DNA from: Auanema rhodensis
Lineage: Eukaryota; Animalia; Nematoda
Assembly (NCBI GenBank): GCA_964057225.1
Contig: OZ059895.1
Span: 6,014,001-6,078,000, forward strand
DNA length: 64,000 nucleotides
Reading direction: 5' to 3'
Shown piece by piece: positions 1 to 64,000 of the stretch. Position 1 is the stretch's first letter; the number at the start of each line of letters is the position of its first letter. A program made the position numbers and the translations under genes. Below the pieces are notes generated by a model, which saw only the letters and a list, made by a program, of their open reading frames with translations, was not told the origin of the DNA and searched no databases.

Positions 1-3000
1 GAGTTTGCTGTATGAAAACTTTCGTGAATAAAAACTTAGATTCGGATGATAAGCATTTTGATATACTATATGTACTACAATATAATGGAGTGTTATCAGC
101 TTTTAAATTAGGGTAAATTTTAAAAAATAATGTATGGAATACATCAAAGGTGCTGAATTTCAGGAGACTAACTCGATTTGAAAAGTTGTGGTCCACTTAC
201 TTAGGCATAGGTCTTTGTGGTAGCTTTGAAATTTTCCCAGACTATAATCTTTTGGTTGTTGGCGCTCATTACAATACGTCCGGTATGCTGCTTAACCTAC
301 CATATCGAACAACTTGGAATTTTTAGGAAAAGTAAAACCGCCCGGAGGATTATGTTCATTTCGTATGATAGATACATATCCATATGCTGAACCTATTCGT
401 GTGATGGGAGATTCAAGTATAGTTAAATAATTTTGATTTATGGAATTGTTCAAGTTTTAGGTGGATGGTTCAAGTGGTCTAGTCAATTTCTATCTTCAAG
501 GCTATTTGCTTATATATGCTCTATGTCGGTATCTTCATCATTTAATATGAAACTAGCTACTGTGTCTACTAATGGCGATTTTTTTCTATTTGACGTTCCT
601 TCAATGTCTTTATCTTTGAGTATTTCATACATCTCTGGAAGACGTCCAGTTCAGGCTCTTTTCACTGATGAAACAGTAGTTCTAACGAAACAGATGATTT
701 TGTGAATACTTTTTCTAGGAACTGACCATTCTTTTTGATAACGGTGATCTGGTTAGAAGTCAAATTGAAGACATAGAAGAGGAAATTCATGCGAATAACG
801 CTGAATATACGTTTACTAGCCGTACTGCGTTGGTGGTTCCCAGTTTTCGAGAACTTTTTATTTTAGAAGGAGATGTGAGTAATTTCATAACTAGTATTGT
901 GAACACATATCTAAAATCTTTAGCCTGGTAGCTCTGCTCTACATGAAGTTGCTAATCAAAGAACTCACTTAGCTTTTCGTTTGTGGGTGTACACGATTTG
1001 GCGCTCATTTAAACAAGTAAAAATAGTTCTAGTTTAGATGTTTTTAAATTCACATTTAGCTTGTTGGAATGGCTGTTGGAGATGCAGCATCCCCTCTACA
1101 AATGGCAACACATTCTGAAACTTTAGGTTTCGTTGTGTGGCATTCTCCTACTCGAACTCTAGAAGAACTTTTAGAACGAACTGTAAGTTTGTTTTAATGT
1201 TTCAGTATTTTATAATATTTGATTTAGCTTAATGAGAGGAATTATAGCAGAGCAAAAGAATTAGCCGAGTCATTTTCAGCAGCAATTGATATAAATATAA
1301 TTCTAAAACGAGAATGGACAGATACTTCAAACTCTGGTGATTTAACTGTTCAACATGTTCACGATATTTTGGTATGTGCAATTAGGTTTATTAATATTTA
1401 CTTATATTTCAAGGAGAATATTGATGATCAAGAATGGGTACTTCGAGCTTGTTTATCTTGCCGTTCCACTATTCGTGATGTTCACATAGAGTTAGTTCTT
1501 CTCGGTGAGTTTATATTATTGTTCTAAAGTATTATATAATTTATAGGATTGAATTTGTTTGACATTAGTGATGATTGCAAAATCATTATTTTACATGTTG
1601 CTCGAATTTTAAATGTTTGCTCCGATGTCGAGCTTTTCTTGGAACTTCGACATAAATCATTGTTCGAGATAGCATGTTGTTTCGCGCAGGTTTGCATGAG
1701 TATACATTATAAATAAATTATTATCTTCAGAGATGCTTATTCACAGAACTTCAACGGTTATTGGAACAAAATTTTTGTTTATTATCTGATTTTGTTTTGA
1801 ATATTGCATCCTTGATACCATGTAGTGTCCCTCCTAAGAAATATGAATATTTATTGCCTTCTTCATCGTGGACTTTCAAAGATATTGAAGAAGTAACCCT
1901 TATATATTCATTTTTTGTAATCACTTATGTTTCAGATTGGAAGTGATTATGTAATACAGCTGTCAGAATTTAAAAATAGTCCGGAATCTGACTATGTGAA
2001 CGAACTGAATTTTGGTGAAACGGTTATCAAGTATATAGTTGTATATTATGTTCAGTTAACATTTATGTTATTCTAGACCTGAAAAACAGTATTTAAGTTG
2101 GGTTATGAAAAAGATTCAAGAAATAGACAATTTCACTCTTGTCGATTTTGCTATTGAATTATTGAAAATAAGTATTGAAAATGGATTTGAGGTTTAGTAA
2201 CTTTAACATACAACTTATAGAGCTCTCTATTTCAGCAATTAAAAATAGACTTAGTTCCGTGGGAATTTTACAGGGCTCATGGAGTGATTTGCGGACTAAT
2301 CGATCAGAACTTCGAAAGTTTTATGAATATGACTGCTGATGCTTCTGTCGAACAACTGATTTCGGTAATAATGATGCATAGTTTATTTGTAGCTAGCTTC
2401 TTTCAGCTAAATGTACCAGAATTGATCAGCAGTTCGTCTCAAATTGTAAAATTTTTGGAATGGAAATTAAACGATGATTCCCTAGTAAAGACTTATATTT
2501 TCCAAATATTGGAATCCGCAACTCGTAAAGATGTCAAAGCCCTTCAACATTTCCGTAAAACCTATTCTAAATACGTAGATACTGATATGGTTAGTTGAAT
2601 CGTGGAGTACTTTTCCACAATTTTTTGGTTTTCTAGATAATCAAATGTCTATGCAATTGTACTTTAACTGGAGAAGATCTTTTGAATGCAGTTCGCTCCT
2701 TATCTGTTTATTCCGAGTTTGTCAGTGCGATCAAAATTTTCTTAGATAGAAATGTTCGGCCCACTTTTGAAAAAATTTGGAACAGTACAAAGGAATTGTA
2801 TGTTTCGGATAATATTGGAATATAGTTGCATTTATTTCCGATTTCAGGCCTTTTGCCAAAGGTCTTCTAATGCAAGTTGCTTGTTGTGGGCAGGCTAGAA
2901 GTGCAGCAGAGTGGGAAATTTTGAGAGATGATCTCGTTCAATTGACTAGTTGGTAAGGGGATATTCATGAGAACTTTTATTCTATTTTTTATTTCCAGTC

Positions 3001-5674
3001 TGTATGCTGGTTTGATATCGGATGACATGGTTTTAGACATTCTTGCCTGCGAGTTATTGGCTTGTGAAGAATCAGGATATGATCTTTCTGCTATTAATAC
3101 CGTACTTACTTTAAACAAATCAGGATCTAAAGAACCCTCAAATAATAAGCTAGGATGGGAACAATCAGCAGAGGCAACATTATCATTTTGTTTGCTTTAT
3201 GTAATGTTCAGTTTGTTTAGATTTTACTACGCCAAAGTAACGAAGCTTTGCAAGAAGCCGTACTTGTAAATGATCCGAATCTTAAAAAAGCTAGATTCTT
3301 AGCTAATCTTGCCAAAGAGGTCAGTAGGTTCGAACGCACCTTTTTTCAATTTTTTGTTTCAGACTTCTCCACAGGCAGCCAAAGATCTGTTGAAGCTTTT
3401 GGATACTGTTGATGTAATTCAAGATTTAGGATCCAGTATAATGCCCGCAAATGTCCGAGTTACTGCTCCTATGATTTTATTGACTGAAGTTATTAACACT
3501 GGAGTGAACTATAAGCATGTATGGCTGTTGTTTCAATGCGATTCATAACAAAACCATCTTTATAGGGGAAAAAATGTGCCAAGTTAGCTGTTCTCTTAGG
3601 AATTGCAACTCCTGTAGCAACAGCATTGTCGCTGTGTTCATTAGCAGCTATTGAAAATAATGATGAAAGCTATCTCGATAAGTATATTCATGAAGTTATA
3701 TCTAAAGCCAGAGATATACCTGTCGTTCACGATCTGTGCATGAAAATTATTAATTCGAACTATTCTGCTTCAGTATGTTTTGTAGTACGAGAGATATTTT
3801 AGAAAATATGATTTTCAGAATATATCTGACATATATGCTTGTGCTCTTCTAAATTGCCCAGATGACCAACTATTTTCAACGATGGAGTTGATTAATCAGA
3901 GCAAGATACAACATTCTTTCACTGATATAGGACCAATTGAACCTTCTAATGATGTTGTTCTTGATGCTATGTATACAAAGGTACTCAATCTCATTTTCAA
4001 TCAAGAAAACAACTTTTTCTTTCAGATTGATCGATGGACAGAAGCTCCTGAGCTATCGGAAAACGTTCGATTTGCACTGAATAATTCATCGAATTTCCCA
4101 ACAACAGGATCAGAGGTAACTAGTAAATATTATATATGAAATCTTGTACGTTTTTGACTAGGTTGCTACCCTTATAAACCGACATAGCTCAACCGCTGCG
4201 ATTTGCTTAGCGTTGACTGATTCTAACGAACAATCCAAGCCATGGACGAAGAACGAAATGCTTTTGGAATACGAAAAAGTATATCATATATTATATATAT
4301 CCATATATTAATCTGTTTTACAGGCATTACGACATTTTCAACTAGAAATCACTCCCAACTTAGCATCAGCTCTTCCTCCAAGATATCTAATTTCTAAAGC
4401 GTTCGCTAATGATGAAAATATATCCTCCATCGATCGTGTTCATAATTATGGTTCACTTTATTATGTCAGAAACAACTTATAGCATAAGTTTTTTTAGGAG
4501 TTGACAGAGAAAGATTAATTGAAGATGTAGTGTATAGAAAAGAAACTATCATCGGCTTAGCGATGTAAGCATTGTTTATTAGCATTTCTTCGTATGAAAA
4601 CAAAACGTTTAGGTCTGAGGATGAAGATATGTTCCATGACGCACTTGAGTTATCTAAAGATTTCAAAATCGATGAGTGGGAGGTGCATTTTGCTTCGCTG
4701 GAGAATGCTCTCACTAGGTTTGGGTGTATGGTTTCTGAACTGACATAATGATTACATTGTAGTTGCACAATACAAGAAGCTAAAACAATTCTGAAGAAAA
4801 GAGGTCATTTGAGCGTATTAAGAACAAATAAACCTGAGGTATTTATAGTGTTCGTTATTGTTTCTTATACTTTTTTTCCAGTTCCATCGTAAGTTGCGTA
4901 CGACAGTTCTTCCATTCATTGAAGGAAATGAGCATTTCATTGGTTATTTAAGTTTGTTTTCGGAAGAGGAATCAGAGAAAAAGTCATTGAGTTTTATTAA
5001 AAAGTTATTAGAGAAAAAGAAAGGTAGCTTCTCCTGAAAGAATTTGGTTTTCTTTCATTTCAAAATATTTCAGATATTAAAGCCAAGCTTCTCTTCACAG
5101 ATTGTGCTTACACCTTGGATTTAATTTTATCAATGCCTGACAAACTTCTTATTCTACTTTCTACAGATCTGAGAAATTTACCGGTTTGATTTAATTGTTT
5201 TGTTATTTATATTCCATGTGCTCATAGGACGGAGCCAATATTTGCTGTTCTGCTGCAAGAATCTTACTTGAGGGCACCGACTTACGTCCTGCTGCCAGTC
5301 CAACTGTTCTATATTCCTTATTAGGAAAAGATGAGTCATCTCTTTTAGATATAATAGCTGTGAAATCGGTAAGGGTATTAGTTTATTTGAATTAAAAGAA
5401 ATGTTTTTCAGTTGAGCGATGAAATTTCTTATCTTGAAATGAATTTAAATATGTTAAAAGAAATTCCAAATACACCAGCTGATTTAATAACTGTCTTGTC
5501 GTAAGTTTTTCTCCTTAATTAGTTTTTCTCCTTAGTATATTGAAGTCGAGTTATGTAAGAAATTGTTTTTTTAGAAATCGGCTCAAATTGTTGTCAATAC
5601 CATCTTCTGACAGCTTTTCTCTTCCGGAATTTTCAAGCACGAACAACTCGGTTTTAAGTAGAAGACGTAATTAA
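1..5674 (+). CDS. smgl-1: NBAS/SMGL-1 (NMD and Golgi-to-ER tethering factor), multi-exon, 5' end outside window
   Basis: Spliced translation includes GVDRERLIEDVVYRKETIIGLAM/SEDEDMFHDALELSKDFKIDEWEVHFASLENAL, which resembles the NBAS C-terminal block (..YKRETILGLA..WEVFMTHLEFL). Many short GT-AG introns. Stop TAA at 5672-5674 and AATAAA near 5740. Confidence 0.85.
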
Positions 5675-5934
5675 TTTATTAACGGGTTAATAGGAATTTT
5701 TATTTTGGTTGGTGGTCATTTCGACTTGTGATATGTATAAATAAATGAAAGTTTTAATAACTAATAGATTTACATAAATTTTGAGACGGTTATTTTATAA
5801 CTTTTTCAACATTTGTATCATAGATGCTTGTAATAATATATAAAAAAAATTTAATAATTTAATTTTGTATTATGTGGTTATATATATCCAATACATTTTG
5901 AAGTTCAAATAAGAATAAAAAAAATTTTACTCAG

Positions 5935-8900
5935 ATGAATAACATCAAGCGGAAGAGTTCAGGAATTCAGAAAAGAGTATTTCAAAATGAAAAGCTACTG
6001 TAATTCATTATTTTTTTAGAAAAAAAGTTCGTATAATCGTACGGGGAGTAGTAGTGAGGATGAGTGGTTATGTGCAAGAACTTTCAAAGCTTCTAAGATT
6101 GGTATCATAAAAATTTCTGCAGAGCAAAGATATGTTTCCAGATAATGCTTCACATCCTCTGCCAGAGCCAGAAAAGGGGGATTTTACTAATACTAAAACT
6201 TGTTTCAAGCATCAAACAAATCTCTCTACAACAGAAAAATCAAAACCACATGAAAGAAGATCTCCTTTTCCTCCAACTACTTTGTCAGGCATGAGTAATG
6301 CAAGAGGGTCCATTGGTTTGCGACATGTTTAAAACAGTGGTTATATAATTTCTTTAGGCTTTCCTAGCTCAGCATTCTCTAAAATAGATGTCAGGTCTAA
6401 AACTCAGCAGCTAGAAAAGGGTTTTCATTTGTCTTTTGGAATCATTTAATGAATTTTAACTGCAGCTTTAAATCAACCCAGTTGGAAAAGAAAAAATGTT
6501 ATTGAAGAAGTGAATTCAACAGATACGATTATACCAAAATTGAAATCATCTAGTTTGTTCGAGCTATGCCTCAACAACTAACAGAATTTTCTTAGCTTCT
6601 GTCAAATCAAATGCTTCTGATGTAGTACCCGACAGTTACAACTCATCAAGCAGTTCAGTTAGTACGTCTTCAAGTAAAAGTTCAAAGAATAGTTCTTCAT
6701 GTAGGAATATTATTATAAGCTTTCTTAGTACTAATCATTTAGCTTCAAAAAGTAAATCAATGGGCTCATATAAAGTTCAAGAAAAGAAATTTGAGAAATT
6801 GTGCGAAAAACCCTTTGAAACGCTGCCCGAGACTCTTCTAGACAGGTTCAATGCTTTTGTTTGGGGAAAATAACTGTAAATCTTAAATTTCAAGCCCTGT
6901 GCTGCCGTGTACTCCTATTCGAACTAGTGCAATTCGAAGAATATCTCGTGTGATAGATGATATTGAAGTTGAACCCAAGCCATCAGGCAACACTTCTCAT
7001 TCTTATATAATACTTTCATCTACATTATTTAGTTCACCTCTCTCCGAAACTGTCTACCGATTACTATCCTATGTATCTCTCTAAACGGAGAAACAGTATA
7101 GATATATTACCCCCGAAAACAACAAATGATTCATATTCATCATCACAGTGTGAAACACCAAAGCGGATAAATCGTCGTCAAAGTCTATTAAATATGAAAA
7201 TTGAAGCATCCCAAGAATCGGTACACATGATACCACAACACCTTTACATCATTTTTTAAAAACTGTTTAGTCTTCACCCAAATTTGATCAAACTGTTTTG
7301 ATTATGGAAACTCTTGATATTGAAAGTCTTAGATCAAGAACTTCTCACGAAGAGCGTATACCTGAAAAAGTTTCTATTGAAGTGAGCCAAGCACATGTAA
7401 TTATGGGTCAATTCAAGAATACAGTTTAAATGTTCTCATTCAGACATCTCCTATTAAGCCATGTGTCTTTAAAATGCCTAAATTGCGACTTCCAGAATAT
7501 GAACCATCAGTATTATTCTTGTTTGCTGTTTCGAAATGTATATTTATTTTTAGGAGCCCAACATCGAGGAATCTTGCGCAGGATTTGAAATTCAAGAAAC
7601 ATGCCATCTTGGTATAGCTGAAACTAGCATGACATCTGCCCGGGAATGTTTTGAAATCGATGAAGCCGATGTAAGTAATTCTTTATAATATCAATGAGAA
7701 AATTATTTTTTAACGCTATTTAGTAGTGATCGGTTGAATATGTCTATAAAACGATTATACTAACGATGATATTTCAGGGAAAATCCGTGCGATGTGATGA
7801 TTATGTAGTTAAACCAATGTCTTTAGTCGGGCCAATATCACAACCACGGGAAAATCAGTTGAATCGTAAACGATTATCAAAACTCGCAGGTATGATGGAT
7901 TTTAGATTTTTTCTGGCATTTATGCCTATGCAGTAGTTCATAACACTTCGTAAAAAACCAATCTTCTTTGGTCTAGAAAAAACTTGAAACTTTGGACCCG
8001 ATTTTGCGATTACAGGTCGACTCGCAAAACACTTGTCCGGAGTACGATGTGAGAGACTGATTGTACGTCGCGATCCGCGTGCTGTCATCGTTAGCTTACC
8101 GATCTCCGAAACATACAGGTTCGTGGCAAACCTTTTCTTGGTTTTCTGACACCAACTTTCGTTTCTTTTAACACAACATTGTTGAAATAGATTTAATTTT
8201 TTTATGAATAAGATTACCTTCAAGATTTTTTTTTCATTTCATGCTTTTATTGGTAGATCGTCTCGTTGTTTTCATTTTTTTCTTTCAATAATGTAGCACA
8301 TTTCATACAAATTATCAACAGTAGTTATCAAGTGAATAACGCTCAAGTACATCGAAGTTTAGAATTCGAACGCTTAAGCTTGATATATTGTGTTGGATTT
8401 TTCAATCATAGTAGTCATGTTTACCAGCAATGTTTTATTATTGCCATATCAGTGCCATCTGACACATTGCGAATTGCTTATCGTATCATCTCTCTTTGCT
8501 GAAACGATAGAACAATTTTGAGATTATACTGCGTTTCGCTGCTCCGAAAATAGTTAGATTCAGAATTCTTGTGAACTTCAGCTTACTATTGTTCTTTTCA
8601 TTTTTCTAATCTCTGACAGTTTAAACTCTTCTTCACTCATTCTTTTATTCACTGTAGAATGGCTCCCTTCACTTGACTGTGTTGTCGATTGCCGTTTTAT
8701 GTGTCATCGCTTTCTGAGTCCTGTCCCACATGCCGCTACGACAGATTTCATGTACATTTAGTTCTGCTTATCTGAAACTAGCTAACAGTTCAAATCAAAC
8801 TATTCTTTGCAAGGTTATCTGCCAGTTATGGCTGTCATTTTGTGGAATTTGCTGGTTATAACTCATTTCACCATAGATTATCTCAATTTCCTCCTTTTCT

Positions 8901-9357
8901 TTCAATTTTACTCAAATTGTTTTCTAAATTTTCTTATTTATTTCATTTCAGCAATTGGGGTCTGACTTTTTACGAAGCTGCTGGCAATGGTCAACTTATA
9001 ATAATACGTGATCGTGCGTCGGGATTTATTACCAGTTCTCGTGTATGTACATCAGCTCTCTCATCGTTGGGAGCAGTAGACGGTTGTGCATCTTCAGCCA
9101 ACCCTTTGCCTTCTATTAAACCATCGACTCTTGCGAACGAAAAGCACGTGAAGAACGATCTAAAGGTGTCAAAGAGCCGTAGTATAGCGCCACCCGCTTC
9201 AGTTGGTACCGCCTTAAGGGCTGTAGTCAACGCCGGCACAGACTCCGCCTCTTCTGCTGCTGAGTGCTGGCTGCATCTCGCCCAACCCTATTCTCTCATC
9301 CGTACTTCAAGCAGACAGCCTCCTGCCATTATAAATCCTGTCCTAATCGACAGATGA
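5935..9357 (+). CDS. Unknown Ser/Lys-rich, largely disordered protein with [S/T]P sites and a possibly folded C-terminal region; probable downstream operon gene
   Basis: ATG directly after a TACTCAG acceptor, 260 nt past the smgl-1 stop. Chain of short-intron exons runs to 7889. Phase-compatible exons 8016-8118 (GRLAKHLSGVRCERLIVRRDP..) and 8952- (NWGLTFYEAAGNGQ..) follow. The 3' end is uncertain: alternative stops at about 7953 or 9399. Confidence 0.6.
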
Positions 9358-9400
9358 TTATTTAAAATCGGAAAATAACTGTGTTTCCAGTTCAATTAAT

Positions 9401-12400
9401 ATGATATTGTGTAAGCTATTACTATTATTCATATCGTTTCCAGTCGCTTGGAGCATAAGGTTGGTTTGAAACATTTTTTATTTCTTTTTCTGATTATACT
9501 ACTTGAACTAATCGTAATATTTCTTTTAAAAAAATACTTTATCGTATTTTTGAACTGTGTCATTCAAATTTTAAAAAATAATTTAATGTCTGTATAATGG
9601 TGAGAGTTTTGAACAATGCTGTTGTTTTATTTCTCTAAAGTTGTTTTATTTACTTTTTTTTCGATTTTAGCTGTAATTACTAATAATAAATATAGTAAAA
9701 GTTCATACAAACTGTACCTTCCTGTCAGTCACACAGTGCTTTGATATCATTTGGACTTTTTCTATTTTATATTAGTTTTTCGTAAGAAGTTTGTTTTAAG
9801 AGATATTGAGAAAATGATAAAAGAGAGAAAATGAATGAAGGGAAAAAGCCTACCTATGTATGTGATTCAAAATGAAAACAGAAAAAAAACTGTTAAGCTT
9901 TTCAATCACTTTCAATGTATCTAAATAAAAAATGGATTTATCACAGTTTTTCAAATATGAAAGGCTAGTTTTTTCACTTTTTTGTCATTTAGATGTCAAT
10001 GCTCTACCGGTTCGTCTGGCGTTAGTTGTTACAATCAATGGTGTGAAGCTCGAGATTATGGCGGAAAAGTAAGCTGTTAATACTTTTTAATTTGTATATT
10101 ATATGTGTATTCCAGGTTGGAGCTTGTGCTGTTGTACAAAAAGGTTCCCGACGTCTATTCGCTTGTGTTCGTATTAAAAACACCAGCGAAGACTCATGCA
10201 TGGCTGATCGTGTGAACGGTGAAACTCAGGTCTGTTTTTATGATTCTCTAGATATTATGTTCTCTATCATTATACCGTGCTTTGAACTTTTTGTACACAA
10301 ATCTGTATTTATTACAAATCAGACGAAGTGGCTCAGCTGGAGCTAACCGGTTTCATAGATGCTGACAAGCAGAGCTTGCCAGATTCCCCCTCCCTAGCTT
10401 CTAGTTCAGCTGATTTTCATTGGTGACCTCTCGTTGAAACACTCACTCTTGATTTGCTTATGATGCCTTTTCATGTCTACTATGTTCTATTTCTCTCATA
10501 TCTTCATCTGTCATCCAATAAGTAAAGGAACAATAAAGCTCATGCTTCTTTTCATCCTCATCTCCCGTCAGCATTTCGATCATCATCACTTTTATATTAA
10601 AGTGATGTATTTGATTTTGAGTTTGGCTATCTCTGCTCCTCGTTTTGTTCCGCACTTTTCCCTTGCTCTCCTGTTTGTCTTCAACTGCTGCTGCTCAATT
10701 AACGAGGGAAGAAGCATCAGCGACGGTTACAGGGACCTACAGAAGCATTGACCGATTGCGAAAGCACGATCGAAATGTATGCAAACAAGCAAATATTCTA
10801 CAAATTGTCTGTTCTCTTATACTTTTACTGTGTGTCTATGCGTTTCTCTTATGCCCTAATTCCCTTTGGTCCCTATACTAGGTTAGCTTGTAATTTCTTA
10901 GTACCCATATGACCTGATGCGCAGCCGCGAAAACGAAACTACTTCTAGAACGTGTGAAATTATGACAAGTGAATGTTGCTGAAACAAACCAGTTTGGAAT
11001 GATATGAGAATCACTAATTACATCTCTCGTTTATATCTCTTTCAAGTAAAGAATTCGTACAACATGCCCTCGCCTAGACCCTAAGAAGCGCCTTGGCTTT
11101 CTAGCCAGATTAGCAGCTTGATTGAGTCATCATCTAGCTCATTTCATCAGAGATCTGAAATCGGCTACATGACTGACACCCGTTTTGGACTAATTCCAAT
11201 ACGATGAGTGAGATTAGTACAACTTTTCGTAAAAAAATATACACAAAGAAACATAATTGGAACATTAACCAGAAAGTCTTTGTTTTATTTCTCATTTTTC
11301 TATTTTTCTTTTTTTTTGGCTACAGATGACAATTCATTGAAATTCACGCCATGTGGTCTAAGTTTGAATCTATACATGAACATTAGAGAATCTTGAGCAC
11401 TTTCTTTATTTGAATTTTGAAACGTTTTGCATATTTGCAGGTTCGATGTTGGTGTCGAAGTGGAGATTACTGCAATATAGATCTAGCTGATCGTATTGAA
11501 GATGGTGATTATAACATGAGATCTGATCCGTCGAATGAGGTAAGCTAATGTGGTTTTGCAAATTGAGATAAGGCATGCTTTTTACGATTTTTGTGTTGAA
11601 AAACATCATTAATAGTTTTTTAATAAGGTGTCATTATGATGCCCTCAAGGAATTTTGATAAGAAGAAAAGAGAAGAACGATACTTTCATTTATCACTTAA
11701 ACGTTTCTTTTTCAAATATATGACGTAAAAGTACATTTCCTTTTTTGATTAGTTTCATTTTTTTCTTCTTATCTCATTTCTTGATCCTATGTTTTTGTGT
11801 TGTATGAAAGACGAAGAATGGCTAATGGTTCGATGATTCGGCTTGCTCTTTACTGCTAAACCATCCGTTCAATGACATTTCTAACGTTTTTACTATTCCG
11901 CGAATACATAGCATCCCATATGGTACTCGGTTTCATTATCTTATAAGGATTTTACGTGCCCCCTCAGACAGAACAGCTGGGATAAACTTTTTTGATAAAA
12001 AAGAGAAAATGAAAGGCTTTCAAATAATAGAATTCCAAAACTTTTGCAAACTTGAAACCTAAGGGTACAAGACTGGAACATTCATGCTTTTATTAATTCA
12101 AGATTGCCACCTCAACTGTCCGAACTACAACTAAAGATGATTTTGTGATCGAACAAACCTACGACGTCATTGAAGATGAAAGGTACGTGAAGTTTTATTT
12201 TTTTCATTTTTTTATATTCGAATGTCAATCGTTTGTGAGCAAGACTCTCATGCTCTTTGCACCGAGAGAATGATATTACTGTTAGAAATGACTTTAGCAT
12301 TCTGTACTTTTTCTCCTCTTCAAATTCAGAAGTCGTGTGCACTACGAAGCCTTTTGTTGTCCTAACTGTACAGTTTTTTATTTTTTTGCTCTTTCATTCA

Positions 12401-15400
12401 ATACTAGTTGGTACTGACTCTATCATACACACTCTATCTCTGTTGTGCACTGTGCCAGTCTTGTGTTGCCGATGAAGCTTATTGTCTAACGTTCGCATTT
12501 CCACCACTGTATAACTTCTGGGACGTGAAAACCCTATTGTACGCATAACGATGCGTCAAAGAGCATTCTTCAATTATGATTCGGGTAAAGGGGCTATCTA
12601 GCAATCTGTTTATGTTTTAAAGCGAAGAAATCGATCATTTAAGATTAGCAAACTCTTCTTCTTCAAGCTTATCATCTCATTTAATTTTATTATATATTCT
12701 ACTTCGTCAATTCTTTTTATCTCACTTCCCTCTATCTCTGTTTTCTGAATTTTCTGCTCATCTCTCTTTCGCTATGTGTATACTAATAAGTCCGAACGCA
12801 AGAAGAGTGGATTTCTCACACACGTACACACATAAAATCATTTCTATTCGAGCGAAAATTGTCGACGGCGACGACTGTTGTCTGATTTTCGGCGTTCAGC
12901 TCGTCGTAAGCTCTTTCTATCTTTGTTCTGCTTCTCATCATTAAATCGGAACGTTCACTGAATATAAAATATGCTAAAAGCTGATTTGAGCACCTCTAGC
13001 TTTGAGCATATTGATGATATCGTGGGATAGATGAAGAGGTGAACCGAGGTAAACGTTGGAAAGTTATTCAATAGTAAATAGCTATATGCATACACATATA
13101 CAAAAAGAAAGCGGCATTTAAGAGTAATATAATAGTTAACAACAGAATATTTATCTTCATGTTTTACTAGGTCATTTCATATTATGCCATAACGGCCATT
13201 AATCGGTATGTATCTATCCACATATAGTATATGAGCATGCTTTAACAATGGAGCGTTTATGTTTCACCGACAAGCATAACATCTTGACTATAATGCTCTT
13301 ATTGCTATAATTCTGATCTGTATACACATGTATTGAATGGAACTGTTTTCTTTACCATCATTGTTTAATGATGATTTCAGAAGACAATGTTCATAGTGAT
13401 TATTATGATCGTGTGCAGTCTTTGTCATTTTTAATTCAACTTAAACGTCTTCTCTATGCTCGTTCTCATCATCTCATCTTAAACATAGAGAGACAGATGA
13501 TGTTCATGATTACGGTCAGAGATACACAGTCTTAACAATGCTTTCTTATATTTTCAAAAACTAGTTTTAGCTTAATGTTGCTCTTCGCTCATGCGCAAAA
13601 ATATTATATAATCCACTAATCAAAAGCTCTTCAGTTTTGATAATAAAGATTCAACGTTTTATGCTAATTACAATTTTTAACTGATTTTATGGCGTAATCG
13701 GTTGTGTTTCTGTTGATTCACGAATACTTTTTTTTACTTTTATCTTATTCTTATAGTCTTAGGTATCAAATTACATGTGGGCGATTAAATGAGGGAATTG
13801 GAATAAGAAGCTTCCATCTTAAGAAATTAAATTATACAATGGGATGTCTTCAGATTAGTTTCCAAAGAGAATTCTAAGATTAGATCAAAGTATAAGGAGA
13901 CTGTAGATTGCTCATCGGCTCTGTTATTGTTGCTGTTGGTGTTCTTGCTGGGTTTTCATAGCGGGCTATGTAATTTTGCATAAGGAATGAAAGAAAGATA
14001 TTGAAAAGGAAATAGAAGTAGAAAGGGAGAACAGAACTGAGTTTGTAATAGCACAAGAGTGTCAGTGGCAAAACTCGGAGTGCGTGTGGTAGCTGTTCAT
14101 GTTTGCCTTGTAACTTGATCTACTTTTGCCCTTGCTTCTTCTCTCCAATATTCTATAATAGATTTGGATATTGTGGTGTTCCGGTGCTTCTGTCTAGTAC
14201 TACTACTAGTACCATTATCCAAGTCATAGTATTACATGTTATATCCTATTCATTGAAGAAAATAAAGATGATGTATAGATTAAGGGAAAGATTATGGTTA
14301 GTTACCTCTCATGATATCGAAATGACGAAAAAAATTGTTTGAGCTTGAATACGTCTGTTTTCCGGAATGTGAAGTTATGCTTTTCTTTACTTTTCTTCTC
14401 AAGAAAACACTACAATGGTCTGTGTAGTTGAAATAGACTGTTTTGACACTGAGAAGCAACAGCTAGTTGATTCGTTTGAATATAGTAAGCATACATAGAT
14501 GAAGATTGTTCATGTTTGATTTTTGTCTGTCAAAACTATTCTGATCCTTGATATGATGATGAAATAATTTAATAGAATGAAGTTACTATGAAGTAAATTG
14601 AAGGACTGAAATATGGTATAATATGAATAAATACTAATAGTCTTAAATATTATATAACCAATAATAATAGAAGAATATCTTCTGATTAAATATCATGATT
14701 ATATACACATAATTATTGTTAAGTTAAGCATTGACGTCATATTCACAGTTAGTGTTCGATAAACTCATTGATTCTCTTTATCTGTCATAGTCTTTTGGAT
14801 TTTTCTGTATAGCGCTTCACAGTATAGCCATCATTCTCTTATTCTCTTTATCTTTATGCTCTGGAGCTTCGACTACTTCCTAATGTCACATCTGTTGAAT
14901 GGACAGTCTGCTTTGTTTGTTCACACCATTCATCACGAAGATTACTCAGACTTTCCCAATTGGAATACTATCTTTTCAATTGCTCAAATATAGATTATAC
15001 ACTATACGAGTGAATTCTATTAAAAGGGTTTCTAAACCAAAAAAAAAATTTTTTTTTTGAATAATTTCATTGAAATTGAATGACAGTTGACTTATTCTGA
15101 TAAATCAGATGGTTAGTAGAATATGGGAATAGAATAAGAGAAAGGAAAAAGGCTCTAATATTTAAAAATCTAATATACATTGATATCTTGTGAAAAATGT
15201 TTTTGCTTATCATAATTTTCGGTTTTTTTTAGTCGAAAGGATGATGATGATATTGTTCCACTTAATGACTGGGAAAGAGAACCTCTTCCTCAATTGAAAA
15301 AGGAAAGACTTCCCCCAATGGATCCTTGGCCTATGACTACAATGTATGTTTTAAATATATTATATATTACTATATATATGTATTACTAATTATCTCAGAC

Positions 15401-16472
15401 GTCCTAAACACACAGTTTCAACTATTCCTCCTTGGCGGCGTGAAGTTCCTATTCCGATCGAACAACAACCAAATTTAATTCCTTCATATGAAAGTAAAGG
15501 TTTGTATTTTTACTTTGTGTTATGATAGTTGCAATATATTTTCTAGTTGAACACTTGTCTCAGCCTACAAAGCATCATCATCATCAACATTCACAGAACC
15601 ATTCATCTGGAAGCCGTATATGGTATCCTCCACCTCAACGTCCTATGTCATATCTACCACGACGACCAGCTCCCCATTGGGTGCCTCCTACAGTAATAAC
15701 AACTACTCGCCCAGTTATTACTACCACTATTCCAACTACAACAACTACAACTACTAGACCTTTAACAACGAGAGGATTACCTTCATTCAGATTGTACCAA
15801 AAGGATCATATCATTCACGGTATCAAGAATTCAGGTTTGATTGAATGTCATGAAAATAATTTACTCCTAAAATTTATAGAATCACCTTCGACTACAACGA
15901 GAACTACTACGACATCAACAACAACAACAACAACTACAACAACAACTACTCAACCAACTACTACAACAACTACTGTTAATCCAAGAGATATTGCTATTAA
16001 GTCATATCGTGAAAATCAGTCTAGATTCAAGCCAGTTGATGTACTAGCGTACAGATCATATAACCGCATGGTTCGATCAAAAAATATCTTATCTTTACAT
16101 TTATTCTATTTTTTTTAGAAAGAAAGTTACAAGCCTACTCCTACTACAACATCCACAACAACCACGACAACGACTACTACAACCATTCCATCCACTACGA
16201 CGACGGCGGTGACGACTAAATCACCCACAACTACAACGGAAGAACCAACGACAGTTCCGTTATCAAACGAAGATGATACATATGAGGATGAATTAGAAGA
16301 TGAGACAACTACTACTCCTGTACCTACTACTACTAGCAAACAACTTCGTCGAAAGTTGAGTAAAGCCAAGCAGGATCTATATCAGGCTATTGCTAAGAAA
16401 CCATCCTCCGCTTTTCATTATTCAATTACCATTCCTTTAGTTATCAACTTTTTTGTTTTATATTTAATTTAA
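9401..16472 (+). CDS. Secreted cell-surface protein: signal peptide, Cys-rich three-finger/activin-receptor-like domain, Pro/Thr-rich mucin stalk, hydrophobic GPI-type tail
   Basis: Exon 1 MILCKLLLLFISFPVAWSI(R) joins in phase to CQCSTGSSGVSCYNQWCEA.., VGACAVV..CMADRVNGETQ and VRCWCRSGDYCN (11441). Thr-rich exons at 15547-16472 end ..SSAFHYSITIPLVINFFVLYLI*. At least one small exon between 11540 and 15230 is unresolved. Confidence 0.75.
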
Positions 16473-16823
16473 TTTTTAAATATCAAAAACCTATAACTTG
16501 GCCAAGTTTTATAAAGCATATGAATCAAAGATTCGTAATGCTTACTTACCTTCAACTCACTAATAATGTTTTGCCTGTTTTGAACAGATCATTCGCTTGG
16601 AATTTGACATATCTTCAATAATCAAGAAAGTAATATAATCAATAATTAATGATGTATTAGTTTTTCTGCTCATTGTTACGGGTTTAAATGAGATTCTTTT
16701 TATTATTTACTTCAATCTTTCTTTTTTCTTTTTTTTTTTGGTTGTGATATATAAACGTACAATTTATTGAATATTTTAAAAATAAAATTGTTTGTTCTTG
16801 GTCAAATATTGTAATATAAAGTG

Positions 16824-17958
16824 TTAAACTATCGTAAGAATATTTTCAAGGTAACGATCCTGGTACGTTGCCAGGGAACGGAAAGGACAAGGACAGTATC
16901 CAGCATCTCGCCCAGGAGCTCCTGGAGGACCATCCTGAGAATATTATTACATTTGTTTTACTAAACATTATAACTGACCATTCCTGGTAAACCAGGGATA
17001 CCATCTTCTCCTGGCCTACCGGGTTGTCCTCTTGGGCCTGGTGGTCCCGGATTACCTGGTCTACCTGGCTCGCCTGGAACACCGTCTCGTCCGGGAGGGC
17101 CAATCTTGCCAGGTGGCCCACGAGATCCAACATTTCCATATACTCTTAAAATTAATTTAATCAATGTAAGTGAAAGGGTCAAACTGTTACCTGACACCAT
17201 CTCGGCCTGGAGGACCTTTACAGCCTGGTCTTCCCGGTTTACCATTCTCACCTGGGGAACCAGGTAAGCCCGGTGGGCCGGGGTATCCGTCTTCTCCATC
17301 CTTTCCTGGAAGACCAGGAACTCCGGGCGGACCAACCGGTCCTGGTATTCCTTTAGCTCCGGGCGGTCCTGGAGGCCCAGCTGGACATAAGATACAAGCG
17401 TTGTAATTCATAACTCCTAAAATAAAGCATTACAACAGAGAAAATTTAGAAGCTGTTACCTTGCATTGAAAGTGGGACACCGCTTTTACCCGGTATGCCA
17501 TCTGGACCATCAGGACCAGGCAATCCATTTTCTCCATCTGGACCTGGTTCTCCTGGTAGTCCTGGAGGACAGGCTTTTGAAATATCACATATGCTAGTAG
17601 GGTAAGGAGCTACGTTGTATCCGGTAGGGTACATCCCATTTCTAAAGTCTATGTTACTACGAAACTTCTAGAAATGTGGAACGAACTTTACATTACGAGC
17701 TTTTCTTTCTTTTTCAAAATTATCAAATATGATATTAATTTCATGTACAGTATTCTGAAAAAGGAAAAAAAAATATTGAAATATCATTTAAAAATGAATG
17801 AAAATGAAATATACCTCATACTCATCAATATAAAAAATTGAATTTTCACGTAATTGTTCACCTAATGTTCTCATATATTGAAGGAAGCACATACATAATA
17901 TATTCAATGTTAAACATATAATTAAGCAAAAAATTGAAAAAATTTCTTTTTTTTTCAT
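16824..17958 (-). CDS. Nematode cuticular collagen
   Basis: N-terminal hydrophobic segment, RKAR furin-type site, Cys cluster, interrupted Gly-X-Y blocks and C-terminal [10 protein letters not shown] motif. Confidence 0.95.
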
Positions 17959-18126
17959 TTTGTCACAATGAATGAAGATGAGGATCAGGATAGAAAACAA
18001 GCTAGATCAAAACATTTTTGAACTCAGGGGTGTGTTCAACAAGTTTTCTCAAAAGACCGGATTTTATTTGAGTTGAATCCATTAATGAAAAGAAACCTGA
18101 AACAATCTTGATACAAAACTTTTGAA

Positions 18127-18143
18127 CACCCATATAAGGTACG
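18127..18143 (+). promoter_or_regulatory. snRNA-type proximal sequence element (PSE) of SL2 RNA copy a
   Basis: CACCCATATAAGGTACG at -58..-42 of the leader start. Same motif and spacing upstream of SL2 copy b and U1. Confidence 0.75.
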
Positions 18144-18184
18144 TTTAATTATTTTATAGGACTTGAGGATTCATTGATATCGTT

Positions 18185-18292
18185 GGTTTAAAACCCAGTA
18201 ATCAAGGTATGTCTGGGTTTCCGAGATATCGTTTTTTCGATTAATTTCGGAATAGTTTTTGGAATTTCCGTTCGGGGTTATCCGGATGGTAT
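18185..18292 (+). ncRNA. SL2-type spliced leader RNA, copy a (leader GGTTTAAAACCCAGTAATCAAG)
   Basis: 22-nt SL2-like leader followed by a GTATGT donor. Stem I AAACCCAG/CTGGGTTT, stem II TTCCGAG..TTTCGGAA, Sm-like AGTTTTTGG, stem III capped by GGGGTTATCC as in C. elegans SL2 RNA. Confidence 0.9.
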
Positions 18293-18753
18293 TAAGGAAT
18301 TTGGGAGTTTAATGGATTTAAACCTAGTGTGCACATATGTGTAGATTTATATATATAGTTACTTATCAGTTATTAATTATATATTGAACTATGCTTTGAC
18401 ATAAAAAAGACGCTCAAAGAAATATTTTATCTTTTGGCGCAGAATTTTCCGACGACAGGTGCGAATAAGATCTCCTTTTAAGCCAGAACAAAATATTTCA
18501 AAATTTCAAATTTCAATGAGGAAGAAGGATTCAAATCTTTTCTATCATCCTAAGCCAACGATGACTAAGCAATATTAAACTTTGCATAGATTTCTTCTGA
18601 TTTTGTTAATTTTCTGATCTGTGCTCAGTTATGAATAGCATAACCCTAGTGTATACTTGATAGGATTTTATATTGTTGTTGTTAAAATTATTTTTTGTTA
18701 TATCATATTAAACCTTCTATTCAATCAATTTTTTGTTTTCAAATGTGATTCAG

Positions 18754-18770
18754 TACCCATATGAGGTACG
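18754..18770 (+). promoter_or_regulatory. PSE of SL2 RNA copy b
   Basis: TACCCATATGAGGTACG at -58..-42 of the leader start. Confidence 0.75.
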
Positions 18771-18811
18771 TTTAATTATTTTATGGGATCTAAAGATTCA
18801 ACTTCTTTGTT

Positions 18812-18919
18812 GGTTTAAAACCCAGGAATCAAGGTATGTCTGGGTTTCCGAGATATCGTTTTTTCGATTAATTTCGGAATAGTTTTTGGAATTTCCGTTC
18901 GGGGTTATCTGATCGGATG
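18812..18919 (+). ncRNA. SL2-type spliced leader RNA, copy b (leader GGTTTAAAACCCAGGAATCAAG)
   Basis: Near-identical to copy a. Differs at leader position 15 and in the 3' strand of stem III, which still pairs (TCCGTTCGGG-GTTA-TCTGATCGGA). Confidence 0.88.
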
Positions 18920-19030
18920 TAAGGTTTGTTTGTAATTGCAGTGCATTTGCCACATGATTAAATCGATGAATCATAGACGTTGACATACTCGGTTCCCCAA
19001 GAGGGAAAGCCATATGGTCTAGCAGCGGCG

Positions 19031-19047
19031 CACCCATAGCAGATACG
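19031..19047 (+). promoter_or_regulatory. PSE of U1 snRNA
   Basis: CACCCATAGCAGATACG at -57..-41 of the U1 start, matching the SL2 PSEs. Confidence 0.7.
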
Positions 19048-19087
19048 AAGCAAGATAGGGTTAAGACATTATTTGGCCATAGCTCAT

Positions 19088-19248
19088 AAACTTACCTGGC
19101 TGGGGGTTGTTCGCGATCAAGAAGGCGGACTCCCTACGAAGAGGCCTGATCATTGCACTTTTGATTGGGCTGACCTGTATGGCAATCTCGAGTTGAGATT
19201 CGCCAACAGCTAAATTTTTGCGTTTGGGGATGCGTTCGCGCGTCCCTT
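19088..19248 (+). ncRNA. U1 snRNA
   Basis: 5' AAACTTACCTGG, loop I GATCAAGAAG (U1-70K site), loop II ATTGCAC (U1A site), Sm site AATTTTTG, terminal stem GGGGATGCG-TTCG-CGCGTCCC. Confidence 0.97.
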
Positions 19249-19402
19249 ACAAGAGTACAGACAAAAGATATGTTGTCGAGTTTGTTGGGGAAAGGGTTTT
19301 TCAAATTTTTTGAAGCAAATAAATAAAATTTACAAAGTTGTATAAGTTATATATAATTAATAATGATTTTAAAATATTTATTGTTTATATAATTATATAA
19401 TA

Positions 19403-21551
19403 CTACTTATTTGGTCTGAAAAGTGGAGAAGTATCCGTGTAAGGATTATTATATGTATTACTTTCGCTTGAATAAAAATTTGCCTCTGTAGTATATACAT
19501 TGTCTTCTTCTTCTTCAAAAGGTGCTGCAGGTTTACTGATGAATAACTCGTTTGGATATGTAACTACTTCATTTGAATAAGGTGTTGAATCATAAATTTC
19601 CGGTTTTTGTGATGTTGTAACCTTCACATAATATCTAAAAATCAAAATTCAAATTTGAAGACATTGTAGTTAAATCGGAATAAAACAATTTCATACCTAT
19701 ATGGAGTGGTTGGATATGTACTTGTTTCTGTTTGAGTTCCTTCGTTATAAGGTACTGAAGCTGGTGCTTCTTCGATTTGTGGCTGGTATGTGGCTATAGG
19801 TTCCGGAGATTGAGGTAAATATAACGATTCCGGGAAATATTCTGGAAAATATCTTCCCACATTGTATTCTTCTATCTCTGGGCATTCACAACGTCCGCTT
19901 TTAGATCCAGAGGATCCTGGATTTCCTGGCTTAAACAGAAATAGTTTCTGGCACGTATGATGATATTAATTACCGATCCAGGTGCACCAGGAGGACCATC
20001 AACTCCAGGCTTTCCAGCAGGACCGGGATCTCCAGGAATACCTGGTGTTCCTGGAAGGCCACTTCCTCCATCTTGACCCGGCTGTCCAGGCATACCATCT
20101 TCTCCAGGTTTTCCAGGAGGACCAGGTAAGTTTATGTAACGAACACTGTCGCGACCAGGTTGTCCCGGAGGACCAGGCAGTCCGATTTCACCATCGAGAC
20201 CTGGCTCTCCTGGATACCCTCGTGCACCTTCAGGTCCTGGCTTTCCCGGCTTGCCTGGCTCACCGTCTTCTCCTAAATAGAAATCAGCAAAGGTGCTTGC
20301 ATAGTATTTTATTGTTCACCTGTTGGACCACGATTTCCTGGAATACCTACAGGGCCTTCGGGGCCAGGAGGACCCATTGGACAGATGACACAACCCAACT
20401 GAAGAGAGTATACCAAATATGATTAAACACTTGATCTTACTTCAATAACCACATCATCTTCTCCCAATGTCCAATCAGTACCATTTACACCAGCAATTCC
20501 ATCATAGCCGTTTTCACCTGGTTCTCCAGGTTCACCTTGTTCACCTGGAGGCCCAGGGCAATTAGGTAATTCGCAGCCTGACAAATGAAGTAATATTTAA
20601 GAACATTGAGATATTCATACCACATATCGTTAAAGTAGAATAATAATTTAAATATTCTCCATGCTGTCGATAAGCTTCTTCTATATCGACATCTTCTTCT
20701 TCTGAACCACTTTCATCATCAATTTGGTCTTCTTCGTCGGTATTGCTTGGTTTTGTTGTTTCAGCTTCTGACGATCCCAATTCAATTGCCGTACCTTCCT
20801 TAAATACATATTATTATTTTAAAATTTAAATAGTAAAATCTGAAAACGAACCCCAGCGGTGATACGGCCTTCTGCTCCTTGTACTTCAGCAGACTCTTTA
20901 GCAATTCCCTCTCCTGAAATATCAGGAGGCGATATTTTAGTTCTAATTCTTTTCTTCTTTTTCTTCCTTAATTTTTTTTTTCGAGCTTTTCTTAATCTTT
21001 CTTCTTCAATTTGTTCTGCTATGTATTTTCTTTTTGGATCTTGTATATCTTTGATTTCTTCACTGTTACCGTCAACATTAAAATCGTTCTCATTAGTATT
21101 ACTTTGAATTATAGGTAAATGTTTCTTCTCAAGTAAAGCTGACTGAAAATCCAATTTCCTTCCAGTGCGGTCGTCAAAATAATGTGATTCCTTTCTTCGA
21201 TGTTTTCTCTTTGATTTGGATGAGCTTGGAGATGGACGTGGTATAACATACCATCCATAATTTGAATTTGAACGTCTTGTTCTTAATTTATTTTTCTTTA
21301 AAATTTCATTCCATGCTTGTGATTCAATTATCTAAACATATAATAATAATAATAATATGTATATTATATTCGTATAGTTAGTATATATTTTCAAATAAAC
21401 TTACCGCAAACTGTTTCATTTCACTTAAACCAATCTCATGAAAATGCTCCATTTCTTTCATTATTGAATGAAGATAACAGATCAGAATAAGTATTGCTGG
21501 TACAGCTAAGCCAGCAGCTACTATAGCAGCGATTGTTGGCCGACTAAGCAT
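19403..21551 (-). CDS. Atypical long cuticular collagen with extended charged N-terminal region and Pro/Tyr/Thr/Glu-rich C-terminal tail
   Basis: [27 protein letters not shown] transmembrane segment, RTRR site, Gly-X-Y exons at about 19900-20560, tail exons 19403-19860. Confidence 0.9.
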
Positions 21552-22363
21552 CTCAATTGTATTTTGATAATATTTAAATTCGAAATAACCTATATCTAAA
21601 CTATTAAAAAATAATTAAAATAAACAGATAAATTATAATTTAGATTATAAAACTTACGAATGAAGACTATTCAGCAATGCTGGTGAAGAAAATCTTCCAT
21701 AATCTATGAGTATTTGATTTACAGATTCTTTGAGGACTAGATAAACCTTATGAAAGATGTTGATCATCATTAGAGAACAGGAGGTAATAGAACATGTTCT
21801 GAAGAAATACTAGCAAATTAATTGAGAACAAGGCTTTGGTATTTCCTAAACTTTGTCAGCATTTTTCTTATAATTAACAGAATTAAGTGAAATTACTGTT
21901 TACAATGCAGCAACCAGTTTGACGACAACCTCATACATGTAAGTAACGACTAACATAAACAAGGTTTGAATTAAAATAAACAATCAACATTATAAAGAAA
22001 TATAATTTTTATTTATTAATATATAAAGCATAATATAATAATAAAATAAAATAAAAAGAAGATATATTATAGCAGAATACAAATAAATAAAAAACTAATT
22101 GAAAGCACTGGTGTGTTATTTTCAAAGATGCATAAAGGAAAAGAGATAATAGTATGAAGTACGATATAATAATCAATTATAATGATAAATATATAATTAA
22201 TTATGATATCCAATGTTGATTTATGGCACCTAAGCGATATACGGTATATATTAATAAGAATTGTATGTACTATAATATTTGTATGTTAATTTAAGTCTTT
22301 TTTAATAAAAATAAATATAAAACTGTTTTTTAAACTGATATTCCATAATATATAACTAATCAT

Positions 22364-22903
22364 TTATCCATCGTTAACTTCAACGACTTCTTCAGCTTCA
22401 GCTTGAACTGGAGCTTCGATCACTGGAATACGTGTCGGTGCTATCTGGAAATAATACTGTTTATTTAGAATTCTGAATGCAACAGTTCTGTGTCATCTAG
22501 ATAATTTTTCAATAATTTTTATAATTTATACTAATAATTGAAAAAAAACTCGAAACACGCGATATTCTGATATAATAAAACTTATTATGATTAATCATAT
22601 AATTTAACAGAAAATATTATAAATATACCTTTCGGCTACGAGTATCTGAACAGCATAAACCTGAAGCTGCTGCGAATAAAAGCCTATTGAAAAAAGAAAT
22701 ATTATAATATTTTTATTATAAATATATAAATACCATAGAATATATCCTATAGTAAACCACAAAGCTAAGTTATAACCAATAAAACTAAGCAGTTCATATA
22801 GATTTGGATCTTTAGAATCTAAAACTTCACGAATATCCATAGATGTATATTCTAATGTTAGCCGAGCAACAAAATCCTAAATTTATAATTAAGAGATTTA
22901 TGT

Positions 22904-22941
<38 letters not shown>

Positions 22942-24750
22942 TTTTAATATAAAATAATTCTAATATTACCTGAGTTGTTCGATATTCTGCAGGAAGATCA
23001 TACTCGTCTAGAGTTCCAGGATAGAGAACGCGTAAACATGTACGCAAATTATCACTAAGTTTATATGATATAGATATTAAAAGTTAATATAATTATATAT
23101 AAATACCGTTGGCATTTTTCCAATTGATCATATCCCGGTATTTCACGTGGCATCTTCAATTCATAATATAATGGTCGCGCCATATCCAAATATCGACGAA
23201 TACAGTTATCATACTGAGCTACTGTGCATACGTTAGTTGAATTAACCATATATGAAAAATCACTAAAATAATAAAATAAATATAAATTATAATAATATTG
23301 ATTTGATTATATGTGTTTTCTTACCGGTAACGAAACTGGTCATATGGTAAAAGTTCAGCCATTAATGGATGACACTGACAGAAATGAGTTGCTACCTTAG
23401 AAAGTAAATAATAATATTTTTAATTTTAATATAAAAACCATTATATTGCATAATAAAAGGTTTGTTTCATTTCTTCTAGCCGCTTTCCTATCAGCAGATT
23501 CAGCATCGCCAATAGCTTGACCACACTCCAAACGACGCGTCATACCTCTTTTCTTTAAACAAAATAAATTCTACGATTAAGCATAATATTATAAGTTCAC
23601 CTCTTTCTGCATACGTAAACGAGCTCCTCTTTTGTCGGAAAGACGAATAGGATTTTGTAATTCAGCTGATAATTTTATAATATCAGATCCATTTTCAGCC
23701 AAAAATATATCAATTCCTGGATGATTTGTCATATAGGTATTGGAAAACCATGAATTACGAGAAATCTTCAATTACTATATAGTAATATAATATTACATAA
23801 TATATAAATCACCTGGAAAACCATATGAAATTGACGATGAACTGATGAGCCGTTTTGCCACATTTCATCATTTTGCCAAACCCAGCATAAGCCATTTGTT
23901 GAAGGAAAACGATGTGTCACATATCGACAACAGTCAAAACTGGATAATTCCACATTCTAAATATATAATTATGAATTTATATAAAAAACTTAATCATTTT
24001 ACCTGATAACTACATGAGCTAATCATGCTTTGACATTGATATTGCATTCGATTGATGCTCTCATTACGATTCATAGTTGAGATATATTGAAGAAGAATAT
24101 TATTTCCTTGAAAACATGTTAAGTTAAGTATAAAATAATAATAATAATAGTTTATAATAATTAAAAATTGATAGATAGATGTGTTAAACTAGCCTTGTTC
24201 CATAAAGCTGTTTGAAGCTGGAAAGTAATCCGCTTGTTCTCGCAATGATGGATCTGTCCATTCGCGAAGATACCTGTAATATTATGTAAATTATATTATA
24301 AATTATATTATATAATATTATAATATTACCGTATACTTTGATCTTGTCTTATATTAGAACTGATAGAATTAATACCATCTTGGGAAAATGGCATCCGATT
24401 ACATATAATGATAGCAGGAATATATAGTTGATCAACATTTACACTTAAATAATACACGTGAATATTTAAAATAAAGATTACGTGAGTAGTTAATTAGCAT
24501 ATTATATGAAATGAAAGGTTTTAAAAAAGTTTAAAATAATCTTATATTTAATATTTAATTATTATTCAAAACTTTATAGCATTTTGAATAAGTTTTGTAC
24601 ACAACATTCAACTTACAGCTTGACTTCTTCCTTATACGAATTATCTGTATATCGAAATATGAAGTACAGCGAATGCAAAACAAAAACAGCAAAACAACAA
24701 ACAAGAAGTAGAAGAATGACGAATCCATCACAGATTATCTTACATGACAT
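22364..24750 (-). CDS. Divergent DEG/ENaC (degenerin-like) two-TM channel subunit
   Basis: TM1 followed by IPAIIICNRMPF (PAVTICN-like), CQSMISSCSY, TNGLCW, a Cys-rich thumb (FCQCHP, CTVAQYDNC) and pre-TM2 LYELLSFIGYNLALWF. Confidence 0.75.
22908..22936. repeat. (TA)n microsatellite in an intron
   Basis: About 14 uninterrupted TA units. Confidence 0.9.
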
Positions 24751-27700
24751 GCCTGAAATATACCTTTCATTACTTAAAAAAACAAATTATTTCTAAATTT
24801 AAATAACTGTAATAGAAAGAAGAATTTATTTCTAAAGAAAAATTGAAATATATTATTTTCTAAAAGCGTTTAGCAACTCAAATAAAATTTTTTTTCCAAA
24901 TTCTAGTAAATCAGTGCCATTTCAAAAATTATCAAAACCAATCATAGATACATAAATCCCAGCGGGAATTGTTCAAATTATGAACGAGTGAAATGCAAGC
25001 ATATAGTTTTTAAAAAGGAAAAGAAGAAATTGTTCAATTTAGATGAAAAAAATAGAATAAAAATGAAAAGTATAGTATAGAAACATAGATTGATTGAAAA
25101 AAATGTTTTGGTTTTTTTTTTGAAATAAAAAGGAGGAATCAAAGAAAATATTATTATTATTCAAATATAATAACATGTTTAGTTTTCTTAAATATTGGGG
25201 TTAATAGTGAAGAATAATATGAGGTAGCAGCTGGTAATATATATGACCTAAGCATAGAATAGAGAAATGAAGGAAGGTTAAGCTTCATAAAGATTTGATT
25301 TGGATACAATATGTTAATGAAATCAAAATACAAATTTATTATTTTATCTTTAAAAGTAATAATATAAATATCTTCAAGCTTTAATTTATATTTTGTAAGC
25401 AAAAGATAATGCAAAATGCTTTGAAATAATATGATTCAAATCTTTGAGACAAACAAAAAAATGGAAAAAAAACATAGAGAGAGACATCTTGGAAGGATTT
25501 AGAACCGCCAATCGACCAAGAAGCAGCTTTGGTCTCATATCTATCAACGTCAAAATGGCACAAATAAGGAAAAGCTCGCAAAAATACTGAACTCTATGTT
25601 CTGGCTCGGTTTACATAGAGAAATGGCTCTTTCATGTTTAATAGCAACAGAGGTGTGGCTCTACTAATCCTATCATTCAGGTATTCATGAGTTACGAATT
25701 CATAATTAGACCTGTATGATCATATGCTAGTTATGGGTTTTCTCTATATTTCATATATATTTATCTCATTCTCTCTCTCTTTATTTTAATATATTTCTCT
25801 TGCTATTGGAGCTAAGACATGAAGCCAAAAGCCTTAAAGCTGACCACGTCCAAAGCAGCATATCTCATTTCAGTTACCTAATTTGGTAAGTAAACATAGA
25901 ACCATATGAATTTATAAAACAAAGGATTAGCTGATTTCTTATTACTATACTATAGTTAAAGTACTCCTATAGTATTATACCTAACCAAACAGATTTTAAG
26001 GCATGTTGAATCAAAAACGTAAGCCATAGTTGCAATGTCCACCTGACATGCATTCATTTGAACATATCAAGCAAAACATAAAATATTCCGAAAAATCTTT
26101 TTCAAAAATTCAAAAGAAATAAAGTAAAAATAGGGAAAAAAATCTGGAATGGAAAGTTAACTTCATTGGAGCTACTGATCAGATGAGTCACAACATCAGA
26201 AGCTAGGCCACAGAAAATTAGAGAGATCGCAACAGACTTATGCCGATTTAAGATTTACATCTTAAAAGAAACATTTAATGAAATAAATAATAAACAGTTT
26301 TTAGAATTTAAAAAAGTGAAACAAGAAGACTATCACAACATATCAAATAAATTCTATGAGCATCTAGCCTCCGGGTTAAACAAGGAGAATACTGTGTCCA
26401 TGGTGACCACCAGCTCTTCCGCAATTGACCAGAATAATTAGTAGTGGTTGGGTTGTAACAAAGTCGATGGTCAATGAAAGCATTTCAATAAAATAATGGT
26501 CTCTTCACACACTATTGCTTCAGAGCTTAAACTGAATTCTCTTTATATTATTTTAAAATTAGAAAAGTAAAGTTAAATTTTAAATAAAATGTATATAGTT
26601 AGAGTATTAATAAAATGATATAAATATAAAATGAAATAGTAATTGTCAAATGAATAAGTTGAACAAGAATTGGTTTTATAGTAAAACATAAATATTTCAT
26701 AATTATGAATTTATCTCAACATCTAGTTGGATTCATGTAATTTCGCTACAAAGTGTTCAATTGTAAAGACGGAAAACTTTTGCAAACCAAGACACTACCG
26801 GAAACTATTAGTGCGCAAGCTTGAGCCGAAGGACGTTAGTATGAAGTATAAGTAACTTACTAGCATGTATGAAACATTCAAAACTACAACAAGGAAAAGA
26901 TAGAGACGTTCAGAAAAGGGAACATGCATTGCTTCAATACTTTTCAAGAAAACGCGTCGAACAAATTGAGATGAGATGATCGTTCAGCGATAAGATGTCT
27001 CTGAATAGTATACAACCAAATGCATAACATTGAAAGGAAGCGCTTTCATTCCAGTAAAATAAGAATGAACCCTTGCATGTTCAGAAAAAAAAGTTGATTA
27101 TGCGACACAGCATTGTCGGACTATTATTTGAAGCATGGAAAGTCAAATTTATATCAAAATATGAGGATGAAAACATAAAAAATGAAAAAAAAACTTACTT
27201 TTCATCGTTTTTCAGTTACCAATTTGCTATTGTCAAATCAAAAATATCTGAAAAAAAAAGAAAATTAATTTCAAATCATCGAGCAATGAATTGAAAGACA
27301 AATCTTTTAACATAAGCGTATAACTAAGTGAAAGAAATGAAGGTATTTGCACAATTGAAAAGGACACTAGTAGTAGCCAATTAAGAAATTTTCATGCCCA
27401 GTCCATTTCTGGTCTGTGTTCGCATCATATTACCTTATAAGTATAAGTAATGAAGTCCAGTAATTGATATCTTACTTAATTATTATTCTTGAAACTATAC
27501 TTCATATAGTTGACAATATAATTATATAAGTGTTGTTCGAACATGATTAACAATGAAGTTTAAGTCTCCACAACAACTTTTTTATTAGGCTTCCCTCCGA
27601 TAAAAGTAGTTTAATTTAACTGCCATGGTTAACTTCTTCAATAAGTTACAGATAATCTTTTTCAAAAATTCAACAAAGATGAAATATATTTGTATTTCAA

Positions 27701-28409
27701 ATTATAGACATTATGAGATGTCATTGAATTGTTATTCAAATTTTCAATATTAATTTTTTTGGATATTAATGTTATAAGATAAATAATCCTTGTAATCTGA
27801 AGATTATATTTCCATACATTAGATAAAAAAAGTAAAAAGATTTTTATAAATATCAGTTTTAAAGCTTGAAAGATATCATTATCGAAAGTGCATTTCTCTT
27901 CCATATTACTGTTTAGTATACTTAACCCCTGGTAAGTTGCAGTTACTCTGCATAAAGAAAATCGGCCATTTCAAACTTTGTGCTTTCCAGTTTTACTCAT
28001 TTACAAACTCGATATTTCCGAAATATTACACAAGACAGTTAATAATTCAGCAGGTCGAAGCTTTCAATTCAAATCGAACTAAAATTGTATTTGATTCATA
28101 TTGGTAACAACGCGGAAGATTACGTATGATATTAAATGGCTTAATGTTTGAAAATAATATTTTTTTAAGGATACGTTGCTTTTCACTGATATGTTCTTAA
28201 AACTTTACTTCAAACTGATTGTTTAGTTACTTTAGTTTGTATCCATTTTCTCTAAATTACTATCTTCCAATATTATAAGCCATCGAGCTCCAATCGTTTA
28301 ATGAATAAATTCCCGATTTCGGTAAAAATAAGCCACTTTAATTTTAAATTATTTTTCATCGCTTAGACAACAAAAATTGTTAACAAAATTAATAAGAAAT
28401 AATTTTAGA

Positions 28410-29394
28410 ATGGACACAACTGAAGATGAAAACTTTGATGCTCCAATGGTAAGAGTTTTCTTTCTTTTTCTGAATTCTTTCCAATTATTAAGGTGGGAAC
28501 CAAAGCAGCCTTAACAACAATGCCTTACCAAACCCAAGAATGTATTTTGTATGGTTCTGTACATCAAGATTTTGTTGCTGTATTGTTGTCAATTTCTTCT
28601 GTATAAAATTGAAAAATTGAAGGATCTTGAGCGAAGGCTGGCTGGTTTATGCGACCATGGGTCTACAGATTTTCATGAGCATGAAATGAGCTTCAGCTTG
28701 AAAACTGGTATTAGTAACGACCCTGATGTATGTATTAGGTAAATATTTGCATATCATATAGTAACTCTTTAACTGATAATAAGGCTGAGAAGACGTTTCA
28801 ATCTGGAGAACAATAGTTCGCATCAAAATCTATGGCAATTCAGATATATTGGAGGTGTTTATTTATATTAAGGCTAATGCATAATTAAGTATTTTAAGGT
28901 CCGGAACCCGATCAGAAATGTCCTGTCATAGTAAGAAAAGTAATTGATTCAATAACTTACTCGTATAACATGATGGAGTTTGTAAAAACAATTGGTAAAG
29001 CCTCATGAACAGTTATTGAATGCTTATATATCTGCTTCAGGTTTGAGAATGGATTATGAATTTATTGCTAAAGGCACAGCGTACACTTGTGGAAAAATTA
29101 AAATTGTTGTTAGTTCTCTTCAAAAATCCGAAAAGGTACTTTGTTAAATTTTTTTCTATTCCTATTATTGTACAATCAGGCTGGAAATTATGATAATCTG
29201 AAACGCTTATTGGAGTCTTATTTGGTGGAAATGAGCATAAGTTTGCCTGATAGTTCCGAATATACCCAGGTTTTGATATTTCTGTTCAATTAAGAAATAC
29301 CAAAGTGTTTTAGGCTGCCAAACAGTTACGTGATTTTGCTGACCAACTTTTACCCCTTGTTGAAATGCAGAAAGTAGATTATTTCAGAAAATAA
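28410..29394 (+). CDS. mdt-18: Mediator subunit MED18
   Basis: QECILYGS..DLERRLAGLCD..FHEHEM..WQFRYIGGPEPD..LRMDYEFIAKG..LRDFADQLLPLVEMQKVDY. Confidence 0.93.
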
Positions 29395-29546
29395 TTTCAT
29401 TAATTTATAATTTTGTGCATTCATGATCTCTCAATTGAATATTTATATATTTTTTTTGTTTAAATCATTCCGATTTCGGTATTATGAACAATGCGAGTAA
29501 ACTTTAACTTGTACATTTCAAATTATTTCCTTTAGAAGAATTGCAA

Positions 29547-31634
29547 ATGTCAGATCCTAACGAGATTACCATGGATCACAATAATGTAACTCAGACAGTT
29601 GCTGAAGATAATCAAACATCTCATCCTGAAGATCTCAAGGAACATATTCAAACTCAAGAAGTATCTGGTATTCTTATTGTCTAGAATCCAATTTACTCTA
29701 TAAATGTCTAGATGGTAAAAAAAAACTGAAAATTGCTGTAGCAGGATGTTCTCATGGAGAAATGGATAAGATTTATGCCGCTCTTGCTGAACTTGAAGCT
29801 GAGCATAATTTTAAGTATGATCTCCTTATTTGCTGTGGTGACTTTCAGGTTAAATTGTCTGGAAAATAACATATTTCTCAATTTCTTAAGGCAGTTCGAA
29901 ATTACGGTGATTTAGCTCATATGCATGTACCAGACAAGTTCAAATCTTTACAAACTTTTTACAAATATTATTCTGGTGAAAAGGTGATTCCTTCATCTAT
30001 TTACTATAAAATCAGCAAACTTTAGGTAGCACCCATACTCACTGTATTTGTTGGAGGAAATCATGAGGCATCCGGCTACTTATCTGAACTTCCATATGGG
30101 GGTTGGGTTGCACCTCGAATTTATTATATGGGGTTTTCGAATGTCATCAAGTATGTTATCATAATTAATTTTAGTAATAGTTATATGTAATAGATTTGCT
30201 GGTTTGAGAATTGGTGGTTTATCTGGTATTTTCAAATCTAACGACTTTCACAAAGGTGTTTAACATAGGCTTCCACTTCATTTAGTTTTCTGTTAAGGTC
30301 ACTACGAAAGACCACCCTATCAAGATGATCGTTCTGACATGATCTCAGCTTATCATGTTCGAAACTTTGATATATGGAGGTTAAAACAGCTAAAACCCGT
30401 AGAAAGTTGTGATCGAAAAGTATACTCTTTTGTAATAATTTGATAAATTTGAACTTTTGAGAATTCCTTGGATATAATGATCACTCATGATTGGCCATGT
30501 GGCATAACCGATTATGGAGATGTTGATGTTCTTCTTCGTATAAAACCGTTTTTCAAAGACGACATCGAAAATGGTAGATTAGGCAATCCTGCCACGATGA
30601 CTCTTCTACATGTAAGCTGAATTTTCTACATAAATCAAAACATATTCGAAATGTTCAGGATATAAAGCCTCGTTACTGGTTATCAGCTCATTTGCATGTT
30701 ATGTTTGCCGCTTTTGTTCCCCATGTCGCGAAAGAAGGAGAACGTACCCCCGAGCCAACTCGGTTTCTCTCTCTGGATAAGCCTATTCCCAGAAGACATT
30801 TCTTACACGTTCATATATATATTTGGTGTGTTACTTTTGAACATTATTATATTTTAGACTTTGGAGATAGAAGTAGACGAGAACGCACCGCTGAAACTTG
30901 AATATGATGCTCATTGGTTGGCCATTCTCAAAAGCACGGATCATTTAACTTCGACTGACCCTCGGGTTTATATTTCGTATTTTTATTTTAAAGTTTCAAC
31001 GTATTTTAGCCAGCTCATATGCCTTCAGTACATAGCAGTGAAAGATTTGACTTCCGGCCAACAGAGGAAGAGTTAAATGCTATTGAAACACTAGGTGATC
31101 GGACAATCCCAGAGAACTTCCGTGCTACTGCTCCACCAATTAAGCAATTAACTTCCGAAATGAGGCATAATTCAACACCAAGCCTGTTTTACAAGTTGAC
31201 ATTGTTTTCTTGGCACATAAATTCGAATATATTCCAGAAATCCACAGTCTACTGAGTTTTGCAATTGGCTATCTATAACAGATATAAATCAAAAGCTCAT
31301 TGAACAGAATCCTAATGGTGTAGGAACTGCAAACTATTTAACTAATATAGACGATGCAGACATGGCAGATTCTAATGAAATTCGAATAGATGATGATGTA
31401 ATTCATATTTTGAAAACAAAACAGTAATGATTCAATCATATATAGGTGTTTGATGGTGAAGACTTCGTCATCGATACTCGTCCTACAACGGCCTTACTTC
31501 CAAATGAAGGAGACAATCCACCCAACACCTACTTGGATGATTTTCAAGCGCCGTCCTGGAAAGGATCTAAATCATCGGATAATTGTGAAGAATTAACGCT
31601 GAAAAGAAGAAAGGTTGATATTGAAGACCAATAG
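29547..31634 (+). CDS. dbr-1: Lariat debranching enzyme DBR1
   Basis: [33 protein letters not shown] and FLSLDK metallophosphoesterase motifs. Starts 152 nt after the mdt-18 stop (operon-like). Confidence 0.97.
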
Positions 31635-32238
31635 CAATCGTGTTGTTTTAATTGCTGATTGAGATAAATATGTTTTCTCAAAATTCATTTTTCCTTCTTT
31701 TCATTATAAATTGCGGTTCATAACTAACATAAATTGAAAATTAAAAAAACAAAAATAGTAAATATACATTGCATATGCCATTGGTTGTCTATAGAATACT
31801 TTCAAAGTAGTATTGAACTTTTATGGTCATAATAAGATGGTGTTTTCGTTCATTTAGAAATCGTTAATTAATGCTAAAGTAGAAATGCGCACGTTTCAAA
31901 GACATTTCAATGTATCCATAACCTATCTAATTTTCATTCTCATGTGATTCCTGAGATGAAACACATTAGGAAGCAATAGAAAAGATCATATGTTTCGTTA
32001 AGAACAGATATTTAGAAATAACTGCGCCCCTTTTGCGTACGCCTGTTCGATATTCCACGCCTCCCACCTTTTTGGTGTTTGGTAGCATATATTTTGAAAA
32101 CTATATTTCTTTTTACCCTCTGAATTTTCTTTTTAGGCGATTTTCATAGATATGCGATTCCATGCTTAATTTTGTACTCACGTTGCTAAACCTTTATTTT
32201 TAAATGAAAGTTATGTGTATTATTATAAAATTGTAGAC

Positions 32239-33266
32239 ATGAGCAGCTCAGAGGAGGTTAGCTGGATTACTTGGTTCTGTGGTCTCCGTGGGAATGAATT
32301 TTTTTGTGAGGTATAATCGAGTTGTTCTAACATTGCCCTATTTTGTTTTGTGTAGGTAGATGAAGAGTATATTCAAGACAGATTCAATTTAACTGGATTA
32401 AACGAGCAAGTTCCTAAATACCGTCAAGCCCTCGACATGATTTTAGACCTTGAACCAGGTTTTTATTTTTTCCATTTTTTATGAATTGAACATAAACTAC
32501 AGAAGATGATATAGATGAGAATCAAACAGCTACGGATCTAGTTGAACAAGCAGCTGAAATGCTTTATGGTCTTATTCATGCTCGTTACATTTTGACTAAT
32601 CGAGGAATTTCTCAAGTATGCTTTCTGTATAACTATTTTTATAAGCATTTTGTAATTAGATGGTAGAGAAATGGCGCGATCATGATTTTGGAGTATGTCC
32701 TCGTGTGTATTGTGAAAATCAAGCTATGCTTCCAATTGGTTTGTGCCCTCAGTTAAATTTTCTTGAATTCCTATTGTTTGCAGGTTTGTCTGATGTGCCA
32801 GGTGAGGCTATGGTGAAATTGTATTGTCCTCGTTGCTGCGATGTGTAAGTTGCATATTAACGCTTTCAGAAATATTTCTGTTTCTTAGATATGTCCCTCG
32901 TTCTACACGCCATCAACATACTGATGGCAGTTATTTCGGTACCGGTTTCCCTCATATGCTCTTCTTCGTACATCCCGAGTTTCGTCCAAGTAAATGTGCT
33001 ACTCAATTCGTGCCTAGGTAAAAGAGAGTTTCACTTCCGTTAAATTTTTATTTTCATTCAGACTTTATGGCTTCAAAATTCACCCTACAGCTTATGCTTT
33101 ACAAAATAGGCATGCACCGTTTATACCGGTAAAAGTTTATTAATTTTGAGAGGTTAATTATTTATTTATTTACTTTTAGCACCAACTTTCAACACAACAG
33201 CCCATTCAATCTTTAACTCCAGCACAAAACGAAAGTTCTGGAGCACAGTTTTCCTACGGTGTTTAA
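32239..33266 (+). CDS. kin-10: Casein kinase II regulatory beta subunit
   Basis: [51 protein letters not shown] zinc ribbon, [11 protein letters not shown]. Confidence 0.98.
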
Positions 33267-33770
33267 TTTATGGTTTGCATAACAGAAATTGCTGTAACAT
33301 CTTGTTTTCTTGTTATATTCACTATAGTTATCTTTTCCTCGTCATGGATGATTCTGTACGAAAAATGAACATTCGAAAGAATTTCCGTTATTGTGTACTT
33401 CGGTTTGAAAATAAATTTTTGAAGATGCTTAATTAAATGAATCAATGTGAATCACTAATTCTAAACTTTAAATTAATAATAAACAATGAAGCACATATTA
33501 CAATATGCACTAGTTTTTATAACATGATCAAACATAATATCTTTATAACAATACAAGAAATCGATCACATATATAATTTCTGGCATCATATCCAATGCTT
33601 CGCATCGCTTTGCATGTTGTTTACGTACTTGTAAACGCAGTGCAACTCATGCTTTCTCTCAATCACATGCTAACTTATTGCCATCATAAGACCTCATGTC
33701 GATATCGCTTCTTTTGTTCTTTCTTTATTTTTGATACAATAAGTTTATCTGTTTTCAGATAGCTCTAGAT

Positions 33771-36700
33771 ATGACTGCTTCTGCCAAGGAAAGTCTCCTT
33801 GAATTTGAGGTAAGTTGGAATTATTAAGTCTATTATTAAAACATTTTGGTCACCACTGAAGAAAGAAAAAATATTATATTACATTTCAGGTTATTCCCGA
33901 AAAGGGGCTAACGAACCCTAATATAGAATTCACACTAGGCATGCCCATTAATCAGGTTTTTTTTGTTAAGTTTATGCTTGTTCAGTTATCAATTGCAGGT
34001 TATAAGTATGTTATTAAAAACTAGAATGATTCAGAACATAAAATTCTACTATTCTCGTAAGGTAGGGACTTATAGTTGTTTTTATTGTTTTTATTTATTA
34101 TTTTAAGGATCCCTTTTCAAAAGAAATTTGTTTAATCCTAGACTCTAACGGCATTAATTTATATTTTGATCCCTCCTCACAGCTTCTTCGCGTAGGTGTT
34201 CATTTTGTTTGTCGCAATTGATTTTTGAAAATTTCAGTCTATCGTTGTAAATGATTTCAGCAAGATAATATTAACATACAAGTACGATATTTAATTTCTT
34301 TCTTTAATTAACTATTTTCTTGTAGTCAAAAACCCTTTTCTTTGCCTGATGCCGAAGTTACTCTTGATAGATTAGATCAATGTTTTGGCTCTACAGTACC
34401 TGGAGGTTGGTTTTCATATACATCAGTTTTTCTTATTTTTTATATTCTTTTTTTTTCTAGTATACGATGAGCAACAAAAGCTATATGTACAGTTTTGGCC
34501 TGGTCTTTCATTTGTTTTTCCTAATAATGTAGGAATGCATGTTGCCGTAAGTTTCAGCTACTCTTGTTATTCGATTCATATATTATGTTTAGCCTGGTTT
34601 TGGGCAACAGCTTTCTTCTCTACAGTACGCGGCTCAACCAAAACTTGTCAGCATGTCTATATTTAAGGGCGCTTCTCCTAATAAGATGGAGTAGGTTTCA
34701 CTATATGACTTATTTTTAAATTAAATGAATTTTTTTATTCTAATTTTGTTAAAGAGATGTCGAGATGCCAATGTCCTCGTATTGTGGTCAGAATAAGATT
34801 AATAGCATAAAATGTGATCTTAATAGGATTGAAAATGGTTTCGAGATCAGTTTTGCCACTCAAGGTAAGTATTGATGAGATTTATTAAAATTCAAAGTTT
34901 GTTTCACTCAAGTTTTTCTTATTTATCTCTTCTAGTTTTTATCTAAAAATAATAAACATATTTTCAAACACCATGAAAAAGTTATTTTATTCAACCCATT
35001 CATTTTAATCTGTTTGACGCGATTTCCTTTTTTTTTATTAAATGGAAGTTGCTTAATTGATTAGGTGACTAGTTCGTTTTAAATTACTTTTTTTTTTTAC
35101 AGAGATTCATAGTTTGGGGCAATGTGATTTAGTTCGTATGACAAAAACCATAAAGTTTGGAGATACTGTAGCTGTATGTTTTTTTGTTTCCTATTTCTAT
35201 TTTGTATTTTATGTTTCATTTTTAATCAATCTATCTATTTATAGACTGTTTTATCTGCGCTGGGCGCACCATCTAAAGTATTTTATAAAAGTGAAGACAA
35301 AATGTCTATTCATCGACTTGAAGGCAACAAAGAAACATATAAGGGGCATTTGCCTCACTTTTTCTTCAATTATTTCTCAATGGGAATGGTGGGTTTATTT
35401 TTTAGTTACCTTATTAGTTAATATTATGGAGGTTGACTTCTAATTAAGTCTGTATATTTATGGTTATTCGGGTTAAAGGCGTCATAATCTCATGTTCTGA
35501 AGCCATTTTCTTGCGGGTTATTAGCTATAATTAGGATTGTATGCCCGATTAGGCTGCCCTTCGTTCATCTGTGCTGCTCTAAATATCCTGGCAGTATCTC
35601 AGCATCTAATATAGACTGCTGTATTGTCGGTTTCAATTAAGTAAGGTGCCAGCTGTTTTGCGCAATTGCCTTACCCCGGATTCAGGAAGGAGAGTCGATT
35701 TTTAAATGACCACCAATAGACAGCTAGTAGTTGTTTATTGTATGACAACGAAGAACAAAAAAAGAGACAACCTCTAATTAGCTATGCACAAGGATAGAAA
35801 GAACCTTTAGCTCGCTCTATTATTGGCAGATCACCTTGCGTTTCGTATGGAGCAAGTAGTAAATGCCACTTTTGTGTTGTAGAAACTAAACAAATAGTTC
35901 TTTAGTACAATTTTACATAAAATTCTGCCTTATAAGCGAAAATACTAATAAAATAATCTTTATTCTTATGACTATGTACAAATATATTTTCATGTATATA
36001 CATATAGTTTTTAAATCTCCAAAATGAGAATAGGAATGTGTTATATACCAAAATAAGAAACATCGCAAAATTTTGCTGGCGGCGGGGGCAATGGTGGATC
36101 TGTGGGAAGACTAATCATACAACTACTGGGAGAGCTCGATGTGATATGATCTGTTGTTAGTGGAGTTTGCGAATATTCTCTAGTGACATAGCTTCCTTTA
36201 TATTGCCGTTCTCGCAAGTAATACAGACAGAATAGTAAAACTGTGAGAGTCATTGCTGTGATTAGAATTCCAGCTAATAGAATTAGTAGTTCGCTACTCT
36301 GAGCTAAATCGTAACTAGCTCCAAGAATAATGGCACAATCATTGATCTAAAATATTAAAATATAGTTTACCATTTTTGCGGTTCAACTGAGACATTATTA
36401 TATTAGGCCGATTTCGTTTTAAAGAATCAAGTAGCCGTAAAATATAATAAGACAACTTACTCCTTCGACTTGAAGTACAGCTTGACCTCTAACAAGCTTA
36501 GGCTGCATGCATTGAACGTGCTGGTAATTAAGAGCGTGCCTTAGGTAGAATCTGTTCTTCATATGACTTTGTATCCGCTTGATCGAACATGTGCAGTCCC
36601 AGGGGTTGGCATGTAGATAAACCTGACAAAGGATATGTAACTGATTAATGTAAGTAGTGCCACTAACCTTTTCTTGTTTATCGATGAAATCCATAATATC

Positions 36701-39700
36701 TTGGTGAATCATAGTAAATTGATTGTTACTAATATCGAGTTCCTATAATTTTTGTTTTGAACAATAATTGTTTTTTTTCTTACCTTTAAGTTCGGAAGTT
36801 CCTTTATTACTGATATGGGTATCTGGCTAAGAGAATTGCCTGACACATTAAGAGATGTGATTTGATCAAAAATAGGTGGATATCTTGTTGGTAAACTGAG
36901 TAAACCGTTATAAGCTAAATGTAGCTTTTGTAGTGCCATTAGACTAGCAGTTGTGTGGTATTCAAAGCCTACGATTTTATGGATGAAATATTATCAACTA
37001 GATCGTATTACCTTCTATATAATTTCCTGAGATGTCAAGTTCTTCGATGCTTTCTTCAGCATGGCCAAGCCATGTTGAATTAAAAACATTCAAATGATTG
37101 AAACTTACATCCAAATACAACAAGTTGCACTTGACAAATGCTTCAGGGCTAAACGGACGTTTGACGGTGCCAAGCAAGTTATGTGACAAGGTTAGATGAC
37201 TTATATTGTTGCCACAGAAAGCGCAGTGTCCAACCTGTCAGAGTGAGCATTAGGTATTCATTCAATTTTTGAGAAAGCTAGTGAACATACCTCATGAATC
37301 TCATTTCCGCCTAGATTTAAAGTGGTCAGACGATTGAGTGGATTGATTTGATCTGAAGGCACTTCTTTTAGCCCGTTTCCAAACAGTCCCAATTGCTCAA
37401 GTCCTGGGAGTTTAAACAGCGCTAAATCTGCAATCTGTCGCTTCACATTGCAGTTGTTTAGTTGGAGATCCCGTAGAGTGGACACGTCTCCGAATAACTG
37501 ATTCATCTAAATAGAGTTGTCTCGGAATTGAAAAGAGCGTTATGTTCGGATTTATGACTCAGAAAGAGACGTGGAATGTATTCTTATAGAATTGTAAATG
37601 ACAAATCAATGGAAACAACAGAAAAAGAGTGTGGGAGTGTATAACATACCTGTTGCACGGAAATATGATTTCCATCCAAGCGTAACGCTTTCAAGTTACG
37701 TAATCCTCGTAACAAATTTGAAGATAATTCAGTAATATTGTTATATGCCAATGAGAGGGAAGTTAGCATAGGAAGATGTGTGAATACACCCGTAGGTAGA
37801 ATACTTAGTTGATTATGACTGAGGTCAAGATGCTTTAATTTTGGAAGACCTCCAAAATTACTGATTGTAGCATGTTCAATACTGTTTGAGCCCAAATCTA
37901 ATACTTCTAAATTGGGTAAGCTCATTGTACGACTCATAGCTGGTAGCTGGCAGTTGTTTAGACGAAGCTGACGCAAATTCCTGAGTTTGTTGAAGTTATC
38001 ATTCCAACGGAAGTTGTTAGGTTGTTTTCCTGGTGGAGCTTGTATGGATAAGCTTCTGATTTGGTTAGCTGGTAACCTTGACAGAATATAGGCCAATTTA
38101 GCATCATTAACATTTCCGTGATGACAATAGATGGAAAAAAATGGTGATAAGCCAGATGAGCTGGAGCCATTTATACTAGATGGTAGTTGATCACATTCAC
38201 ATTCGTATGGACATTGCAATCCGGATATGCTATTAGATAAACAGTTCGCATAGAATGAGAATAGTAGAAATAATAGAGAGAATATTAGTACGTGCATTAT
38301 CTTGATGTGAATGATAAGATAAATAGATTAATTAGATTGTAGAAATAATTATAAACTTAATTTGTCAGGCTGACTGACACCCTCTATCTTAAGGAATAAG
38401 TTGAGTGAATCTGGCAATGCCTTAGACTGCTTGCTGCTACTCTGAGCTGGGCCACATAGCGAAGGGGCGGGATTTGTCAAAATACTGCCTGGGAGAAGGG
38501 GGTGGAGGGGAAGTAGACGAATGGGGGGCACCATAGACAGGATAGAAGCCGTGTTCTAGCACTGGTGGTAACTGCTGTTTTGCCTAGGATCTTGTATCTG
38601 AAGATGATGCATGTAAGAAAATATTCTACACAGGATGATACTGACCAGACACCTAAGACGGTTAGTAAGCTAAAACCAGATGGTATTAAGTCTGCAACCC
38701 AACTGAGTTAAGCCTGTCATATAAAGAGAAATATTTTTATTTAAAATTACTTGGATTCGACTATTTTGAAATACATATTGTGGAATGTCTTATTTGTGTC
38801 AAACTATAGACAAAGCAGCTATCGTTTGCAAATGCAATCAAGCATTTGTGCATTGTGTTGCTTGACAGTCATTCAGCTTATGCTGTGTGGATGACCTTCT
38901 TCCACATGATGATTCCGTAAAGAAGAACAGAATGATATAAACAGGCACACAGGATTGTATATTATCTTTCTACCGTCAACTAATGACGTGAACGACAGGC
39001 GTTTTCATCTTTGCTAGCCTTTCTGTCGCGACTATTTATTTTTTTATAATAGATAGTTCCGTAATATAACAAAATTGTTATTTTTTCGACTAAAATATCC
39101 GAAGATGTTCAAGTTGTTGTAAAATTTCATGTACATTATGATTCAAACTATAATAAAGCCGACATATACCCAGCTTATCGTTTACTCATATCTGAACCGC
39201 TAGTTGCGCCTTACTATTAATCTATATGACCCCAGAGACTGAATGCTAATCCTCTGATATTGCGTGTGAGTCTGAATGCTGGTTCAGTTTGGTAAAGGGC
39301 AATGCTGACCATTCTATGTCGGGTGGCTATATGAAAGCAACACTCTGAGTGTGATTCTGGTAGCTAACGGCGGTGATACTATAGTAGGTTTATGGTATAA
39401 TTTCTCATTAACATAGGATTAGGAGATTACTCATAAATGCCACACATCAACAGCTTTCGCAAGATATTGGGGTTGTGGTTTGACTTGTCTTATCCTGCTT
39501 GTCGAGCTACATGATGTGTTATTATAAATGAGAGCCTTCTGCTAGCTTGGTCAGGTTCATGCAAATGGGCTGATCCTCTTAAGTATATATGTATTGCTGG
39601 TTGTGTGCAGCCGCCTGACGGTTTGAGACGATGATAAATCGAACAGGACCGTCGGATTAGCAATAGGAAAGCTGTTGCTTGTTTAGGTACTAATGAAATG

Positions 39701-41737
39701 CGAAATTTGCTAATCCATCAAGTTTCATAGCTTTTGCCTCTTCGGAACTAAGCTGATCGAGGTTAGTGATGATACTGGTGGGACCGCATACAGATGTCGG
39801 TTTCAGATTCTGAGATCACTGAATATTTTGAATATTCCATTCGCCATGGGATAAAAGCATCTTAGTATCGGCTTTTCGATCATTGTCCTATACTCTCAAT
39901 TAAACAGTCTGACGACTATATATGGTCGTATATATGGATCAACTAGGGTATAGAGGCGCGAGTGAGAGCCGTATTTCTTTCGTGGTCACATCACCAGGTC
40001 ATATTGTCACAAATGACAATTGGGTTGTTAATGAGCGAGATTGGAGTGGCCATAGTCATCTATCACGATCTCTTAAAGTCGACAGATGATGCGTCGAAAG
40101 CAGATAGCCGACGGCATCAACGCAAGCTCCATCTCTTAAGGCTGTTTGGTTTTAAGCTGTTCTCGGAAATCTTCACCCAGAAAGAGAACACGATAAATAG
40201 AATAAGAGAAGGAAACAGAGATTGAAAGAGACCCTGTGTCCCTTTTCCTTCCGGAACTTGTGATCTCGTCATGTGTTCTATATACTGCTTATAGTCTAGG
40301 TCTTAGGTTCGCCTGAAGAGCTCATGCTCATTATCATCTTCGCTGACATGCATGATTCATCTGGTCTTCCTTACAAGGCAAACACGTTCATGGCTCATTT
40401 GACTGGTTCATTAGTACGTGTTTCCGTCATTAAGGATCAGTCGAGAACAAACACTTGAAAGAGATCCGTCTAATTAATGATTGACTTGGCCCACCCGTGC
40501 TGTTGTAGCTCTCTATTTCGCATCTCCAATGTGAATATAATTCGGTCAAAAACGAGGCTTTTCCTCGGATAACTCAATGACTCGTTATCCAGATCTCACT
40601 CATTTGTGGCGTTGTCCTACTATCTGTCTGTCATTGGGTTCATAAGTGAAAGGAATAAAATAACATGATGACATAGGGATCTCTTGATCTGCAAGGGACT
40701 GCTGCTGGATCACTCTTATATCCACTTGACATCGAATCGAACACCTGTCCGTGTTGGAAAACGCGTAGCTCACGCACAATCTGGTCAATATCCTAATGTA
40801 ATATAAGTAAACGTAATCATATTTGCTCCATTCGACTAACAAGCAACTACAAGAAGATCTCGATTGAGGTACATTTCACGAGATAACGAGTAAAATAAGC
40901 TGCCCAAAACGCAACGTTTGGAATCCGCTAACAAAGTTAGATGGCGAAACATGCGCCTTAATAAGCAATAACTGACAGATTTTAGGCTTCGTTAGCAAGA
41001 TAGATATCTGCTTTGTCAACTCGTAGCAACTGTTTTTCTGTTCTATAATGAAATGTTTGATGAGAAATATTGAGAAACGAAACTAATTTTACCAAGCAAT
41101 ATATAATTTGCTATCTGTTGATCTATATAATATGAATGTAAATATTCAATTTATTTCTATTTTAGGATATTCTGTTCAATATACGAACTAAAAGAGTGAT
41201 GAAGGTCGTTTTACACACGAATCTACCAGGCCACTACGATTTCGGAATGTAAGATTTTCTTTTATTGTTAACCACTTGCTCCATACTTAAAGCATGCCCC
41301 TTTTTCTTCTTAAGAGATGCATGTCAATTCATTACTAAAGAAAGAGCAGAGAATAGAAGCTTTGCAATCAATTTCTCTTTTAGGTACTCCCGGAGCTTCT
41401 TCAAGATCATCAACAATGATGAAGTAAAGGAAGTGACAAACCAGTCAAAAGTAAGTAATTGTATGTGCAATCAACCTTATTTGACGCATTTTTTTTAGTT
41501 TTCTGATATAAGCTCATTGTTCAACGATGATACATGCTCAAAACAGATAGCCCCTGTCGTTCTCAGGACAAGAGACGAGTCGGACCCCTTCACCCCAACG
41601 TATTTATATGGAACATCCAACATGATCATAGAGGTTTATTCACAGTTACGAAAAGCAAATTAACAATGTGATTATAGGTAATGGACAATGAATATATTGC
41701 TTCAGTAACATTCTACGACCCTAGCTGTACTGAGTAA
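33771..41737 (+). CDS. UPF0183/PHAF1 (C16orf70; C. elegans T01G9.2-like) protein
   Basis: FTLGMPINQ, GINLYFDPSSQLL, FGSTVPG, LGAPSKVFYKSEDKMSIH, FFNYFSMGM/DILF..KVVLHTNLPGHYDFG, EVMDNEYIASVTFY. Intron 35389-41165 hosts dma-1. Confidence 0.9.
36041..38297 (-). CDS. dma-1: LRR transmembrane receptor DMA-1, nested antisense in the PHAF1-like intron
   Basis: Signal peptide, LRR-NT CPYECEC, many LRRs, LRR-CT NPWDCTC, TM segment, cytoplasmic tail ending in YFGI (DMA-1 PDZ-binding end). Confidence 0.9.
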
Positions 41738-41952
41738 GAAGTAACTTTGAATAATCATTTTGTATAAAAGATTAACCTGTATGTAGCGGAGCTGTATGTG
41801 TATGTATGTAGCTTGAAGCTGGATTTCTGATAAATTGAAATAAACTCGTAATATGTATATATATATATATATAGGAAAAAAATTAGTGAAATGCTTGAAT
41901 AGGAAAGAAATGACTATGAAGGTACTACAGTAACAATGAAAAAGAATGAATG

Positions 41953-44207
41953 TTAACCTTCGGAAATTTGACGCTCTATTAAAGCAGCCATATCGTCATC
42001 TTCGTCATCTTCATCCTCTTCATCATCGATGTCATTTTCGTCAATATCACCGTCAAGACTGACATCATCTTCACCGTCCGCAGTTTTAGCTTCCATTTCA
42101 TCATCATCATCATCATCCACCTCCTCGTCTTCCATTTCTCCATTTTTATCTTCCATATCATCATCGGGAGAGGATGAAGAATCGGAACCACTGTCGTCAC
42201 TCTCGTCCGACAAAGCTTCATCAACCTCATGTGCCATATCCATCATCACTTCTTTGCGCATAGGCTCAATGCTAGCAAGTTCGGGAACAACTAGTTGGTT
42301 AGATTGAGAGGGTTTATCAGACGAAGATTCCATGGTAAGTTCGAACTCACTTTCGTCAGCCTGAAATATGTAATTTATTGTTTATATAAATATGGTATAT
42401 ATAGCATACTCTGATCCAATTTTCGACACAACTCTGAAGCCAGCCGGGTTTAACAATAGGAATTCCTTTTTTATGAGCTTGATGAACTTTACTGCAATCG
42501 GTAGTATTTGAGAATATCAATTACAAGATCAATAACATACTCAGTACCCCATCTGGCAGCAATCACGTGCGTTGTTTGATCGGTCACAGTTTTTTCCACC
42601 TATTAGCAACAGTACATGGAAAATTTAGAAATTTAAATATACCTTGGCTCCAAAACGAATACACAGACGGTAAATTTCTGATTTTTCGAGTTCCATGCCT
42701 AAAGGAACTACTCCTGACAGCACAATAACCAGATGTCGCAAAACCTGTTGCCGAAGCCATTCGATTATAACCTTGAAAATATTTTTTTTGGTAAATAACA
42801 ATAATGCTGAGAAACACTCAAATCACACTCACTTTCACGTCCTTGATTTCGCCCGTTTTGTCATAATGTGAGTAGAAACAGGCGTGCACCTGTGTCAAGA
42901 TCTGCTCAATTTTTTCCAAAATGGAATCATTCTCAGTATTCCCACCTGGAAATGGGAAAATGTTAAAATTTCTCAAAATAATAAACAGTACCATCATCTG
43001 CGAATCTACTATCCTCATTACTACCCGCAGGCGAATTGATATCACCTACCTCGTTGAAGAATCGATACGGTTTTACCTTTACCACTATTAATTATTATCA
43101 TATTTCAGGTTCTACTGACCTGGATCAAAGCTTCGGAATATTGCCAAACGTCTGGTCGGTCATCAATAATGGCAATCATTTGATCTCCATTGGGAAAAAG
43201 TGCTTTCAAATTGCGTGTTTTGTGGCAAGATGAGAGCAGTTCCTCTCGAGACAACACGCGTTCCCGAAAGAATATCCCCTTGGGGTCGAGAAGCTGAAAG
43301 AATGTAGAATATTAAATGAAAGAAGGCTAGAACAGCACCTTTGCAATCATATGTGCATACTGCCGTTGTCCATATGTAACAATATGCATTTCATACAATT
43401 TGCTCATGTTTTGTAGAAACTCTCTTGTATAAGGACGAAGCTTAGTGTGATATTCGCCTCTATATATATTATAACGGAAGGTGTCAGGCTGAAAAGAGAA
43501 CTACAATATATGTAATAATAAATTGTTTACAGTCATCTGATTTGCAGCAACTTGACCATTTGTAGTATGAATAACAGTTTGATCTAAATCAACAAGCAAA
43601 ACTAATTTTCTAGTTGATATAAGATTATCTTGATCTTGACTCCCAATTTCTTTGGCTAACTAAACTAGCGTGTTCTTTTATTGGTACTGTTCATAACAAC
43701 AAACTTTACTAGAAACAATCAGTTCAGGGACATGATGAATCATGGAAACATTAGCTTCCGATGATTCAATTCGTTGACCAGCTCTACCATCTTTTCTGAA
43801 TGTATCATCAAACTAAGCAAAAAAAAGCACTTCACGTACTCTCTTAGATCTTTACCACAAGTAGCACAAAGATCTTTAATAACAATGGCATGTGAGCAAT
43901 CAACTATTCTAGCAATAAGTTCCCCCTAAAAAGAAAAAAGAAACTTCCCAAAAAAAACAATTTTTACCTTTTTCAATACAAAATTTTTTTTGACTCTTGG
44001 GTCAAATTCAACAACACCTTCTTGATCCACCTTCACTTTAACACTTTCTTCAATACCCTCTTCTCTATATTCGAGGATAATCTGGAAATTCAATGTATGG
44101 ACAGACTTAAAAGAAACACTTACAGTGTCTTTTTGAACGTAACTTCCATTGGCTGTTTTCCTACTCAAAACAGTCCCACTCTTCTCAGAGGGATATAAAA
44201 TTTCCAT
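41953..44207 (-). CDS. fcp-1: RNA polymerase II CTD phosphatase FCP1
   Basis: LVLLVDLDQTVIHT (DxDxT), YHTKLRP, IIDDRPDVW, BRCT-like region and acidic tail. Confidence 0.96.
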
Positions 44208-44354
44208 AAATTCTGAACGTTTTTCCATATAAAACACGACTCGTTTTCAGAATAAATAGAAATAGGTAAAAACCGCACATATATCATAACGCATATAGAA
44301 AATAGAGATTTATTGATATAAAACAAAACAAGAACAACCAGTATAAATAATTAA
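44208..44354 (-). promoter_or_regulatory. Operon intercistronic region rbpl-1 to fcp-1 (poly(A) signal, U-rich tract, trans-splice acceptor)
   Basis: 147 nt between stop and ATG. Minus-strand AATAAA at 44314-44309, U-rich TACCTATTTCTATTT, GTTCAG acceptor 5 nt before the ATG. Confidence 0.75.
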
Positions 44355-47300
44355 TTAAATTTTAAGGGTAATTTTTTTCCTTAGCAGCATTTCCGCAGGA
44401 GGAGGCGAAAACGTCTCTCGAATCCTTTTCTCATTTATGACAACCTCAACAAAACAAGATTATTGAAAAACTGAATAAATACTAGTTTACCTTACCCCGT
44501 TTTCGTTCAGAGGTATGAATATGATCACTGTCATCTTGCTTCTTATGCTTTATATCTCTGTCATCTCTTCGCTCTTTGTCATCGCGACGATCCCTCTCAT
44601 CTTTACGTTCTTTATCATCTCGACGATCCTTTTCCTCCTTACGTTCTTCACGTCGACTCTTTTCTTCACGTCGACCCTTTTCTTCACGTCGACTCTTTTC
44701 TTCACGTCGATCTTTTTCTTCACGTCGATCCTTTTCTTCACGTCGATCCTTTTCTTCACGTCGATCTTTTTCTTCACGTCGATCCTTTTCTTCACGTCGA
44801 TCCTTTTCTTCACGTCGATCCTTTTCTTCTCGTCGATCCTTTTCTTCTCGTCGATCCCTCTCTTCTTTTTTATCTTTCTCATCACGTTGATCCCTCTCTT
44901 CTTTTTTATCTTTCTTATTATTATCATCTTCTTTCTTTTGTGGCTTTTCATTCTTAGAATCAACTGGTTGTTCTTTCTCATCAACTTTCAACGATTTTTT
45001 TTCTTTCTTCAACCGCTTCCTTTCCTGAAACAAAACATTCTATATTAGTCAATACAAACTCTTTAGGAATACTTTTCTTTCTTCTTCAGTTTCTTCCTCA
45101 TGTTTTTTTTTATGACTCTTCTTCTTCTTGTGCTTCTTTTTATCTCTATCACGTTCACGGGATTGGGATCGATGCTTTCTGAGAAAAAACAATATAAAAT
45201 AATTAGAGTTTAATAATTCACTTATGCTTATGCTTTTTATTCTTCTTCTGCTTTTTATCTTCCTTATCATCATCATCTTCATCGCAATCTTTCGTGTTTT
45301 CTCCGGGAGTTCCAGGATCACTATCTTCCTTTGACGAAGAAGCGACAGCATTCAACTCTTCATCAGTCTTATCTACTTCTTTGTCAGAGAATACCTCCGA
45401 TGGCTTTTCATCCTCAGCCTGAGGTTCTTCCATTTCGATATCAGCTGATTCGTCGTTCTTCAAACAATATTCACTATTATAAAGATTAAAGCCCAACTAA
45501 CCGTGTCCATCTCGTTATGAGAGTCCTCATCACTTTTAATTTTATTCATTTCACCACAATCTTTTAGTACATTATCAATATCAGCTTCATCATATTCTTC
45601 TTCAACTGATTGGATTTTCTTTTCTTTTTGAGGTTGCTTCTCAGAATCCGAGCGATCACCGGTTTTCTTCTTTTTGTACTCTCTTCTACTGTCACTACTT
45701 TCTCGCTCACGTGACTATAAAATTGTTGATTATAAGTAAAAATCAATTTTGGTTTACCGAATATCTCCGATAAGAACTGGAATGTGATGTTCTTCCCCTA
45801 TCTCTAGAATCCCTAAAAATTTCATTCAGAGTTATATAAATATATTGCTCACCTATCATCATAACGACTAGAAGATTTCCATCTATCGTCTTTCTTGCGA
45901 TCTCTATCCCTATCACGATCCCGATCCCTGTCTCTGTCCCTGTCTCGGTCCCTGTCTCTATCACGGTCTCTGGCACTTCGTACGTAACGCTTATCATCTC
46001 TACTGGATTTATCACGACGACGTCTTCGATCAGGAGAAGAGTCAGAAGAACGAGATCTACTTCTATAAAAAACAAAATTTTCTTGAAAATATCATCACCT
46101 CACCTTTTGCGTGTTCTATTTCTATCTTTATCTCTGCCATCATTTCTAGCCAAAAATGCTTCCCAAGTCTCTAAAAATTGTGTACCCGTATTGACATTGT
46201 TAAGCATATGTGTAACATTTGAAGGCGGAGGGCGAGAAAACCTGAACAGTATTCATAAAATACATAATAACAAACGAAACATACATTGGATTCATGATAT
46301 TTTGTTGAACCGGTATACCTATTCCAGGAATTGGAGGAAGAACAGACATTACAGGTATGGGATTGCTCACACCAGGAGGACAGAGTGTGTCCGTGGTAAC
46401 ACCGGGAATTACAGGGGGTGGTTGATTAAACATTTGCTGAAAATGACACAAGTTACAAGAACATTACAAATAATACTCACAGGAATAACAGGAGCAGCCA
46501 CGACAGGAGCAGCTACGACAGTTGCCACAGGCTGTTGCATAATCAAATCTGTATTAGCACTAACAGTAATGGGTTGAACTTGTCGGCCATCAGTAATCTA
46601 TACAGAAACATTGAATTAGAAAACATAATAAAAAAGATAATATACCACGGTTGTGGGTATAACAGATTTGATAGAGGTTACAGGAATAGGAAGGGTTGTA
46701 GTTGCACCCGATTGTAATCCAATTCTAAAGAAAAATTCGTATTTTAAAAAAGTTTAACGTTTTCTCAAAAATACCTGATTCGAAGAGGATCATTAGTATC
46801 AGGGATTGAAGATACAGCGGGCACTACAGAAGGAATCACTGTAGTAGTAATAATAGGATTTGAAACAGGAATAGTAGGTTGAGAAACTATAGGAAGAGCA
46901 GTAGCAGTTGGAACAGATACAGGAAGGGACGTTGGAGTGCTTGGAGCAGGTGGAGTAGCAGCGGCAGAAGAAGAACTTGGAATATTGTTAAGCCAATTCT
47001 GAACTGCTTGTCGAACAGTTACATTCGGAACGATAGCATCAACAGAGAGCTAAAAAAATTAAATGGGGTAAATTAAAACTAAAAGAAAAGCAATTACTTG
47101 TTTTTGAGTACATGTAGGACCTGGACAAGTTCTCTCTCCCGTTTCTGAATAATTGTCGAAGCTTTGTTGAATGCAATAACTACAGAAAGAATAACCACAA
47201 CAAGTCGCCAATACAGCATCCTATACCACATTGAATTTAAAACTATATAAAAAGCTCAACAAAGTAACCTTCATAATATTTTTACATATTGGGCATATTA

Positions 47301-48480
47301 ATTCGGGAGGTACATCTCGTTCTTTTTGCTCTTTCAACTCTGTTTCCTTCTGTAATACACTTTCTCTTTCCGGTTGAAAAGGGTAACACACTTTTTTCAT
47401 TTGTCTAGCTCTCCAATGCATAATTGGTATTACACGCTTTCCTGAAGGATGAATCATGGCCAACGGATCATCGTCGGTTGTTTCCATTAACTCTTGAGAA
47501 GGAATTCCTGTCGTTCGCTTAGTATTTAACTGAAAAAAAACATCAGTTCGAACTTACCTTTTACGCTATGTAAAATTGAAATAAAATTCCCTCACCGTAA
47601 TATTAATTTTTTTATAATTAAGCAAAAACACAAGTGTGAGATAGGGCTTAATTTATCTATACATACCAACAATGCCACCAGGGCGAAAAATATCACAGCT
47701 TATTATACCCGTTATGTACCCATAATAAGATAACAATAAAAACAAAACAGATCTACAATTCAAATAACAAAAATTACCATAGGACAATTCTTGAACCAAT
47801 GGCCAGGTTGGTAGCAACGATTGCAAGTGTATGTTGGGGGAGGAGCACCGGCAAGTATTCTCGTAGAATTCTTCTGATAACTGAAGCAACGAACTTAGTA
47901 AAGTTGAACTATATGAGCAAATCTACTTCGAAGGACCGTATTTCTCTGAAGTCTGACTTTTGATATGCGCCAGTCGATCATCTTCCGACAATTTTTCAAA
48001 TTCATCCTAAATATTAAAATGAGTACAAATGCTAAATAAAATTGTTGACTAACTGTATTGATATGACCCACACCAGGTACAGCATCACCTCGTTCAGGTT
48101 TTGTAACCATACCCATATTTACACCTCTGGAAAACACTGCTAAAAAAAAACAAGAAAAAACAATAAACATACTGGACTTTTGGAAGCTTTTCAGCATCTT
48201 CTCTTGGTATTCGTTGAACAATAATTGAAGAATTCCTCGGAATTAAGTCTTCATCTGCATATTTCCTTTTAGTATGTGCATTCTGAAATGTAATATATAT
48301 TGTTAGAAATATTTAACGTTGTAAAGTTCATACCTCTAAAACTAAATCAAAAGCTTCGGCTTTGATATTTTCTTTTGAGCAAATTTCTCGTTTGAGTTCA
48401 TCTGCTCGTATATGCAGATCATTGAAATTTATAGTTTTATACTCCAAAGTTGCTCGAAACTTATAATGAACAGATGACAT
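44355..48480 (-). CDS. rbpl-1: RBBP6/Mpe1 3'-end processing factor and E3 ligase
   Basis: DWNN domain (MSSVHYKFRA..LIPRNSSIIVQRIP), zinc knuckle CNRCYQPGHWFKNC, KRTTGIP, RING CPIC..CCGYSFC, Pro-rich, RS/RD and Lys-rich tail. Confidence 0.96.
44645..44858 (-). repeat. Coding 18-bp tandem repeat (REEKDR)n in rbpl-1
   Basis: About 12 copies of TCTTCACGTCGATCCTTT with few substitutions. Confidence 0.92.
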
Positions 48481-48616
48481 ACTGAATAAGTCACATCAAT
48501 AAATCAATTGACAAGTTTATCCAGATAATTTGAGAGTACAATCAATTATATCAGAAGAGAAAGCTTGAAACACGACGCAAGCATGAACCGTCACGATTCA
48601 AAATTTTTTTCGAAAA

Positions 48617-48646
48617 TGACGTCATATGTTTGCGCGCGAGTTCAAA
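48617..48646. promoter_or_regulatory. rbpl-1 promoter: CRE palindrome plus CDE-CHR (DREAM)-like element
   Basis: TGACGTCA at 48617-48624. TGCGCG-N4-TTCAAA at 48631-48646, about 150 nt upstream of the ATG. Confidence 0.5.
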
Positions 48647-49874
48647 AAAGAAATACATTCGTGTCGAGACCAATATGATTTAGACCTTGAATTAATTTCC
48701 TTGCATAATTTATAAAAAAATATATATTGTTCCATAAATCTATAAAGCTTAAAAGATGATAAGCTTGTTAATGAGGTGAAACATGAGCAGTATTTTTTTT
48801 TATAAACAAACATCAAAGATTAAAGAAAAACTGTAACTGGGGGTAACAGTCGACAATGAAACATTAGATATTTAATTAATAACAGTTCTAATTTTCAATC
48901 AATGGAGCACACGTTCACCCATTTAGTTATTTATACTTATGTTTTCATTTTATCACACGATTTGGACCACTCAGAGAGCGCAAAGAACTATTGTTTAGCA
49001 ACTATATTATAAGACATATGTCAGAACGTTGTAATAAGTAGAAATAATTGTCAAATTATTTGGGGATTGGTTCGAGGAGTCTAGAGGGGCCTGCATAAAA
49101 ACTTGCACATCAACTTGTACTTCACAGCAACTTATTCATTTTTATTCTACTACAATAGTTCAACTTTATGCAGTGTGATTTTCGCACTTATTCACTCTTC
49201 TAAAGGCAGGTCAGAGGCAAAGATCTTGTCTTAGTTATAAAACACAGTGTTGCGGCCAGTGTGGCTGGGTTGTCGTCACCGTCATCACCATCAGTTTCCC
49301 TCCCCATCTTGCTGTTTCTTTCGTTTCATCACGATAGCATCTACAGTCATGGAAGGCGAGTCAACAGACGATTGTGGCCTTGCTTGGATCACCTTTCTAC
49401 ACATCTTATAATCTGTTCACTCATAAAACAGTCACTTACTTCCCATCTCTTGTCAACACCACCTTTTTAAGGCCACAAGTAACATCATATGGCTCACCAC
49501 ATTGTCTTGCGGTTTCCTTGATTCAAGTTTACTATTTACTACTCTCACAACCCACCTCACAATGTGCCAATCCTTCAACCAGCTGCTCCAATCATTTGAG
49601 CTTCAGCACCACTTCCACCCACATTAAGTTCCTCTGTGCAATTACGCTGGTGCAGTGTGTACGTGAACACCCCCTTATCAACGTTGATAAAAATTATTCC
49701 ACCAATATTTAAACACAAACAAATTTGATAATATTATACGTACATTACTAAAAATTAATTTTAATAGAGTTTTGCGCTTTTTCTTCATGTTTGTTTCTTC
49801 GATTTGTCACGTGAACTTCTATTCTCAGTTTTGCAGTTCCCTTTTTGATGTTCAGAAGGAACGATTGATCCCAC

Positions 49875-51025
<1,151 letters not shown>

Positions 51026-51567
51026 AATTAATTCGATCATAATAATATATAATTGTAACATAATGTATAGTATTCAAAATAGAATATAGAAATAAACTGA
51101 TAGATTATAAAATTTAACAATCAACCAAGGTTTATGTTACAAACATGCCAGATATGTTTCAAGACAACATGATCAATTAAACAAGAACAGGGTACTTGCA
51201 GAAAACTAAAACAGTAAGAAAATTATATTCACAACAAATCTGCCAATCAGAAATTTAAAAAACAAAACAGTAAGATAAAATTTCAAAAGCGAGCAGCAAC
51301 AAATAAAAAAAAAACTTACAAGAAGCCTAAAATCAAATAAAAACACAAAGTAGTTCAACCTAGTACTGTCAACAATTCCACAACAACATTAAAACCGGAG
51401 TGACAAATTCAACATGAACAATACCGGCATCATTTATACCGTTTTTAAAAAACAAAAGTTCAAAACTTTGCTGTAATTGCTTAAGTAAATATGAAAACAG
51501 GAGCTAAAATTTGAGTAATTAAGTATAGTTTGATTATAAAAGTGCCAAATATGAAAACACAAACTAT

Positions 51568-53843
51568 CTAGTAAAATCTAAGGGCATGCTGATTACCATT
51601 TAAACAGTGACCAGCTCCAAAATGTTGAGAACTTGAATTGCCTCTAGAAACAATATTCAAATTCTATAAAGCGTTCTATCGAGTTTACCTATTATGTGAA
51701 TATTTCTGAGAGTAAGAATTACGGGATTGGAAAGGAAGACTTCTAAAATTTTGGGCAATATAGCTGAATTTTGCATTCGACTTTGATTTTCAGAAAACAA
51801 CTTACCGGGGCTGGCTTGAATAATATTCTTCTTCTAAAATGGTAGGGATACGAGGAGCATTTCTCATCAACGGACGATGTAGATCAAACCCGGACCCGCG
51901 AGCGTGACGAGACTGAACGTGGCGTGACTAAGGATACAAAACACGTTCCCAAATTAAAAAGGAATAACATACCTGCCAACAAGAATGGCAGAAATAACGG
52001 AAACAAGCACGATCTCGACAAAAATATGGTCCTGGAACTCTGTTGCACATCATGCAAGGAGCATCTTCCAAGAAAGGGTCGATTTGAACCTTTTTTCCTG
52101 GAAATAATATAAACATTAACGAAAAAACGAGTCTTCAAAAATGTTTTTTTCAATAATAACAAAAAGCCAAGTATGCAAGTTTACATACCAAATTTACTAG
52201 TTTTGATTTCCAGGAAAGCAGATTCAATAGCTCGGAAGTATGAAGAATGTGAACGGAAAGTAACTCGACCACTACCTGAATTGAATACAACAAATGTTGA
52301 CATCAAAAACAAGAAAATGTCACCTATGGGATATTTATACTTATCTGTATCAATTCCAACAAAAACAACGTTTCCATACAGTTCTTCCATAATTGAATAC
52401 AAAACGTTAGCTGTAATCATTCCATGAAGCGCACCAACAAATACCTAGATAGCGTTAAGTTATTATAACAGCATTTTAGCTAATCTTACGGTTTTCTTAG
52501 CATCCAAACGACAACCAGGATCAGCAACATAAGAGGCATCGGAAACAACCCATGGAATAATTTGGACCTAAAAATCAGACAGACAATAAGACGTTGTTAT
52601 CAGAAGGGTACCTGACGAATTTCAGTTGTTTGGTTTCTTCGAGCTCTAAGTTTGAAATACCATTCGCCAGCTGACCCAAACTCCTGAAAATATAGATTAT
52701 TATACGGTTTCAAGATATCAGAAACCTGAGAGCAATCTTTCAACAGAGATTTCACAGAAGTTTCATATTCAAAGATCATATAAACGTATCCAGTAGCCTG
52801 AAAAAAAGCACGAATCTTAAAATTGTAAGAAATTAAAACTAGCCTTTCCTCGTGGAGAATCTCTCATCTGCGAACGAGAATATCTGGGTTCTTTACCAGG
52901 CCATTCTACATGACAGGCTCCATAAACACTAAAGGCTTCCATGAGGGCGTCCTCAGTGATATCCCATGGAACTGAAGTTTCAGAAACTAATTACAGTAAT
53001 TCATAATCTAATATTCACCTCCACCAACAAATATTTTGCATGAAAAAAGTGGATGACTATAGTTTCTAGGAGGAAGTTCGCCATTCCAAATGTAGGCAGT
53101 CCTCTGAGGTCTTCTACTAATTGTGTTCACGTGCCCAGCTGCTTCTCCTGTCATTGAAGGAGAAGTAACAACCTATAATGCAAACAAATGAAAGGTATTT
53201 GAAAAATCTATATCTTACCGACTCATCTGAAGATGTGTCATGTCTGTAAGTTGGTGCACTTGGTTTCACGGGTTCGGGTGGATAATTCTATAAATTCACA
53301 GCTTTCAATGAAATTACGAAAAAAATAAACCACTAATTGCATAAAAATGTACTGTCTTTGTTCCTTAGTCCATTTGGAACAATCACTAGGCAAACTACCA
53401 ACGAACATGGATTCATGGTCAATGTTAGGCAAATTCATTTGATTTTGCTGTCGATTCTAAAAATATAGATTCAATGGTTTTAAAATACAGTGTTCTACCG
53501 GAGGAGTAACGCTCAACTCTTCTAGTGATTGAACTACATCACAATCTTTACAATGATTCATGGATTCCGCTCTCGGCATAGCAGCACTGTCTTCTAAACC
53601 AAAAATTCTAGAGTGAATAGCTGGAAATTTATATACTACCAGATATCTTTTCTAGCGACTGATCAGGAGAGTTGCTATTGATCTCTTCAGGGTCACAATC
53701 GAATGCCTCCAACTTGCTTTCTTGCTCGTCATGAAAGCATGTCGATATTTAGTTATTAAACAAAGTATGCTTACCGAATAACTGTTGGAATTATTCAAAA
53801 CACTCTCCGGAGCGGACAATAAATAATTACAATTTTGATCCAT
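51568..53843 (-). CDS. cpb-3: Cytoplasmic polyadenylation element-binding protein (CPEB1/Orb-like)
   Basis: [51 protein letters not shown] finger [20 protein letters not shown]. Confidence 0.92.
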
Positions 53844-54285
53844 GATTACAATATTTTATTACAGAATTTCGTAATCTGTAAATTACAATAATAATAACAA
53901 ACAATGAGATATATTTCTTTAGTCACCTCCTGTACGATAAAATGCTATTTTAACTATTACTAAAACCTAACGATGTATCAACTGAAATATTCGGAAAATA
54001 TTTGAATAGATAAATATAAATTAAGCTTAATTAAGAAAAACATATTGTCCATTTATAAATCAATACTTTTCAGAAAAAGTAGGATTTCATCCAATTAGGA
54101 CCTTTTTAAAGACCTTAATGGTCCTTGAACTTAACCGAAATTACCTGTTTAAATTTTAAACATATCTACATGGAGCTGAGTATCGATGCGACATTGGAGG
54201 AGAGAGATTTAATATTTTATTTTAAAAAATTTGTACACGCAATAAAATTGTTTTAATGGCTATATCATGAAGAGACTAGGTCATT

Positions 54286-57200
54286 TTACCAGAACGGGCA
54301 CCATCCTATATAGGCTTGGCATAAATTTTCTGCAAGTGTAGCTTGTTCTATAAGTTCATCTATTTGATGTTTCACTGAAATCTCTAAAGGATCCGAAATA
54401 TAACGGCCAGCTGGAAGTGGGTGAACTCAAGACAAAAAATGTGGCTCTAAAATACCTGACAACTTTTCGTTAATTTTTTTCATAACCTCTTCCGAGACGA
54501 TTCTAGGTGCTTCTCTTTGAGCAATTGCAGTTTTCTTTCCATATTCCTTCTGTTGTCCGGGATCCTTTTTCGTTCCTATAATCCCGTAATTTTATTCAGA
54601 AAGCCTATTTAACACTACCGTCCAAAAGACGCCAATTAATCACAGGATCATAAACAAAAGCTTCCAATACAGCTAGTAAACTTTCCTGAAAATAAAGTTT
54701 TCTTAATAGTAGTAGCAGAACTCACCTTATTTGATCTCAAAAGCGATAAAACTTGCTCACAGGTAAATCTGTAAATGCCATCAATTCCTGTGACTTCCAT
54801 AGCCTAAATACGGAGAGTGAGAGTTGTTTTTTTTATTTGAATATTACGTTGATCAGCATTCGAGTTAACCTGAACGGAACACGCTCGGGGAATTTTTCTC
54901 GAGTCATAGCTACATCGAAACAATCACCAAAATCAATGTGAACTATTTTTCCAGTCAGACGATCCAGCATCAAATTCGAAGGATGTCTGTAGCATTTTTT
55001 ACTACCTTGTACACTTAAATGGGATGCATACCGATCTCCCAATCCGAGAATATAACCAACCATTGACATACAAGCGACAGAGCGTGTGTAATTTGTGCGA
55101 CGATCAAACCATACTTCGGAGCTAAACATTAAAATACAAAGTCTATAGTTTTAGATCGTAATACCTAGGACTTTTCAGCCAAAGAATCTTACGCAAATCG
55201 TCTCCAGGGTTATGATTCAGAGCACTTTGAAAAACTTGCATCTTAAACACAAAATAAGGCAGATATATATTTGCAATATACCTTTTGCATGATTGTTAAC
55301 TGATCAGTATCCGGAGCAAACTGTTGCATCAATTTATGTTCTTGTGAAAGCGAATGTTTCTTTTTCTCTCTATAATCTTTAATCATGGAGTGCAGTGTAT
55401 CACAATTTGGAATCCATCCTATCAGACCGGAATTTTGGCTAAGTGCGGTAATGGAGTATCTCTGGAAAATTTCATTTCTGATGCTAATGTATTGTAGGTT
55501 TGAAACTTCAATGGTTAAATTTCGTCTACACGTTTCCGCATTATTTACAAGTAGAGTATTTACTAATCCAAACAATTGCATGACTCGTTCATCTTGTCTG
55601 GGATCTTCATGACCCTTTAACAAGAAGGTATATTCCAAACCATTACTTCCTGAACAAATGTAAATCTATTGAAAATTTTCATTAATTTTATCAACCTCGC
55701 ATAGTCATTTTCCTAGGTCTTTGTTTACTGCTTATAATACTAAGATGTGTTCCAACAGAAGATATTTTTATAACAGGTGAATTAGGATCATAAGTTCCAG
55801 GTACTGCTAATTCTAGATTCTAAAAAACATTCATTTGAAAGCCTGCCAATGAAAACTAAAAGTAACCTTAGATCTCATTAGCTGAGGACTAACATAATTC
55901 AAATCTAATGAACTTAATTGCCGAATTTGTCCAGCAATGCGTTTAAAGATCTAAAAAATTTCTGATTTTTTGTAAATAGCAGCCATCTGTAACCTGGCAG
56001 TAAATCTCCCAGGCTTGAGAAAGTTCTTTCTGGTTCTCATTTTTTTCATAAGCTAAACAGAATTTAAAGGCATCTGTGAGATCAGCGTAGTAAGTCTATA
56101 ACAAATATACTAAAAATTAAAGTTTAGCCATATAACAACTTGATTGAACGACTGTTCCTTTAATGTACTGGAACCAGCATCAATCATGTCATGCATTGGC
56201 CTAAGGATTTCCATCATAGCTTTGAAATCCTTTTCCTGAATAAACAAAATAACAATATCTCGGAAAACCCAAGAACCTGGAAGTACAATCTACTGGCATC
56301 ATCTAAAGCATCATGCCATTGCTCATGCCACAAAATTGCACATCGAACTAATTCTTCCGAAACCAATCTAGCCTAAATTGCGAAAGCCTTAATTTTTGAT
56401 AATTGACAAAAAAATGCCTCATCAACTAAGCGGCTATGTATTTCGCCCATCATATGTAACATCTCTTTGGCATTAGCTGCACGATTTTGATTGGTTGACT
56501 TCGAAGCAACAGTAAGTGCATAAACGAGAGCCTTAAAAATAATTTGCATATGAAACACTCAGACGGGAAATTAATATTGAAAATATATTCACAACGAACT
56601 TACTTGAGGTCTGGTTTTCGAAACCTCATGGATAACTTGCTTGATCAGTACTGCCATTTTGTGAGTGGAATCCAGACGTGCCATAAGTTGAGGAACAACC
56701 TTCAATAGAATGACATTAATGGGAATTTAAAAAAATATTACTTCAAGCCATGTTTCCACAGGAAGTCCTTTAATACTTTCTCGAAGTTGAGTGTATACGC
56801 TATCATCTTCGCCATAGTCGAACCATAGTTGGAGCAAGCGAAGGGTGTCCTCTAATCGAGAACCAGGAGCAAGCATAAGAGCTTTAGCGAAACAGTGAAC
56901 GGCGTTCTTAGCATGGTACAGGCAAGGTTTAACCTACAAGATTAAAACAATTAAATAATTTAGATAATATTGAATTAACCGGAACAACAGGCTGTATTGG
57001 ACTCAAGGATCGGTGGTCCATATACATCGTTCCAGGAATAGGAATGTCTGAATATATACAATAACAATTTAATTATTCACAGCAAACCATTCAAATCAGC
57101 TGACAAGGGTTGTGGTACCATGATTGATTGATGCATGCTTTCGGGAGTTCGATTATAAGAGAATTTTTGAACTAACACTTTTTCTCTGTTCATAGCATGA

Positions 57201-60200
57201 AGATGTGCACATGCTAGCTTATGCCACGCCTACAGTCAACTTAAAAAAAAGAAAAAGATTGTTTTAAATACCTTATGCCATTTCTGATCATACTCTGTTG
57301 CTTTTGTATAACAAGCAATTACTTTTTTGGATACTTCCAATTCGGCCGGCGACATTAACGATGCAGGCTAGACCATAATATTTTTTATTAAAAAGCCTAA
57401 TATGGAACATACTTCATCCATCGTTGATTTACTCATAGCTTTCATAGTACCATGATGACTCTTATCATATTCCGGAACTATAGAACTTCTTCCAACACTC
57501 TAGATTGGAAAAATCATAAAAATTTTGAATTAGCGAAATTACTCTATTCTTTTCATCTTCAATAGATAATGCTTCTGTCCATTGTGCCAGTTTCAAAAAT
57601 GCTTTTGCACAAAGTCTAGAAGCTTCAGATGTATGATAAATAAGAGGTTTGTCTAGTTGTTTCACAAGTGTGTCTAAGGTGTTAACTGCACATTGCTTAG
57701 CATTATCGATCCATAATTGCTTACAGTAAGCTAAGACCTATAAAAGAAGGATTACAGTAACGTTATTAAGTCCAAGTACTAGCCAGTTGAGGCTTGTCAC
57801 TGGGAATGGTTGCTTTTTCCATTGGTGTGTCAGGGGATATGTTCAATAAATCCCTTAAAACTCCTCGACACATAGATAATTTTCCTTGTTGACGGCAAAG
57901 CGAAGCAAATTTTACACGTAGTGGATGCATCTCTTGAGGAGAGAGCACGAGCGAACTTAAAAAAGTTTAACTCAGAAAATAATTATTTCTCTGAGACATA
58001 CCGTAGCATCAAGAGACGTTGCCAATGTTCAATATTTTGGCTGCAACCTTGAAGACGTCGACTCCACAGCAAAGCAATTCGTGGTCTTCGTTCAGGACGA
58101 AGCTAAAGTTGATGTTTAAAATTATATTATATCTGTGACCTACTTTATATTCGATAGCTTCCTCCAATTCTGCTAATTGCTGCACTTGAATCATAGCGCC
58201 GTAAGCTCTTTCATAACTTTCACTAGCCATTGCTGTCAGCTCACTGTCATACATATCCCGAACCTGAAATAGAGTGTAATATATATTAGTAGAGCATCAA
58301 ACAAACTTTATTGATATAATTAGTAGCTTGGATATAATCCTCATTGCGAACTGCCAGAACAGCTCGTAATAATGCTCCATCTTGACTATTTTCGTTGATT
58401 TGTTGAACATATTTACTCATTTCATCCCAGTTACCTGAACAAGAAATAAATGAGATTTTTTAAACTATAGCAGCTTCTATTTACCAACTGCCCAAGCACC
58501 GCGAGAAGCAATAACAGTTACTTTCTGATCTTTCCCGACCATGGTTCTAGCTCTTTTGTTTAATTCTGACCAACTGCAATGATTATATTTTAAAAACCGA
58601 AAAATTACAGTTATGCCTTACTTTCCTAAAGCCTCCAGGCATCTTAATTCATGAGCTGTAATTTCTTCATAATTTCGGCGATATTCAGCAATATGAGCTT
58701 CGCTATCAGGATACTTATTTTCACTCAAAATAGCAATATTCTTCTCATATGTGTGCCTATCTTTCTATAAATAAAAAAAATTTTAAAAAAAAGTTTTATT
58801 CAAATACCTCATAAGATTCTAGAGCTTTTTCCCATTCATTAAGTTTTTCATACCATCTACCTTGCATCTAAAATATTTTCAGGAGTGATGAAGTTCAAAT
58901 AAAAAAGTATTCAGCATACGGGAATCTCAATTCTTCTATACTCGGCATAGCGAACAACTCCAGCTGCCTCTTCGTGGACATTCAATTTATTTGCAAAGCT
59001 AAAGAAAAAAATATTAAATGCTTAAATGTTATACTCAGTACGTGATCAAAGACTGGCAATCTTCAGAATGCAGATTATTCTCTCGTTTGCTGTCAAGAAT
59101 TTCATTTTCCGTGTATCGTAGGCCTTTAGCATAAGCCTTAGTTTCTTCTGCACTTCTTCTTAACGTTTGATATCCAATGGGTAATGGTCCCTGCAAAGCA
59201 ATATAGTACGGATTAAAATAGTGAATGATGTGTACCTTCTCAGAATGATCCATAAACTCAGCTAGGTTCAAAATTGTCTGAATTACATCAGGGTGATCAC
59301 TGTGTCGAAGAGCATAGCTGAGTGCATTTGTTACGGCGTCTTGATCTGGCTGTTTCAATTCAGTCCACACAGACATGAAGGCTGCATTGAAAATATTTCT
59401 GAAACATAGTTTCTAAGAGTTTTTGTACACAACACTTACTTAGCCAAGTGAGGATAGATATCACTAACTGATGCTGCCGCTCGAATAGCAGCAGAACTGC
59501 CTGATTTAATAAATGCTAATCGAAGCTTAATAAGCCATTGAGACCAGTCTTCTTTTGAGCTAAGATCATCAACACGCCATGCTTCTGATACTACTTCAGC
59601 ATTCAGCCGTTGCTTATTGACAGCTTGACTATACATTTGAGCATTTGTTGGTTGCCCTTTCCGAAGACGATAATCTGGCTAAAAAATGATACAACTGTGA
59701 AATCGGATCACATTAAAAATCGGAACCTCAGCCACTGCTTTCGTGCCATCACCTCGCTTTGGACGTTGGTTATCCGGAGATGACATAACCGTTTGATAAC
59801 ACTCTAGAAGTATATAGTGAAAACAATTGTTTCTATGTGTTAAAAAACAAACCTATATATTGATTATAAAAATTGCTATTCAATAAGCCATGCTTTCTCA
59901 ATTTATGATCAACAAATCGTTTAAAGACTTCGAAATTTTTCCACATCTGAATAAATTGAAAGCTTATATTATTATTAACTTAATTTACCTGTAGAATAAC
60001 AGCTTTAATCAAATCTAAAAGAAGGTTTTCTAATTGTTGATTTTTGAAAAGATTCATTTCAAAGCACTTGAACCACGTTTGCATCAAACGTGGAGCAAAA
60101 TCGGAAACATCACTACGTTCAATTATATATAACACAGTCTCTGAAAAGATTATACAACTTAACTTTTAAAAAAAGAGAATAATACCTAATGCTAATTTTT

Positions 60201-63200
60201 TAACAGTTAACGGAACAGCAGCTTCTTCAATAATGGAAAGAACAGGAGGTAGAACAAGTTGTAAATGAGGTGTCAAACAATCAGATAATGATTTTACACA
60301 AGCAAGAACCTAAATTGAAAATATAACTATCAAAGAAACCTGGAACATACTTGAGATGTAATTTTTCTTTCGGAATCACGATCAGCTTGAAGAACTTGTA
60401 ATAAATAAGGAATGAGCTGGGCAACATGAGGTGAGAATTCAGATTCTAAAGCAGTACCAATCTGCTCTAATACACTAACTATAGTAATTTTTATGGTACT
60501 GTTTTCAGACCAGGCTTCCTAAATTGCAAGAATAATTAATTTGTATACTGAAAGCTTTAACTCACCGCAATCAATGCAAAAAGTGCTGGTATATAAGGCT
60601 TCGCATGATTTTTAATTATTCCAACAAGACTGGCCAATTGCCGCAAGAAAAATTCTCTTTGTGAAGGCCTATCTTTGCAATTCCTTGTTACTTCAATCAG
60701 ACGAGGAACAACCTAAATTTCCAGAAAATATATTTATAAAAATAGTGTTACTGAATGACCTGTTGAACATATTGAGGATATGTATCACCCAAGCTTCTGA
60801 AAATTGTCAACAACGCTTGAGCAATTTCTTGATAGTGCTGAATAAGTGCTTTGTCTTGGACCTGAAACCAGCACTAAGCAAAAACGTAAGAACAATATTT
60901 TACCATGATCATCAAGTTAGCAATAGTAATTGCTGGATAAAACTCTTCTAATGTGCATTTCTCATAGTTGAACCATTGGATAATATCTAATTATGATAAT
61001 ATATATGAAACTAAGAGTAATGATGAAAGTAAAACCTTGTCTCGGATCAGTAGAGTCGTGATTACTGCTAGGTTTAGATAAAGCCATGCTAATACGAGTA
61101 GATGACTGAACAGATCCAGTGAAAACCTAGAAACATTTTTCTAGTACACAAAATAAATACAAAACTTACCTTATGAGTGTATGGATCTATGGCTCCTAGG
61201 ATTCCTAAGACTTGAATAGCCTGACGACGCATACTAGAAGACATTTCGGTTTTCAGTAATCGAAGAATATCATCTAAAAGATTAGGATAGTCGCGATATG
61301 GATCAACTACATATGCTGTAGCTCGACACATTCTTCCAATGCACTGTAGTGTTGCCTAAACATTAAGAATAATGAATCAATTAAAAGTAATTTATCAATA
61401 CTTCTCTTCTTTGTAAACTGCTTGATTCAGACACTAATACAGTTAGTTGGCTGAATAGCGGTTCAATACATTTAACTACTTCGGAACCACCAACAACACA
61501 AAGCTCTGAGATAGCATGTAGAACTTGAACCGTAACGTCAACATGCTGAAATGGAAATAATTTGAAAAAGACAAAGTTGGGTGTTTACCTTTTGCTCTAA
61601 TCTCAACTTTGGTAATAATGCTGTAAATAATCCACCTAAATAAGGCCTCATAAACTTTGGATTTTGCCTAGCAATTTGTACTAATAAGCGAGCACTATGC
61701 TGTTCAAGTCTAAAATGCTACTGATCATTTTCAAATAGAAGACTAAGAAAATACCTTGACTGTCCACTATTACTTAGCTGATCTAAAGTTTCCAGAAGAA
61801 CACGACGAAGACGTGGGAGCACCAAAGCAGGATTAATTTCAGATAATCGGCCGACTAGGCTGACTGCTGCTTCCTGCATATCAAGCTTCTCGTCATGCAA
61901 GCTCATAAAAAGAAGTTCGAGCATTTTTGGCTGAGCAAGATGTGATAAAAACTGATTGTCAGCTTCCACAAAACATTTAAATACGCATAGTCTAACGACA
62001 AGCTCTTAAAATAAGTATTTGATTTTATAATAGATTCATGTCTAACTTTGATCCATAACTCCGACACTAACTAAGCACTTTAAAACTCCATGAATAAGTT
62101 CGAGAACCCATTGTCGATGTTCTCGGTGGACACTGGTGAAAACTTGAATGAACGGACGAAGAATGTTGGTACAGCAGCGAACAGCGGCTAATCTAACAGG
62201 AACAGAATCCGCCAAAAGATAACCCTACAGACAATATTTCATAAAAATATATTTCTTAATAAAAACCTCAGCTATATATTGCATACACATTTGTAAGGAG
62301 TGCCGTTGGAACTTAAAACTACCAAATGTTTCTAAAGCCAACACTTTATCGTTTTCATCTTTGCCAGGCTGAAAAATAGGAACTAAGATAATCTAAGGCA
62401 GTTAGTATTGTAATACCTCAACAGTGATCACTGTCGACGGTAAAATTGGTTTACGGGGAGGATCAATTTTAGCAGGTAATGTTTGTCCTGAACATACTAT
62501 ATATACATACGACATCATATAAATGTTAACCTGTTAAAGTTTTGTATAAAACTTTCATTAAACCATCTTGAACATCAACAATCAATGCTGGAATATTACT
62601 AGTAATTTCGTGAAGAAGTCCAGTTAATCCTTGTGATAAGGGTAATTTAAGTAAATTATCAAGAATAGCTTTAATTTCGTTAGATGCGTCAGCTTTATAG
62701 GCTCGAACATATAACTTGAGGTAGGTAAAGACTTGGACATCGACATATTTTCTGGAACATAACATTTGAAAATTAGAAGTAATTCAGTTACAAACTTTTG
62801 TGACCCGCTATAAATTATATCATGGCATTTGGTTGTGATTTTCTTCGCCTTTGTAGCAAACTTGTCAGGCTGCTGTAGAATGATGAGACCTAATGATATG
62901 AGCGCTTTGGACAAATGACTTCTTTCCCACCTTTAAAAATGCATTATTAAATACATACATGTTGAAAAAAATAATATTACATAGTTTGCATTTGAGTGAA
63001 AAAATGCATTCTCTGTTCAACTAAACAACAATTTTCGAACGCCGATAATCGAGGGAGAAGCTCAAGCAAAACGGACTGCAAGAATTCAGATTCATATATA
63101 TTCAGCAAGGACTTCACAATTTTACCTGGACATGAACATTATTAGATTTTTCTATTCCAGAAATAGCTCGCACGATCTAATAATATTTACAATTACTAAT

Positions 63201-64000
63201 TGTTATATATATATTCATTTACCTTAGTAAAGTTTTCTCTAACCAAACCTTTGGCAGTGGTACTCTCTACAGTAACAGAAAATCTTGAAACAAAATATTT
63301 TTTATTGTTTTAGAACAGGCGCCTACCTAGGTTCAGTTAGCCATTCAATAGGATCTTCAATAGAAGATGCTTTACGTTTACTACCTTTAGCTTCTAAATG
63401 AGTCTTTTCAAAATTAGCATCAGCAATACGGAGAAGCTCATTCAATACCTGAACGAAATATTCTTAACCGTTGCAAACAACATTAAATATTATATGTTTA
63501 ATGAATTAATTTCGAAAAAATGTATAATTCATACCAGAAGCATGGAATGAGACCTTTCATCTACAGGAAAGGAATGATGATCGGAGCTTTCATAAGAAGC
63601 AAATGCTTCTTTAATGCACATCTGACAAAGCACTTCATTATTTATATGTAAATTATAAAACTTGCCTGGTACCATTCAGTTTTTTGCTTAGCTTCTCTCT
63701 GAGATGTTATAGTTAAAGCTGCATGGAGCGCTTCTGTAGCCTGGATTCTAATATTGTGCTATAACGGGAAATAAGATTAAACAAACAGAGCAAACGGATA
63801 AACCTTAGGATCACGGATAACAGCGAAAATATTGCGGAAAAAAACATTAGCACGTGAAAAGAAAGAAGTAGATGTGAACATCGCCAACTCTCGAGCTAAT
63901 AAAACAGCGGCTAATCTTCTTATAGAATTCCCACTTGATTCCTATAGACAATTGCTTGTTTTAACTTTACTCTGCTTTAGATACCTGTAACCATTCTAAA
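54286..64000 (-). CDS. let-363: TOR kinase, 5' end outside window
   Basis: HEAT and FAT exons, FRB ([19 protein letters not shown]), kinase LLKGHED..LGLGDRHPSN..HIDFGD, FATC ending [12 protein letters not shown]. Confidence 0.98.

Follow-up and report, generated by a model that had tools for sequence, protein, structure and literature searches.

The window analysed here, a 64-kb stretch of AT-rich, intron-dense nematode DNA, holds two candidate SL2 spliced-leader RNA genes, hereafter copies a and b, followed by a U1 snRNA gene, all on the (+) strand and placed between two cuticle collagen genes of the (-) strand. This arrangement raises the question of why SL2 and U1 genes should be neighbours and, before that, whether the three genes are what they appear to be. 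The two copies form a direct repeat of 170 nt that is 88% identical (18128-18297 and 18755-18924), 627 nt apart, in good agreement with the original prediction of a repeat of about 165 nt at that spacing. As also predicted, the U1 gene begins on the same strand 276 nt past the start of the second leader (19088 vs 18812), that is, ~170 nt past stem III of copy b. The coordinates of the locus are collected in Table 1.

Table 1. Features of the SL2-U1 locus and its flanking genes (positions in the 64-kb window).
Feature	Position	Strand	Remarks
Left cuticle collagen gene	16824-17958	-	Transcribed away from the cluster; ATG at 17958, 170 nt from the first PSE-like element
PSE-like element, SL2 copy a	18128-18143	+	At -57
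AT-rich promoter block	18144-18160	+	Common to both SL2 genes, not found before U1; 31/33 identical including the PSE-like element
SL2-type RNA gene, copy a	18185-18291	+	~107 nt; putative 3' end placed from the fold and the Rfam alignment
Leader exon, copy a (22 nt)	18185-18206	+	GT donor at 18207; spacing as in the SL2 rules (PMC1657053)
Sm-like site AGUUUUUGG, copy a	18254-18262	+	Unpaired, between stems II and III; G replaces the usual A
Stem-loop III, copy a, SL2 motif CGGGGUUAUCCG	18268-18289	+	Compared with the C. elegans sls-2 alignment
PSE-like element, SL2 copy b	18755-18770	+	At -57
SL2-type RNA gene, copy b	18812-18921	+	~110 nt
Leader, copy b	18812-18833	+	Donor at 18834
Sm-like site, copy b	18881-18889	+	
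Stem III, copy b	18894-18917	+	
GC-rich block (54 nt, 57% GC)	18978-19031	+	Upstream of the U1 PSE-like element
PSE-like element, U1	19032-19047	+	At -56
U1 snRNA gene	19088-19248	+	Canonical 5' end, stem I and II loops, Sm site 19212-19220, UUCG-capped stem IV
Right cuticle collagen gene	19403-21551	-	Convergent on U1; stop at 19403-19405

Both repeat copies consist of a 22-nt leader, a GT donor lying within stem-loop I, a long stem II, the site AGUUUUUGG and a stem III, and the RNAs of ~110 nt fold into three stem-loops, the second and third of which are separated by a single-stranded Sm-type site (whole-RNA folding z of -3.6 for copy a and -2.6 for copy b). SL2 leaders follow the rule GGTWW-(3-4)-CCCA-(7-8)-AG and end in AAG, whereas the SL1 leader has spacings of five and six and a GAG ending (PMC1657053). 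In both leaders, 4 bases separate GGTWW from CCCA, 7 more precede the final AG and the end is AAG, as the SL2 rule has it. The motif at the top of stem III, which is needed for SL2 specificity and for association with CstF (PMC7668243), is exact in copy a and carries a single C>U change in copy b, kept as a G-U pair. An SL2 descriptor, which was composed with copies a and b in view, matched the window only twice, at these two copies, and matched none of 60 simulated windows; its match at the repeat copies is not chance. A leader-like 14-mer with 3 mismatches also lies just past copy a (18314-18327, (+) strand), at chance level.

The check proposed with the original prediction, a search with Infernal and the Rfam models, upheld U1 (113.1 bits, above the cut-off) and upheld SL2 in the extent of the match but not in its score. 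The SL2 model (RF00199) was the best non-U1 match for both copies, end to end and over its full length, with 30.5 and 29.2 bits against a cut-off of 41 bits, which is a tool threshold and not a biological definition. A pattern scan of metagenome sequences, which yielded 57 loci, found only three that are SL2-like (L011, L029 and L055). Because L011 scores 36.7 bits with the same model and L029 is missed by it, the Rfam SL2 model appears narrow. The Sm-site variant AGUUUUUGG is present in L011 as well, and L029 carries the same SL2-like gene as L055. In the latter, the SL2-like gene is accompanied by an SL1-like gene that Rfam matches weakly (24 bits), the two lying at 183-255 (-) and 834-933 (+), divergent around a long inverted repeat. 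With RNAalifold, four SL2-like sequences aligned poorly and provided no covariation that could be used. Taken together, the leader rule, the donor, the three stem-loops, the Sm-like site and the stem-III motif support the predicted identification of the repeat copies as SL2-type spliced-leader RNA genes.

Identity between the two copies is distributed very unevenly. It amounts to 20/62 in the upstream flank, 31/33 in the promoter block, 13/24 at positions -24 to -1, 21/22 in the leader, 76/76 from the donor to the stem-III loop, 8/15 (ungapped) in the 3' strand of stem III and 19/57 in the downstream flank, values which agree with the earlier claim that the likeness runs from the promoter element to stem III. 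The 3' strands of stem III were likewise said to differ while still pairing, and both stems do fold (-12.2 kcal/mol in copy a, -10.4 kcal/mol in copy b). With respect to copy a, copy b has a T>G change at leader position 15, and its stem III reads UCUG instead of the UCCG that is invariant in 18/18 C. elegans sls-2 genes; the stem-III changes preserve pairing, from G-C to G-U and from U-G to U-A. Promoter and RNA are conserved around a diverged -24 to -1 spacer, a pattern that recent blind duplication does not produce, and the segment identities can be read as signs of selection. The SL2 pair may have been born by local duplication, its likeness then being kept by selection or conversion.

The U1 gene was predicted to be intact, and this was borne out: it scores 113.1 bits with Rfam RF00003 (cut-off 69.5) over model positions 1-166, and the 5' ACUUACCUG, the four stems, the U1-70K and U1A loops and the Sm site are all present. 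A 16-nt motif, ACCCATA..AG.TACG, has 3 matches in the 64 kb, at -57, -57 and -56 of the three genes, where 0.03 would be expected by chance. SL2 and U snRNA genes of C. elegans share a proximal sequence element (PSE; PMC2527325), and the motif has the form expected of such an snRNA element (PSE-like). With a PSE-like element of its own before each gene, the locus most likely comprises three separate Pol II snRNA-type transcription units. Between copy b and U1, a GC-rich block (18978-19031) contains a small hairpin, is single copy in the window and is surrounded by spacers of 20-33% GC; it may be an upstream element or flanking sequence that arrived together with U1. We also considered, and rejected, a third RNA concealed in 18960-19087, as this segment has no fold (z +0.67), no Rfam match and no tRNA. 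The 3' end of U1 lies ~155 nt from the stop of the convergent collagen gene, and within this interval (19249-19402) read-through from U1 could run into the collagen 3' UTR.

Judged from its sequence, the locus is made of real, well-formed genes of known types; their arrangement is compact and apparently unreported. No report of SL2-U1 adjacency was found in the literature searched, a limited coverage with few subscription papers, which is consistent with the claim that such linkage is undescribed.

Why, then, are SL2 and U1 neighbours? We favour, with a probability of about 0.75, an incidental neighbourhood arising from local shuffling of small-RNA genes, the locus being three ordinary, separately transcribed genes with no coupled function. 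The snRNPs of SL2 and U1 act in trans, and their roles differ, SL2 donating a 5' splice site and being consumed while U1 recognises 5' splice sites. By analogy with C. elegans, SNAPc would bind each PSE-like element, Pol II would make a short capped RNA from each gene, Integrator, known for 3' processing (PMC6390993), would cut the 3' ends, and an Sm ring would assemble on each RNA. Downstream operon mRNAs throughout the genome would receive the 22-nt leader of the SL2 RNAs, with the stem-III motif and CstF as guides, and the U1 product would join the general U1 pool. The U1 gene may have become the neighbour of SL2 via lineage-specific birth-and-death movement of snRNA genes, so that SL2 and U1 would share at most an open snRNA-promoter neighbourhood. 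Turnover of snRNA genes is rapid in Caenorhabditis: among intron-nested copies of C. elegans, only 17% have C. briggsae orthologues (PMC3342880).

The original prediction had instead read the cluster as a functional compact locus supplying RNAs for both trans- and cis-splicing. The separate promoter elements and the differing roles of the two RNAs speak against this claim, as does the absence of linkage in C. elegans: there the nearest SL2 and U1 genes are separated by 1.1 Mb on chromosome II and by 2.2 Mb on chromosome I, no sls-2 gene lying less than 1 Mb from a U1 gene. In the same genome, SL2 genes often lie 0.5-0.9 kb from one another, which makes the SL2 pair itself ordinary. The SL2-U1 combination occurs once in the window. 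Under uniform placement, with assumed copy numbers and genome sizes, SL2-U1 adjacency within 300 nt has a chance of 0.05-3%; some bias must consequently have brought SL2 and U1 together. Counting against the incidental reading are the C. elegans list, devoid of any close SL2-U1 pair, and the Rfam SL2 scores below the cut-off.

The low chance of adjacency could also be taken as a mark of selected linkage, in which SL2 and U1 would share an enhancer, a transcription hub or a read-through precursor balancing trans- and cis-splicing RNAs, for instance in the hypodermis together with the collagens. The single strand, the tight spacing, the common PSE-like element and the GC-rich block between copy b and U1 are compatible with it, as is the mainly hypodermal activity of one C. 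elegans SL2 promoter (PMC2527325). Separate promoters nonetheless speak against a joint precursor, C. elegans has no such linkage, and no U1 was found on the available flanks, short or one-sided, of the three SL2-like metagenome contigs (2 distinct genes); we regard selected linkage as quite unlikely. Its more elaborate form, a selected SL2-U1 unit kept in one rhabditid lineage, with a shared regulatory block co-regulating trans- and cis-splicing snRNAs and with a copy b functionally distinct in its specificity stem, is more improbable still.

Doubt may also fall on the genes themselves. At least one of them could be silent or decaying, copy b being the likeliest, or copy b could be a minor variant of SL2 that is less specific for operons; the changes of copy b at leader position 15 and in the UCCG after loop III, the variant Sm site, the sub-threshold Rfam SL2 scores and the commonness of snRNA pseudogenes all fit. 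Against this, the changes of copy b keep pairing, its PSE-like element and spacing are intact, the RNA body is 76/76 identical between diverged flanks and all U1 motifs are preserved, which leaves silence, decay or a minor variant unlikely, if the least so of the alternatives. That the repeats are SL-like RNAs without SL2 use (SL1-like or another Sm RNA) or a fragment of a mobile element is very improbable. Although the Rfam SL2 score, which stays under the gathering threshold, would allow it, the 4/7/AAG leader spacing is that of SL2 and not SL1, the stem-III motif is SL2-specific, and SL2 is the best full-length non-U1 match of both copies. The high-copy transposon fragment put forward as a refutation is likewise countered: blastn revealed 0 extra copies of the repeat in the 64-kb window, so that it is not a high-copy fragment there, and homology stops at promoter plus RNA.

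The original prediction set the cluster next to several SL2-type operons. Because the snRNPs act in trans, nearness of operons to SL2 genes has no mechanistic meaning. Two operon-like pairs with U-rich junctions occur in the window. One joins a Med18-like gene to DBR1 (29404-29535, (+) strand; Med18 and DBR1 exon matches fall below Pfam cut-offs), with 131 nt from the stop to the acceptor at 29535 and TATTTT at -88. The other joins a DWNN-domain gene to an FCP1-like NIF phosphatase gene (44213-44381, (-) strand) over ~169 nt, with AATAAA 102 nt before the acceptor at 44213 and TATTTT at -92. The C. elegans orthologues of both pairs are presumably neighbours too, and the two pairs are plausible SL2 substrates. 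Other genes of the window encode casein kinase II beta (32240-33250), a Runt-domain protein (50118-50333) and a TOR-like PI3K-related kinase (53000-64000). As for the flanking genes, in the right collagen a long charged insertion follows the N-terminal domain, and the C-terminal tail is long and rich in Y, P and T; no homologues of the insertion exon were found in a length-limited search, in which blanks are uninformative, and an exon of the TOR-like gene gave an equally blank result. These homology searches proceeded one exon at a time. A search of representative proteins with the left-collagen exon returned collagen-repeat matches only and no clear orthologue. Two collagen introns, at ~17145 and 19930 (-), seem from the reading frame to end in AAG rather than in CAG or TAG.

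The genes described here add new members to known families, and their arrangement is mildly unusual, the adjacency being most likely incidental. For annotating operons in Auanema rhodensis, they provide two candidate SL2 leaders, both of which are missed by standard Rfam annotation, and a candidate snRNA promoter element of the species, defined from two RNA classes (SL2 and U1). In addition, SL2 specificity could be probed with copy b, which varies naturally at a stem-III position that is otherwise invariant. That SL2 and U1 adjoin would be of importance only if their adjacency were conserved or under joint control; if not, the locus is another gathering of small-RNA genes.

Compared with known systems, the SL2 genes of C. 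elegans have in common with those described here the 22-nt leader, the three stem-loops, the Sm site between II and III, the PSE promoter and the occurrence of close pairs. The copy a leader is 20/22 identical to those of sls-2.10 and sls-2.11, and 14 consecutive nt of its stem III are identical in sls-2.7. Unlike C. elegans sls-2, the genes have a longer stem II, the Sm site AGUUUUUGG, new leader variants and, in copy b, UCUG, and they form a tandem same-strand pair with a U1 neighbour. The first 21 nt of the U1 gene are identical to the C. elegans U1 consensus, and the loops, the Sm site and the four-stem fold are intact; it differs from nematode-type U1 chiefly by substitutions in stems and by having SL2 as its genomic neighbour. 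Spliced-leader genes also gather with other small-RNA genes elsewhere, in the SL1-5S array of C. elegans, in the SL-U4-U2 clusters of Perkinsus and in Euglena (SL-5S and U3-U5). While the partners here are SL2 and U1, at a single dispersed locus rather than in an amplified array, in all of these systems, as in this one, an SL gene adjoins an unrelated small-RNA gene.
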